A DNA stretch of 64,000 bases from Phaeosaccion multiseriatum (taxonomy: Eukaryota; Protista; Ochrophyta, other classes): positions 868,001 to 932,000 of the forward strand of contig OZ218953.1 in the NCBI GenBank assembly GCA_965112735.1, in the 5' to 3' direction. Positions 1 through 64,000 of the stretch are shown here, one piece after another (the first letter of the stretch is position 1; the number at the start of each line of letters is the position of its first letter). The notes under the pieces are model-generated. The model saw only the letters and a program-made list of their open reading frames with translations, ran no database searches and was not told the origin of the DNA. The position numbers were made by a program, and so were the translations under genes.

Positions 1-93
1 GAGCATTGTTCGGAGACAACGACAACACAGAGAAGCGCAAATCAGCACCAGAGCTTTTCTGGGGGGGGATGACGGGGATTGCTTGCTGCTTAC

Positions 94-609
94 CTTGGTG
101 AGAGCATCCTTGGGCATCTGATTCCGCGCGTACTCGTTGAACTCAGGGTTGATGTCAATGCCCACGGCCTGCTTGTACTCGCTGGCAATGCCCAGAATCA
201 CGTCTCCCGTGCCAGAGCCCACCTCCACAAGAGAGCACAGCTCGGCCCCGCCGCAGTGCTGCTTGGTGCGGCTGAGGATGAAGGACATTGTATCCTGGAA
301 CAGCTGGAAGAAGTACGAGCCCTCAAAGTACAGGCTGTCGTGCCACACATCGGCGCTCATGGCGGACCAGTCGCCCTTCTTGGTGAAGGTTTGCTTGGCA
401 GGGTCCAGGCCCTTGTCATCCTCCCCGGTGGTCTGCTCCTGCAGTTTGGCGATCTTCGCCTTGGCGTCGTCCTTGGCGCTGTTGACCGTCTTCTTGGCAT
501 CGACCTTGAGATCCTTGACGCCGTGCTGGAGGTCCTTCACCCCGCTCTTGAGGTCCTTCTTAAGGTCCTTGACACCATTCATTCCCTCCTCGTTCTTGAT
601 GAAATTCAT
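94..609 (-). CDS. Class I SAM-dependent methyltransferase, first exon (gene continues off the left edge of the window)
   Basis: Manual minus-strand translation from ATG at 609 gives MNFIKNEEG...LVEVGSGTGDVILGIASEYKQAVGIDINPEFNEYAR...KDALTK, followed by a GTAAGC donor at 93. Contains SAM motif I (E-x-G-x-G-x-G) and the post-I acidic GIDIN. Confidence 0.75.
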
Positions 610-1998
610 TGTTGCGTGGTGCGGAAAACTAACAAGTTGTCCTGGCCGTCAAATAGTTGGGGTTCTGCATTGGGAGGCACATGAGCGAAGAAACGAGCGC
701 AAAGGAGCGAGAGGGGATGAGAACAGGCCGTAATAAGTTGGTCTGGTCAATCTGGACCACGACCAGCCCCAGGATCAAAAAGCGAATCCAGACAAAAGTA
801 CAGCGCAAGTTTCACAGCAACCACGCAGGCGAGAAGCTATCATATAGGCACACAGTCCTCTGCAGATGCAGCCAGTTGCAGCCATCCGCAGCCTCTCGTT
901 CCAGACGCTATAGACTGATAGTCCGCACACCCAGAGAATGTGCCTCCCCTCTATTTGTGTCTCCCCTCCCCTGACCACCGCCAATGCCATCCCATCCCCC
1001 ACTCATGCACGACTACCAAAGGCTGCGCAAACACCCCCGCTTGCCCGCCCCAGCCCCCGCGCCCCCCTGCCGTCCATTCGCCTCATTCGGTTATTTTCCA
1101 CCACCACATTCCAGGCACACTTTTAAATTTCCCACCGTCCAAGTCCCCAAAAGCACAGCCACAGAGCAGCATCATGTCACATATAAGCAGGACAAGTCCG
1201 CAGCTCTCACCTTTTCTCTCACTACTGTAATGCTTTCTCTCTACCTTCAACAATGTCTGGTTTTAACTGACCCGCCATCCTTGCCACAGAAAAGGACCCC
1301 CGGGGACCGTTGAAGTTGGGTTCTCACACCCAACAACAGGACAGAACTTGCACGTGGAAAAATCTTTGGGAAGTGAGCAAAACACGCCTCCAGAGCCACG
1401 TATTCCAGCAAGAAGGGCATTGATTGCACTTGAGGGGCAAGAAGCAAAGTTACCGTTCACCGTGATCACGATTTTCTCGGGCTCCTTTCTGGCCGCAGGC
1501 TAGCGCTGGCCGGACTCTGCTTCTGGCTGCTCAGGCTGGGACAACAAAAAAAAATAACTGGGTGGGGTGTGTTGGGGGGGGGATGTCTGGGAGTTTTTTT
1601 TCTTCTTTGTTTACACCCAACCAATCAACCAGGATCGTATTTCCAGCTGGTACTGTATTTTCACTCAATTCACTCAACCGTTCTTTTCCCCACCAAGGTG
1701 ATGCTGTCAAATGACTCTCCAGCGCTCGGCTCCTTACATTACGTGCCTGTCCGGGCCAGCTCCTCTGGCCGGTCCTCAGATGCTCCCCCCCCCTCCCCTC
1801 ACCCCCTCCTCAGTCCTGCTGGACTACTCAAACAAGCGACATAGCTACGTAGTACTTACTCCACCACGTGAGGCGCGCTCTGCTCTGCTGCTGCCACTAA
1901 ACTATCTCCCCCCCAAGTCCTCCGCCTGCTGCGGCTACCGTATCACCAACTGCCGCCCGCTGCTGCCCCCTCCTTCGCCTCGCCTCGCCTCGCCAGGC

Positions 1999-2563
1999 CT
2001 AGGCTCTGAGCCCGCCCACGGCATCGATCATGTTCATAACGAGATCGAGGTCGTCCTTCACCGCAGGGGTTCGAGACGTGGAGATGCCGTTCAGGTACAG
2101 CACCGCCCCAAAGGCGATGTATGTGACAACGAACATGAGGGGAAACGTGATGATGGGCTTGAGGTACCAGGGTGCCTCCTCCCCCGTCTGTCCCTCGAAG
2201 AGCCCGAACACGTAAATGGTCTTGACCCAAGCGATGAAGCCTTCGATGCCCCCTGCATCGTCCGCCTGCTTGGCCTGGACAATATGCGAGAAGAGAGAAG
2301 AGAGAAAAGGGGCACAACAAGACAACAAGAGTAAGGGTCAGAATAGAAGAGAAAGGGGTAAAAAAGAGGAGCCCCTTCAACGGGCCCATGTACGTTCATC
2401 GTTTCAACCCGAGACACGGGGCGCCAGAGAGAGAGAGCGAAGGCGGCGAAGGTCAGTACAGCACCGAGCAAAAAGAACCCAAGAGTTGCAGGTTGTCCAT
2501 CATGCGGAAAAAAAACCCTCCCCATCAATTTGTACTGGGGCGGGTGGAAAGGGAAAAACAAGT

Positions 2564-2599
<36 letters not shown>

Positions 2600-3964
2600 C
2601 TTCCCTTCTTCTCCTCACTCCTTCTACTCTTTCTTCTTTGCTCCACTCCCTCCCTCCCCCACTCACCGCCGCGTCCTGTCTCTTGGCGAACTCCGAGGCG
2701 ATGGTGGCGGGGGTGCGCGGCGTGAGGGGCTCCGAATCCGCGAAGGTGGCAGGGTTCATAATGTTGCCCTCGTTCTCCAGCACTGACACTTCGAACTCCA
2801 GCTGGGCCCCGGGGGGAATGACGGGAGTCACGCCCTCATCTCCATAGGCGTAGCGAGAGCTACATGTGAAGCGGGCGCGATCGCCGACCTTCGCCGTGCA
2901 GACAGGGAAAAGGGGTGGTTGGTTGGTTGGTTTGGTCGGTTTGGTCGTACAAAAGGAGCAGAGAGTTCAGACGCAAACAACAAAGGGAGAAGGGGAAATG
3001 CAGTGATGGGCGGCGTAGCGAGAAAAGGGGAAGAATGCGAGGTGCGTTCAGGGTCATGTGGAGACGGGAGATCACTGCCGCATGCAGCAGCGGTGCTGTA
3101 TGAAAATGACATTAGTGAACACACTGTACAGACCCATACACACACACACTGCCTACAGTGCGCCTCTGCGGTATCACGCAGGCCTCCTTGCCTCACCCGG
3201 AGTCCATTGAGTCCAATGTCCCAGCCGCTGATCATCGTGCCATCCCCAAGAGTGCAGCGGTACTCATCCGCCTGTCAAGGGGAGCAGAGAAGGAACGCGT
3301 GGGTGGGAGATAGAGAGAGGGGCGGGGGGAGTAGGCAAGCGCACAGCAAGAGAGGTGGGGGTTGGAGCGTGTGCGAACGCCTCGAAGAGAGGAGGGAGGG
3401 CAGCGGGTGCCAAGAAGACGGCGTTGGAGGTATCCGAGCGGAGTTTGATCCAGTGCCTCGCTTCGCTTAGAAGCAGCAGATATACACGCGCACCTGTGCG
3501 AACTCGGCGCCCGTGTCCTGCACTTTTGCTGAGTACGACAGCAGCGCAATGTCCCCTGTGGTCAGCTGCCGCCCAGTGCCGGACTGAATCACTTCCCTCG
3601 TTACGCCCCCGTCACCGCTGAGATCAATCATGGTACCAGAAGAAAGAGAAGGAGCCGCAGCACCCGGTGCAGCCATCGAAGACATGCTCATCATTCTCGC
3701 TCCTCTTCTCCTGCTGGGCCTGCCGCCAATGGCCCGTCCCCCACTCACGCAGCTGTGTAAGCAGCCCGCACTTCTTCCACTGCTATCCTCTGCGAAGCCA
3801 CCGCTCCGGAGAGGAGCATGGGGTACTGGCTGAGCGAAGGCGTCTACTACAAGTGAGTGGGGCTGCTGCAGCTGCTGGTGAACCAGGCAGACCGCAACAG
3901 AGGCCGCCACCACCAGAGAGGTTTGGAGGGCATACAACATGATTCCGGTCCTTTGTCTTTTCAC
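1999..3964 (-). CDS. Plastid-targeted FKBP-type peptidyl-prolyl cis-trans isomerase with a C-terminal membrane segment (4 exons)
   Basis: Spliced pieces read IDLSGDGGVTREVIQSGTG..YSAKVQDTGAEF | YRCTLGDGTMISGWDIGLNGLR | VGDRARFTCSSRYAYGDEGVTPVIPPGAQLEFEVSVLE, which is the FKBP consensus. N-terminal signal peptide ends ...VVDAF. Last exon contains hydrophobic IITFPLMFVVTYIAFGAVLYL. Confidence 0.9.
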
Positions 3965-4257
3965 CCCTCGTGCGCTCCTTTCTCCTTCAAGTAGGGGACC
4001 GTCCCTTCCTCTCTTCCTCTCTTCCTCGCGTATGCTTGACTTCTATCAAAAAAATGAGCGCTGCTCCAGGATTCCTAGGAAATTGGGTCTTCAGCGACCC
4101 AACTTGAATCGCCTAAATTCTAAATTGCGATATCAAATTGTAATTGTAACCATGTAGGAGGCGCGTGATGGAGCGATTTGGTTGTTGAGTGGGAATCAGT
4201 GGCCGAAGAGGGGGGAGGGGAGCGAGGAGGAGAGGAAGAAGGCACATGTCGGCCGTT

Positions 4258-4441
4258 CCCCAGACGTGCTATCGTGGATCGTCGACTATCGACCACATTC
4301 TCGATAGCATGCTATCGGCCGCCGGCCGATAGCAGATAGCACAGCCGGCGATAGCAGATAGCACGCTATCGGGCGCCGGCGATAGCAGATAGCACGCTAT
4401 CGGGCGCCGGCGATAGCAGATAGCGGATAGCACGTCAGGGG
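4258..4441. repeat. GATAG-rich palindromic MITE-like element, copy 1
   Basis: Terminal inverted repeat ccccagacgtgctatc (4258-4273) / gatagcacgtcagggg (4426-4441), 15/16 match. Internal tandem gccggcgatagcagatagc units. Confidence 0.65.
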
Positions 4442-4974
4442 TCGACCGCTAGAGGCAAAGACTTATCCTTTCAAGCCTGGGGTCTATTCTATTCAGTAGG
4501 GGGGGGGGGGGGGTATCGCCTCTCTTCACCTTTTGACACCTCCTCTACCCTGCTCCTCGCCAGCAACAAGTGGTGTTCTCTCACTCTCGCGACGACGCGG
4601 GACGTCCATCTAGACTCTATATCGACCGACTTTGCCTCTCGCGTGTCTGACCTTTCCCAAAAAAACAAACCTATGGCCCTCACCCAACCGCCCGCCTAGC
4701 CATCAGACGAGAGAAACGCCGTTCTCCTCTCCGCCTGAAGCCAGAAGCCGGAGAAGCCCTGTCTGGCTGGGGCGGAAGGACATGCATCCAGGAGGGCTCC
4801 GTAGCGCTTCGGGAGATACAAAAGAGAGTAGCCTATCTCACTCCAGGGGCTCTTTGCTGCGTAACCGGAAAGCTCCCCCCCACCCTTCTCCTCTTCCTTG
4901 GGCAAGCAAGCTACGCCTCCCTGGGGTGCTTTGAGCCTGGGTTCTTGGCAATGACAGCACTTTCACACTTCAAG

Positions 4975-5768
4975 CTACAGCCTGGAGCGGCGATCTCTCG
5001 CCTTCTTGTACCCTTCTCCGTCTTCGGCGCTCCGTTCATCGCCAAGCCACACCGCCAACGCCTCTCTCGCGGCTCGTCCTTCCACTTCCTCTCCTCCTCC
5101 TCTCTCCCCCTGACCTTCCCATCCTTCTGCTTGCCGATTGCGGTCCGGTGCCGACCTCACCCTGCCCCTTTGGCGGAACCACAACAGGCCAGAGCTGATC
5201 CTGCCGCTACCTGGTGCCAGTGGCGAGATGGCCCCTCTTCCAGGAGTCAAAGACGACGAAGGAAGATGGAGGGTGCGACTTGAGCTGCTGGCAGAGTGGT
5301 CCACGCCCCAGCGTACGCCCCCGTGGGGTAGGAGGACCGCCACAACACGAGCTCGGATGTAGCCAAAGCGACGGCACACGGTCAAGAGTGGCAATCTGTG
5401 CCGCCGCCGCTGCTGCTGTGGCTCCTGATTCTGCCCAGTTTCGGTACGCTCCTGACGCTGCTGCGGTCCATTGTCCTGCTGCTGTCGCCACTGGGTAGTG
5501 TCGGTAAGGGGCTCCAGAATTGCTACCACAGGGTTGGGGTCAGCGCCCTGTTGGTACACAGACCGGTTGGTTAGTCAGCCCTTCAAGAAGAGAGAGGAAG
5601 AAAAGAAGTCGCGTCTAAGTCTTTACTGACCTCCAAGAGAACGACTGCAACATTGATGCCGGGCCAGGCCCTGCCGATTTTCTCGGCACAGCGCACACCC
5701 TGGCTCCTCCGGCCGGCAACAATGCACACATCGACCGTGTCTGTAGCCTCCCAGGATGTAATGATCAC
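4975..5768 (-). CDS. Hypothetical protein (probably spliced; boundaries uncertain)
   Basis: Coding-like segments IITSWEATDTVDVCIVAGRRSQGVRCAEKIGRAWPGINVAVVLLE and GADPNPVVAILEPL...RLPLLTVCRRFGYIRARVVAVLL are separated by a plausible GT-AG intron. No recognisable domain. Confidence 0.3.
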
Positions 5769-6119
5769 TGCTTACTTGGAAGGGAGATCGCTGTTGCAAG
5801 GTCACTTGGAAGAGAGCAAAGAGAGAGAAGAGGGAGGGAGAGGGGGGGAAGACTCTAAGGATGAATAAAATAGAAGAAAGGAAAAAAACCAGTTTCAGTT
5901 CCAGTTTCAGCTTCGAGTTGTTACAGAATTTTGATGTGTGTGCTCTGCCACTGTTTGATTTAAGCCCTGAGGCCCTCAAGACATGCCACCAGCTTGATTT
6001 GTTTGCTCAGCGACGCTCAGGGAAGAAGGGGGGGAGGGGGAGGCAGGAGAGCAGAACATAACGAGGGGGGGGGGAGGAAAGGGAACGGGAGTGGGCTTCC
6101 AAGGGATTAGGCGTTCATC

Positions 6120-7326
6120 ATGCCGGTAGAAGTGATGAGCCGATCCATGAGCGGCGTGCTAGCAGCCACTCTGGGGACCGGAGAGCGCACAAGGAGTCGT
6201 CGCACGCTGATGGACTCTTACAAGACCACCATTCAATCGGCGCCCTGCATTGGCTTCGGCACGGGCTCTCGGCCAGCGCTCATGGAGCCTGGGGACAGTC
6301 CAGGCCCGGGAGCGTATGTGATCAAATCCACGCTGTACAAAAATCCCTCCTCAGCGCTCCGAAGTCCTCCTTCCTTCAGCATGCGAGGGAGGGAGAAGTT
6401 CGGCTCGCCGAATCTAAAGTCCGTAGATCCGACGCTGAAAAACGAGCCTGGGCCAGGTGAGCGCGTGGGAGGGGTGAAGGCCAGGGGGACAGCCAGTGAA
6501 GTGCTCTCATCATCGTCACGACGCAGACGGGCAGGAAGCGAGCTCCCCCACTCTTTCATCGAGAGACCATACTTTGACTTTGTTGTCGCCTTGCCCATCT
6601 TTCCCCCACGACACGCACCCCCTCGACCATGATGTGCAGGGCACTACAAGCTTCCGAAGAGACACATGGCCAGTCCGTACCCTCCAGAGTACACCTTCCC
6701 TAAGGACCCGGGGCCGTGGGCTGCGAGCGGGCGCGTGAACATGTCTCCTGGGCCAGGCCAGTACACAATCACCTCGGCTGTTGGCACGCAGGTGCGCTCA
6801 TGTCAATGATCAAGGCTCTAGGTCAGGGGGGGGGGTTGAGCTGGGCCGGCTCCTACACAAGTATGCACGCACGCACGCACGCACGTACGCCATTTCTCCT
6901 CTCCTTGCCCTCTGCTCGGGTTGCCAACATCCGAATGTATGCCATTTGTTCTTTTCATTTCAGGTGCTCTCGACCAAGAGAAGCTGTAGCAAGTTTGGCT
7001 TCGGGACGGGGGAGCGACCAGAGCTCATCCAAGTGAGCACCGCAGACGTGGGGCCCGGGGACTACAAGACAGTAGGGGGGTGTGGGGAGAAGCAGATGGA
7101 CAGCAGGAAGAAGAACCTTTCCACAGTGCGCTTCGGACACTCGGCGCGCAAGGCCAAGGGACAGAAGGGAGCAAAGACAGTGCCCTTGGAGGACGATGAC
7201 GCGGTTCCGGGGCCAGGCAGTTACGAACTCCCCTCTTGGCAGAGTAACGGAGCCGGTAACCCATATACCAAGGCCCCGAGGACGTACATTGCGGGACGGG
7301 TCAAGTTTGGCAGCCCCTTCTCATAG
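6120..7326 (+). CDS. SHIPPO (sperm-tail PG-rich repeat) / ODF3-like ciliary microtubule-associated protein (3 exons)
   Basis: Repeated (S/E/V)PGPGxY motifs (SPGPGAY, EPGPG|HY, SPGPGQY, VGPGDY, VPGPGSY) with FG/FS spacers. Introns at about 6458-6639 and 6792-6963. Confidence 0.85.
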
Positions 7327-7831
7327 GAGTTTGGAGAGGGTAGACCGTGTAGAAAGCATACCACTACCATACCCAAGTTCACGTGTACCCAAATACCCAA
7401 CTACATGTACCGGAGTACGTTCGGCGGGCTTTGAGTGGGCGGAATCAATCAATAAGGTGCCGTTTCGTGCCGTGCAGTGCCGTGCCGTGCCGTCCCACAC
7501 CGACGCTACGGTGATGCTTGCTGCTTTGTCGTGGTTGCGGGGTCCATCAGGCCGTGAGGCCATGCGTGCCACCGCACCTCCGCCGCGGCTATGTAAAGAT
7601 AAGAGAGGGCTGCCATTGGGTGCACGTGCCCCCTACTTTAGCAGTCGCTCTGATATTTACTTACATAAATCATTCCCTCTTCCATTCCCTTCCCCTTCAC
7701 TTACACTTACTACAGTTTGGATTTTTGTCACCATCACAGATGGGTTGGGAGGGAGAACGGGATTCGGTGTGAGGCTCTCTTCCTGCTCTGGGGCGGAGCC
7801 GCCGCGAGACGACGCCCAGCGTGGTGTTGCC

Positions 7832-8012
7832 GAGGCGGCAAACTCCTCCACCGGCGGTGGTCCGGTTGCGGTAACGGACGGGGCAGCTGCCACTGCCTCT
7901 CCATGCTGTGACAGCAGGGAGTGGCAGTGCGATCCAATGTAATAGGCGCTGCGGCAGCTGCCCCGTCCGTTGCCGCAACCGGACCACCGCCGGTGGAGGA
8001 GTTTGCCGCCTC
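7832..8012. repeat. 60-bp inverted repeat forming a long hairpin
   Basis: Arms 7832-7891 and 7953-8012 are reverse-complementary at 59/60 positions. Confidence 0.9.
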
Positions 8013-8413
8013 TCACTGTTGAGACTCGAGCCAGTGACACCTCTGTCTCAGTAGAAACGTGGCGCGCTGCCAGAGAGACGGCCTACTCCTTACTCCGTAC
8101 TCCCGCCTGGGGAGGACAACAACAAAGTAGTGTCCAACGAGCCCCTGCTCCTTTGTATGTCGGCCAGTGTCGAATGCCTTTCAGCGTTCTCCGTGCTCAC
8201 TGTCTATAGCCCTCTTACGAGACCGACTGGCGAGTAGAAGCCTCCGCCTCCGCCACACGTTGCTCAACGAGGGCACGAGCGCTTTGCTCCTGCCAAACAC
8301 AAGGACATCAAAGCACGGGCGGGGGGGGGGGGGGACACACCACAGAAGAGAGAGGGTGAGAAGAGGGAAGGCGATGCTATAGAAGCATAGAAGAAGAGGG
8401 GAAACAGAAAGCG

Positions 8414-8767
8414 CTAGTGAGTAAGAAGAAAGACGGGAGGTGTGGTCAGGCAGTCAGGCCAAGATGGATTAAAACCCACCCACCCACACACATACACACA
8501 CGCACATGTACCATCTACCTTTAACAGTCGAGAAGCGCAAAGGTCCCCTAGCATCATGGACATGGCTTGTGTAGGGACGGAGGGAATGGTGGGGGCCACT
8601 GACGCGTCGGCGACTCTGAGCCCAACCACCCCATGTACGCCGAAGGATGAGGGGTGCACCACAGACAACAAACGGTCGGTGCCGGCACGACAGGAGCACG
8701 CCGGGTGGAAATAGGTCCTGAGCAGGCAAGGAGGGAGGGTTGATTGATCAGTCATGTCATTATGGTA

Positions 8768-8850
<83 letters not shown>

Positions 8851-10947
8851 AATAATGATAATGATGATGATGATGAGAGTTTACTTGCTCGGTGGTGCCA
8901 ACAGTGGAGGACAGACCACACCACATGGATGTAGGAGCAGGGGCCTAAGGGGCTCAACGCAACGCACCACAAGAAGCTCTTGGCCCACTGGCAGAAGCCC
9001 TCCTTGTCTCCGTCCATCACGGCTGCTGAAGGCAAGAGAGGGTCGCCCACCCAGGGCGACTCCTGTCCCTCCTCTTCCTTGGCCATGGCCTCTTTCAGTC
9101 CCCTGAATGTCTGCCACAGAGTCTCCCAGTCCTCCCCGTGCTCGTCGGAGAGATACCTGCAGGCGCGGTACAGCAGCACAATAGCACGGGCAGGGAGGGA
9201 GGAGCAGGGACGAGACAGGACAGGCAACATGCATGAATACGCACCAGGTTAGACGAAGGTGTGTGCTGCATTGGCACGGAAGGAAGTAAGGGAAGCGTAC
9301 AGACGAGGTGGAGGCGCCCGCACTTGCCTGGGATCGACGACGGGAGGCAGGAGGGGGTCGAGGCCACGTAGCCGCACTGTGCCCTCACTCACAGGGTCCA
9401 CCAACGTCGCGAGGACCACCACGCATTGGCGAAGCAGGTGGGCAATGTAGGGAAGGGCGAGGATGCAGCGGAGAATCATCCTGATCAAAGCCCTCATCAC
9501 GGCGTGGAATACGCCGAGATACATGAAGGGGGTGGTCAACATGGTGACAGAGCCTGCGGCAATACCCCATGGCGTCGCGATTAACGCGGCTAACTTCTTT
9601 CTCTTCTTCGCCCCCCCCTGTTGCTGTTGCTGTTCTTGCCCCTCTTGTGTGTCCGTGGGGTGTAACGTCCACTGCACGAAGCCTTGCACATCAGATGGGG
9701 TCCTTTCCCCCAGGCACTGCTGTCTCGTAATCTTCTTGTTGCTCTTCCAGCTAAAGCTCAAAATGAGGTGATCCTTGAGATGGCACCCCACGGCCGGCAA
9801 GTCCCTCACCACCTCTACCCCCACCTCCTCCAAGTGCTGGCGAGGGCCAAGACCGGACAGCATCAAGACTTTGGGTGTGTCAAACGCCCCGGCGCAGAGA
9901 ATCACCTCTGCGACCGTCGCAGCAGCATCGGTAGCAGCACCCACACCAGAGGTGGTAGACGAGAGGAGACGCAGGCGCAGCGGTCGTCCATTCCGCATCA
10001 CTTCCACTGACGTGACCCTCAGCGACGGAGGCGGTGCCTGTGCCCCTGCACTGGTGCTCCCTCGACTAGCTGTGGCGGCGGCGGCGGCGGCGGACTCGCT
10101 ATCCTGCTGCTTGTCGTGCGGCCCCACCGCCTCCTGCCCATCCGGCGGCGTTAGGGGCGTCACCACAAGCTTGGTCACGACACAGCTGGACATGATGACC
10201 AAGTTCGGCATAGCGAGGATGGGTTTGATGAAGGCGTCCCACGCCGACTGCCGCGTACCGTCGTTGTTGATGGTGGTGTTGGGGAACCTCCGCAGCACGC
10301 CGTCGTCCATCCAAGACGCCCCTTCTTTGGGCTGCTCCGGCGCCCGTCCGAAGCCCCCCTTCTCGAACATGGCGCACTGGGCCGCAGCCACACCCATTGC
10401 CTCGGCGTGATCAAGCGCTTGACAGTCCTCCACATTCTTAAAGCTCCGCTCAATCTCTTGCATAGGCCAAGGCCATTGTGCATAGTCCTCCTTCTTGCCC
10501 CGCGCATACAGCCCGGCGTTGACGGCGGTGCTCCCACCCCCTCCCACACCTCGCCACGCGGGAAAGACGCGACCGCCCACCGCGTCCTGGGGCTCCGTTC
10601 GGTAGTCGCGCACAATCGTTGGACCCCTGCTCCCTTGGCGACCACCCCGTCCCCCTTTTTGGAAAATCTGTCAAGCGGGAGAGCATGTGTTGGCAGCAGC
10701 AAGAGTTAAAAAAACAGCCGTTAAAGAGGGGAACACCATTGTGTTGGCCTGCGAGTGTACCGTCTTCTCGCACCTGCATCCAGTCCCTGGTTTTGGAGGA
10801 GACTGGGCAAACCGTCTTGGTGTCATCCTCTCCTGCCTCCAGCAACAGCACCCTCAGTCCAGCTCGCACCAGCTGAGACACAAGAGCACAGCCCGAGGCG
10901 CCTGCCCCGACGACAACCACATCGCTTCTCACAACCTCTTCTTCCAT
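8414..10947 (-). CDS. GMC (glucose-methanol-choline) oxidoreductase, multi-exon; 3' end uncertain
   Basis: FAD-binding [20 protein letters not shown]; [19 protein letters not shown]; [37 protein letters not shown]; DP|RYLSD; C-terminal [31 protein letters not shown]. Confidence 0.92.
8768..8875 (+). repeat. (GAT)n microsatellite inside a GMC intron
   Basis: About 35 tandem GAT/AAT units, directly visible. Confidence 0.95.
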
Positions 10948-11057
10948 TCGCTTACTGCAACTTACTGCTTTTTTTTCTATCATTAGCTTACTGCTTTTGG
11001 CGCTGCCGCGCTTGGATCCAATTTTTAAATCCTGCAGCACTTTGGGAGGGTCGCAAG

Positions 11058-12976
11058 ATGAGGCAATACCTCTTGCTGCTACTGCTGCAGCTGCCTGCTG
11101 TCATAGGCCTCTTGCCTGTTACACCCGTGGTAGTTGGAGCATTTGGGAATCGTCCCCTTCACCCGACCTCAGGCACACATGGATACGCTGGGGACAGCAG
11201 CAGGGGAGAGCCTGTTGCTCTTCCTTTGGTTAGACTCAGTGCTGCTCGCGTGCTTGTTTTGGATCCGGTGAGCACGGCAGGCGTGTCCGCATTGGAGGAG
11301 AGGGGCTTTGAGACGGACGTTCGGGAGGGGCTCACGGATACCGAGCTCGCCGAAGTGTTGGACAGTTACGATGCGCTCATTGTACGCTCTGCGAACCAAG
11401 TCACGAGGGGGATGATGCAGAGAGCAAGGTAAGTCAGTGTGCATAGCGCCACTCGTGCGCAAATTTAGACTGAAAGCACTCATGTGGGAGCAAATCCTCC
11501 CCCCCCTCATTTCCGCCAAAAGGCGTATTGCGTGCATAGGGCGAGCAGGGACGGGAGTGGACAACATCGACCTGGAGGCGGCTGCAGAGCTCGGGATTCC
11601 CGTCGTGAACTCCCCTACAGGAAACTCTGCCGCCGTAGCAGGTGAGCAAAACGAGACCCAGTGGTGCTGTGCTTTTCAAATGTACCTAGAGACGCAGTGC
11701 ACGTCTTTTTCTCCTCTGTCCCTCCTTCAAGGCTTTAGCTCAGCCTCACCCGCCTCCTCCTCCTCCTCCTCCTCCTCCTCCTCCTCCTCCTCAGTCTCAC
11801 ACTCTGTTCCTCTCTCTCTTGTGTGACACCCACCTTTTTCGTTTTCTTCCCTCTCCCTCTTCATCTTACTCGCCGAACAGAGCTCGTCCTTGGTTTGATG
11901 CTGTCTGTCGCCCGCCGCATCCCGGCTGCGCACCAAAGCATCGCCAAAGGAGAGTGGGCGAAAAAATCCCTGTCTGCCACGGGCCAGTCTCTAGCGGGAA
12001 AGACTCTCGCCATCATTGGACTTGGAAGCATCGGTTGTCACGTGGCAATGCTGGCAAAAGGTGATGAGAAAGATGTGTGACGTCTTGCGGCAGGCAAGGA
12101 AGGCGAGGGCGTGCACACGTGGCTTCGAAGCCGTAGATGGGAGGAGACCATGCCCCTTTTCCAACTATTGCTTTGTTTCGTTCTCACCCAATTACCCCCG
12201 CCCCCCACCCTCCCTCGCCCCTCTTGTTTCTCGACACCCGCGCAACAAACACAACAGCCTTCGGTATGAACGTCATCGCCTTGGCCTCCTCCTCCCCCTC
12301 TCCGTCAGGAAAGCCGACCAAGGCGGAGAGTCTTGGTCTCGAGGTGGAGACTCTTTCCTCCCTGCCCGCCCTGCTGAAGCGAGCAGACTTCCTCTCCCTC
12401 CACGTACCTCTCACTGGCAGGACCTGCGGCTTGATCGGCGACGATGAGCTGCGCATGATGCCCCGGGGGGCTGTGGTGATCAACGCTGCCAGAGGCGGTG
12501 TGGTCGATGAGGAGGCACTGTTGGCGTGCCTGGAGGGCACAGGCGAAGGAGGAGGAGGGCACCTCGGCGGCGCGGCGCTGGATGTGTACTGCAAGGTAAA
12601 GAGACGTCAAGTGGGAGATGGGAGGGAGGGGGTTGAGGGGGGGGGGGGGTCCATGAGGTGCGTATGGCAAGGCCAGGTAGAAGAGAGGGGGGGGTTGTGA
12701 TTGTCCCTTCTGAAGCTCCAGTGAGGACAAGCTCTAGAGAAATGTCTGACGCTGTCTCGGTAGTGTCCATGTCTTTCTACCTCTTTTTTCTTCTTCTTTC
12801 TCTCTGTCTCTCTGTCTCTCTCTCTCCGTCCATAGGCCCATCTCCCTCGCTCTCTCTCGCACACAAGCACACACATGTACACATTCACTCACTTGTGAGG
12901 GACAAGTGGCGTGAGAGGCCTCTCTCGAGTCCTCCAACCTCGTTCTCAACTGTGCGATTCCTTGGTCCTTTCCATC

Positions 12977-13009
<33 letters not shown>

Positions 13010-13252
13010 CACGCACAATCACAGGAGAGTGCCCCGTTGGAGGACCACATTGTCCGTCTCGCCGCCCTCCCCAATGTAGTGCTCACGCCCCATTTGGGAG
13101 CAAGCACGCAGCAAGCAGGGGACCTCGTGCTCACGGAGGTGTGCGAGGCGGTGGGGCGGGCTTTGGAAGGCACGCTGCCGAGGGACAAGGTGGTGTCTCC
13201 CAACCCCAGCTCCAGCCTCATGTGCTGTGTCGCCAAGCTGCGAGGCAAGTGA
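11058..13252 (+). CDS. serA: D-3-phosphoglycerate dehydrogenase-like 2-hydroxyacid dehydrogenase, plastid-targeted, lacking ASB/ACT domains
   Basis: [110 protein letters not shown]. Leader MRQYLLLLLL...VGAF. Confidence 0.88.
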
Positions 13253-13545
13253 AGTGAAGTGAAGTGAAGTGAAGTGAAGTGACGGGTGTCGAGGAGTGGG
13301 GGGAAGGCAAGGCGCCCCGTGCGCGGAGCAGAGCAATATCGCCACCACCACCACCACCACCAGAAGCAGCAGCAGCAGCAGCAGCAGTACTTTCGCCACC
13401 ACCACCACCACCACCAACAGCAGCAGCAGCCGGAGCGGTATTTCTGAGTGTTGAGCTTTCTGCTCGCTCGCCCCTTTTTGTGGAGCAGCGCAGCCCCCTC
13501 GGAGAAAAGAATCAGGGCCGTCTGGGAGTCGAGCAGAGCTGGGGT

Positions 13546-13805
13546 GGTAGCCAGGATGAGAGGGACGCTTTGGTAGCCAGCATGAGAGGGACGCTTTGGT
13601 AGCCAGGATGAGAGGGACGCTTTGGTAGCCAGGATGAGAGGGACGCTTTGGTAGCCAGGATGAGAGGGACGCTTTGGTAGCCAGGATGAGAGGGACGCTT
13701 TGGTAGCCAGGATGAGAGGGACGCTTTGGTAGCCAGGATGAGAGGGACGCTTTGGTAGCCAGCATGAGAGGGACGCTTTGGTAGCCAGCATGAGAGGGAC
13801 GCTTT
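13546..13805 (+). repeat. 26-bp minisatellite x10 (ggtagccag[g/c]atgagagggacgcttt)
   Basis: Ten head-to-tail copies (260 bp) with one variable position and no spacers. Confidence 0.95.
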
Positions 13806-13964
13806 GGTCGCATTGGCGTCAACGGCTCTCCACCCGTCGTTGACGCAGGACGGATTCAGGGCTGAGGCCCGACGCACTCTCTGGCACTGTTGAGGATGCT
13901 TCGGTGAACAAGGCTGCATGCGATCATGTGATGAGTGATGAGAGGTGGCGGCAGGATGTAGCAT

Positions 13965-13997
<33 letters not shown>

Positions 13998-14407
13998 GAG
14001 CGGCAGCTGGAGCAGCAGCACCAGCAGCAGCACAAGGCGGAAGTCTCCAGAAGCTATCATCGGGCGTGGCTCTTACTTCTGGCTTCAGCCCCCGTCGACT
14101 ATTCGAGTGCGTCGAGCGTGCCCTCCCCTACTCTTCCGACCGCAGAAACAGCGAGCGGCGCCACTGGACTCCATTCTCGACTCACAAGCTCACAAGCTCA
14201 CAAGCTCACGAATTTCACAGGGGCACTTTGGGCGGAGGCTTCCTCCCTCCTCCCCTCCGATGCGACATGCCGACATGCCCGTGCTACAGCTTGTCGACAT
14301 GCCCGTCCTACAGCTTGTCGACATGCCCGTGCGATAGGTGGGGGTCGTGGGGGTGTGGGTGTGAGATATATGTAGATGCGACATGTCGACATGCCGGTGC
14401 GATAGGT

Positions 14408-14515
14408 TCGACCCCTGACACGCTATCGCCCACTTTGGGGGGGGGCGGATAGCGCGCCGGGATAGCGGATAGCGCGCCGGCGATAGCGGATAGGGGATAG
14501 CGTGTCAGGGGTCGA
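14408..14515. repeat. GATAG-rich palindromic MITE-like element, copy 2
   Basis: Perfect 20-bp inverted repeat tcgacccctgacacgctatc (14408-14427) / gatagcgtgtcaggggtcga (14496-14515). Internal gatagcgcgccggcgatagcggatag units resemble copy 1. Confidence 0.7.
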
Positions 14516-14711
14516 TCCAATAGGTGGGGGTCGTGGGGGTGTGGGTGTGAGATAACATTAAGGGGGCACTCTGCACCGGCCCGCGAGGAAACCAAAACCA
14601 AGAGGCCTTTGAATCCACGCCAGCTGTGAGCGAGGACGGGACGTTGGCTCGGCTGACCTCCTCTCTACAAAAACAAACCCTCCGCCAAATATCCCCCTTC
14701 ACAGGCTCTTT

Positions 14712-16679
14712 ATGTGGCGTCGAGCTGCTGCAATTTCAGCAGGAGGGCACGGAGGCCGGCTACCGTTTTTCGCTGCGCGCTGGACAGCAGGGGCTGGCCC
14801 AGGCGTGAAGCGAAGGAGACCACAGCGGAAGGAGCAGGAATTGCCGCAACAACGCCGGTACCTTAGCTTGCACACGCGTAGCTCGGGAAGCCTGGGTGCT
14901 AGCACAACCAATCTTGGTTTGCACACGCTTAGCCCGTGCTCGGCCGGAAGCCTGCGTGGTGGCAGGAAGAAGGGCCTCTCCTCCATGTCAGCTGCGGCTT
15001 CGAAAGAGGGCGAGCCAGTGCGAAGCACGACAGCAAGCGGGAGTGCTGTCTACGAAAGCTCACGAGCCGTCGACGAGTACCTTCAGTTCCACTTTGGCAG
15101 GTGAGAGAGGCAGGTTTCTCTCTTCCTCCAGTCTTTTTCTCCTCGCTCCAATCCACCGATACACAAGCACTTCCTGAAGCGGGGCAGCAGACCGGAGGCC
15201 GGGTTTGAAGGGACAGCCAGATAGACTGACATGAAGCCGGACCAAATTTAGCTTCTTCCCATGTTTCCAACGCAGCTTGCATCCCAGTCTCTCTGACCCA
15301 TCCTTTCGTTGCGCCCCTCTTCTTGATGTTGTGGCACTGTCCTCTGCTACTACGACTACACGCACGACCATTAAAGAAAGGAAGACCTTCTTCCGTACAG
15401 CGATGGCCCTCATGGCGCCCTGAATTTCCCAGCCCGCTGCGCTGCCCTTTGCGAGAAGGCTGTCTTCGGGTCAGCAGCAAGGGGCGGGGAGGAGACACAG
15501 GAGGCAGCAGCAGCGGAGGGACGAAGGCCGACTCGGGCGCTGGACGTGGGCTGCGCCGTTGGGGGCGCCTCCTTCGAGCTGTCCAAGGCCTTTGACGAAG
15601 TGGTGAGGCAGCGAAAGGGTGGAAGGAGCGGGTTTGTCTATAGGACACGGCCAGTGCTTGGTGGTGAAGGAGGGGGCTGGATTCGGTGAGAAGAAGGGAG
15701 AGGCCCTTTCGTTCATCCTTGATCCTTCCCCCCCCCCCTCCTCTTCCTCTTCCCCTCCTCTCTTATCGCGTGCAGGTGGGCGTGGACTTTAGCCAGCATT
15801 TTGTGGACGCGGCCCAGGCGATGAAGGCCAGCGGGTGAGTCTTATCTGGAGTGCTCGAGACTGGCCACCGGCCATGGGTATAGTACGCTATGTATATATA
15901 TATTGGAGGGATGGAGGTGCACCTTGGTAATGTCCCCCCCTCAGCCAACATCCGACCCCTGCCTCCCCATCAGATGCATGGAGTACCAAAGCTTGATAGA
16001 GGGCTCCACCTTTGCCCAGCGCACGGCCAGTCTGCCGTTACAGGCACGTGCAGACCGGTGCTCCTTCTACCAAGGCGACGCGTGCAACCTCAGTGCTTTA
16101 GAGGAGCACGTGTTGCTCCCCTTGGACACGACAGGCTCCAGCGGCGGTGGCTTCGACGTGGTGCTGGCCAGCAATCTCCTGTGCCGTCTGCCGCGGCCAA
16201 GGGCCTTTCTGGCGAGCCTGTCGCGGCTGGTGCGGCCGGGGGGTGTGGCCGTCATTGTGAGCCCGTACTCGTGGCTCGAGGAGTACACGGCCAAGGAGGA
16301 GTGGCTCGGGGGGGGGGGGGCTGATGGCGGGGGCGAACAGGGCAGCTTTTCGGCCCTGGAGCGGAGCATGACTGCGTGGTCTCGGGGTGAGTGAGTGAGT
16401 GAGTGAGTGAGTGAGTGTGAGTTAGTGAGCCGGAGCCCCGCGCACGGCCCAAGCAACAACAAGTCTAGAGTCCCTGTCTCCCACTCACGCCGCCCATGAT
16501 GATGCCACCTTGACACAACCCTTGTGCTGCTGCTTCTCCAAGACCAACAAGAGGCGTCTGGCCCGGCGTGCGCCTTTACGCTGGAGAGCCGGACAGACAT
16601 GCCCTTCCTCATCCGAGAGCACAGCCGCAAGTTCCAGTGGGGCCTCTCGGACGCGACAGTGTGGCGCCGCCAGCAGTAA
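14712..16679 (+). CDS. SAM-dependent methyltransferase of the OvoA C-terminal (putative mercaptohistidine N-methyltransferase) type, stand-alone
   Basis: YESSRAVDEYLQFHFG | LNFPARCAALC..RALDVGCAVGGASFELSKAFDEV|VGVDFSQHFVDAA..FYQGDACNL..FDVVLASNLLCRLPRPRAFL..VIVSPYSWLEEYTAKEEWLGG..MPFLIREHSRKFQWGLSDATVWRR. These match the motifs I recall for the OvoA C-terminal domain family. Confidence 0.82.
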
Positions 16680-17091
16680 GGGTCTATGGAGGGCACTAGT
16701 TACGCACAGACAAACGGGGTGTATGGAGACTAGAGTACGCAAGGACCAAAAGGAATTTAATGATAGAATGGGTTTTATGTATGTAGTTTACAAGCTCGAA
16801 GTAGAGTGGTGGTGATGCCAAAGTATCTCCACTCTCTTTGAATCAAAATCTCTATTGAAAAAGAGGACAACAACAACAACAATGTACAGTCTCACTCTTA
16901 CGCGTGACTGCAGTAAAGACAAAAAAAATGAACAAGTTGCATACAAAAACGAAGTGATGCCACTCCATGCAGCTATGTACATGCATGGAGGAACGAGAGA
17001 ACTCGCGAAAAAATGCGGGCAGCGTGGGAAGAGGTTGATCCGCGGCCCAGACGCCCAGCTATACAGCGTATCTTACAGCGGCCACGCGCAT

Positions 17092-17670
17092 TCAAGCCAC
17101 GAGGGCCCTGCCCAGCGTATCGTCCATGGCGAAGGAGTTCTTCATGTGCCCTTGTAAAGCGAAGGCGTGGTGATGGTTGACGACGGGGGGGCTGCTCATC
17201 GCTCGGCTCGTCCGCTGCGCCTGCTCCTCCTCCTGCTTCTGTTTTTGTTGCTGCTGCTGCTTCTCCTGCTGCTGCGTCTGCTGCTGCAGCATCTCGACCT
17301 TCTCCTCCTCCATTTGGCACATGCAGGCCATGAAGTCGGAGTCGGAGGATACCGATGTGGTCGAGGGGAGGAGGAAGGAGTCCAGGGAGGTCATGGACTC
17401 CACCATGTCAGCTGCGCCTGGCGCAGGTTGACCGCAGGCAGCCGCCCTGATTGCCTTCCGGAGCTGCTCGGCCCTTCGCCTGTGCTCGGCGCCTACAACA
17501 GAGTACGAGGACCGCTGCTCCGTCGAATGCTGCTTCTTCCTAATTGCTGCTCTCCGCTTTCTTATCAGAGTCGCCCGGCGCTTCGAACAAGCGTGCCATT
17601 TCTTTTGACTCTGCGGCCGGAGCGAAGAAATGAAGCCTCCAAGGAGGCTGTCCACATCAAGGGCGTCCAT
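17092..17670 (-). CDS. Hypothetical basic/Gln-rich protein (192 aa)
   Basis: Single ATG-initiated ORF with protein-like composition (Arg/Lys-rich helix, polyQ); no recognisable domain. Confidence 0.45.
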   Translation of the reverse strand: MDALDVDSLLGGFISSLRPQSQKKWHACSKRRATLIRKRRAAIRKKQHSTEQRSSYSVVGAEHRRRAEQLRKAIRAAACGQPAPGAADMVESMTSLDSFLLPSTTSVSSDSDFMACMCQMEEEKVEMLQQQTQQQEKQQQQQKQKQEEEQAQRTSRAMSSPPVVNHHHAFALQGHMKNSFAMDDTLGRALVA

Positions 17671-18293
17671 GGTTTGTGTGTGTGGTTGTGTGCGGTTTTG
17701 TGCTTGATTGATGCTTCAATCTTGGTCAGGTTGATGGAAATGATTTTTGTGATGCACGCCCTCCCAAGAGCACCTGTCAACACCTCAGAGATTGTGTACG
17801 ATTTTGAAAAACACCTCAGAGCGGACGGTTACGTAGAAAATCCGAACAAATCCCAGATGGCCCGCATTTTTCAATGATTACGTAATTTTTGGTCCGTGGT
17901 GCGCGTTGTCGGGGTCAGCCCCATGCACGCAGCGGTTTTATTTTGCTCTAGGCCGCTAGGCCGCTCGGCCTTCGGTCGATCTAGCCCTAGGCCGGTGGCC
18001 TCCGGCCGCTCGAGGCCGCTCACTTTTCAGTCCTAGGCGGCCTCTAGCCCCCGCCTCTAGGCAGCCTCCCAGTGACAGTGGGCGCGTGCGTGGTGCCGCC
18101 CAGCCAGTGGGTAGCAGCACGCCTGTAGGCCTGCACTCCTCGTAGGGCCAGCGAGGCGGAAGACAACACGAAACAAGTCTACTCCTCACTTTCACCCTTA
18201 AAAAAAAACAAAAAAAACTGACTACTCTTTGCACTCTGGGCACTCCCACCGTCCGCCTAGTTGGCGTCTGCCCTAGGCGGCGGCATATAAACT

Positions 18294-18417
18294 ACGGCCC
18301 TCGCTAGGCCGGGCAATTCTCCCAAATAGGCCTAAGCCCGCTAGGCGTGCATGGGACGGCCCTCGCTAGGCCGGGCAATTCTCCCAAATAGGCCTAGGCC
18401 CGCTAGGCGTGCATGGG
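18294..18417 (+). repeat. 62-bp tandem duplication within a CTAG/GGCC-rich non-coding block
   Basis: acggccctcgctaggccgggcaattctcccaaataggccta(a/g)gcccgctaggcgtgcatggg occurs at 18294 and 18356. Confidence 0.9.
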
Positions 18418-19367
18418 GCTGATCGAGGGCCCTTCCCCCCCCCCCCCTTCCTGCTGGGCGAGGAGGGGGAGTGCTGGTCCGGCGCTGCGCGCGTAAGTTT
18501 GGAGAGGACGTGTCCCTTGGTGGTGGAAGAGCCGGTGCGGTGCGCCCGGTGCGGGAGACGACATGCTCGGCTAGGGCGTGTAGAAGGGGATTGTCCGTGG
18601 GTCGTAGGTGCTAGCGTAGTGCTGCTCCTTGCGGGTCTCGCTGGCTGCTGCTGCCGCCCCAGGCCTGACGTCCGTGTGGAGCACATTCAATTCCAGGCCG
18701 TCCTGCAAATGCATGTGGCTTTGACCCTCCTTCTCTGTCTCGTTCTGTCTGTTGGCACCTCTGACGCACTCCCACGAATTTCTGTCCCCCCCCCCCTCAC
18801 CCCCACCCCTCTCTCTGCCTCTCTTCTCTCTCCCTGCTGAGGTGGTACCAGCCCAGGCACCGGGTACGACGATTTCTTCCGCTCCGAGGGGCTACAGCCC
18901 TGTCCTAGTGGCGCTTCGGCCACGAGCAAGGCCTCACCCCATGCCACCAAAAAGGTACACATGGTCCGTCCCTCAGAGGGGCTGATGCTTTACTTCCCCG
19001 CCCCTTCCCCTCCTACCGAGCAGCCAAACGGCCAGCACCCACCCGCATACTCCCGACGAGTCGCTCGTCTGCCGATTCCAGCCAAAGCAAAACTTTGTGT
19101 GGACCGGCCGCTGCTCTGTAAAAAGACGTGCTGGGCAAAGCCGTTGGCGCTGCTGCTGCTTCCTGCGGGCCCGACCTGACCTGAGCGAAGGGCAGCTTGG
19201 TGTGACGCTTCTCCTCGTCCTCCCTCCCTCCCTCCCTCCCTCCCTCCGCTTCGTCTCCACATGGCCCCTCTGCGACGGCACACTGCTGGGTGTCTGGGCC
19301 TCCACTGGTGAACGCGATACGAGAGAACGTCTTGCTTGCCCTAGTGCCCATTCCGAGCCGCTTGGCC

Positions 19368-20776
19368 TCAGCGTGGCACTCGGACGTTGATGGGGTCGGA
19401 ACAGTAGGGGCACTGCCCGAACATGGTGTCGAAGCTCGTACGGCTGGTGGGCAGCGCCTGCAGCCACTCAAACAAGCACTGCGGGTGGTATGGCCGCCTG
19501 CATTTGGCGTTGTCGCACACCTTGTCCGGAATGCTCCCCGCCACCAACTGTTGTTGCTGCTGCTGCTCCTCCTGCGCAGTCTTGTGGTCTTCGGCACCCC
19601 CCCCCCCACCTCTGCCGCCCTCGCGCACACGCCGATAGCTGTAGCAGATGCCGCAATCGGCGCTAAAGTCCTCCTTCCTCGTGGTGCTCGGCGAGGGCAG
19701 GGTACAGCCCAGCACCCTCTCGAGATTGGCGCGCAGCAGCTGGCCGTGGTCCCAGCGGTGCAGTTGCGTGTTGAAGGACTGACGGAAGGGACGCACGACG
19801 GCCTCCGCGCCCAAGAAGCGAACCTCCGGGAGAGCGCGAGGGGCGTGCGGGTCCACCGTCAGCATGAGGCTGCAATGCGGGGCCAGCGCCACACGCCGGC
19901 TGCACATGGCTCGGGTCGGGTTCTCGGGCTCCAGCACCCACGTCTTGCCGTCCAAGTCCTCCAGCACCTCCCAGAGCGCAAGGTACTGCTCGAGGGCGGC
20001 CCGGAATTGGCGAAGCACGTCGACAAGCGATGACGAGCATCCTCTTTTGTTTCTGCCGCCGCCCCGCTTGCTCCGCCCGTCCCCACCCGCCGCTGCTGCC
20101 TCACCCAGTCCCCGACCGGCCCACCGAAGCTCCAGCGGGCGAGGCAAGTCCACGGTGCAGATGGGGCTGCTCTGTGGGTAGTCGCTGGGCAGAGCCACGG
20201 TCAGGGTGTGCTGCCTCCCCGTGCTGTCGGGGGCGCGCAGTTGGAGGGTGGACAAGCTATCGTCCACAGACGCCAAGTGCGCCCACCCCACGGAGTCAAT
20301 GTCGTCCACTAGTCGAGCGTAGTAGGCCGGTGGAGGAAGGCCTCGATCCCGTCTGCCGCTGCTACTCAAGAGGCCAGCAGAGGAGGAGGGCGATGACAAG
20401 GTGCGCAGGATTCGCTCGGCAATGTCTTGCAGCTCCGCCACGAAGCTGTGCAGGTCTGGGGCCTGGGTGAGCCGTCTCCTGGTAAGTGAGGTGAGTGTTT
20501 CAAGGGAGTTGGTTAGGGAGAAGCCTTATTTCTCCCTCCTCCCTCCTTTTCAACTTGCCTGATGATGCCACTCGTATTGTCCAGGAGCAGAAGCTTGGCC
20601 AGCTCGGGGTCGCACTGCACAGAGTCGAGGTCCACCTTGCCTCCCGGTTGCAGGAGCCGGAGAGCGATGCGGGAGTCCAGCCCAAGCGTAGACACATAGC
20701 CAAAGAAGCAAAGCCCTGCCGCATCCGAGGGAAACAGCCTGCTGCCTCGGCTGCTGCAGCCGCTGCTGGGAACCAT
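19368..20776 (-). CDS. FANCL: Fanconi anemia group L E3 ubiquitin ligase
   Basis: YYARLVDDIDSVGW; LWEVLEDLDGKTWVLEPENPTRAMCSRRVAL; VDPHAPRALPEVRFLGAE; C-terminal RING DCGICYSYR..PDKVCDNAKCRRPYHPQCLFEWLQALPTSRTSFDTMFGQCPYCSDPI. First exon joins via a GC-AG intron (20558-20479). Confidence 0.95.
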
Positions 20777-20996
20777 TGCGTGAGCACTGGCGGCGCAGGC
20801 CTCGCCTCAGCCATCCTCCCTCGCCCTTCCCCTCATCACGCTCCAGGTGCACGGGGAGCAAGCCCTACAGCAAAGAGAACAAAACAAGCATTGGCAAAAG
20901 AGAAAGGGGGTGAAATTTCAACTCGAGGGAAAGGGGGGTAGAGAGGGGGGGAAATAAAGGATAGCATAAGCATAGTGGAGAGCACGGGACTGCAAT

Positions 20997-22710
20997 ATGG
21001 CGGAGACGAAGGACGACGGGACGGAGGAGCTGCGAGAGCAGGTACACTGAGAGAAGGAGAGAGAGAAGGGAAGGACGGAGAGAGGTGGACCCCTCTGGGA
21101 AGGAGGAGGAGGAGGAGGAGGAGGAGGAGGAGGAGAGAGAAAGGACGTGAGCGGCAAAGGGGAGTCAAAGGACGAATCAACTAGGCAAGAGCAGCGTGAC
21201 ATCCTGTGGCAACCGCCCCCGCAGCCACAATTGCTGTGCTGCTTGCTGCTGGCTGCTTTCTGACATGCTGAGACTCTGCCTCCGCCCCTCTCCCCTTTCC
21301 ACTCGCTGCCCCCCTCCTCGTTGCGTAACAGGATCGTTTCCTACCTATCGCCAACATCAGTCGCATTATGAAAAAGTCTCTGCCGGACAATGCCAAGATC
21401 GCCAAAGACGCCAAGGAGACGGTGCAGGAGTGTGTGAGCGAGTTCATCTGCTTCATAACCAGGTGCACAGAGCGAGACAGACCTCACGTGCTAGTACTCT
21501 GTCTTTTCAACGCTCATAAGGAACGAATGGGGGCAGGTGTCGTGTTACGCTCAATCTCTCTCTCTCTCTCTCTCAGTCACCAGCAAGACGTACTCTGACC
21601 CTCCTCTTTTCGACCTCTGTGCCTTTCTGCCAACGAACAACGGCCACCGCCCTTCCTCCCCACTGGTGTGCGCGTCCTTGTGCAGTGAGGCGAGTGACAA
21701 GTGCCAGCAGGAGAAGCGCAAGACCATCAACGGAGACGACATCCTCTGGGCCATGTCCACTCTGGGCTTTGATAAATACGTCGAGCCACTCAAGGTCAGT
21801 GAGCCCTTGACCTTTGGGCGCCGTACAATAGGGCGACGTGTTCCTGCTTGTGTTGGACTCTAGACTCTAGGCTTTTGACACGAGGTGGTTGTCCGCATTT
21901 TCCTTGCCAGGCCAGTCAGCTCTCTTGTTGTATGCAAGCGAGTCAAAGGCGCGTCGTCGTGACAGTGCTGCCGTGCTGTCGATCATGCCCCGTCGCCCGA
22001 TCCCTCAGGTGTATCTCAGCAAGTACCGAGAGAGCGTAAAGGGCGAGAAGCCAGACAGGAAGACTGCAGTCCGGAGAGACGAGGAGCAGCAGGCCATGCC
22101 AGTGGCTTCGGCTAGCATAGGAGGAGCAGGAGGCGCAGGAGGGGCAGGGGGAGCGGCGGGGATGGTTCCGATGATGGATGCTTCACAGATGCAGGCGCTC
22201 GCTCAGGCGCAGCAGCAGCAGGCTCAGGCTCAGGCACACGCCCAGGCGGTCGCTCTGGCCCAGCAACAGCAGCAGCTGCAGCTCCAACAACAGCAGCAAC
22301 AGCTGCAGCTTCAGCAGCAACAGCAACAGCAGCAGCAGCTTCTACTCCAGCAGCAGCAGATACAGCAGCAGCAGCAGCAGCAACAGCAACAGCAGCAGCA
22401 GATACAGCAGCAGCAGCAGCCGGTAAAAGTCGAGACAGTACCAGCGGCGGCAGGGGCAGCAGCGGCAGGTCCAGCCGCACCTCTACCAGTAGCCCCAGGA
22501 ACAGCAGTGGCACCACAGCCGATAGCCCCACTGCCCTCCGCATCAGCACCAGCACCAGCAGCACCACCAGCAGCACCACCAGCAGCAGCAGCAGCACCAG
22601 CACCAGCAGCAGCACCAGTAGTAGCAGCAGTAGCGCCAGCAGTAGCAGCAGCAGCCTTGCCTGCACAGCAGCAAGGAGCTCAGCCGCCACAACCACCGAA
22701 GCAGGGGTAA
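20997..22710 (+). CDS. NFYB: Nuclear transcription factor Y subunit B (HAP3/CBF-A) with polyQ/Ala-Pro tail
   Basis: REQ|[44 protein letters not shown]|[36 protein letters not shown]|VYLSKYRE, a near-canonical NF-YB histone fold. Confidence 0.97.
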
Positions 22711-23952
22711 AGAGAGGGTGAAGGGGGTGCTAACCACCGAAGCAGGGGTAAAGAGAGGGTGAAGCGGGTGCTATGCCATCACTGATGCCATCACCCGCAG
22801 CCTTGGCATCTTCATTGGGAGGAGTGACACAGCCACCCCCTTCCCCGACCACCCGGCACTCTTGTCTTTTGCGTCTGCGAAGTGGGGATAGAACGGGCCA
22901 CGGAATGGGGATTGAAAGCGTGAAGTGCCGTCTGTGAAGGGTGGGGAGCGGAACGGTGGCTGGGCGAGGAGCAAACACACGGCAGCCAGTGCGAAGTCAA
23001 CTGCAGCTTCAGCGGTGGTGGTGGTGGTGGTGGAGGAGGAGGAGGAGGAGGAGGAGGAGGAGGAGGAGGAGGAGGAGGAGGAAGAGGAGGGGGAGGAGGA
23101 AGAAATGATGAGGTGCCGTTGGTGGAGGAAGAAAGAGATGCTGAGGGCCTTGATGCGAGTACAGAGGCGGAGAAAGGGGGCCGTACGTAAGATGATGTCG
23201 AGGTGAGGACCACAGCCAGCCCTAGGAGAGAAGGCAGCGCCGGGGAAAGGAAGATGGGCGGGCGGACTCGGCGGGGCGGTGCGTATGAGTGAGTTAGTGA
23301 GTGAGTGAGTGAGTGAGTGAGTGAGAGGGGGAGAGTAAGCGATCGAGCCTGGGGGGAGAGCAACATGGTTGCAAATGTCTGTCAAAGCATGCATGCCCGG
23401 TTGTCCGTACGTGTACAGTGTTGTGCCTACACGTGGGCCTCCCCCCCCCCCCAAGTCGTTGAATGTCTTCTGAGCCGGGGGAAAGGGGTGGGGGGGGGGA
23501 GTGGCACAGAGCAAGATAGGCGGAAACCCTCTCTCCGCCGCGAAGCACCAAGCGCCTGATCATAGTGGAGCCTAAGGACCGCTCGGTGCTTGGTGCCTGT
23601 TGGAAGGCGTGGATCAGTCAATCAGTCGATCAGTCGATCAGTTACTCATTGATGGCGTGCGTGTGTTGGGAAGCGCAAGGCGTTGACCGGTATTGCGCAG
23701 TCGCAGGCGGGCTTTCCGGCTTTCCCTTCGCGGTACAACCTTACAGCACACTCGGTGGATGATACCGCAACAGCAGCAGCCGGGTAGGGTAAGAAAAGCA
23801 GCAATTTAGGAAATGAAGCAAAGCAAAGCAAAGCAGCAATGCTTCAATCTTGTATGATTATAAACACTTTTGGCCTCAAGAACTCCGCTATATCTATTGC
23901 TCCTGCATTTACATGCTGGTGCTGGTGCTCCGGTGCTCTTAGCTTGTGGCTC

Positions 23953-26400
23953 TCATGTCTTGCTGCCACTACCGCTGCTCTGCTGCTCTGCTGCTTCTGC
24001 TGCTGCTGTGACTACTGTTGCTGCTACTGCTATTCCTTCTTCCTTCCGCTTCTTCCTATTCTCGTCGAGCAGTCTCCATACCACCGTGAAGAGCATGCTT
24101 TGCACGCCGTTGGTGAGAACTCTTGTCCCTAGCCCTCGGGTGAAAAGTCCCCTCCTGCGCAAGTGTTCAGGGGGGGAGGGGAGGAAGAGGGCAACGAGGC
24201 ACAAAGAGACAGGTATCATGAGGAGGAGGAGGGTGAGGACGTGGGAAGAGGGGGGGGCACTTTCACCTTCAGTTTCATAAACCGTAGCACATGAAATGGT
24301 AACGTATCGACGAGAAGCTGTTCCGACCGGGCCCCAGCCCTGGCCCTGCGACTCCCTCCCTTCCTTCCTTCCTTCCTTCCTTCCTTCCTTCCTTCCTTCC
24401 TTCCTTCCCTTCCTCCCTCCCTCTCGCCCTTCCTTCCATCCTTCCTTCTCTTCCTTCCTTCCTTCCCTCTTTCCTCCCTCCCTCCTCCCTCCCAACCTTC
24501 CTTCCTTCCTTCCTTCCTTCCTCCCTCCCTCCCTCCTCCCTCACCATCCATCCTTGTCGATAATTGCCCTGGCGACTGCCCTGTAAGAGTGGCGCACCGG
24601 CCCGCTGGCCATTGCCTGCTTCGACGTCTTGAGCACTCGAATAGAGTTCGTTACGACGTCGGACGAAACGCTCGCCAAGAAGCCAATGCCGGCGTTGCGC
24701 ATAATCTGTGGATGGACGGGAGGAGGAGGAGGACAAGGAGGAGGATCGTGAGCAAGAACAGAAGACAGCCTCCGGCATGACTGCATAATGAAGACAGACG
24801 TACACATCATGAACCCTCCCCCGTCTTGCCTCCTGTGCCCGCTTGGGCAGTCGCATTGACGTAGCCAGGTAGGCTCTTTACACTCCACCTACCTGTCCTA
24901 CCAGGTGCATCGGTACTCGCAACCTCTTGGAGAGCGTATTGTAGGTGAGGAACCAAGGATAGTGGCCCAGCATGGTGGCGGCGGCAGAGGCGAAGCAGCC
25001 TTGGTAGAAGTGACCCACCTCCCCCAGGCGGAGCTTGACAAACAGGGAAGCGAAGGCAACGCGCCCATCCACCTGCGAGAGACAGAGAGAGAGAGAGACA
25101 AGGACACAGAGACAGACAGAGAGGGAGACACACACACACACAGAGACAGACACAAAGACAGAGAGAGACACACACACAGGGAGAGAGGGAGACAGAGAAA
25201 GACGCATAAATGGAGCCCTGGGTATAAAACACAGTCAGAAGGAGGTGGAACAGAGAGAGCGTAGCTTGCCCTCTCTCCTCGCTGCTGTTGCTCCTCCTCC
25301 TCCTCCTCCTCCCAGCGCAATGGCAATCGTCAGGCCTCTCGGAAGAAAGAGCCTGCGCTGTCGCTCCGACTGACCTGAAGGACGGTCTTGCAAGTGTCGA
25401 GGGGGCTGATGGACATTCTCCACAGGCCTGCTGCGAAGCTCGACACGAGGGACAACAGCACCATCGGGACGCCAGGGAGGCTCTCTGCCAGAGAGAGCAT
25501 GGCCTCGTTGGCCGCCACAAAACCGAAGCGGGAGGCTGGGTTCTGCAGGACGGCGAACGTCCATCCTTGATAGAGCCTCACGATGCCCCCTTCCTTGTAC
25601 AGGGTGGACACTGCTTCTCGCATTCCCACTCCATACCTATTGATTGGCAATCAAGTGGCAATCGTCCGTCCGTACGTCCACCCGTACGTCCGTCCCAAGC
25701 GTATACACATGAAGGTATCGACGGTTGTGTGCATTTATTGCCGTGAGCGCATCGCGACATGCAACAAGGGGGGGAGGGGGGTGAGGTGGGGTGAGGAGAG
25801 GAGACAAGACACCGGCAACACACAACAGAGGAGAGGCGATTCGGGACCGGGTGGCAGCCCCAAAATCGTGCCGCGGCAGACAGATAGGTAGACAGGTAGG
25901 GAATGTAGGGAGATATGCAACCTGGTCTGGCCGCCGTGGTGATTCCAATACTTGGGGTGGCGTTTGTCAAGCTGCCCTTTCATGGGCAGGTTATCCGCCT
26001 CTCACCTGCTCTGATAATTGACTATGGTGCGGAGCCACATGAGCGAAAATACCTGGCAAAGTCCAGCAATTGCACCCGGAACACCGCCTCCCATTGCTCG
26101 GTTGCCCGCTTTCCTGAGAATCGCCCACCCCGTTGCAGGGTGAACGTGCTCCACGTGTTGCCCTATGATGTCTGCCGTGCCATCGAACAACATCTCCTGC
26201 TGCTTCCTCACCTCCTCTTCCTGCTCATGTTCGTCGCAGTGTGCAGTTTCTCCCCCGAGTAACACCAAACATAAGAAGAGGAAGAGGAAAAGAGAAGGGA
26301 GGGGGCCCAGAGCCTCCCTCCTCGAAGAAGGCATCTTTTTGCAGCAATGCGGCAGCTGCGACACGTGCTCGAAGGCAGGAGTGCCTAAGACACACCGACT
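23953..26400 (-). CDS. Mitochondrial carrier family (SLC25-like) protein, multi-exon; 5' end uncertain
   Basis: GGGVPGAIAGLCQVFSLMWLRTIVNYQ|YG..LYKEGGIVRLYQG; SPLDTCKTVLQ|VDG..FYQG; SDVVTNSIRVLKTSKQ..IIDKDGW|RGLFTRGLGTRVLTNGVQSMLFTVVW. Three carrier repeats. Confidence 0.88.
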
Positions 26401-26906
26401 CTTTAGCTATGAAAGGAGGAGAAGAAGAATGGCCGCGCCCAAACTCATATACACTAACCTTCCATCGTGGGGTCAATAATCAAGCGTTTGCCCCTTTTGA
26501 AGTGCGCGCACTGGAATCCGGCCGTCGACAAATGCTGATTAATCGCTGACTTCCCTTTTCTCTTTCTGGGCATCACCGCCTTTATTACATACCTGCTCCC
26601 TGTTCACAACTTCCATCATCGCTGCTGAAAATTCGAAGAAATCCGCACCAGATTCACCACTGCCACTAGCAGGAGTAGCAGCAGGCGGAGGGGAAGGAGA
26701 AGAAGAGAAGGAAAGAGCTGCGCTCTTGAGCAGTTGACCAGAGCAGAAAAAGGAGCAACCTCTCCCACGGAAGGATAAGCTTCAGTGAACGGGGAAGGGA
26801 AGTCGGAGAAGCGAAAGACTCACTTCTTGGGTGTCTCCCGTTCTCGCCTATTCGTGTGTAAAGCAGACCCTCAACGGGGGTGCTCAGCAGCCGAAGAGGA
26901 GGCGCC

Positions 26907-29900
26907 ATGAATGGGCAGGATGATGACGAGGCAGCAAGCTGGAGAGAGGGTGAGGGAGCGACCCTTGGTGAGCTCAAAGATGTTCCTTCGGGGGAGGAGA
27001 ACGAGGCCGTGGAGAAGTACCTTCGGAACTGCAAGAAATACGAGGTGCGGTGTGCTCGCAGGGGATGGAATGAGCCCATTCAGTGCTTTCGCATGTAACA
27101 GGAGTGCTGCTTGTCTTTCCTCTAAGCACAGCATACAGCTCATAACCTTCTCTCCTCCCCCTCCTCAAATCAAAATGGCGCACCCCCCCCCCCCCCCACC
27201 ACCACCCAGGTTGCTGTGGACCCGAGCATCGTCATCTCTCTCAAGACGGCGTGGCACATACTGGCCCCTACCAAGCTCTTCTGTGAGGGTTCTATGCTTC
27301 CTTTGGCCGGAATACTTGAGGGCAATCGACACATCAAGAAAGTGGTGTTGAGAGGTGAGTGAGAGGGTGAGAGAGGTGGGTGAGAGACATGGGAGGGAGC
27401 ACTATTGAAGACAGCGGAAGAAGGTGGTGCTGAAAGGTAGGATAGGGGTAAGTGAGAGTGAGAGAGGAGGGAGGGAGCTCCATCTCAAACAGGTTCAGAG
27501 GCAGGCGACGGGGAACGGGAAATGGTGTGTGTGTGTCATCGTGGACGTGCAAAGCACCACTTACGTACGACTTCGGTACCCTTTCCGCCTCCCCCCACCC
27601 CCACTTTCTGTCTCCTCCTCCTCTCCCCTGCGCGACTATACAGGAGCGGGGATGAACAATCGCAAGCCTGAGGCGGGTAACGGCAACTCCAACGCACGCA
27701 TCCTTCACCAGGTTTGTGTGGCCCTGCCTCGCGCCTCTGCGATACCCAATCTCTGCGATACCCAATCTCTGCTCTACCCAATCAATCTCTCTATCATAGG
27801 GTGCCCAATCTCTGTGGTACCCAACTGCAGTACACAACTGCGGTACCCAACTGCGGTACCCAGTCTCCCAAAGACCGAGCCTTTGTCTCCCAGAGTTGTG
27901 TCCCCTCTCATGCGATGGACCGTCTCCACGTTTTGTGTCCTCAGTTCCCTCCCTCCCTCCCTCCTTCCCTCCCTCCCTCCCTCCCTCCCTCCCTCCCTCC
28001 CTCCCTCCCTCCCTCCCTCCCTCCCTCCCTCCCTCCCTCCCTCCCTCCCTCTCTCCTTCCCTCCCTCCCTCCCTCCCTCCCTCCCTCCCCCCCTCCGTCC
28101 CTCCCTCCCCCTCCCTCCCCCCCCCCCCCTTGTCCAGATCCTCCGCAGCAATGACTCTGTAGTTGATCTCAATCTGAGCAACACCGGTGCGTCACAAAAC
28201 ACAGAGTCACTCACCCACTCACTCACTCACTCACTCACTCACTCACTCACTCACTCACTCACTCACTCACTCACTCTCTCACTCACTCACTCTCTCACCA
28301 CCCACTCACTCACTCACTCACTCACTCACTCTCTCACTCACTCACTCTCTCACCACCCACTCACTCACTCACTTACTCACCCACCCACTCACTCACTCAC
28401 TCACTCACTCACTCACTCCCTCACCACCCACTCACTCACTCACTCACTCACTCACTCACTCACCACTCACTCACTCACTCACTCACTCACCAACCACTCA
28501 CCCACCCACCCACCCATTGACTTACGACCCCACTCACCCCCCCCCCCCATTGGCTTATCACCCATTGCCTTCCCGCCCACTCCCTCAGGTCTCGACGACG
28601 ACGGCGTGACCGAGGTGGCCGCGGCTTTGAAAGAGAACAGCCACCTCACGGCACTGAACCTCTCGGACAATCTGTTTGGGGTGGCGGGCTGCAGAGAGCT
28701 TGTGGATGCCCTTAACCACAACGAGCGGCTGCAGGAGCTCGATGTTAGCAGGAACAAGCTAGGTATGCAAACAGACAGGGACACGGAGGGAGGGAGGGAG
28801 GGCAGGGAGAGAGGGAGGGAGGGAGAGAGAGAGAGAGAAATGGAGCAGGAACAAGCAACGATTGGTACAACACGGCCGTGTGCGTACGGGGAATTCCTCC
28901 TTGTAATTTCCCTTCCCTTTTGTGCCCCTCTTGTGCCTTTCTTATGCCCCCGCCTCTCCCTCCCCTCCCCTCCCCTCCCCTCTCCTCCCCTCACCTCACC
29001 TCACCTCACCTCACCTCACCTCAACACCTCGACTTCTCGCAGGCTTTGGCAGCGTGTCGAGCCTCCGAACAGGGGCCAATGGCCACGCCTCCCGCAGGGG
29101 GTGCTGCTCCTGCAGGGTACGCGTGGACGGCAACTACGTCTTTGAGGAGATTCTCAACGCACTGTCGGTCAGTGGGGGGAGGGAGGGAGGGAGGGAGGGA
29201 GGGAGGGAGGGCAGGGACCACCAACCAACCAATCAACTATACAACCAACCGACCAACCGGCCGACCAACCAACCAACGGACCAACCATCCCCGCCCCTCT
29301 CCCCCCCTCCTTCCCTCCCTCTTACCGCCTCACCCTCCCTTCCTCGCCCCCACCCTTCCTCGCTCGCTCTAACCACCTCCCACCACCTAACTTACAGCAC
29401 GGAGTCGGATTCATCGCGAGCGTAGTCGGAGGCATCTTGCTAATGTCCGCTGCGTCTGCCCCGGGGAAGAGCGAGTACCACTTTTGGTCTTGCGCCCTCT
29501 TCACGGCCTCGCTGCTCTTTTTGTACCTGTCCTCCACCCTCTTCCACAGCTTCTTTATGCTACCCAGGGTATACATTGTGCTGCAGGTGAGTGAGTGAGA
29601 GAATGAGTGCGTGAGTGAGTGAGTGAGTGAGTGAGGGAGTGTGTGTGTGAGTGAGTGAGTGAGTGAGTTTCAGTTTCAGTTTCTCTTCTCTTTACGTACT
29701 CACTTTCCCTCCATGTCTCTTCCCTCGGACTTGCTCGTCAACCTTCTCTCTTCTCTCTGTGGTCCATCCCCTCGCCCTCCCACCTAACCCAACTCCTCCC
29801 TCCCTCCCTCCCCTCCCTCCCTCCCTCCCTCCCTCCCTCCCTCCCTCCCTCCCTCCCTCCCTCCCTCCCTCCCTCCCCCTCCCCCACCAACCCTCCCAAC

Positions 29901-30056
29901 CCACTACAGCTGATGGACCACTGCGGCATCTACCTTCTCATCGCCGGCAGTTACTCCCCCTTCCTCATGATCGAGCTTCACCACGTGCACAGCGCTCAGG
30001 TCGTCATCATTGCCCAGTGGGTGGCTGCCATCGCGGGGTGCATTTTCACGTACGTG

Positions 30057-30098
<42 letters not shown>

Positions 30099-30806
30099 TG
30101 TGTGTGTGCGTGTGTATGTGGGTGTGCGTGGGTGGGTGGGTGGGTGGGTGTGGGTGTGGGTGGGTGCGACACAACTCATCCTCACTCACATTCTAAGTAC
30201 CCTCACCACCCCTACCCTCACCACCCCCCCCCCCCCCACATCCCTCTTCCTCCTCCTCCTCCTCCTCCTCCTCTTCCTCCTCCTCCTCCTCCTCCTCCTC
30301 CTCCTCCTCCTCATCCTCCTCCTCCTCCTCCTCCTCCTCCTCCTCCTCCTCCTCCTCCTCCCCTCCTCCTCCTCCTCCTCCTCCTCCTCCTCCTCCTCCT
30401 CCTCCTCCTCCTCCTCCTCCGCCTCTCCTCCTCCTCCTCCTCCTCCTCCTCCTCCTCCTCCTCCTCCTCCTCCAGCATCTCTACCCCCAAGAACACAGCC
30501 TCGAGTGCATACATCGAGGTCGCCATGTACCTCGCTATGGGTCTCTCCATCGTCTGTGTGTGGTCCGAAGCCGTGGAGCACTTCCAGCCGGTCACCTTGA
30601 ACCTCATTGTGGCAGGAGGAGCCTCGTACATTTTTGGCATCCTCTTCTTTGTGGCTGGAGAGTTTATCCCCATCTACCACTGCGTGTGGCATGTGTTTGT
30701 GATGGTGGCGAGCGCCCTTCATTGGTGCGCCATTTACTTTTATGTGGTGCAGAAAGATCTGGTGGACTGCGTTGCTCCTCCTTCCCTCGAGCATGTACAT
30801 ACGTAA
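26907..30806 (+). CDS. RNI-like leucine-rich repeat protein fused to a hemolysin III / PAQR membrane domain
   Basis: LRRs ILRSNDSVVDLNLSNT|GLDDDGVTEVAAALKENSHLTALNLSDNLFGVAGCRELVDALNHNERLQELDVSRNKL, then HlyIII motifs EEILNALS|HG, SSTLFH, DHCGIYLLIAGSYSPF, GGASYIFG, HCVWHVFV..H. Confidence 0.88.
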
Positions 30807-31642
30807 GGAATGTGCGGATGCTTCCTTCCTTCCTTCCTTCCTTCTCTTCCTTCCTTCTCTTCCTCCCTTCCTTAGACTTGTTCCTTGGAATAAAAGTGTG
30901 CTTCTTCCTTCAGATTCCTTTCCTTGGAATGAGTAAGGAGGGTGCTCGAGTGAGTGACGTGACATGGCATCGCTTGGCGTGGTGTCATGGCTCGAGAGAG
31001 AGGGGGAGAAAGTAGAGGGATACTACCGAGTGTCAGGCCCACCACTACCGAGTGTCAGGCCTGTCATACGGAGAGTCAGGAGAGTCAGGAGAGTCAGGCG
31101 CGGCGCCAGACAGACCGATGGAGGTGGAATGGAATGGATTGTCGGGTGGGCCTACCCTACCGCTCGGTACGGCACTTGCTTGGTACAACACGGTACAACA
31201 CGGTAGATTAGACTCTCGGTTTGACACTTGGTAGGAGGATGTACTCTAAGTGCGTCGGGGCATTCGAAATTAAAGGCGTGACATTGTATGGAAAGGGAAG
31301 AGAAAGGCTTTTCCTCTTTTTTTTTCATATATGTATAAGCTTAACATTGTATATAAAACAAAGAGAACGAGGATTGTGCTCACTTACTCTGATTTATCCA
31401 AAATGTGGGTACTGAGGGGGGGGGAGGGAGGGTGAAAGATGCCCCAAGCTCCATTAAACACTCTCCTTCGTTGCTTCTTGTATCAATTCTTCCCCCTCGG
31501 GGCGATTGTCATGAGAGCGCTTGCCCTCCTCTGAGACGCTGTCCCCCAAGAGAGGCTTAAATAGCCTATACGGTGAAAGCTACCCAGCACCACAGCACAC
31601 ACCTACCCTACACCACACCAGTTGGTGATACACCACACCGCA

Positions 31643-33565
31643 CTACACCTTCTGCTTCTTGGCTGCACTGCTGCCGTTCGCCCCCTCCCCCTCCCCTCCC
31701 TCCTTTGGCAACCTGCATTCTGCCGCCCGTGCGTGGCCTTCGAGGCCTTCTATCCGCCCAAGCTGTACGCTGTCCTTGACGAGTTGCTCAGATGCCGCCT
31801 TGTCGTCGATTCGCATCCAGGTACGGACTCGGAGGAAGTTGAAGACGGATAGGCCGCCCTAGGATGGAGGGAGGGAGGGAGGGGGGGGAGGGGAGGAGGG
31901 GAGGGAAGAGGGAGGGGAGAGGGAGGGGGAGGGAGAAATGGAGAGCGAGCCCACAAGGCATAGAGACGGGGGGGAGGGAGTTGGAGCTTGAGAGAACGCA
32001 CGTGGAGCTCAAGTATATGTCAGTGAAGCGTTCAGTCCCACACAAGCAAGTGCCAATGAAGGGCACACATGGAGCTCAAGTATATGTCAGTGAAGCGTTC
32101 AGTCCCACACAAGCAAGTGCCAATGAAGGGCACGTGGAGCTGAAAGCGTGTGTCAGTGAAGCCGAAGGGGTTTGTTTCAGTCCAACACAGCGTATGCTAT
32201 AGTGAAATGGATATATACGTGCCAGGCAGACGCACGAGTGTTGATCCTCTCACCGTGTAACGCCCAGTCCCCCCGGTGGGCAGCACGTGGTTGGGTCCTG
32301 CGCCATAGTCACCCAATACCTCCGCCGCCCCCTCGCCGATGAACAGACCGCCTGGAGGGGGGGGACACAACGAGAGGGAGAGAGAGAGTGGTGCGTGAGA
32401 TCGATTTCACACGTCCAAGAGCATGCAACCAGCAAAAGCAATAACAACAACAGTATCATCATCTACGAAGCCTCACCAAAATCTTATCTAATCCAAACCC
32501 AACCGAACCCAACATGTTAACGCCCTTCCCCCAACCTATATACCTATACCATTAACGTGGAACGTGGAACGTACCGTAGTTGTTGCACCTGTCCGCTACT
32601 GCCTGCGAATCCCGTGTCTGAATTTCGAGGTGCTCGGGCGCAATCTTGTCCGACACGGCAAGCGCCTCCTCCACAGAGGCACACACGACGGCAAAGCCCT
32701 CCTTCACGGCCTCTCGAGCGGTGTCTCGTGTGGGGAGGGAGGACAGACGGAGGCGGAGCGCAGCATTCACTCGGGTCACGAGGTCTGTTGTTGATATTGT
32801 TGTGGGGGAGGGAGGAGGGGGGGGGGAGGGATGAGCGTGCGTGTGTGCGCGCGTGTGCGTGTGAGTTGTATGTGTGTGTGTATGTGTGTGTGTGTGTGTA
32901 CGTGTGTGTGTGTGCGTGTGACTTGTGTGTGAGGAAGGTAGGTAGGAAGGACCGCACCTGCGTCGGTGGAGACGAGGATGGGCCTGGCGTCAACGTCGTG
33001 CTCTGCTTGCGCCAACAGATCGGCCGCCACGATGTCCGCGTTGGCTGTCTCGTCCGCAATGACCAGCACCTTGTGGGAGAGGAATGGTGAGGTTAGGGGA
33101 TGGGAGGGAGGGAGGGGAGAGAGCAAGTGGGGGAAGGGAGGGAGGAGGAGACGGAGGAAGGGGAAGGGGAGTTGGAGTTGGGGGTGCGAGTGGTTAAAGG
33201 AAGCCTCCTTCCCTCCCTCCATGCCTCCCTCCTGACCTCCATCCCCTGAGTCAAGTCACCCAAAGAGTTGCCCAACCCAACCTCTACTACCTCAGACACC
33301 CAATCTACCCCCCCAATCTCCCCTACCTCGGAGGGGCCTGCGAGCATGTCAATGGAGCATCGCCCCTGCACCAGGGACTTGGCGGCGGTCACCCATCTGA
33401 TCAGAGAGAGAGAGAGATCAGGCATATGGGTCAAAGGTTACAAGGGAAGAAAGGCACATGACCCGAGCAAGCAAGAGTGCAGAGAGAGAGAGAGGGATAG
33501 AGATAGAGATGGACAAATAGAGACGTGGAGAGAGGGAGAGAGAGGGAGAGAGATTTGAGATTGAG

Positions 33566-33605
<40 letters not shown>

Positions 33606-33698
33606 GATAAGAGAGAGAGACACACAGTACGCAGGTCGGCTGGGACGCCATTTCGTTCAGCAGCAGATACCAGCAAACACAAAGCACCCTCCCCACAT

Positions 33699-33765
<67 letters not shown>

Positions 33766-34814
33766 AAGACAACTCTCACCTATTCCCGGGCCCCACAATG
33801 ACGTCACAGGCGGGCACGTCCCCCACCCCCTCGGCCATGGCGGCAATGGCCTGCGCCCCCCCTACACACAGGAACGCGTCCGCCCCGGCCACGTATGCGG
33901 CTGCCAGAGTGGTCGGAGCAGGCCGAGGGGAAGCTACTACAACAGTTGGTACACCGGCCACGCGCGCTGTGATGGCGGTCATGAGTACTGAGGAGGGGAG
34001 GGGGTAGCGCCCCCCGGGGGCGTAGCAGCCGGCGGTGGCGACGGGGGCAATGGTCTGGCCTGCCTTGCCCCCCGGGATGGGGATCTCCACCTCTGTGACA
34101 CTGTTGCGCTGCGCCTGGTGTGGGGTGTGGGGGTAGGGGGTGAGGGTGTTGGGGAGGAGGGTGGGGGGCGGGGCAAGGCAAGAGAGCACCGCAACGAGGA
34201 GGCAGACAGGGGTGGGAGGCTGGTGTTGTCAGTATTCTATGTATGACAGAGACCTAGGAAAGCAACAACACAAGCGCTAGAAGATGGCCCACCATTTAAT
34301 GTGGATAAAATAGATCCCGCCCCCCTCCCTTCTCTGTCTCCGCCTTCGTTTGCTGTCCTCTAGTAGCGGGGACACATCTCCCACAATTGGGCCAAGAGCA
34401 TGTCGACACTCTAACATAGCCACCAGTATCGCTGCGCACGACACATGAATGCCTGCCTGCACCCCCCGCCCCTCCCGCCCGCCCCTCCCTCGCTGGCTCG
34501 CCGTTCTCGCTCACCTCAGCAAACGTCTTAATCCGCTGTGCAGTCCTCTCTAGAAGCTCCTGCTCCCCCTTGTCCAGCCCCTCGAACGTGCTCTTCAACA
34601 CCTCCTTGGACACGGTGTAGCTGTCGGTCTCGGCCTTTAGGTCGCCGAGCTTGCATGCCTGCCGCTTCAGGCCAACCTCCCCGTGTTCCCGCACGTCCTG
34701 CACAATAACCTTCGCCTGCTCCAGAGCCTTGGGACACACCGGGTCCACGTGGGTACCGTGCACCTTCGAAGCCTCGAGGATGCGGAGCACAGGCTCTTCC
34801 GCGCTGGGGGCCAT
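31643..34814 (-). CDS. hisD: Histidinol dehydrogenase (about 7 exons)
   Basis: [28 protein letters not shown]; [19 protein letters not shown]|[15 protein letters not shown]|[17 protein letters not shown]; IAPEHLEI; [21 protein letters not shown]|GGLSV; [13 protein letters not shown]. Confidence 0.97.
31999..32160 (+). repeat. ~66-bp tandem repeat (about 2.4 copies) in a hisD intron
   Basis: tggagctcaagtatatgtcagtgaagcgttcagtcccacacaagcaagtgccaatgaaggg recurs at 32003 and 32070, and partially at 32135. Confidence 0.85.
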
Positions 34815-35278
34815 TGTTCTCCCCTTTTTCTTGTGTTGCTTGTCCTCCCTTGTTCTCCTTCTTCTCCTCCCCTTGCCCTGCGTAATCTTTCAGACTCCTT
34901 CGAGCTGAAGAGCTGCTGCTGCTGCTGCTTGCTGCTGTTTGAGCAATCCGCGCCCCCCCCCACAAGAATCGATCCGTGAGGTGGCCTGGCGACTGTGGAT
35001 TACCAATGACCCCTGGACTTGAAAAAATCAGCACAGACTTGTCAGGAGGAGAGGCGCACTTTTATAGTGTCGACCTGTCCCTCCTTCCCCCTCCTCTAAA
35101 AGGAGGTCAACGCTGCTTAAATAACCACAACTGCTACATTCCAGCAGTAGTATTGGCTTAGTGAAGGATTTCTCATGGCAGGAAGGTGGCAGGGCTGGTA
35201 GTAGCAGCAGCAGTCAAGCAAAGAGAGGTACACATCAAACATTTCAAACCATGACACCACCAGCAGCAGCAGAGACAA

Positions 35279-38200
35279 ATGGAGGAGAATGAAGAAGCTG
35301 TAGCGGGGCAGCACAAAAGGATGGAACAGAACCACCTTTGTGACAGTCCTGAAGAGATTTCTGATTATCGATTTCTGGCGCACAGGGCTCTGAGAATACG
35401 AGTGGAAAGGCCGCAGGAGCGCACGACGACAATGACAGTGCCAGTGATTGGGACGACGAGACTTGGACGCAAGCCGGTGCTCTGGCAGATGCAGCCGCTG
35501 CGGCGGCACAACCAGCGACCGCTTCGAAAACTGGCACTCAAGCGAGAGTGGAGGCTGAGCTTGCAACAATCGCCGCAGCACAAGAGGAGAGGCGGAAAGC
35601 AACAATTGCAGGCAGCAAGGCAGGACTTGCTCAACCAGAAGGCGACTTTAGAAGATGCTTACAAAACTGGAGGAGGACGAGGCCGGCCCTCGAAGGGTAT
35701 AAGCGAGAAGAAGCGGTTGATTGCTGCAGCTATAAAAGGAATTGATGAGGATTTCCTGCTCCCAGCGGAGCAGGAAGAGAAGCGAAAGAAGGAGATGGAG
35801 GAGAGGAAGAAGAAGGGCTGTGACATGTCTTCGAGCGCAGACAGGGTAGATGGTGCAAGTGGTGACCACTTCGTAGGGTTTTCTTCGCCGCCCCTTGGTC
35901 GCACGTCTAAGCGGTACGTTCTCAATTATCGCCTCTTCGCCGCCCTTTCTGTACATACCTTGACACACTTTCTTGCCCCTGTTGCTCTCGCCCCCTTTCT
36001 ACATCTTTTCTTTGTGCTAACAGGGGTGAGAACGACAAGGATGAGGACGAGGAGGATGGTAATACGGGCGAGGAGGGGGGCGGTTGTGGTGGGGGAGGGT
36101 TTGGGACGAAGAATAGACCACCAGCGCAGACTGAGTTCATCAAGGTAGCACTCCAGGCGGCAAAGGATCAAGAGAAAGGGTTGCCTGCTTGGCAAACTCC
36201 CTACTTCAGGGCCTCGACGCCAAGCCGCCAGTCTGAAGTGGGGGGGGGTACGCCCAACGTGACGTGTATGTCCACCTCTTCCACAACCTTGGAGAGGACC
36301 ATCGACAGCCTCTTTGCGCATGGCATACCTCGTCAAAGTGTGTACAAGCTAAAGGATGGACGTCGCCGCAGCGGGCTGTGTATGTCACCAGCCTCGAGGA
36401 CAACTTTTTCATGGTGGGGACAAGGCATCGGTGTACAGAGCGATTGGAGGAGAAGAAACGGGTGAAAGCTGAGTACAACGAGGCGGAGAAGAGGAAGGAA
36501 ACATTGCAAGAGCAGGTTCGTGTGCTTCGGTTGTGTCTCATTTGCGCTACTCTCTGGGGCTTTTGATGAAGACGCCTCGCCTCTCTTCTTCGCCCTCCTT
36601 CCTTGTCCCCACCCCTGTTCAGATTGCCGCTCAGAAGAAAGCCGTTAGCGAGTACTCGACCTCCTTCTACTCCTACGACCCACGCGTCACCACAGCGTGT
36701 AAGGAGAACGTGTGCTTCCAGTGGGTGACTGCAGAGCTGCCTGGAGGATCAGCCGTGGGAGCAGGGGGAGCAACAGCAGGAGTAGGAGTAGTACGTGCTG
36801 GTTCTGCTGCTGCTGCTGGAGGAGGAGGAGGAGGACGAGGACGAGGAGCTGCTGCTGCTGGAGGAGGACGAGGAGGGGAAAGGGCAGCAGCAGCAGAAGT
36901 AGGACCACCGCCGGCACCAGCAGCCGCAGCACTGTGGCCTGCAATGGGAGGATCAGGGGCAGGACCGGCGGCTGGAGGATAGGGGGCAGGAGCAGCTGTA
37001 GCACCTGCAGACTCTGCTGCTGCAGAGGGTGGTGTCGCTCTCGGGGGGCGGAGGTGAGAGAACCCGCGAGACAGAGCTACGGAAGAGGAGGGAGGCCGAG
37101 AAAAGGAGAAGAACAGAGGCAGGCGCGGAGGGGAGGGAGAGGGCAAAGCTCCAGAAAAGGGCAGCGCGGCAAAGGGAAAGGGAAAGGTTACAGCAGGCTA
37201 AGCAGGGCCCTTCAGGGTGACTCTTACCTTTCTGTGTACGTAGTAATGGAAATAGTAATGGAAGAAGGGGAGGAGCGAGCAGCACCGAGGAGGAGGAGGA
37301 GGAGAAGGAGGAGGAGGAGGAGGAGGAAGAGGAGGAGGAGGAGGAGGAGGAGCTGCAGCAGCAGCACCAGCAGCAGCACCAGCAGCAGCTGCAGCCGCGC
37401 ACTGTGGCCGGCAACGGGAGAAAAAAAGAAGCAAGAGGAAGGCGCGAATAAACAGTTTCAGTTTCCTTTTTTTTCGTTTTTTTTTTTAACTTGTCGTCAC
37501 TGGACTATTATCATTACGAGCGCTCCACCTCTAATAAAGGAAGGCAAGAGCCCCCGCCTTATGCAGCGACGTGGATTGCGATTGGTAGTGTCCCATTACT
37601 TGCACAAGGTGCCTCTGTTTGGCTGCTGAACGGCGAGCGTGGCTGAGTGAGGCCCAGCATGCATGATCTGGCGCAAAAGGGATAATCCGATAATCCAGAA
37701 GGAGGACGCGGACAAGGAGGAGGGGCTCACGGACAACTGCGAGCTCAATGCCGACGAGGTGAGAGGAGAGAGAAGAGGCACACCGGCTTACGTATCATCG
37801 GGCATCTCTGCCTCTCCTTTTCAACCAACCACCAATGCTCAGTGCTTCTCTGATCTCTTTTGTGGGCCGGTTGTGGCTCTGACTGTGGCGGCGCTAACGA
37901 TTGGCTGTGATGTGTGGCTGCTTCCTGTTGCTTGCTGTCCTGTCCTCTTCTGTGCAAACAGCTTGGTTGGCGCACGTTTGCATGGATCATATAATGCAAA
38001 CAGACAGTTGGCCTTGTTTCCGGCCGGCCTTTCTGCTGGCAAGCACAAACTGGAGCTTGCCGGCGTCGTGGACAAGGGGGGTGTGGCCTTTATGCGCAAG
38101 CGGTACAGCGTCTGCCGTCGCAAATATTACCACGATGCAGAGCATGATCGCCGAGCAGCAGGGAGGAGGAGGAGGCATGTGGCTGCAATTTCATGCCGGG

Positions 38201-39610
38201 GCCGGGCATGGGAGGCCCCACGGGAGTGCCCCCCCCCTGGGATGGGCCCACCGCGGGCATGATGATAACTTTCCCTTTCCCGCCAGGTGAGTGAGTGCGT
38301 GAGTGAGTGCGTGAGTGAGTGAGTGAGTGAGTGAGTGAGTGACGGAGGGAGGGAGGGAGGGCGTGAGCGAGGGAGGGAGTGAATGAGAGACTGAGAGAGG
38401 GAGTGAGTGAGTGAGGGAGTGCGTGAATGAGTGGGTGAATGAGTGGGTGAATGAGTGAGCGAGTGAGTGGGTGAATGAGTGGGTGACCAACACGGAAGAG
38501 CGGGCGGTCGCAGAAGAGGAGAGAAGGGAAGAGAAGGGCGGATGGAAGGAGGCTGATCCTTCACTCCTTCGCCCGCCTTTTGTCTCTTTTGTCCCCTCCC
38601 ATGTCCCCCTCTCACTCCTTTTGCTTGCTCTGGCGAGGCAGCATTTGGGTGTTCCTGCCGAACCTTTTTGGCCTGAAATTGAGTTTCAGCTCATGAGGGG
38701 AAAAGAAATCTTTAGAACCCTATTACACTCAGCTGCCTGGGAGCTGCGGGGAGTGAAAAAACAGGCTATGGCCCGGGTGCTGGCACCCTCCCTTCAGCAG
38801 CAGCACTCCTACGAAGAGAGGTGAGCGAGAGGTTTGAGAGGTTGGGTAGGAGGAAAAGAGGGATGAGTAGCGGCCCGGGCAGGAGGAACAACAACTAGTA
38901 GCTACGCAACACCCTCTCTCCCGTTTGCGTCATTCTCCCCAACGACAAACTTACCCCTCCTGTGTGCTGTGGCACCTGCCTCAGTAACAGCCATGAACGG
39001 CGCAAGAGAGGAGAGAGAACTCAAGGCATGGAAACGTGCCTTCGGAGTCCTCCAGGCATGCGAACCATCCTTCCGACTCATCCTTTCATGGCCTGAAGCC
39101 TACGAGGCAGCTGCCGGACTCTGCCACGAACTTTTTCCACACAAAGCAGACCTTTGTGTGGAGGGCCAGGCTCACGCGCAAACGAGAATAAGGTGAGGAG
39201 CGAGAATGGGACAAAGAGAGGGCGGGGGGAGAGAGTGGTGAGAGCAGCAGCACACACTGGACACGCATCTCTGCTGCGCAGGGGAGAAGGGGAAAGAAGA
39301 CTTGAACTGCACTCTCTTGTTTCCCTTCCTGCCTGCGTGTTCGGGAAAGGGAAACTTGCCTCTCATCCCCTCTGCCTACCCTCTCGCCCCGCTGTGCTTT
39401 GGCAGCTGCCTCAGTGACAACACGTACGGCCTAAGAGAGGGAGAGAGGATGGGACAGGAGGCTTCCTCCGAACTGTTTGCCAGGTGGAGTTCATTGTTCT
39501 GCGAACTCTTCGACTCATATATGGTCCACATCGTGCACCTCGAGTTAGCCAAACCCAAGTTGTTGGGTTTGGCAGGTGTGCTACGCTCCAACGAACCATG
39601 TCAGGAAAAG
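35279..39610 (+). pseudogene. Degenerate transposase-like region (DUF6729-like N-terminus plus eroded MULE-like catalytic core), spliced and frameshifted
   Basis: Segments RDVYVHLFH..PLCAWH..KGWTSPQRAVYVTSLEDNFFMVGTRHRC, SFYSYDPRV, LFPAGLS..VVDK..FMR, QAMARVLAPSLQQQHSY, TAMN and HAQTRI resemble, in order, the motifs I recall for DUF6729-associated transposases. Catalytic Asp positions appear substituted and several frameshifts are needed. Confidence 0.4.
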
Positions 39611-40070
39611 GTGAGTAGTGAGTGTGTTTCTTTCTTCGTGTGAAAGGGGGGGCTTTTCTTGGCAGGGGAAGAAAGGGAGGAGAGGGGAGCGAGTCTTCCC
39701 TAGTGAGAGGGACTTCAGGGGGGAGAGAGAGAGAGAGTGAGCGGAGGGGGAGGGAGGGGCAACGCGGAAGGAGGAAAGTAAGGTAGTGAATGAGAGGCTG
39801 GGCCCTGATTCATGTATAATCCGTGGAGAGGAAGGTCCATCTCGTCCCGAGTTTGAGCAGTGAGGGAGGGAGGGGAAGGGATGGGATGGGACTTCTGTCG
39901 CCAGCTGTGACAGAAACGGACCTCCATCCATCTCTCTCACATCATTTCTTCCACATTTGCCCTTGCTCCCTCGTTTTGTCCTCCTTCTCGCAACAAAACC
40001 ACTCACCTGTATGTCCCACTGACTCTTTGCTTTCGTGCCTCGTCTGTCCTTTCGTCTTTGGTCCGGCGCA

Positions 40071-40565
40071 GCACTTGGACTCGCGGTTGGACTTGGACTT
40101 GGACCCAAACCGAGCAGGAGGGGCAGCGGCACCCGCGGCCAACAGCAGTAGCAGAGCGATTGGTAGCATTGGAAGCCTCGGAGGTATCGGCAGTCTCAGC
40201 GGTTCAACGGATAGTCTGAGTCAAGAGCAGGCTGGAGTGGGTATGGGCAGTGACGGTGGTGGTGGTGGTGGAGGAGGTTGTGGTGGTGGGGGAAGGGGGC
40301 GAGGAAGAGGAGGAGGGGGGGGGGAGGGGGCGAGGAAGAGCAGGAGGAGGAGGAGGAGGAGGAGGAGGAGGAGGAGGAGGAGGAGGAGGAGGAGGAGGAG
40401 CCACGCCCAGCGATGGCTCCGCGTCAGGCTCTCCGTCTGGACCGCCGGGTGAGGACAAAGGAGGGTGGATAGTTGTATCGTACGGAGGACGAAAGCACCG
40501 GCATGGAGCAAAGCCAGGCAGAGGGCCGGAGGGGCTGCCACAGACCGCCACAGGAGGAGGAGGAG

Positions 40566-40601
<36 letters not shown>

Positions 40602-43600
40602 GAGGAGGAGGGGGGAGACAAACTTCTGGCGAGAGCTCACAGCCCGTCAGAGTCTCCGCATCGAGGAAAAGAGCCCGCGGAGCAGCAGCAGGGGCAGCAG
40701 CAGCAGGAGGAGGAGGAGGAGGAGGAGGAGGAGGGAGGGGACAGGCATATTCGGACCGCCCATATCCTCCTCTTCCTCAGCTATGGGAGTGGATCCCCGT
40801 AGAAGCAGGAGGAGGAGGAGGAGGAGGAGGAGGAGGAGGAGGGGGAAGAGGAGGAGGGGGGAGAGGAGAAAGAGGAGGAGGAGGAGGAGGAGGAGGAGGA
40901 GGAGGAGGAAGAGGAGCAGGAGCAGGAGGAGGAGGAAGAGGAGGAGGACGAGGAGGAGGACGAGGAAAGGGGAGGTCACATCCAGCCGTAGTCTCCCCGC
41001 CGAGAAAGAGATCTCGAGGAGCAGCAGCAGCAGCAGCAGCAGCAGGAGGAGGAGGAGGAGGGGCAGGAGGGGGAGGAGGAGGAGGAGGAGGAGGCGGAGG
41101 AGGAGGAAGAGGAGCAGGAAAGGGGAGGTCACATTCCGTCATAGTCTCGCCACCGAGAAAGAGATCTCGAGGAGGAGCAGCAGCAGCAGCAGCAGGAGGA
41201 GGAGGAGGGGGAAGAGGAGGAGGAGGAGGAGGAGGAGGAGGAGGAGGAGGAGGAGGAGGAGGAGGAGGAGGAGGAGGAGGACGAAGGGGAGGAGGAGGAG
41301 GAGGAGAGGGAGGAGGAGGAGGAGGAGGAGGAGGAGGAGGAGGAGGAGGAGGAGGAGGAGGAGGAGGAGGAGGAAGAGGCGGAGGAGGAGGAGGAGGAGG
41401 AGCAGGAGGAGGAGGAAGAGGAGGAGGCGGAGGAGGAGGAGGAGGAGCAGGAGGAGGAGGAGGAGGACGACGAGGAAGAGGAGGAGGAGGAGGAGGAGGA
41501 GGAGGAGGAGGAGGAGGAGGAGGAGGAGGAGGACGAGGAGGAGGACGAGGAGGAGGACAAGCCTCTGGCGAGAGGTCACCGACCGGCACGCCCTCCCCGG
41601 CGAGAAAAAGACCTCGAGGAGCAGCAGCAGCAGGAGGAGCAGCAGCAGCAGCAGCAGCAGGAGGAGGAGGAAGAGGAAGAGGCGGAGGAAGAGGCGGAGG
41701 AGGGGGGAGAGGAGGAGGAAGAGGAAGAGATGGTGGCAGCAGTGACGAGGACTCTGACACTGAGCAGCAGGGGGAGCGCGGCACGGCGACGGCGAGTCCG
41801 AAGGTGGGGAGTAGGTAGCAGAGAGCTTTATCTTGCTTGCTTCTGTTTCCCTCAAGTAATTGGATATTTTTTTTGTGCTTGCTTTCATCGCTTTCCTCGC
41901 TCTCCCCAACAACAGGAGCCCACCCGCCGATCCACAAGGGTAAGGAAGCGCAAGGCTTTATCCAGCGATTACGAATTCAGCGACGATGGAAGCTCCTCTG
42001 AGGAGTGTGGGGCAACCGATGACGAGGAGTACAAGGGAAAGCAGAGAGGCAGGGGTGGACAGGGCAGCAAGAAGGTGAGAGCTTTTCTCTCTTGGCCTTG
42101 GCCTTGCCAGTATCACACTGAGAGAGTGTGGCTGCGTCCTCCCTGCCTTGCTCGGACCCTTCTAACACCCCTCTCTTCTTGACCCCTTGCTCCCGGTCGT
42201 GTATATACTGCCTCATCATGTGCGTCTTAACAGAAGGGGGAGGAGGACAAGGCAGAGGGGCAGAAGGCAGCTGTGTCGAGGGTAGTCCAGTCCTTCCAGA
42301 ACGTAGTGCCAAACTTCGTTGTGGACGTGGCCCGGCGTTGTCGTCCCTCAGGAGCACGGGCGGAGAGGAGGAAAAGGCAGCAGGTCCATGCTCAAGAAGA
42401 CAGGGCCAGCTTGACTTTCCAATCGGCAGACGCCGGGGGTAAGGTGCAGCTCTTGCGCAACAATTTCAGGTCATGGTGGCGGGCTGAGGAGCGAAACGCT
42501 TGCTATTTTTTGCCATTGATCGGCAAGCTCCGAGCCTTTGTGGTCGATCGTCCCACGGTCCTTGGTAGTGAGCAAGCGGTCATGATTACGGCGGTGCTCG
42601 AGGAGCAGAAGAGGGATGACCACACCGACTCCCAGCAGCAGCAGCAGCAGCAGCAGCAACAGCAACAGCAGCAGCAGCAGCAGCAAGAACACCACTCTTC
42701 GGGGAGAAGCAGTCGTGTAAAGTTCCGCATCTTCCTGATCGGAGACCTCACGGTGCGGGGCGTGGAGCAAGAGGGGGGAGAGGCGCCCATCACTCTGAAG
42801 GATATAAAGTTTCCGGTGGGGGGAGAGCGGGAGGAAAACTTTTCTTGTCTGGGTAAGCAGGAGGCGCCAAAGGCTGCAGCGGCCTTGCTCCAGCGCCTCA
42901 AACGGTCGGACGATTGCTTCGCCCTTGTCGTTAGACGGGAAAGTGGTGAGGGGGAGAAGAAGGGCCATTGCAGGGGTACGCTCCTGTTCAGCGCCCTCCA
43001 CTTGCCCATCGAAGACGTGCACCGGCTCAATGCAGTGGCACCCGACGCCATCACGAAAGAGGGGCCGACTGTGGCGCCGAAAGGGGGGCCGACTGTGGCG
43101 CCTGGCAAGCATTCTGTGAGCCAATTGGCGGATACATGTACGACCATCGCCGTAGCCGGGAAGCCCGACCTCGTGCCCAAGCTCGAGCAGTTGGCTGCGA
43201 AAGTGTTTGAGAAAGCGGTGGAGCGAGGAAAGGCAGGGGGTGAGCGGTTCGGAGCGATTGCTGCCGGCCTGCTCAACACGGAAACCGGCGCTATACTCGT
43301 GTCTGGCAGGCAGGGGCCGTGTAGAGCTCACCCCCAATCGGGTCTCCATGGCATCACCGAGGATGGTGCTCATGCTGAGCCAGATGTCATTTCCAGGGCA
43401 CTGCGGCGGGATGACTGGCATTGCAAGCAGGCGCTCGTGCTGGTTGTGTCCACAGCCCCATGTTATGCGTGCGCCAGATTCATTGTGCAAATTGTGACGG
43501 AGGGTAAGCTGAACATCACCCACGTCATTGCCGGAGAGGCTGAAGCCGTCGTTCGACTGGATGGAGTCGACAGACTGATGGAGACCAACATTCAGGTAGG

Positions 43601-44998
43601 TAGGGTAGTGAGAGAGAGACCCTCGCTCAGCCCACCTCCGCTGCCTTTCTCGCCCTCCAACTCACTCTCCTCCTGTGCTGTGGACTGACGCATGTACATG
43701 TGTGTGTGTGTGTGTCTGAAATGCAGGTGCTTAGAGACGAGGTGTTTTGTGCTAATCTCCTGCCCCGGTACACAGCGACGGCTATCCCCGACACCACCAT
43801 ATCGGCTCACTATGCGGCCGGGGAGGCAGATTGGCGCAGCTCCGCCGAGCTTCCTCTTCTGCTCTTCTCTAGTCCGGAGTGGCAGGAAGGGGGGGCAGGC
43901 GAGAGGCATCTCGAGGGGCCTCTCCGACGCTCGATGCTTCTCGCTCTGGCGGCGGTCGGCATGAATGCAAGAAGAAGCTGGACAGACATGGGCCGAGAGA
44001 AGCAAAAGCGGCTGCGACAGGCAGCGATGAGAGAGGGGGGGCGTGGCGCAGGCTCAGTGCCTCCGCTGTTGCTTGTGGGCTCGGATCTTATGCAGGTCCT
44101 GCTGTCAGAGAAGCAGGGCGGCGGAGAGGGCGGCGCGTCGGAGGGGAGGAGGAATGAAGACGCTGGCGCTGCTGCTGTGAGAGATGCGGCGAGTCAGTCC
44201 CTCCCCCTCCTCAACAGCAATGACGATGTCGTCGGAGGCTTCCAGCCTTGGTTCGACGCCGATCCCGATGTCAGTGCAGGGGTGGTATGTCTTCGACCGT
44301 GGGGGCTTCGTCTGCGGGAGGGACGGCCTTTTCCAGCTTCTTTGGTCCAAGGGGATCTGACACCCCCAAAGCAGGTAGAACTCAAGCTAGAGCAGAGGAG
44401 AGAGAAGAAGACGAAACACTTCTCAAGGCTGGAGCGCAGAACCGAAGAGCAGCGGTGGAAGGACGCGTGCAAGCGAGCTTCCTTCGGCCTTTTCGCTGGA
44501 GACCCACGAAAGGCTGGAGAGAAGGACTTGGCCGGCGCGCAGCGGACTCTCGACGGAGCTCATAAGAGGGGGAAGAGGATGACGGGGGGTCCTGCTTCAG
44601 ATGATGCGGAGGAGAAGAAGAAGAAGGAGGAGGAGGAGGAGGAGGAGGAGGAGGAGGAGGAGGAGGAGGAGGAGGAGGAGGAGGAGGAGGAGGAGGAGGA
44701 GGAGAAGCAGGAGGAGAAGGAGGAGGAGAAGGAGGAGGAGAAGGAGGAAGAAGCGACCTTCCGCGTGAGGGTCGCGAGCATCAAACTCCAGCCCAGCGCA
44801 AGTGTGCAGCGTGTGATCGAGCAGGGGCTTCATTCAAGGGGGCTGGCCGACAAGATTATGAATCGCACGGCACTTTTGGCGGCCGTGCTACCCCTCCTAC
44901 CTCGTTTTGTTTTGGAGGAGGGAGAGAGGGGCATGAGCAGCACGGGCGAGGAGGAGGGAGAGATGGAAGGGCCGGCTCCCTCCCCTACTAGCGACGCT

Positions 44999-45034
<36 letters not shown>

Positions 45035-46337
45035 CAGCAGCAGCCGCCGCAGCAGCAGCAGGAGCAGCAGCAGCAGGAGGAGAAGAAGAAGGGCCCACCG
45101 AGCGACATTTGCAACGACTGGAGGAAGCTGAGAGACGTTTTGTGGGCCTGGAGTCGGGCTCATGAGGCGGCCGGTGAGGAGGACACTGTTGATGATGCCG
45201 AGACTCTCATCCAGTGTGTGCGCGACGTTCTACTCAAACGTGATCCCTCGCTCCTCATCTCCATGGTGAAGGGGACTATCGTGGGCAAGGCGAAGCTCGC
45301 TGCCTTCCTCCCTGCTTTTCGGAGAATGGAGAAGCTTTTGGGTCTCGTGCGCAATGACGAGCTGCCGGAGGGCCAGAAGCGGGGGTTTACCATACACCCG
45401 GGTCAAACCTCCTACAGAGAACTTCTCGATCGATTCGAGACGTGCTTGGGTGTTTTGACGTCAGCCAGGTGCACCGACAGCACCCGACAGCAGGAGCTCA
45501 CAGCATGGGCATTGGAGTGCGTGGGAAAGGATGGAGACAAGAAGGTCATTCCCAACTCTTCAAAGCGGGGCAAGGGGAGGGGGAAGAAGAAGAAGAAGAA
45601 GAAGAAGAGCAAGCAGAAGGAGATAGAAGGGGCGCAACAGGCTGGGCGCACAAAACGAATGCGGGCGGGCTCTAGAAAGACACACGCTCAAGTCCAGGAG
45701 GAGCGGCTGAAGAAATGTGAGAAGCTTGGCACCGAAGTGTGGAAGAGCAGCGTGCGTGCTGTGTGGGGCGACATCGACGCCTTGTTGAGGAGGATACTGG
45801 CCCCGCTCTTCGCCCACGACAAGGAGTTTATGGGCCGAGAGGACAAAGTTGTAGGGGAGTTGAAGGAGCTTCTCGAGTCCGCATCCGAGGAGAACATGGC
45901 ATGGGCAACACTATTCGGATCAGAGTCGGCGAAGGGGCCAGGGAAGGAGGGGGAGAAGTTCCATCGCGACTTTGCCGGGAAGCTATTCTCCCTGCTCATC
46001 TCGGGACGGTATGAACGCTGCAAGCTGGTAAGTCTCCAGTACAGAAGGGGTCAAAACATGCAGCGCCTTGCAGCTGAGCTACAGCTGTATGTGTGTGTGT
46101 GTGTGTGTGTGTGCGTGTGCGTGCGTGCGTGTGTGTGTGTGTGCGTGCGTGCGTGCGTGTGTGTGTGTGCGCGTGCGTACGTGTGTGTGTGCGTGCGTGC
46201 GTGAGTGAATGAGTGCGTGCGTGCGTGCGTGCGTGCGTGTGTGCGTGCGTGTGTGTGTGTGTCTGTCTGTCTGTCTGTGTGTGTGCGTGCGTGCGTGTGT
46301 GTGTGTGCGTGTGTGTGTGTGTGCGTGTGTGTGTGTG

Positions 46338-46384
<47 letters not shown>

Positions 46385-46533
46385 GTGTATGCGTGTGTGA
46401 GTGAGTGCGTGTGTGTGTGTGTGCGTGCGTGTTTGTGTGTGCGCGTGTGCGTGCATGTGTGTGTGTGTGTGCGTGCGTGCGTGTGTGAGTGCGGGCGTGC
46501 GTGCGTGCGGGCGTGCGTGCGTGCGTGCGTACG

Positions 46534-46573
<40 letters not shown>

Positions 46574-49500
46574 TGTGTGTGCGTGTGTGTGTGTGCGTGC
46601 GTGCGTGTGTGAGTGCGGGCGTGTGTGCGTGCGTGCGTGCGTGTGTGAGGGAGTGAGGGAGTGGGTTTCTGTGAGAGTGAGTGAGAGTGCGTGAGTGCGC
46701 GAGTGCGTGCTTGCATGCGTGGGTGCGTGCGTGCGTGAGGGAGTGAGGGGTTCTTTCCTTGCTCCTCCAAAAGCTCATTGCCTGTCTTCCCTTCTTGTCT
46801 CCACCCCGACCCATCTGTCCCGCACGCACACACACACACGCACACACACACGCAGGTGCAAGGGGGGCTCAGTGAGTTGGCGGCGCTGCACCTTGCGCAG
46901 GCCGAGATTGTTCTGTCCTTGACGGATCACTTTACGCGCAAGGTTGGCGCAGTGGGGAGTGAGGAGCGTCGCGGCAAGCAGGGAGGAGCCAAGCTGCCCG
47001 ACAGAAGAACCTTGCTCGCCGATGTTGCCGCCCAGCTCAAGAAGATGGAGGCCTTGAAAGACCTCCATAGGGTTAAGGGTGACGCAGAGACACTGGGCCG
47101 AGATTTTGTGCAGTTCATGGTGCCGACCACTGAGTTTGCTGCAGACCCCAAAAGGAGTAACGAGAAGATTACAGCTGCAGCTGCAAAGGTGGCGTTGCAG
47201 GCGGCTTTCGCTGCGGGTGCCTACGTTGAAGCTTCCAGCAGAAGAATGGACAGGTCAACCTGGGTGGCAGCGGCGGCCTCTGGGGCAGCTGCCTTTTATT
47301 TTTCTCGTCTACAAGGATACCACCCCAGCGCCGAGGACAGGAAACTGGCGATGGCCATGGGGCGGTTGCTGGCACACAAGCTTGAGACAGCTTCTTCTGA
47401 TGCCTTCAAACCAACACCCTTCTCCAACGAGGAGACGACGGAGGACGAGAGAAAGAGTCGGGCGGCGTGGCTCAAAAGAGCGGAAGAGGTGATGCGAGGA
47501 AGCGAGAGTCGGTCCATGCAGCCCGTGATCCAGGCGTTGTTTCTTGTGACACTCTACAGGGAGTGGTACTCGAAGGGAACGCTCAAGGCTGACGATGAGA
47601 ACCTTTCTCGCCTGGTGCTTGAGGCCCTGGCACGCACGGAACCGAGCGGGCCGAGCGGACAATCCCCCGAGTGGACAGCGTTTCTTTGGGCTGCCCTTTA
47701 TCAGCACTTGCGGCAGACCTACGGCCTTCCGAGGATCAAGAAGAAGAGGCTGGGCAGTATGAAGCCCGCCAGCCTTGTCCAGGAGGCGGGGAAGATGGTG
47801 CACGAGGAGGGGAAGAAGGAGGCAGAGAAAGCAGCGTCGTCAAAAGCGGCAAGAGCGGCCTTGAGGTACTCACAGAAGTCTTTGACGTACGAGCTGGGGG
47901 CTCAGCAGACCAACAGCGGACAGGTGCGCTACCGTGCAGCACGAGAGACGAGGAGGGAGGGGCAGGAGGAGGACTTCAAGGTGCGCAGCAGCTGTGAGTA
48001 CCTGGAGGTGAGCTCAGAGTCCGACCCCAACAAGGAGCTGGCGACATCAGAGTGCAGGCTCTCTTATAGGAAGACAGCGCCGCACTCCCCGGACCGGTAT
48101 GTAGACAAGGTGATCGTCAAGCTGCCTACCGACAAGTGCGAGTTCGTTCTGTTGGACCTGACGAAGGTCCAGGACCAACGCAAGCTGCTGCGGCTGCCGG
48201 GCATGGGGCGGGCAGCAGGGGGGAGCCGAGGGGTGGAGCCGAGATGGGTGGCCGTGCGGGCAGATACGCTGAATGGCGAGCCTGTTCCCGGCACCATTCG
48301 GCTCGAGGTTATCTTTAGAGACTATGGCCAACCTCCGCCACCGCCTGCTGTTGGGGTGCAAGAAGGAATCGTGCCAAGGCTAGTCGACTTCCGCCCACCA
48401 GGGTTCAAGGAGGAGAGGGCCTGCTGCGCGCCCGAGGTGAAGGTGACGAGGGAGAAGGTGACGAGGGAGAAGGGGAGGGACAAGCTTGTAGCTCTCCGAG
48501 TTGAACACTCCGAGAAGGCCCGCTCTCTGCCGAAGGTGCCGAAAACGAAGACTCAGCGGAGGAAGAGCGCAGAGGCTGCCGCTCTCCGCAAGAGAATTCG
48601 CGACGCGGACCAGGCGAGGGCGAAGGCGTATGGTGGAGGGCACCGCAAGTGGCGCCCATTACGGGAAGGTGACTTGTCTCGCAGGGCCGGGCTGGGGCCG
48701 AATACCCATTCCGTGCAAGTGCTTGATGTCATGGAGGGCTGTTCCGCAGAGGATGCCACGAGCCTACGCGAGTACTTGGAGAAGCTCACTCCCTGTCAGC
48801 GCTGGGGCGGGGCGGATCCGGGGGTTCGCTCTTTCCTCCATATCTACGACATGGGGAATAACCGCGTGTATCGGGTTGGGCACAAGTTCTCTGCTAACGT
48901 GCGGAAGGTGCAGAAGAAAATCGCCCGCCTGGACGGGGCCATACACGAGGCGAGAGAGGTAAGCAAGGAGCTTAGTAGCGGGAAGGTGACAAGCTACGAA
49001 AGGCAAGGCAGGGGAAAACTGACAGCTCACTCGCTCCGCTCAGCCATGGGAGGAGGCCTCCCCTCCGCCCCTCCTCTCTTGCCCCTACTCTTGACTTGTT
49101 CCCTGGCTGCTGACTGAATCGGCCGCTCCCGCCCTCCTCTCCCTCTCCCTTGCTAGGGCGGCGACACTGCCATCCTCAAGGCGCTGTGCTCTGAGCAAGC
49201 CAAGATACGCCAGCGTTTGAAGCACCATACTTTGGTGCTTCACACAATCGCCATCAGGCTCATCACAGCGACTTTTACCCACTTTGTGTTGCCCCCGGTT
49301 GACGCCAAAGCGTGGGCGAGCCGGAAAGGCCGCTTGAGAGCGGGTCTGCCCAGGGACATGGGGAAGGACATGGCGGCTCTCTCCTTCGGAAAATTTCGAC
49401 AGCGGCTTCGATTGGTGAGTGCTGGCTGGACAGGCAGCCAGGGGAGGAGCATTAGGGAGCCCAAAGCTGTATACGAGGAGGCGACTGCCCTCGCTCCGCC

Positions 49501-50192
49501 TTGCTTGCCTCTTACTAGGCCTACTTGCTGCTCCTTTGCCTCTGCCTCCTCTCGCTCGTCCTCCTCCCTCACCAGGCGGCATCGTCTCCATCCTGCCCTC
49601 TGACGACCCTCTGTGAGCCCAGCGAAGCCTACACCACCAAAACGTGTGGCTCTTGCGGGGCTTACAACGAGGCCGTCGGCGGCAAGAAGCAGTGGGTATG
49701 CCCCACTTGCCACCAGATGCTACTCCGCGACCCCTCAGCCGCCCGGACCATCACTCTGTTGGGGTTGCAGGAGTTCGCAAGGGGCGTGCTTCCATCGTCG
49801 TCCGTGCTGAAGCCACAAGCGAAGGCACGGACACACCAAACCTCCCCAGTACGTCGTGTTGGAAGAAGGCATAAGCAAGTCGCCCGCCCTGCCGAGCACC
49901 TGCGTTCTTGTTCTTGTTTGTGTCTGCCTGCAACAATACCCTTCCCCCCCTTCCCTTCAGCTTTTCTTCTTCACTTGCTCTTGCCTGGGCCGCTTTTTTC
50001 TTGCTTTGCTTTCTTGACTTGTTGCCCTGCCTCACTACCTCGCCTGCCTGCCTGCCTGGCCTCGCTCCGCCCTCTCGCTCGTCCTGCTGTTGCTTTGCTA
50101 GTCGGGGCCACCTGCCGGGGGAGCAGCCGGAGGGCTTCTTGCCCAAGAGGCTGTACAGGCTACTTCGCGATCGGAGCGTAGTCTGTAGGTGA
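40071..50192 (+). CDS. Giant multi-exon protein: Gly/RGG-rich region, unknown domain, Zn-dependent (TadA/CDA-fold) deaminase, then enlarged Fanzor (TnpB-like RuvC + Zn ribbon) RNA-guided nuclease
   Basis: Phase-0 GT-AG exon chain ...41803 | 41916-42074 | 42234-43595 | 43727-46027 | 46856-48958 | 49157-49414 | 49576-~50190 stays in frame without stops. Deaminase HAE (43371-43379) and PCYAC (43458-43472). Ruv[16 protein letters not shown] (Asp 48815), Ruv[22 protein letters not shown] (Glu 49624), CPTC, Ruv[14 protein letters not shown] (Asp 49729). The 5' start and exact last exon are uncertain. Confidence 0.85.
46088..46745 (+). repeat. Long (GT)/(GCGT)n microsatellite within an intron of the Fanzor fusion gene
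   Basis: Directly visible; lies between the GTAAGT donor at 46028 and the CAG acceptor at 46855. Confidence 0.95.
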
Positions 50193-50580
50193 GATGGCTG
50201 CTGCCTGCTGCTCGCTCCCCTGCACCCCCAGCCACGCCAAAGTCATGAACTCTTTCCTAACAACCTGCCCCTCTCCCCGCCCGCCCCCCCCCCGCCCCTC
50301 CGCCCCTGCCCTCTGATTGCTTCCTGCCTCCTGCCTCGGCGATTGCTTTTGCTTCCCGCGATATCTTCCCGCCTCCCGCTCCCGCAATCTCCCGCCTTTG
50401 CCAAAAAATTCCAAATTTCGTTTTCTTCTCCCTTTTTCGGCCGGCGGTCGACGGTATAAAAATGCGCCGACTTGTCAGACGTGAAAGCTCACTTAAAATA
50501 AGCAAATAAGCAAAAGCAATAGCAATAGCCTCAAGATACCCTGTTCTGCAGTTTGCCTCACTCTTCCTGTGAGCAAATGA

Positions 50581-51860
50581 ATGACGCGGAGTCCGTCAAG
50601 GGCCCGGTGTGAAGGCCCACTGCTGCTGCTTCTTCTACTTCTGGTGTCGGTGCCGCCTTCTGCTTGCTTCGCGACGAGCGTGACATCGAAGAGAGCAACC
50701 CAAACAACTCACTACTGTTCCCGCCATCCCGGGGCTGCTCTGCGGAGGCCGGGAAAGGATGTACGGCCTTGTCCGAGAGGGCTAATAGAAGTAGGGAATG
50801 AAGTAGTAGTAGGAGCAGTGGCAGTAGGAGAAAACGCAGCAGGTGCTGCTCCTGGTAACGATGGGGCCGACACACCTCACAACAGACCACTCGCCGTGGT
50901 GACGGGGGCCAACCGAGGTCTGGGCTATGCGCTCTCGGCGGAGCTATTGAGGAGAGGCTGGGATGTGATCCTTGGCTGCAGAGACGAGGCGTCGTGCCGA
51001 GCAGCCGCCGCTGGGCTGAACGTAGTAGTTCTTGAACAGGAGGAGGAAGAGGAGGCGCGGGGTGATGGTGGGAATGCAGGAACATACTGCTCGCCACCAT
51101 CTTCAGCAGCAGCAGGAGTGGCCGGAGGAGGAGGAAGGGAAGCAGGCAGAGAAGGAGTCGGGCGTGTCCGGGTGCATGCGCACAGTCTTGATGTGGCGGA
51201 TTCACGGAGCGTTGCACGGTTTGTGAAGACGGCCCTGGCAATAACAGAGACAACAGCAACACGATCACCATCGGACAGTCGGGCAGCAATGAGCAAGTCC
51301 AGAGCAACGCGCAAGGTGGACCTGCTGGTGAACAATGCAGCGGTGTGCCTTCCCGGAGACAAGTACGACGTTTTAAGTCAGACACTGGCCACCAACTTCT
51401 TCGGCCCTCTAGCGATGATCGAAGCTTGCCTACCTTCGCTGGCAGCAACTGCACCAGGAGGAGCAGCAGAGGCGGCGGCTGAGTCTTCTACATCACCAAT
51501 TGCTGCTGCTATTCCTTATGAAGCATCCCCCCTCTCGTCAAGCAGGCCACAGGGGAAGGAGGAGGAGGAGGAGGAGGAGGAGGAGCAGACACATCAAGGG
51601 CAGGAACGTGGGAAAGTCCACCAACGCCCTCCTCCCCTTGGCGGGGTGGTGTTGAATGTATCTAGCGGCGACGGAGAGCTGTGCTACATGGCTTCGGACT
51701 TGCAGCTTGCCCTGACAGAGACCTCCACGCTGCAGGTAAGGGGGGAGGAGGGGGGAGAGCGAAGGGATGAGGGGGCTCTCTCTCTCTATCAAGACTCGAT
51801 CTTGACTCTACTCGTCTAATCCTTGCCTGTCCCTGCCCCTTTCTCCCGTCTCTCTGTCTC

Positions 51861-51895
<35 letters not shown>

Positions 51896-52680
51896 CTCGT
51901 CTTTCTCTCTTCCTCTCTCTCTCTATCTCTTCCTTCCTCCCTCTCTCCCTCTTTCTCTCCCTTAACTCTCTCTTACTCCCACTCTCTCTCTTCCTCCCTC
52001 TCTCTCTCTCGCTCTTCTATCTCTATCTCCACGCCCCTCCCCCCCCCCTCCCTATCTCTCTCTTCTCTCTCTCTCTCTCTCTTCCCCTCTCTCTCTCTCT
52101 CTCTGCGAAGGGTGTAAAAGACGTGGTAGAGTCTGTTCAGAGTGCGTGCCTTCATCCCCGGTCAGACGAGAGCAGCACAGCTCATACTGCCCAGAGTAAC
52201 AGCAACGGCGCGAAGGAACAAGAAGAGGGCCACCGAGAAATCGCCTTCGGTCCCACCCCTGCCTACAGCTTTTCCAAGGCTGCTCTCAACGCCGCCGTCC
52301 GCGTGCTCGGTCCCGAGCTGCTGGCCGAGAGCGGGGTGCGCTGCATAGCTGTGTGTCCCGGAGACGTGGCAACACGGATGTGCTCCGTGCCTGTGCCGGC
52401 TGGGCTTGGAGTGCAGCTGGAGGAGGAGGAGGAGGAGGAGGAGGAGGAGGAGGAGGAGGAGGAGGAGGAGGAGAGTCATCGAGCTGAGGGGCCAACAGGA
52501 GCAGGAGCAGGAGCAGGAGGGGAAGGGGAGGTGGAGGTACTGACACCCGCCGAGGCCGCCAACCGGGTACTGGACTTGTTGCAGGGAGGAGGAAGTGGAG
52601 GAGGAGGAGGAGGAGGAGGGGGAGGGGATGACTTTGAAACGGGCTGCTTCTACAGAGACGGGCAGCGGATCCCATGGTAA
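50581..52680 (+). CDS. Short-chain dehydrogenase/reductase, carbonyl reductase-like, with signal peptide (2 exons)
   Basis: LAVVTGANRGLGY; HSLDVAD; VDLLVNNAAV; TNFFG; VLNVSSG; catalytic YSFSK; VCPGDVATRM; TGCFYRDGQRIPW. Confidence 0.93.
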
Positions 52681-52746
52681 TTGACTCGCACAGGTATGAC
52701 GGCAAGCTGAATCAATCAATCATCCAATCAGGAGCTCGGGCGCTGA

Positions 52747-52782
52747 TGTGCTATCTGCTATCTGCTATCTGCTATCGCCGGC
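52747..52782. repeat. Fragment of the GATAG-rich repeat family (copy 3, reverse orientation)
   Basis: gtgctatctgctatctgctatctgctatcgccggc is the reverse complement of the gccggcgatagcagatagc units at 4258-4441. Confidence 0.6.
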
Positions 52783-53552
52783 ACCAGCCTATCTGGCGAG
52801 AGACTTTTTCCCTCGGTCGGCACGCAAGAACTCCTTGCAGCGCAGATCGCATCACCGTAGACCCCTCTCATCGTTCGCTTAATTCGTCAACAGCCACTGC
52901 CATGCAACTGCTGCTGCGCTCTGCTCAATTTTTGAACCCTCTGGCTTTTTCATACCTTTCTTGTGCAAGAGGAGCTTGGGCTAATAATCATCTGCTGGGG
53001 GGAAAGGCCACACACTTTCTAAATTTTGTATTCAGCTGAAAAAACGCTCTTATATTCTCCTATTTTGTGTGTGTACATGTGGGACATTCTCCTATTTTGT
53101 GTGTGTACATGTGGGCCCATGTCCCAAGCGTCCCAAGCAGCGGTGCTCTGCTCCCCCCCATCTGGATCTATGGAGGCCCTTGGACGGGTCGGGCCTCGTG
53201 CTGGCGGTTGTGCCGCTGCTGCTGTTGTTGTTGTTGCTGCTGCTGCTGCTGCCGCCAATGCTCAGGCTCGCCAGGCTGCCGCCAATCCCCAGGCCGGCCG
53301 GGCTGTTTCCACGTCGGGATGCAGCCATGTGGGCGAGGGCAGCGACCCTCAAAAGAGCGCGTTCGAGGAGACCAACCGCCTTCTCCTCCAGTCCCCCCTC
53401 ACACAGGCTGTTCACTATGGTGGAGACGATGAGGGGCAAGTCCGTCACGCGACAATGTGTAGGGTGATTCTCAACGCACTGCGCGGGTAGAAATTGTGGG
53501 CCTTCTCGCTCAGGGTCAATGCCACGGCCACCACACTCCCTTGCTGGTTGAC

Positions 53553-53784
53553 GTGCTGGGCGAACGCCATGGCCTGAGCAGCCTCGAGGTAAGCCAGAGG
53601 GTCGTGGTACCACCCTGACGGGTTGGAGGTCGGCATGAAGGGGATTCCTGCGTTTGCCGCTGCCTGCTGAATGGCAGCGGCAGAAGCAGGGGTGCCACTC
53701 ATGCCGACCTCCAACCCGGCAGGGCACTACCACGACTCTCTGGCTTACCTCGAGGCTGCTCAGGCCATGGCGTTCGCCCAGCAC
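53553..53784. repeat. ~112-bp-arm inverted duplication (fold-back hairpin, 8-nt loop)
   Basis: The outer 47 bp are perfectly complementary and the rest is mostly complementary; loop tgctgaat. Confidence 0.92.
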
Positions 53785-54776
53785 ATCCCTCGGTCCGACG
53801 GCGGCGAGGAGGGGGTGCCTAGCGCCAATGTTGTCGTTGTGAAATTGAGGGAAGGGCGCAGGGACAGAAGACAGGTTTCAGTTTCAGTGCGTGGTCGTCG
53901 CATCGGCATCAAAGAGGAAGCAAAAGGGCAGATGAACAGTGACTTAAGGGCTGGGGTGCATCTTCATCTCCATCGTCAACCTCCTCGACGAATCCCTCCT
54001 TGACCCGCTTCTGCGAATGGAAAAAGAAGAAGAATAAGGAGGAGGAGGAGGAGGAGGAGGAGGAGGAGGAGGAGGAGGAGGAGGAAAAGGAGGAGGAGGA
54101 TGAGGAGGAGGAGGGAGCAGCACAGTCGGCGCTTTGGTAGATAGCCCTAGCCCAAGCCATAGCTATCGCTTTCCTAGCTCCATGATCGAAAGCAATGAGG
54201 CAAGACGAGCAATAAAAAGCCCTTCTTACCCACGGGGGATCGACGCGCTATCTCTTGCTGGCGCTGTCCGCCTCCCCCCCTCGTGGGGCCACAAATCCTT
54301 TGGACGTGCCCGTTGTTGCGCGGGTCCAATTGGGTCCATGGCTATTTCCGCTGCGCCGTGGTGGGGTTTTCTGCAGGAGCCCCCCTTCTTCTCCAGCACC
54401 CCCTCCAGAACGCTTCGGACGTGGTGGGAGAGGCCCCAGCTTGACCCCTGTGGCAGCCTTAAGCCGTGGGGAAGGCACTCTGCGGCTCTTTCCCCCCAAT
54501 TCCCCGTCCCCCCCCCCCAGTCCTTACCTCCTGTGACAGGAGCGGAGGGGATGCAGACGCAGACAGTCGGCCTTCCGCTTCCCTCCTCAGTTCTGAGAAA
54601 AGGAAAGCTGCGGCTCTGCCGAAAGCTGCGAAGGGGAGGATAGAGGGAGGAAAAAAAGGGAATGTGGAGTCTTTTTTTGTTTTTTGTGTTGAGGAATCCA
54701 TAAACTGAAACTCACAATCGTCAGTGTCGATCCCCCTCAGTAAAAGGGGCACCACCGCCAAGAAAAGGAAAGCAAG

Positions 54777-57700
54777 ATGAGGAGAAGGAAGAGGGGAGAG
54801 CCCGCCGTGTTGATGCTCTCTACCTTGGCTGTGGTGCTGAGGAGGCGACGAGAAGGAGGAGCTGCAGAAGCTTTCACAGCAGCCACACCTGTGAGGCAAG
54901 CCCACCAAGGGTCGATTCCTCCTCCTCCTGCTGCTGCTGCTGTATCGCACGGTCAACCACGCAGAGATCTAGCATTTGCGCTATCAGCCTCATCGCCCGC
55001 TTCGCTGTCCAGCTCTGCACCATCAGCTACCCGAGGAGAAGAAAGTAGCGTCGCAGGAAGCACAACCAAGGCGGACCCAGGAGCAGCACAAGGAGGAGGA
55101 GCCGTAGGGCGCAGACCTTCGGGCGGCCGGGCAGGGCAAAGAGGTGCTTCTGGCAGGAGGCGGGGGCGAGGAAATAGAGGAGGCAGGGGAGGACAGAGAG
55201 GCAGAGGGTCTGTATCAGCCCCAGCAGCAGCAGCCGCAAGAGGAGGAGGAGGAGGAGGAGGAGGCGAAAGCTGGGTGAGCAGCGGGAGCTCTTCTTCCTC
55301 CTCTTCTTCTTCTTCTTCTTCTGGGAAGAAGTCGCGACCCGTCAGCTCTTCTTCCTCTCCTTCTGCCGGGTCGGCGGTGGTGACTACACCTTCTTCCTCA
55401 ACAGCAGACTTGCCCTACTTTTATGTACCGGAGAAGCCGCCTCAACTGTGGCAACAATTGCCTGCGTACCTCGCAACCATCGACCCCGCCACGACCGATG
55501 AAGATATTCCCGTCTTGGGGGGTGCAGGGACCGGGTCGGGCGAAGGAGCAGCAGGAGGGGCTCCGTCGTGCGACGAGATCGACGCAGGATTCCTGAAAAC
55601 GATTTTGCTCTCTCAGACGACCTTTATCAATGCGAGGGAGGAGCTCCAGCGCATCGAGGCAGATCAGCGCAAGTACGCCAAGAGCAAGCCCAAGGTGGGT
55701 ATGTGTGTGTTGGTCTGGGTTGGTGGGGGCTGTTCGTGTCTGTTGCCCCTCGGTTGGGGTGTTGGGGTATTGGTGAGTCGGTTGAGTCAAGTACGAGGGA
55801 GTCTTACTTACTGCCATGTACATCTAAGAAGATGAAGAAGAAGGAAAGCCGCTAATTTGAAGCCAACTGTGTGTGTGGGGGGGGAGAGGAGTATATTCGA
55901 CGTAAGGAGTGAAGAAGACTTGCAACTCGCTCCCAGAGCACCGCACGGCTCTCTCCATGTCCTGAGCTCCACTGTGTAGCAGTACCTCCTCCATATGCCT
56001 CCATATGTCTTGCGATCTTAGGGTGTACACCTTCTTTCCTCCTCCTCCTCCTCCTCCTCCTCCTCCTCTGCCCTCCTCGATAGCCGGACCGTCGTATTTT
56101 CCGAGGCACCCCACTGTACGACCAACACGCCAACGGAGGGCCGCAGACCGAAGAGGAGGAGGCCTTTGCCAAAGACATTGCTGCCCGTAAGCAGCAGCAG
56201 GAGGACGCCCTTGACACCGCCATGGACGCTCTCCGGGCCATTGCAGATAGGGACCCGTACGAGAGGGTGAGCAGCAGCAGCACCAGTTTGATGGGCAGCA
56301 GCAGTCTCATGGGCAGCAGCAGTGGTACACAAGGGGACTTGGGAGGACAAGGAGGAGGAAGAGGTGCGCTCACAGGTACAGGGGTTGGTGGTCCGCCCCG
56401 ACTGGCCTTTGACACGGCTCTGGAGATGTGCTCGGCCAACAAGCGCTGGGGAACATGTATGGAGGCATTGGAGCTCATGCAGAGGTGAGTAAGTCAATGA
56501 GTGGGTAGTAAGTCAAGTAGTGGGTGGTAAGTAAGTGAATCTGGTAGGTAGGTAGGTAGGCAGGTAAGTTGGGTCACTCCCTCACTCCTGACAATCACTT
56601 CCTTCACTGTCCTGATTTTCACAACACTCAACTCCCTCACTATCCTGACGCACACCCACACACCCCACTGTCGTGACACTCTCGGACACCGTCGGACACT
56701 CTCGGACACCCTCCGGTACTGGTCTCTGGCACTGGTGGTCAACAGGGTCCGCGTATCGCCCCACGCAGGCACGTACAAGGCCCTCCTCCGCTCCTACTCG
56801 GGCAACAACTCGAGGGGTCGTGCTGCTTTCATCATCAAGGCCATGACGGCCATGAAGAGGGCCAAGGTGCAGCCTGACCAGCAGATCTTCGAGCTTGCCG
56901 TCACGGGCTGTGCCGCAGGTTAGATGGGATGGCAGTGGATGGGGTGGGGTGGGGTTGTCGGTTGCTCTCCCTTGCATACTTCGTGGCCGTATCTCTATCC
57001 TCCCGTTCGTCCCCTCCCCTTCCTCTCCTCATCCCTCCCTCCCTCCCCCCGCCCCTCACCTCCACACCCACCCACTGACATACCACACCGACCCATTCCT
57101 CATTGACTTCCTGCTCACGCACCTTCACAGCTGGCGACCACCGCGCTGCTCTCCACTTTTACAAGCAGAACTCCGCCATGGGATACGCCTCCACAGAGAA
57201 GATGCTCAGAGAGCTTGTGCTCGTGTTGGGCTCGCATGGGTATTGGGCAAGAGCCAGGTGCGAAGTGGGGGGGAGGGAAGGACGGAGGGAAGGACGGAGG
57301 GAAGGACGGAGGGAAGGACGGAGGGAAGGACGGACGAACCCCCTCCTCGCTATTACATCAGAATCGAACCTGCGATCTGAGGCGCGCTTTTGCTTAGACT
57401 GACACCTCGCCCTCTCTTATCTCAATGTATCTCTCTCTGCTTCCGTCTTTCTCTCTCGCTCCCTCCCCCCCCCGCCTCCCTCTATTGCTGTGATCAGGGG
57501 CTTCATTTGGGACTTTGAGAAGGCTACGGGATGTGCGGTGGATATCGTTTGCTACAACGCCATCATACGCTGTCTCAAGGACTTGGGAGAGGCTGGCCAG
57601 AAGGTGAGGCGTGGACGAGAGGGAGAAGGGGTACAGTCACTCCATCACTGGGCCATCACTTCACTTCACTCGCCTTCACTCACTCACTCACTCACTCACT

Positions 57701-60700
57701 CCCTCACTCACTCACTTCACTCACACACTCACTCACTTCTCCTCCTCCTCCTCCTCCTCCTCCTCCTCCTCCTCCTCCTCCTCCTCCTTTCATAGACCGC
57801 CATGGAGCTCCTGGAACAAGCACGCATGCGTAAGAAGTTGGGGTCCCGTGCAAGCAGCCACCCAAACCACGCCACCTACGTAGGGGTCATGACCGCTCTC
57901 TCGCAGTCCGGCAAGTGGGAGGCTGCCCTGGGTTTACTGAATGAGATGCAGGAGGAGCAAGACAGGGAGGAGAAGGAGAGGAAAGAAGGGAAGGGCAAGA
58001 GGAAGGTGAAGGAAGGGGAGGAAGAGGAAGCATCCTCCGCCTCCTCGTCCTCCATCGCACCCCAGATAGTGGCGTACAACACTGTGCTGCTGGCCTGCGA
58101 GAGGGCCGGCGAGTGGAAGGCGTGTCTCGAAGTGCTTGACATGGCGCTGGCAAGAGGGCTTAGTCCCAACGTTATCAGCTACAACACCACCATTAGCTGC
58201 TGCGGCAAGGCAGGACAATGGCTCAAGGCGTTAGCGCTCTTTAAGGTAGGAAAGGTGATGGGGGTGATGGGAGGTTGGGGGGGAGCTACATTTCGCACAG
58301 GAGCGAAGGGAGAAAGCAAGGGGCCGACCAGTCTCTCTGATGTCTTTCTCTCCCTGTGTGATGTCTGTCTGTCTGCTCTTTTCAGCCTTGTGTCTCTCAC
58401 TCTCTCACTCTCTTACACTCTCTCTCTCTCTCTCTCTCGTGTCTGTCGTATCTTGCCTTTTGGGTGTTATCTTTCATCCCTCTCTTCCGACCAACCCACA
58501 AATGGACACGCACGCAACCGAATGACCAACAGGTGATGAAGACGCGTGACATCACCCCTGACCTCTACTCGTACAACAGCCTGTGCCAGGCCTGTTCAGA
58601 GGCCTCCAAGAGAGGCGACCCCAACGCCTGGGAGAGAGCTCTCTCGCTGCTCGAGGAGGCCAGGAGGAAGGGGGTGCGTCCAGATCTGTGGACCTACACC
58701 TCTTGCATCAAGTAAGTCAGTGAGGCAGTCAGGCAGTAAAAATCAGTCAAGAGTGAAGGCGGCTGGCGGCTGAGCCTGGGGACTATAGCCCCGCATTACC
58801 TCTCCCTCTGAGCACCAACACCAACCCTCTTGCCCATCCTTACATTGACTGGCTCTGACTTAACTCTCGCTTGCTCGCACTGTCTTTCTCTCCCCTGTAT
58901 TACCAACTGGGCACTGATGTATTCAGCGCGTGTTCAAGGGCCGGGCGTGTGGCGGAGGCGATACACTTGCTGCGCAGCATGGAGTCGCAGAGCGGCGTCA
59001 AACCGGACACATTCGCCTACACATGTGCCCTCGACGCGTGCTCCAGAGTCAGCAAGGGAGGAGGAGGAGGAGGAGGAGGAGGAGGGGAAGGGGAAGGGGA
59101 GGAGGAAGGAGGGGAGGGAGGGGGGAGGGAGGAGCGCAAGTACTGGAGGCAGGCGCTGGATTTGCTAGATGAGATGCGTGTGAAGAACATTCCTATGAAC
59201 CACAGAACATACCGGGCTGCTATCGCGGTGAGTGAGTGAGCGGGGGAGGGAGGGAGGGAGGGAGGGAGGGAGGGAGGGAGGGAGGGAGGGAGGGAGGGAG
59301 GGAGGCAGGGAGGGAGGGAGGGAGGGAGGGAGGGAGGGAGGGAGGCAGGGAGGGAGGGAGGGAGGGAGGAAGGGAGGGAGGGAGGAAGGGAGGGAGGGAG
59401 GGAGGGAGGGAGGGGAGGGAGGGACGGAAGGAGTCGGAAGATGAAGGGAGAGAAGTAGGGAGTGAGTTGTGAGGATGGATATAGATGGGGAGACAAGTGG
59501 GAGCAGGCCCTCGGCATCCTCGACGGCGCTTTCACACACCGTTAACACGCCATGAACACACCTTTAACACACCTTTGACAAACCGTGAACACACAATTAA
59601 CACACCTTCAACACACCTTTGACACACAATGAACACATAATTAACAACACAGGCATGCGGGTGGGGAGGGAAGTGGGAGCAAGCCCTCGGCATCCTGGAC
59701 AGCGCTCGAGCAAGAGGCTACGCTGTTAATGACTTCATGATGAACGCAGCGATCAGGGCCATGCAGAGAGGGGGGCAATGGGAGAAGGCGGTGGAGCTAC
59801 TACAGCAGATGAAGCAGGAGGGCATCGCGGATTCCCACTCCTATACGTCTGTGAGTGGGAGGGAGGGAGGGAGGAGGAAGAGGAGGGGAGGGGGGGGGGG
59901 GTATATCTTAGAGAGGAGGGGAGGGGATACGCGTAAGAGCAGAGAAAGTATCATGTGATGTAATGTCATGTCATGTCATGTGATGTGATGTGATGTGATG
60001 TGATGAAACAGTGGTGCACGAAGAACCCAACCCCCCCCCCCCCCCACCCGCAAACACACGCCCATACACACGGACGCATACACACGCACACACGCGCACG
60101 CTCACACTCACACATAATACACAAGTCTTCATCTTCTCATCCTCACCTTCCCTCCCCTTCCCCTCCTGACCCCCCCCCCCCCCAGGCGATCCAAGCCTGC
60201 GGCGCAGCAGGGCGATGGCAAGAGAGCCTCACACTTATGGATGAGATGCGTGACCTTGGCCCGTCCGTACGGGGCCCCACCGTGTACACCTACACGGCCT
60301 GCATCTCTGCATGTGGTCGGTCTGGCGAGTGGAAGAAGGGACTTGAGTTGTTGAAGAACATGCAGATGGAGGGACTGACGCCGGATAGGGTGGCGTATAA
60401 CGCGGTGATTCACGCGTGCCTGGCCAGCAGTCAGTTCTCCAAGGCACTCGAGCTGTTCCACACCATGCAGGTATATAGGCATATAGGTGTATACATAAAT
60501 ACGTATGGGTGTGTCTCTATTCCGTGTGTTGATCTGAAGCTCCCCCATTCACTGCCATCCTCACCCCCCCCCCCCCGCCTCCTCCTCCTCCTCCTCCTCC
60601 TCAGGATGTTGGTCTGAAGCCCGATGAAGTGACCATGACCGACATGATCCTATCTCTGACCCGAGTGGGCAGACACGCAGAGGCCGACGACATCTTTCGG

Positions 60701-61050
60701 GAGGGAATGGAGAAGGCGATTTTGCCCATCTGTGAGCTGGACAGGTGAGGGAGTTGGTGATACGAAGAGGGGGAGGGAGGAGGCAGTTGTGAAAGCGTTG
60801 ACAAGATTTCTGCCTGTGTTTTGTACCCGCGCTGCCTTGGCTGACTCAATCTAGTTCTCTCCTCCTCCTCCTCCTCCTCCTCCTCCCCCCAAGTGACACT
60901 GAGATCGACTTGAGCTCTCTCGCACCCGCCCTGGCCAGAGCGAAGGTGAAGTATGTCCTGACCTCGGTAAGTCACTGATGAAGAGGTCGCGCCTAAGTCA
61001 ATGAGCAAGAGGTCATACCTACGCGCCTTCCGACCTACCTGCCTGTCTGT

Positions 61051-61087
<37 letters not shown>

Positions 61088-61922
61088 TGCCTATCCACCT
61101 TTGCCTTGCCAGCCTAACATTGCTGCATTGGCATTGCATTGATTACGTAAGGTTGCTACACATTGCGTTGCGTTGATTGAAATCATTGAGCGTGTTGTTT
61201 GCATCTTGACACTATGTTTGCTTGACACTACGTTTGCTTGACACTCATGTTTTGTTTGGCACTATGCTTTGCTTGACACACTTATGTTCGCTTGACAAAT
61301 GTTCCATCCCTCACGCGTACACACACAGGCCTTGATGAGCAGCGACGACACCGCCCGGCAGGCGCTGAGTAAGGCAGGATTGACACTCATCATCGGCACG
61401 GGGGGAACGAGGGCCACACACAGTGCCGCACAAGGCAAGGTGGGGGGCAGGCAGGCCGGCAGCAAGGGCAGGGGAAGGGGCAGGGGAAGGGGCAAGACCA
61501 CCTCAACGTCCATCTCTTTGGACAGCGACGAAGAGCGAGACGGCAGCGAGTATGCAGAGGCGTATGGAAAGGGCGGCGTTGTGTTTGAGGAAGAAGAGGA
61601 CGGCGAGTATGAAGGGGGTGATGGCGTTGAGGCGGATACCATGGCAGCGGTACATGAGCAGCAACTTCGCTTGGCTCGGCGGCTGAGGCACCAACAGCAG
61701 CAGCAACAGCGCTTCCCTTTGAAGCGTTTCCTGAAAGAGTCGCTGCGTACAGACTTTGAACCCGCCCTCACCGCCCTCGAGGCAGGAGAAGGAGGAGGAG
61801 GAGGAGGAGGAGGAGGAGGAGGGGGCGGCGCTACTAACTCTCTCTTTTCGGTGAGGGGCAAGGGGTGCCTGGAGATTGCGGGCTCGGAGCTTAGCGCGTG
61901 GTTTGCAGCACAATCCAAATAG
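54777..61922 (+). CDS. P-type pentatricopeptide repeat protein with a C-terminal SMR-like domain, probably plastid-targeted (many exons)
   Basis: More than 10 PPR motifs (e.g. PNVISYNTTISCCGKAGQWLKALALF, PTVYTYTACISACGRSGEWKKGLELL, PDRVAYNAVIHAC). C-terminal EIDLSSLAPALARAKVKYVL..LTLIIGTG..GCLEIAGSELSAWF. Leader ends ...AEAF. Confidence 0.9.
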
Positions 61923-62236
61923 AACATGTGGAGGTAATCCAAACAAGCTTCACCATCACCTCATTAGAGGGGTGAGGGGTGTGGAGGGGTGAGGGGTGAG
62001 GGGTGTGAAGGGGTGGGGCCTCTCTCCTTCTTTCTCTCTTTTGAGAGAGGCTACAAGAGTCAGAGAAGGGCACAGAGGGAAGAAGAACTGTCAGTTCCAG
62101 CCATTGGGATGGGGTGGGACAGAGTTGAGGGGAGGGGAGGGCAGGGGAGATTTTGTTGACTTTGAGGAATCAACCTAAGCATTACATCAACAGGAATGGG
62201 AGGGAGTTGGCCAACTACTTGGGGAATCAGGTATAT

Positions 62237-62492
62237 GGGCCAGGCATATGGGTCGGGCTTGTGGACCAGGCACATGGGTCGGGCTTGTGGGCCAGGCACA
62301 TGGATCAGGCTTGTGGGTCAGGCATATGGGTCGGGCTTGTGGGCCAGGCATATGGGTCGGGCTTGTTGAGCAGGCATATGGGTCTGGCTTGTTGAGCAGT
62401 CATATGGGTCGGGCTTGTGGGCCAGGCATATGGGTCAGGCTTATTGGCGAGGCATGTGGATCAGGCTTGTTGGCCAGGCATATGGGTCAGGT
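62237..62492 (+). repeat. Degenerate 26-bp minisatellite, about 10 copies (gggccaggcatatgggtcgggcttgt)
   Basis: Periodicity of about 26 bp is directly visible, and copies differ at several positions. Confidence 0.9.
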
Positions 62493-62898
62493 GTAACACT
62501 CGGTGTGACCCTCTGGCACTCTGTTTGGTGTCTTGTTGGTGCGTGCCTTCCTCATATATCTTAGGAGGAGCCTCCAATAGAGGAGGAGGAGTCGAAACTG
62601 TGCAAACTTCCCCATTTCCCAGCGAAATAAATAAAGTACCGTGAAAATAACGATTGATCGATCCAGAGAAGAGAGTCCTCTTAACTTGCCGTACAAGGTA
62701 TATATCCTCTTTACTTGCCGGACAAGGTATATATCTTCTTTACTCTATGCTCTATCCTTCGTCCTATACCCACTCAGTTCCTCAATTCATCTACTCCGAA
62801 GTAACTGTTCATCAGCCAACTCCGCTGGCCCGTCCCATCTATAGGACCACTGGCTGGTCAGTTAGCTCAACTGGCAACCCGTCCTTCCTCTGGTCAGC

Positions 62899-63513
62899 TC
62901 AACTGGCCTGTCCGGTGTAAGGCTGGTCACTGGGGCCTGAAGCCGCCATTGCAAGCTCAACACCGTTTGCTCCGAAGGCGGGCAGCTTGCTCAGGGCAGC
63001 CCAGCTCAGTCGACGGAGGTACTGAGGGAAGGGAAGGAGGACGGGAAGAGGGGAGGGGAGAGAGAGAGCGAGGAGAAGAGGGTGTGGTGTGAGTGGACTG
63101 GTTAGTTGCATGTATGTGTGTGTATGCGTGCCTCCCTATATGCCTCTCAAGTCCCCTCCTCCCCATCCACTGCCATCCCCCCCCTGCGCCTCCACAATCT
63201 CTTCCTGCCCATCCCCCATACGCCTCTAAATCTCCACCTCTCCCGATACCTTGTCTCTGGAAAGCATCGTTCCGCGTCGAACTCGTTGGATTTCCGCGGC
63301 TTCGTCCATCCAGCCTGAGTGAGGGTATAGGTGGTTGGGGGGGGGGAGGGAGGGAGGTAGGTTGTGCGAGAGGGAGAGAGAGAGAGAAAGGAGAGGGGTT
63401 TCCAAGTTGAGAGTGATACGAAGAGAGAATGGTCTGTAGAGAGTGGTCTGTGTGGCATCCGCATGTAGTGTCCTGTGAGGAGAGCGCGAAGGAGCCCAAC
63501 AAAGAGACCAAGA

Positions 63514-63560
<47 letters not shown>

Positions 63561-63913
63561 TACACACATACATACCACACATACAAACACGCACACGCAC
63601 ACACATACACACATGCATACACATACATACACATCTACTCACTCACCTAGCCACGCAGTGAGCACCTGGTCACACGCCTTCTCAAGCAGCGCGGCCCCTG
63701 CCTCGGACCCGTCCGTTCGCACAGACATCTTGGCAGGGCTTGCCAGGAGGCGGCCCTCGAAGGTGGGCTCGACGGGCAGAGGGGTCGTGCTGGGGTTGTT
63801 GACCACTTCCTCGCGGAGAGCGGAGATGCCCGGCTTGGTGTAGTACTGCTCGCGATACACCTCGTCGTAAGGCAGGTCCACTTTGCTGATGAGGTCAATC
63901 TCCGCCTCCAGGC
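62899..63913 (-). CDS. 3' exons of an unidentified gene continuing beyond the right edge
   Basis: Exon-like segments flanked by microsatellite introns: LEAEIDLISKVDLPYDEVYREQYYTKPGISALREEVV..LLEKACDQVLTAWL | GWTKPRKSNEFDAERCFPETRYRERWRF | YLRRLSWAALSKLPAFG. No family recognised. Confidence 0.55.
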
Positions 63914-63916
63914 CTA

Positions 63917-63991
<75 letters not shown>

Positions 63992-64000
63992 TAGCGAGAG

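Follow-up and report, generated by a model that had tools for sequence, protein, structure and literature searches.

Non-autonomous Fanzor-bearing transposons with inverted repeats at their termini (TIRs) and duplicated target sites (TSDs) keep only their ends and the Fanzor, whose 3' end faces the right repeat (Yoon et al. 2023, PMC10711439; Jiang et al. 2023, PMC10530073). In these published elements the guide RNA overlaps both TIR and TSD, and TSDs reach up to 12 nt (PMC10711439, PMC10530073). The Sola2 Fanzor1 families DFa-1, DFa-2, and DFa-3 of Dictyostelium fasciculatum share common ends and a 5' region of about 2.5-3 kb joined to unrelated Fanzor remainders; in most DFa families the transposase has been deleted (Bao & Jurka 2013, PMC3627910). 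Helitron2 elements, also described as Fanzor1 carriers in algae, begin with a 5' T; their 5' repeat lies 0-2 bp from the end and their 3' repeat 20-30 bp from the end, with a hairpin downstream of it (PMC3627910).

The 15.4-kb insertion described here lies within a 64,000-nucleotide stretch of Phaeosaccion multiseriatum DNA (the window) and resembles the elements of Yoon et al. and Jiang et al. in its clear TIRs and TSDs and in the orientation of its Fanzor, the 3' end of which points towards the right terminal repeat. Unlike those elements, it carries the Fanzor as the tail of a giant gene with a deaminase-like exon, within a family whose comparable copies are 14-24 kb long, and the superfamilies named in those two studies include no match to the putative partner transposase. 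Taken together, our analyses indicate that positions 35046-50468 are, in all likelihood, a non-autonomous copy of a multi-copy TIR cut-and-paste DNA transposon family. The features of the locus are as follows.

hisD, left of the element: Pfam Histidinol_dh
35046-50468: transposon copy in the window, its ends fixed by homology within the family
49525-50181: TNB-domain (Fanzor zinc-finger) exon, E=4.6e-7
SDR gene, right of the element: adh_short

The initial annotation had delimited the element by 23-bp imperfect inverted repeats and a 10-nt direct repeat, and both were confirmed. The inverted repeats (35053-35075 and 50446-50468) are complementary at 20/23 positions, and GACTTGTCAG occurs at 35036-35045 and 50469-50478, its right copy adjoining the right repeat and its left copy standing 7 nt (GAGGAGA) off the left one. 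The proposal that removing the element would bring the two start codons to about 340 bp apart also held: by coordinate arithmetic, excising 15,433 bp places the hisD and SDR ATGs 334 bp from each other, versus 15.4 kb today. Each gene now faces a terminal repeat with an outward-pointing TATAAAA. Only one copy of the left flank is present in the assembly. The predicted empty allele would join the hisD and SDR flanks via a single GACTTGTC(AG); no empty site was obtained, and the right flank and the end pattern, each scanned against metagenomes, returned no match.

The 20/23 inverted repeat has no significance by itself: each window is expected to hold about 1.5 pairs of this quality less than 20 kb apart, which would suit an explanation in which the inverted and direct repeats arose by chance or segmental duplication and nothing here is mobile. 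However, the chance expectation falls to about 1.2e-4 once a 10-nt direct repeat lying no more than 7 nt from either end is required as well. The 23-bp end sequence has 33 matches in the 67-Mb genome, compared to 0 for the reversed control, and at least 12 paired elements lie on different contigs in unrelated flanks. These end counts and paired copies refute the chance explanation, the probability of which we regard as negligible, and they agree with the outcome of the check proposed in the initial annotation, a search of the genome with both termini: other copies have the same ends and different flanks. Shared inverted termini on copies with unrelated flanks, along with a TSD abutting both ends, are among the hallmarks of class II TIR elements, and the insertion is of this ordinary kind.

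The genomic matches comprise 24 right-type and 9 left-type ends. Because the left ends all read ..TATAGT.. and almost all right ends read ..TATACC.., the three mismatches between the TIRs are not decay. The left terminus in fact extends 6 nt beyond the 23-bp repeat and consists of GGGAGA followed by GGCGCA…, while the right end of the family is the 23-bp repeat itself, finishing ...TGCGCC; homology between copies starts exactly at GGGAGA and stops at ...TGCGCC. A left-terminus pattern including the hexamer matched 16 times in the genome (0 for the control), with GGGAGA present in 11 of the 16, diverged subfamily included. The asymmetric 7-nt extension on the left, previously considered unusual, is actually this conserved hexamer plus one base that is extra in the window copy. 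Unpaired ends were also observed (C14:1851115, C14:3069918, and several solo right ends).

Copies of the family fall into three forms. Gene-bearing copies of about 7 kb contain a large multi-exon gene (e.g., C13:591429-598887), four 2.2-kb copies are 99.0-99.8% identical to one another, 2.4-kb copies are deletion derivatives of the copy on contig 10, and long copies of 14-24 kb carry a deaminase-Fanzor gene near the right end. The 2.2-2.4-kb deletion derivatives, counted as one form, are very young. This structure, with gene-bearing copies and deletion derivatives, is like that of Ac/Ds. As in the Sola2 elements of D. fasciculatum, a shared 5' region followed by unrelated remainders is seen when the copies in the window and on contigs 6 and 1 are compared, although Sola2 has 4-bp AWWT duplications and 12-13-bp TIRs, whereas the family described here has 8-bp duplications, 23-29-bp TIRs, and a different protein.

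The window copy has a twin at C5:371265-386919 that is 97.7-98.5% identical along its length and whose alignment to the window stops at base 50468. This identity of about 98% supports the earlier suggestion of a fairly recent insertion. The remnant of the 5' (putative transposase) gene in the window copy is frameshifted, and this copy is non-autonomous, having lost its own transposase. It is probably also no longer mobile, since it lacks about 60 bp of left subterminal repeats and has a 1-nt insertion in the terminal hexamer.

Flank duplications of at least 6 nt were found in 8/11 true pairs but in only 8/110 mismatched pairings, among which the longest abutting repeat was 5 bp and occurred once. 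Four copies have clean, abutting 8-bp TSDs (three among the 11 pairs tested and one further copy), all of them 2.2-7.5 kb long; elsewhere the duplication is 10 bp (the window copy) or 9, 7, 6, or 5 bp, and 3 of the 12 paired ends examined (the 11 pairs and the further copy) have none. The clean TSD of the family is therefore 8 bp, and the 10 bp in the window is atypical. Consequently, the assignment to Mutator-like elements from a 9-11-bp TSD, made in the initial annotation, does not follow, and Pfam MULE models gave no match even at E up to 10. The target preference is for a central T run, roughly GATTTnCC: across 22 right flanks, T occupies position 5 in 17, and GAYTT lies within the first 8 nt in four (background 0.0046, p=3e-6). 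Several junctions bear 1-10 nt of extra sequence, and copies that are 99% identical still differ at their junctions, with duplications of 5, 8, or 9 bp and one copy with none. Such irregularity among near-identical copies would not be expected from a classical transposase with a fixed stagger.

These variable duplications (5-10 bp), the extra bases at some junctions, the T-rich targets, and the excess of right-type over left-type ends (24 vs 9 of 33) are features that have been described for algal Fanzor elements (Bao & Jurka 2013, PMC3627910), and could place the family among Helitron2-type rolling-circle elements such as CRe-1, CRe-2, and CRe-3 of Chlamydomonas reinhardtii, likewise an algal host, with the repeats taken as "asymmetric terminal inverted repeats" and the duplications as the non-canonical, variable ones of those elements. 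However, the geometry of the ends differs from that of Helitron2: the repeats lie 6 nt (left) and 0 nt (right) from the element ends, rather than having a 3' repeat 20-30 bp from the end, and the left end begins with G rather than T. Furthermore, full-length copies of the family have clean 8-bp duplications, whereas full-length CRe copies have none; the only Helitron_like_N match in the genome (C6:2560292) is away from any family end; and the family has its own D…D…E-like gene. This end geometry, the clean 8-bp duplications on full-length copies, and the lack of a Rep/helicase partner all speak against Helitron2 membership, which we consider very improbable.

Alternatively, the long Fanzor copies, that of the window included, may owe their positions not to a transposase but to capture at staggered double-strand breaks (possibly cut by Fanzor itself) and sealing by end joining, which would explain atypical duplications and filler bases. 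Consistent with this, the junctions of both 15-kb twins are non-canonical (10 bp plus an extra base in the window, 7 bp plus 5 nt of filler in the contig 5 copy), in contrast to the clean TSDs confined to shorter copies. Yet irregular junctions also occur in 2.2-kb copies without a Fanzor, and the long copies have ends that are precise to the single base, the pattern that cutting by a transposase would be expected to leave. Nor did our analyses give any sign of a guide RNA or of nuclease activity; a search of Rfam returned no match, and the right-end RNA folded no better than shuffled sequences (z=-0.32). Break capture therefore appears very improbable, and cut-and-paste transposition is the preferred reading of the long copies as well.

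The large gene of the 7-kb copies is the candidate source of transposase. Six-frame searches with it gave 82 and 18 matches, and the loci concerned also match the left region or the ends of the element. The protein has a Zn-rich, DUF6729-like N-terminus (C13:591429-598887) and the motifs D(H[ST]xK)...(L/I)DN...SALEGYH, with the second D separated from the E by an inserted DEDDy exonuclease and R3H-like stretch. In pairwise BLAST comparisons, the family exons were collinear with P0010, a 1112-aa transcript-derived protein from another eukaryote (E=5.5e-13 and 4.5e-45) in which the D, D, and E motifs have been conserved. The second D and the E are about 360 residues apart, with R3H, plus the exonuclease in this alga, in between; the exonuclease domain scores above the Pfam cut-off (E=4.4e-8). 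On the strength of these motifs, the gene may encode a DDE transposase; the AlphaFold model of P0010 had a mean pLDDT of 39.8, too low to be of use. No Pfam transposase model matched the family exons or P0010, even at E up to 10, and Pfam scans of every long reading frame in the window, C6, C1, C10, and C13 copies detected only deaminase, TNB-domain, exonuclease, and low-complexity matches. A word search with the N-terminal exon found no homologue, a profile search across 1.84 billion proteins yielded no more than 8 weak matches, and sequence searches of the Protein Data Bank returned only glycine-linker noise and R3H. The DUF6729 matches are weak (E=0.049 and 0.0084), with all scores below the Pfam cut-off.

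The putative transposase matches no named superfamily among MULE, hAT, KDZ, and Helitron2 at the sequence level. MULEs also have TSDs of variable length (8-11 bp), and the family motifs D-x-T-x-K, D-x(1,2)-H…KGL, and S-x-x-E-x-x-H presumably resemble those of MULE transposases, a likeness we treat only as a lead. Unlike MULEs, the family has short TIRs and an R3H-containing gap of about 360 residues between the second D and the E; in addition, PF10551 MULE, DBD_Tnp_Mut, and Transposase_mut were without a match in the exons and P0010 at E up to 10. The 8-bp TSD fits hAT elements, but Pfam detected no hAT transposase or dimerization domain in the family reading frames that were scanned. Zisupton TSDs are likewise 8 bp, and a protein-language-model search placed the N-terminal exon nearest DUF6729 and clusters of KDZ-associated CxC4/CxC5 domains. 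The likeness to KDZ/Zisupton is a language-model lead only: six-frame genome searches with DUF6729 and KDZ PF18758 found nothing, although the controls were silent too, and PF18758 had no match in the scanned reading frames. KDZ/Zisupton membership is not supported by the reading frames scanned.

One tentative possibility is that the family represents an undescribed eukaryotic DDE lineage, with a DUF6729-like zinc domain and a core interrupted by R3H and, in this alga, a working-looking DEDDy 3'-5' exonuclease. The 3' half of its gene would have been repeatedly swapped for a deaminase-Fanzor while the ends were kept, and the irregular duplications and filler, present even among 99% identical copies, would stem from an unusual chemistry of integration and not from decay.

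In the long copies, the deaminase-Fanzor occupies the place of the 3' part of the transposase-like gene. Eight of the 15 TNB-domain (Fanzor zinc-finger) matches in the genome are in this transposon family, and seven of those eight Fanzors end 410-716 bp inside a right end. The initial annotation regarded the deaminase-Fanzor gene as cargo of a mobile element; the mobile element is supported, but incidental cargo is not, as at least seven copies have diverged versions of the gene at the same position, 0.4-0.7 kb inside the right end. The deaminase-Fanzor gene is thus a regular resident of one transposon family, its 3' end facing the transposon end and a non-coding tail running into the terminal repeat, as in other Fanzor-bearing transposons.

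Under the cut-and-paste model, the transposase would come in trans from a copy that still bears the gene, for instance C13:591429-598887. Bound to the terminal repeats and the subterminal ones, it would cut the target with a stagger, in this case the promoter shared by hisD and SDR; insertion of the window copy and repair of the staggered cut would then leave the target duplication. Analogy with TnpB suggests that Fanzor, together with an RNA that reads outward across the right end, may favor retention of the element.

For annotation of this genome, hisD and SDR, formerly 334 bp apart, are a pair split by a 15.4-kb insertion. For work on the deaminase-Fanzor, the element ends are now fixed to the base and the gene is resident in a family with known ends, which sets where to seek a guide RNA and its guide: through the right repeat and on into the flank. 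With very young 2.2-kb copies and gene-bearing 7-kb copies, the family may still be active, and these copies offer a possible system in which to test the role of Fanzor for a cut-and-paste transposon.

The sequence separating hisD from the SDR gene is an ordinary transposon insertion; the element belongs to a known type, the non-autonomous, Fanzor-bearing transposons with terminal inverted repeats. The inverted repeats and flanking duplication described in the initial annotation are present at the edges of the element:

Repeats delimiting the element in the window
35053-35075: left terminal repeat, complementary to the right repeat at 20/23 positions
50446-50468: right terminal repeat, complementary to the left repeat at 20/23 positions
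35036-35045 and 50469-50478: direct repeat GACTTGTCAG

An inverted repeat of such quality is expected by chance ~1.5 times per window, and its combination with a 10-nt direct repeat flanking it on either side ~1.2e-4 times. The identities of hisD and SDR were borne out by Pfam, and taking the insert out leaves their start codons 334 bp apart, in agreement with the gap of about 340 bp proposed earlier. Both terminal repeats also contain TATAAAA facing outward ~20 bp from the element's edge, the left toward hisD and the right toward the SDR gene, so the element might provide TATA boxes to these genes, whose common promoter it split. Inside the element lie a 1.6-kb GAG/GGA triplet run with several open frames (window 40220-41815) and a ~500-bp (GT)n/(GTGC)n microsatellite (window 46080-46560).

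Other copies with the element's termini, for which the initial annotation had proposed a search, are found throughout the genome (67 Mb in 22 contigs, here C1, C2 and so on, with the window at C4:868001-932000). The left 300 bp had 44 genome matches and the right 299 bp had 26, while the 23-bp end pattern occurred 33 times versus 0 for a reversed control. Left ends read ..TATAGTGTCGACC in all cases and right ends ..TATACCGTCGACC in nearly all, a uniformity indicating that the left-right "mismatches" are a fixed family asymmetry rather than decay. Copies also have in common six further bases 5' of the left repeat, GGGAGA (likewise present in a diverged subfamily), beyond which divergence starts; the right-end boundary is ...TGCGCC. 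In the window copy this region reads GAGGAGA, which is GGGAGA with one base inserted, and the 7-nt left extension once regarded as asymmetric and unusual is therefore the family-wide hexamer with one extra base. The copy at C3:1284849 has a left-type repeat and the complement of GGGAGA at its right end, forming a symmetric 29-bp terminal repeat and suggesting that this arrangement is ancestral.

Target-site duplications were surveyed in 12 paired copies, with 110 mismatched left/right pairings as the control.

Flank duplications among paired copies
Clean abutting 8-bp duplication: C14:130305-132498; C14:3043371-3045863; C13:272440-274898; C13:591429-598887
10-bp duplication: window copy
9-, 7-, 6- and 5-bp duplications: four further copies, some with 1-10 extra bases at the junction
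No duplication: three copies

Since the longest abutting repeat among the mismatched pairings was 5 bp, seen once, the family's duplications are real; where clean they measure 8 bp rather than 9-11 bp, and the window copy's 10 bp is atypical. They are irregular even between copies 99% identical. The first 8 bases past the right end are strongly biased (approximately GATTTnCC, with T at position 5 in 17/22 ends), and the window copy's GACTTGTC agrees with this preference; A-runs in a minority of ends would fit copies inserted in the reverse direction. Around one 2.2-kb copy (C14:2479308-2481500), the 11-nt CGGTCGTGGGG lies on both sides, 6 nt outward of each end, and the intervening bases are nearly alike (GACTTT and ACTTTA). 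This would reflect either insertion into a local tandem repeat or flanking sequence brought from the donor site.

The window copy and its twin at C5:371265-386919 are 97.7-98.5% identical over their length. The 14.1-kb C6 copy has in common with the window copy 35079-40975 and the last 90 bp, the 21-kb C1 copy and its relatives only 35079-36741 and the last 80 bp, and the 2.2-kb copies 35079-36398 and the right end. Four 2.2-kb copies have mutual identities of 99.0-99.8%, and the 2.4-kb copies derive by deletion from the 6.9-kb C10 copy. The family as a whole shows exact common ends, target duplications, a target preference, and autonomous-like and derivative forms. The window copy, somewhat older than the 2.2-kb burst, has a frameshifted 5' gene remnant and has lost the ~60 bp in which other elements have 2-3 copies of the subterminal repeat GTCCGTGGAkCGAyTTTTTT; together with the extra hexamer base, these changes make it non-autonomous and probably immobilised. 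Elsewhere, six left-region matches on one strand, ~2.2-2.4 kb apart (C5:112021-123624), look like a tandem array of an element fragment. Family members also cluster at C7:3651212-3674596, where a 2.2-kb copy sits 12 nt off the truncated left end of a ~19.6-kb Fanzor-bearing copy and a second Fanzor exon lies tail-to-tail by the latter's right end.

The deaminase-Fanzor gene does belong to a mobile family, as first proposed, but it recurs at the right end of family members and is not a chance passenger. The right halves of the C6 and C1 copies do not resemble the window at the DNA level, yet encode deaminase-like and Fanzor TNB-domain exons; family members account for 8 of the 15 TNB-domain matches in the genome, and 7 of these 8 sit within the element, 410-716 bp from a right end. 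Seven Fanzor/TnpB zinc-finger matches fall outside the family, and for four of these the fit to the full Pfam model is far closer than that of the family copies:

Fanzor/TnpB zinc-finger matches outside the family
C1:1862200
C3:2422751-2423535
C14:2511749-2521137
C8:2562105
C6:2535701

The pattern most resembles that of Dictyostelium Sola2 Fanzor families, which have the same ends and 5' region with unrelated Fanzor parts (PMC3627910). Algal Helitron2 Fanzor families are similar in their variable duplications and T-rich targets but differ in end geometry (PMC3627910); this geometry, and the lack of a Rep/helicase partner in the genome search, argue against Helitron2 membership. MULE, hAT and KDZ each failed or fell short as a superfamily. 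The initial reading of a transposon insertion stands, but its Mutator-like assignment does not follow: Pfam MULE models gave no match, and the clean duplication is 8 bp, with 9 and 10 bp also occurring.

The common left region comprises the 5' exons of a large gene that is complete only in the ~7-kb copies (C13:591429-598887 and C10). Searched exon by exon, it gave 82 and 18 six-frame genome matches, at loci also matching the element's left region or ends. Pfam detected a 3'-5' exonuclease above the cut-off (E=4.4e-8), a sub-threshold DUF6729, and nothing else. A profile search found a few distant eukaryotic relatives, one of which led to P0010, a transcript-derived, R3H-domain protein of 1112 aa from another eukaryote. 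It aligns collinearly with the algal exons and has retained DH[ST]xK, (L/I)DN ~73 residues further, and SALEGYH, motifs that may represent a DDE-type catalytic triad. In both proteins R3H falls in the interval from the proposed second D to the E; the exonuclease, also located there in the alga, is absent from P0010. On the minus strand of C13:591300-598400 (~2661-4719), the family gene has a DEDDy 3'-5' exonuclease (LGFDRE, YAANDAY) and an R3H-like stretch. Pfam transposase models matched neither the family exons nor P0010. The nearest language-model matches were DUF6729 and KDZ-associated zinc clusters; KDZ was not found in a six-frame genome search in which the control likewise gave no response.

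The family protein would mobilise such elements in trans, probably through a staggered cut at the target. By analogy with TnpB, the Fanzor could act in element retention by means of an RNA that extends across the right repeat, following a general model (PMC10711439, PMC10530073), though Rfam gave no match and the right-end RNA fold was no better than shuffles. The transposase lineage behind the element matched no named superfamily and is possibly new.

Follow-up and report, generated by a model that had tools for sequence, protein, structure and literature searches.

The locus described here is best explained as a DNA transposon of the cut-and-paste type, about 15.4 kb long and present in several copies, with a single large intron-containing gene, and this gene probably encodes a fusion of a zinc deaminase with a Fanzor-type nuclease, in a predicted product of at least 2,209 residues. 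In the window (the whole stretch of DNA analysed, 64 kb), the element lies between two host genes of a GC-rich eukaryote. The deaminase motifs, the Fanzor2-type RuvC and zinc ribbon, and the in-frame architecture of an earlier sequence-only reading were upheld, whereas its TnpB-like N-terminus was recovered only weakly and by a test chosen post hoc.

Transposon borders and gene structure

The element is bordered by inverted ends and a perfect target-site duplication.

35036-35045, no strand: left target-site duplication, 10 bp, GACTTGTCAG; the window has no copies of this 10-mer besides those at 35036 and 50469
35053-35075, plus strand: left terminal inverted repeat, 23 nt, of which 20 can pair with 50446-50468
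35076-41915, plus strand: left part of the element (about 7 kb), fragmentary ORFs and long GAG/CAG low-complexity tracts
50182-50445, plus strand: 3' region to the right end, expected guide RNA site, C/T-rich and unstructured
50446-50468, minus strand: right terminal inverted repeat, pairing with the left repeat
50469-50478, no strand: right copy of the target-site duplication, perfect over 10 bp

No transposase, resolvase or other domain was detected in the left part of the element when 15 ORFs on both strands were searched with Pfam. IS607-type elements carry the serine recombinase TnpA beside the TnpB gene and have neither inverted ends nor a long target duplication. An element of this type was rejected, because no serine recombinase or transposase was found and the element has both inverted ends and a 10-bp duplication.

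The gene occupies the right part of the element and was resolved into the following units.

41916-42074, plus strand: putative exon ahead of exon 1, encoding an NLS-like RVRKRK, open frame, canonical intron to 42234
42234-43595, plus strand: exon 1, 454 codons; N-terminal region without a recognised domain, polyQ tract, then deaminase core
43596-43726, plus strand: intron 1, 131 nt, GTAGGT..GCAG; the TadA alignment carries on into exon 2
43727-46027, plus strand: exon 2, 767 codons in a single open frame; deaminase tail, linker of about 340-344 codons to polyE, candidate Fanzor N-terminal motifs
46028-46855, plus strand: intron 2, 828 nt, GTAAGT..CGCAG; nearly all GT/GC microsatellite
46856-48958, plus strand: exon 3, 701 codons; RuvC-I, preceded by an unrecognised region
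48959-49156, plus strand: intron 3, 198 nt; homology alignment uninterrupted across the junction
49157-49414, plus strand: exon 4, 86 codons; RuvC-II strand, preceded by the helix that follows RuvC-I
49415-49575, plus strand: intron 4, 161 nt; homology alignment uninterrupted across the junction
49576-50181, plus strand: exon 5; relocated Glu, zinc ribbon, RuvC-III, CT-rich tail, stop at 50179

A frame of more than 2,100 residues, joined by phase-0 GT-AG introns, had been proposed, and the spliced frame (42234-50181) indeed comprises 2,209 codons with the stop codon at 50179-50181; all exons translate open in the claimed frames, and every motif quoted in that proposal was found. The five introns are canonical GT-AG introns in phase 0 with GTRAG-like donors and CAG or TAG acceptors (159, 131, 828, 198, and 161 nt, in order). 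The three large exons correspond to the longest open frames of the window (485, 866, and 792 open codons) and contain no stop in the coding frame versus 7 to 13 in the other two frames. Stop density in the non-coding frames is roughly 0.02-0.035 per codon; the coding frame stays open for its 2,209 codons across five exons. Base composition by codon position in the large exons (GC1>GC2<GC3) is similar to that of the host genes of the window, and the codon composition is host-like. In exons 2 and 3, the coding composition begins at the acceptors, ahead of the first ATG, and the coding signal is lost in the CT-rich last ~130 codons (49800-50178). Taken by themselves, exons 3 to 5 could in principle encode a Fanzor.

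Nuclease and deaminase domains

The assignment of residues 1873-2072 to a predicted RuvC domain and zinc ribbon of the Fanzor2/IS607-TnpB type, with the rearranged catalytic triad intact, is solid. A family HMM of 36 Fanzor2/IS607-TnpB proteins, namely the giant-virus IS607-type locus L003 and 35 relatives, matched residues 1874-2072 of the spliced product (HMM positions 365-552 of 557, 98 bits, E 3e-32), and the match spans both exon junctions at introns 3 and 4. The intronless metagenome loci L005, L008, and L010 aligned as single HSPs from residue 1875 to 2069-2072, as did a second match in L007. Because the homology alignment runs through both junctions, the predicted introns 3 and 4 are proven by homology. 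Asp1875, Glu2025, and Asp2060 stand at invariant columns of the family. RuvC-I reads GADPGVRSF (48809-48835; Asp1875 codon 48815-48817), and RuvC-II (VLPPVD, 49280-49303) has Pro where the canonical Glu is expected. The relocated catalytic Glu2025 (49624-49626) lies about 57 residues past the canonical RuvC-II position; the CxxC...CxxC zinc ribbon is found at 49645-49710 and the Arg-Asp2060 of RuvC-III at 49726-49731.

In Fanzors, the canonical RuvC-II Glu is replaced by Pro or Gly, a compensating Glu lies about 45 residues downstream, and in ApmFz2 the residue E467 is essential by experiment (PMC10530073). In a PDB sequence search with the C-terminal exon, Glu2025 was aligned to this E467. 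The HMM match, the Pro in RuvC-II, and this equivalence bear out the earlier assignment of a Fanzor-type rearranged active site most like that of Fanzor2/IS607-TnpB. The PDB matches comprised ApmFz2 (9b0l, E 1e-4), TnpB, Cas12m (UnCas12m4a, E 6e-8), and TranC, and no molecule named Fanzor1 was among the matches up to an E-value of 10. The zinc ribbon matched Pfam PF07282 with 30.9-34 bits (cut-off 26.3), and exon 5 matched guided_TnpB and IS607_TnpB in NCBIfam.

The WED/REC half, whose domains in Fanzors hold the guide RNA and the heteroduplex, was not matched by hhalign, block HMMs or Pfam; PF12323 was not detected, and whole exon 3 found no relatives among 1.84 billion representatives. An AF2 model of the WED/REC half, computed without an alignment, was unusable (pLDDT 36). 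Candidate Fanzor N-terminal motifs were found in exon 2 only and none in exon 3.

44768-45139, plus strand: candidate WED strand 1/REC helix 1 (802-833) and NW..LRN-like motif (918-925), weak block-profile matches

These motifs are interrupted by a polyQ insert and are singly not significant, while the ordered pair within 150 residues was reached in 2 of 3000 shuffles in the post hoc test. The TnpB-like N-terminal strand and helix read earlier from the DNA survive as this ordered pair, whereas the individual motifs fall short of significance and the rest of the WED/REC half was undetectable. The two domains are separated by linker and unrecognised sequence of more than 1,300 residues, in which polyQ, polyE, and polyK are abundant. 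The guide RNA of a Fanzor is structured, overlaps the 3' end of the gene and extends to the end of the transposon. At the site expected here, the 300 nt adjoining the right end folded no better than shuffles (z-score -0.27), Rfam gave no match in the 3' region, and the only stable hairpin in sliding windows lay about 780 nt from the right end.

Toward the N-terminus, about residues 311-466 are predicted to form a divergent TadA-like zinc deaminase, an assignment weaker than that of the nuclease half.

43164-43595, plus strand: deaminase core, Pfam dCMP_cyt_deam_1 match and HAE/PCxxC
43727-43762, plus strand: deaminase C-terminal strand/helix, aligned to ILADE-CAALL of TadA

The motif set expected of a CDA-fold zinc deaminase (HxE/PCxxC) was found as claimed, with H380-A-E382 at 43371-43379 and P409-C410-x-x-C413 at 43458-43472, and the gap of 26 residues from Glu to Pro is the same as in E. 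coli TadA. The dCMP_cyt_deam_1 match (E 2.1e-5, 24.8 bits) lies 0.2 bits below the Pfam cut-off of 25.0, and the clan sisters MafB19, SNAD4, APOBEC2, and OTT_1508 match the same stretch with E-values of 0.001-0.07. Deaminase matches in NCBIfam were weak, the PDB E-values were 0.2-0.4, and Atlas features gave a score of 0.88 to dCMP_cyt_deam/MafB19 clusters. An alignment to E. coli TadA matched HAE and PCxxC (z about 3.7). No relatives of the deaminase were detectable in homology searches, so that no alignment could be built for an AF2 model of the five-stranded sheet and flanking helices that characterise the CDA fold; the single-sequence model had no usable fold (pLDDT 33).

The TadA alignment score rose from 42 to 60.5 once the start of exon 2 was added, a value reached by 3 of 1000 random segments and 6 of 1000 shuffles (p 0.003-0.006), and read-through of intron 1 failed to reproduce the gain. 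The location of the C-terminal strand and helix in exon 2 supports intron 1. The predicted exon 1/exon 2 junction within the deaminase thus has statistical support (p about 0.005), in line with the proposal that the last deaminase strand is split by intron 1 and thereby tied to exon 2. The catalytic centres of both domains had been considered intact, and all their catalytic and metal-binding residues are kept.

One protein or two

The deaminase is tied to the RuvC exons only by the splice across intron 2 (46027/46856), which we infer and which would make one protein. Exon 2 is a single open frame from the deaminase tail through the weak Fanzor N-terminal motifs, and the 344 codons from the tail to polyE contain no stop, whereas each of the other two frames has 7. 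Alternatively, two adjacent genes on one transposon might yield separate, possibly cooperating polypeptides. The deaminase gene would then consist of exons 1 and 2, its frame running on into the microsatellite as far as 46202, and translation of the Fanzor would begin with a Met of exon 3 or with one of exon 2 past codon 70. Intron 2 is repetitive, has four to six times the length of the other introns, and is the one junction that homology does not support; it lies outside the assembled contigs. The sequencing runs containing this DNA are of undeclared kind, and the four examined looked like DNA, with intron 1 covered. Exon 3 has 650 residues ahead of RuvC-I, enough room for its own WED/REC, and the chance openness of the pre-Met stretches of exons 2 and 3 was estimated from stop densities at roughly 0.06-0.11. 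However, intron 2 has a perfect GTAAGT donor and a CAG acceptor in phase, and their positions coincide exactly with the end and the resumption of the coding signal. Coding composition is seen from the acceptors onward before any ATG, and the candidate Fanzor N-terminal motifs are confined to exon 2. We therefore consider two genes unlikely and the one-gene fusion probable.

Several near-identical copies or alleles of the element were seen in DNA runs. With 19 nonsynonymous to 3 synonymous differences between copies, no purifying selection is visible. One copy has a stop at 44447, and the indels seen in exons of other copies (+12 and -3 nt) have lengths divisible by three. These differences look neutral, as they would in a young functionless mosaic whose frame is open because the copy is recent and whose product, if made, has no RNA-guided activity. 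The RuvC and zinc ribbon would then be a captured Fanzor2 fragment with neither a functional WED/REC nor a guide RNA, and the deaminase would derive from a host fragment that became exonised. The undetectable WED/REC, the failure to find a 3' RNA structure, the many low-complexity inserts, the interrupted copy, and the lack of a recognisable transposase in the element fit such a mosaic. It is nevertheless quite improbable, since neither domain has lost a catalytic or metal-binding residue, 2,209 codons are open over five exons despite the stop density of the other frames, the exon indels seen in other copies preserve the frame, and active transposon families normally show neutral differences among their copies. 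A domesticated, immobile host gene with Fanzor- and deaminase-derived domains would suit the large, intron-rich gene with its host-like codon composition and its position between two host genes, but is highly improbable in view of the intact inverted ends, the perfect 10-bp duplication, and the several near-identical copies or alleles.

Proposed function and comparison with known systems

In the one-gene fusion, the Fanzor module would bind a transposon-derived guide RNA and target DNA, as in other Fanzors, which keep their own element in the genome. The tethered deaminase would reach unwound or cut DNA (or RNA) and change bases there. A natural RNA-guided deaminase-nuclease, in which a Fanzor2-type module directs a TadA-like deaminase to selected sites in DNA or RNA, is a distinctly doubtful proposition, and about the same low likelihood applies to RNA-guided deamination itself; the earlier proposal that the deaminase could edit the R-loop strand is purely speculative. 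If an RNA-guided deaminase-nuclease is indeed encoded, the element could introduce targeted base changes alongside or instead of cleavage, with conceivable uses in eliminating the empty target site, biasing repair or mutating rival elements.

The deaminase shares the order of beta4, beta5, and C-terminal helix with TadA/ADAT2-type and dCMP_cyt_deam_1/MafB19 deaminases. It differs from the TadA type in its strong divergence, in insertions ahead of HAE and behind the PCxxC helix, and in being embedded in a predicted protein of at least 2,200 residues.

The nuclease domain has DPGVR, the RuvC-II Pro, (S/N)E.YT(T/S)KTC with the relocated Glu, the CxxC..CxxC ribbon, and the RuvC-III RD in common with ApmFz2 (PDB 9b0l; PMC11832414, PMC10530073) and the IS607-type TnpB of giant viruses (L003). 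The Asp-to-Glu spacing is 150 residues versus 143 in ApmFz2. In contrast to Fanzor2, the predicted protein is four times larger and has spliceosomal introns and a deaminase. The viral relative L003 has a recombinase, whereas the element described here has inverted ends and a 10-bp duplication. Fanzor1 is a TnpB-like passenger gene in eukaryotic transposons with terminal inverted repeats (Bao and Jurka 2013, PMC3627910; PMC10530073). The Fanzor-like gene is likewise borne by a mobile element with inverted repeats and a 10-bp duplication, as a TnpB-like passenger of a cut-and-paste eukaryotic transposon.

No natural deaminase-Fanzor or deaminase-TnpB fusion was found in the literature, in keeping with the earlier reading, to which no characterised natural example was known; such published fusions as were found are engineered constructs, and no mention of a deaminase was found in the primary Fanzor/TnpB papers examined. 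Judging from this search, a deaminase has so far been paired with an RNA-guided cutter only in laboratory base editors, and a natural RNA-guided deaminase-nuclease, if real, would be the first analogue of a base editor known from nature. Engineered base editors have short linkers and combine the deaminase with a nickase or dead nuclease, so that editing proceeds without double-strand breaks. The comparison with them drawn in the sequence-only reading applies to the domain order, the deaminase being N-terminal to the RNA-guided DNA-binding module in both the predicted protein and the engineered fusions with Cas9, Cas12, IscB or TnpB, but not to the nuclease, which is not disabled. Since all three RuvC catalytic residues are present, the predicted protein is not built as a nickase- or dead-nuclease base editor, and its linker of more than 1,300 residues likewise sets it apart from the engineered constructs.

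The Fanzor2-type nuclease module and the gene that carries it

The candidate deaminase–Fanzor gene is located in a transposon of approximately 15.4 kb (the element), and its predicted product combines the domains of two enzymes, both with intact catalytic motifs. From position 42234, the spliced frame runs for 2,209 codons to a stop at 50179-50181 (exon 1, 42234-43595; exon 2, 43727-46027; exon 3, 46856-48958; exon 4, 49157-49414; exon 5, 49576-50181). The exons are free of in-frame stops, and every motif quoted in the sequence-only reading was recovered. All five introns proposed there, including the one behind a putative exon at 41916-42074, are canonical and in phase 0 (donors GTGAGA, GTAGGT, GTAAGT, GTAAGC, and GTGAGT; acceptors CAG or TAG; 159, 131, 828, 198, and 161 nt in 5′ to 3′ order). 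No open frames of the window are longer than those of the three large exons (485, 866, and 792 codons between stops), each of which contains no in-frame stops, compared to 7-13 in the other two frames. Their base composition (GC1>GC2<GC3) resembles that of neighboring host genes such as FANCL and a GMC oxidoreductase, both located in the window. The 5′ end of the gene is obscured by GAG/CAG low complexity upstream of 42234. Triplet repeats of GAG/GGA/CAG cover about 1.6 kb (40220-41900) inside the element and directly upstream of the gene; they are open in three plus-strand and several minus-strand frames and mask the true 5′ end. Because the last ~130 codons (49800-50178) are CT-rich and lack the coding signature, the position of the C-terminus is uncertain; the protein may end shortly behind the RuvC-III motif, via another intron or a short tail.

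Exon 5 matched the Cas12f1-like TNB zinc-ribbon family of Pfam with 30.9-34 bits (threshold 26.3). Among PDB sequences it matched UnCas12m4a (E 6e-8), the mimivirus Fanzor2 L79/ApmFz2 (9b0l, E 1e-4), TranC, and ISDra2 TnpB, and the NCBIfam matches were guided_TnpB and IS607_TnpB. Scanning viral contigs with exon 5 recovered the giant-virus locus L003, an IS607-type element in which a MerR-resolvase serine recombinase gene overlaps a TnpB/Fanzor2 gene. At 2368-4165 of L003, the open reading frame of the MerR-HTH serine recombinase overlaps, in a different frame, an open frame of 597 codons ending in a Fanzor2 that shares the SEAYTTKTC motif with the window protein. Starting from the L003 TnpB/Fanzor2 protein, 64 relatives were gathered, 36 of which were aligned and converted into a family HMM (557 positions). 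Residues 1874-2072 of the script-spliced product matched positions 365-552 of this HMM (98 bits, E 3e-32), and the match was unbroken from exon 3 through exon 4 into exon 5. Single tblastn segments from residue 1875 to 2069-2072 were obtained with the intronless metagenomic loci L005, L008, and L010, and with L007 in a second match. Introns 3 and 4 are proven by homology, since the HMM and the intronless relatives align across both junctions.

Asp1875 (ADPG), Glu2025, and Arg-Asp2060 occupy invariant columns of the family alignment. The rearranged Fanzor active site proposed earlier was recovered, with VLPPVD at the canonical RuvC-II position and Glu2025 aligned to E467 of ApmFz2, the relocated glutamate that is essential by mutation (PMC10530073). 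The spacing between Asp and Glu is 150 residues in the window protein compared to 143 in ApmFz2. The assignment to the Fanzor2/IS607-TnpB type likewise agrees with the family HMM, IS607_TnpB, and ApmFz2 matches. On these alignments, residues 1874-2072 are a Fanzor2/IS607-TnpB-type RuvC and zinc-ribbon module with a predicted intact active site. The RuvC half has its closest relative on a GC-rich metagenomic contig (JACCDY010868080.1; 62% GC, 1.1 kb, truncated at the 5′ end), with 38% identity over 136 residues; the source of this contig may be a related organism.

The deaminase domain and its probable connection to the nuclease

Residues 341-421 matched dCMP_cyt_deam_1 of Pfam with an E-value of 2.1e-5 and 24.8 bits, 0.2 bits below the cut-off of 25. 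The same stretch was also matched by the Pfam families MafB19-deam, SNAD4, APOBEC2, and OTT_1508, its language-model features pointed to dCMP_cyt_deam/MafB19 clusters (0.88), and PDB sequence matches were weak (APOBEC2 and TadA, E 0.2-0.4). Both motifs on which the sequence-only reading had based a deaminase are present (H380-A-E382 and P409-C410-x-x-C413), separated by a Glu-to-Pro gap of 26 residues as in Escherichia coli TadA. The latter, taken from the K-12 record, aligned to the spliced product with a score of 60.5 (shuffles, 35.1 ± 6.9). No relatives of the deaminase were detected in a word-indexed search or in the metagenome and viral contig scans, tblastn against phages returned noise only, and an AF2 model built without an alignment reached a pLDDT of 33. 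The domain is strongly divergent and is accepted here, from motifs and profile matches, as a predicted CDA-fold zinc deaminase of the TadA/dCMP-deaminase group. Behind it, a uracil-DNA-glycosylase-like domain was sought, with nothing in Pfam and an Atlas value of 0.48 (low recognition). As judged by their residues, both catalytic centers appear intact as had been claimed, with H380, E382, C410, and C413 in the deaminase and Asp1875, Glu2025, and Asp2060 in the RuvC domain.

The connection of the two domains was assessed junction by junction. At the exon 1/2 junction, ILADE-CAALL of TadA aligned to the 12 residues past the junction, which raised the score from 42 to 60.5, a value reached by 3 of 1000 segments of 40 residues drawn at random from this protein and by 6 of 1000 shuffles; read-through of intron 1 brought no gain. 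Because the alignment continues over the junction, the last strand and helix of the deaminase are placed in exon 2, in line with the suggestion that an intron splits this strand and ties the deaminase to the next exon. From this comparison, intron 1 is very probably real. Exon 2 is one unbroken frame over its 767 codons; no stops occur in the 344 codons following the deaminase tail, compared to seven in each of the other frames, and the frame runs on into candidate Fanzor N-terminal motifs.

The weak point of the single-gene reading is the join over intron 2 (46028-46855). This intron consists almost entirely of GT/GC microsatellite, its length is divisible by three, and no homology spans it. 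All sequencing runs in which the window DNA was found are of undeclared type. Four of them, mapped on the window, resemble DNA, with contigs of up to 254 kb that cover intron 1 and contain no splice joints, and all four leave intron 2 unassembled. A microsatellite of 828 nt with no homology across it is what two adjacent genes, not a fusion, might leave between them, but the perfect GTAAGT donor and the CAG acceptor are in phase, and coding composition begins at the acceptor sites of exons 2 and 3, 69 and 63 codons ahead of the first ATG, so that we consider two genes unlikely. A functionless mosaic is rated slightly less likely still. The deaminase and the Fanzor module are, with modest confidence drawn from the indirect arguments of the exon 1/2 alignment, frame, and composition, probably encoded by a single gene.

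In TnpB and Fanzor, the guide RNA is held by the WED/REC half (PMC11832414), which was not recognizable in the window protein. Exon 3 had no relatives at E 0.001 in an exhaustive HMMER search of 1.84 billion cluster representatives and none in the word-indexed search. For WED/REC, hhalign gave a probability of 0.1, block profiles gave no significant match, and the MAFFT alignment with the N-terminal halves of the family was arbitrary. The unrecognized regions yielded only polyQ matches among PDB sequences, and the AF2 model of the unrecognized nuclease half, built without an alignment, had a pLDDT of 36. The TnpB-like N-terminal strand/helix proposed earlier fared unevenly: Pfam HTH_OrfB_IS605 (PF12323) did not match it, but the best block-profile matches fell on its site (residues 802-812) and on an NW..LRN-like motif (918-925), in the correct order and with a polyQ insert between them. 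Among 3000 sequences shuffled locally, 2 contained both matches at equal strength, order, and distance, which lends weak support because the test was picked after the matches were known. The protein-language-model match of the last 353 residues of exon 3 to OrfB_IS605 (0.95) probably reflects RuvC-I.

A guide RNA was sought with Rfam, with no match, and in the 300 nt before the right end of the element, which folded no better than shuffles (z −0.27). The sole stable hairpin is located some 780 nt from the right end, within coding sequence of exon 5. It is long and imperfect (49600-49690) and overlies the codons of the relocated Glu and the first CxxC (z −4.3 in a 150-nt window; z −3.0 for a 181-nt fold, with 1 of 200 shuffles equally stable). 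This hairpin may belong to a guide-RNA scaffold or have arisen by chance.

The element, its insertion site, and its copies

The ends of the element and the neighboring genes are as follows.

Features at the ends of the element
35053-35075 and 50446-50468: inverted repeats of 23 nt, 20 of 23 bases complementary
Flanking the inverted repeats: perfect 10-bp direct repeat GACTTGTCAG, absent elsewhere in the window
34299-34889, minus strand: first exon of histidinol dehydrogenase, on one side of the element
50581-52677, plus strand: short-chain dehydrogenase gene, on the other side

Since the flanking dehydrogenase genes point away from each other, the element is located in their shared upstream region. 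No transposase was recognizable on either strand of its left 7 kb. Known Fanzor2 genes are carried by IS607 elements (PMC10530073; L003), from which the present element departs in its inverted ends, its 10-bp duplication, and the lack of a recognizable recombinase.

Variants in the DNA runs were 95-99% identical to the window copy. One is interrupted by a stop codon at 44447; another carries dissimilar sequence in place of 47974-48454 (481 nt of exon 3), the loose ends measuring 255 nt or more on either side. These two forms indicate several copies or alleles, some of them broken. As 19 of the 22 exon base differences between the window copy and the DNA-run contigs are nonsynonymous, the copies appear to be under neutral drift, which is usual for transposons; exon indels of +12 and −3 nt also occur. 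The commonest difference class is A:T>G:C (10 of 22); these changes have no common sequence context and no assignable direction, and do not serve as evidence of a deaminase footprint. Codon position 1 holds 14 of the 22 differences across 44447-49158 (exons 2-4; binomial p ~0.003), including 12 of the 16 in exon 3, and differences are often paired 3 nt apart (47450/47453, 47789/47792, 47885/47888).

Possible mechanism and comparison with known systems

To our knowledge, Fanzors are the sole known eukaryotic RNA-guided DNA nucleases, and all described examples are stand-alone proteins. In a full-text literature search for Fanzor or TnpB with a deaminase, the top matches contained engineered fusions only, and a deaminase or deaminase fusion is mentioned in none of PMC10711439, PMC10530073, PMC10691335, and PMC10432273. 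Characterized Fanzors recognize DNA guided by an RNA from their element (PMC10432273, PMC10530073). By analogy, the nuclease module might use RNA from the right end of the element to recognize DNA, and the tethered deaminase could modify the displaced or resected DNA strand, or alternatively an RNA. The data are equally compatible with an enzyme that cuts and deaminates and with one whose two activities are separated in time.

Even if the domains work independently, the known range of the family is broadened by a nuclease of the Fanzor2 type that has an N-terminal extension of 1,800 residues and is located in a transposon with inverted ends and target-site duplication. If the single-gene reading is correct, the question arises how guided deamination benefits a selfish element, and the protein would offer an engineering scaffold already adapted to eukaryotes, with introns and nuclear-localization-like tracts. 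The architecture had been equated with that of engineered base editors; the likeness holds for the domain logic and not for the design, because all three catalytic residues of RuvC are retained and the linker is longer than 1,300 residues. Within that limit, a transposon with a deaminase welded to a Fanzor would represent the base-editor design reached by evolution alone.
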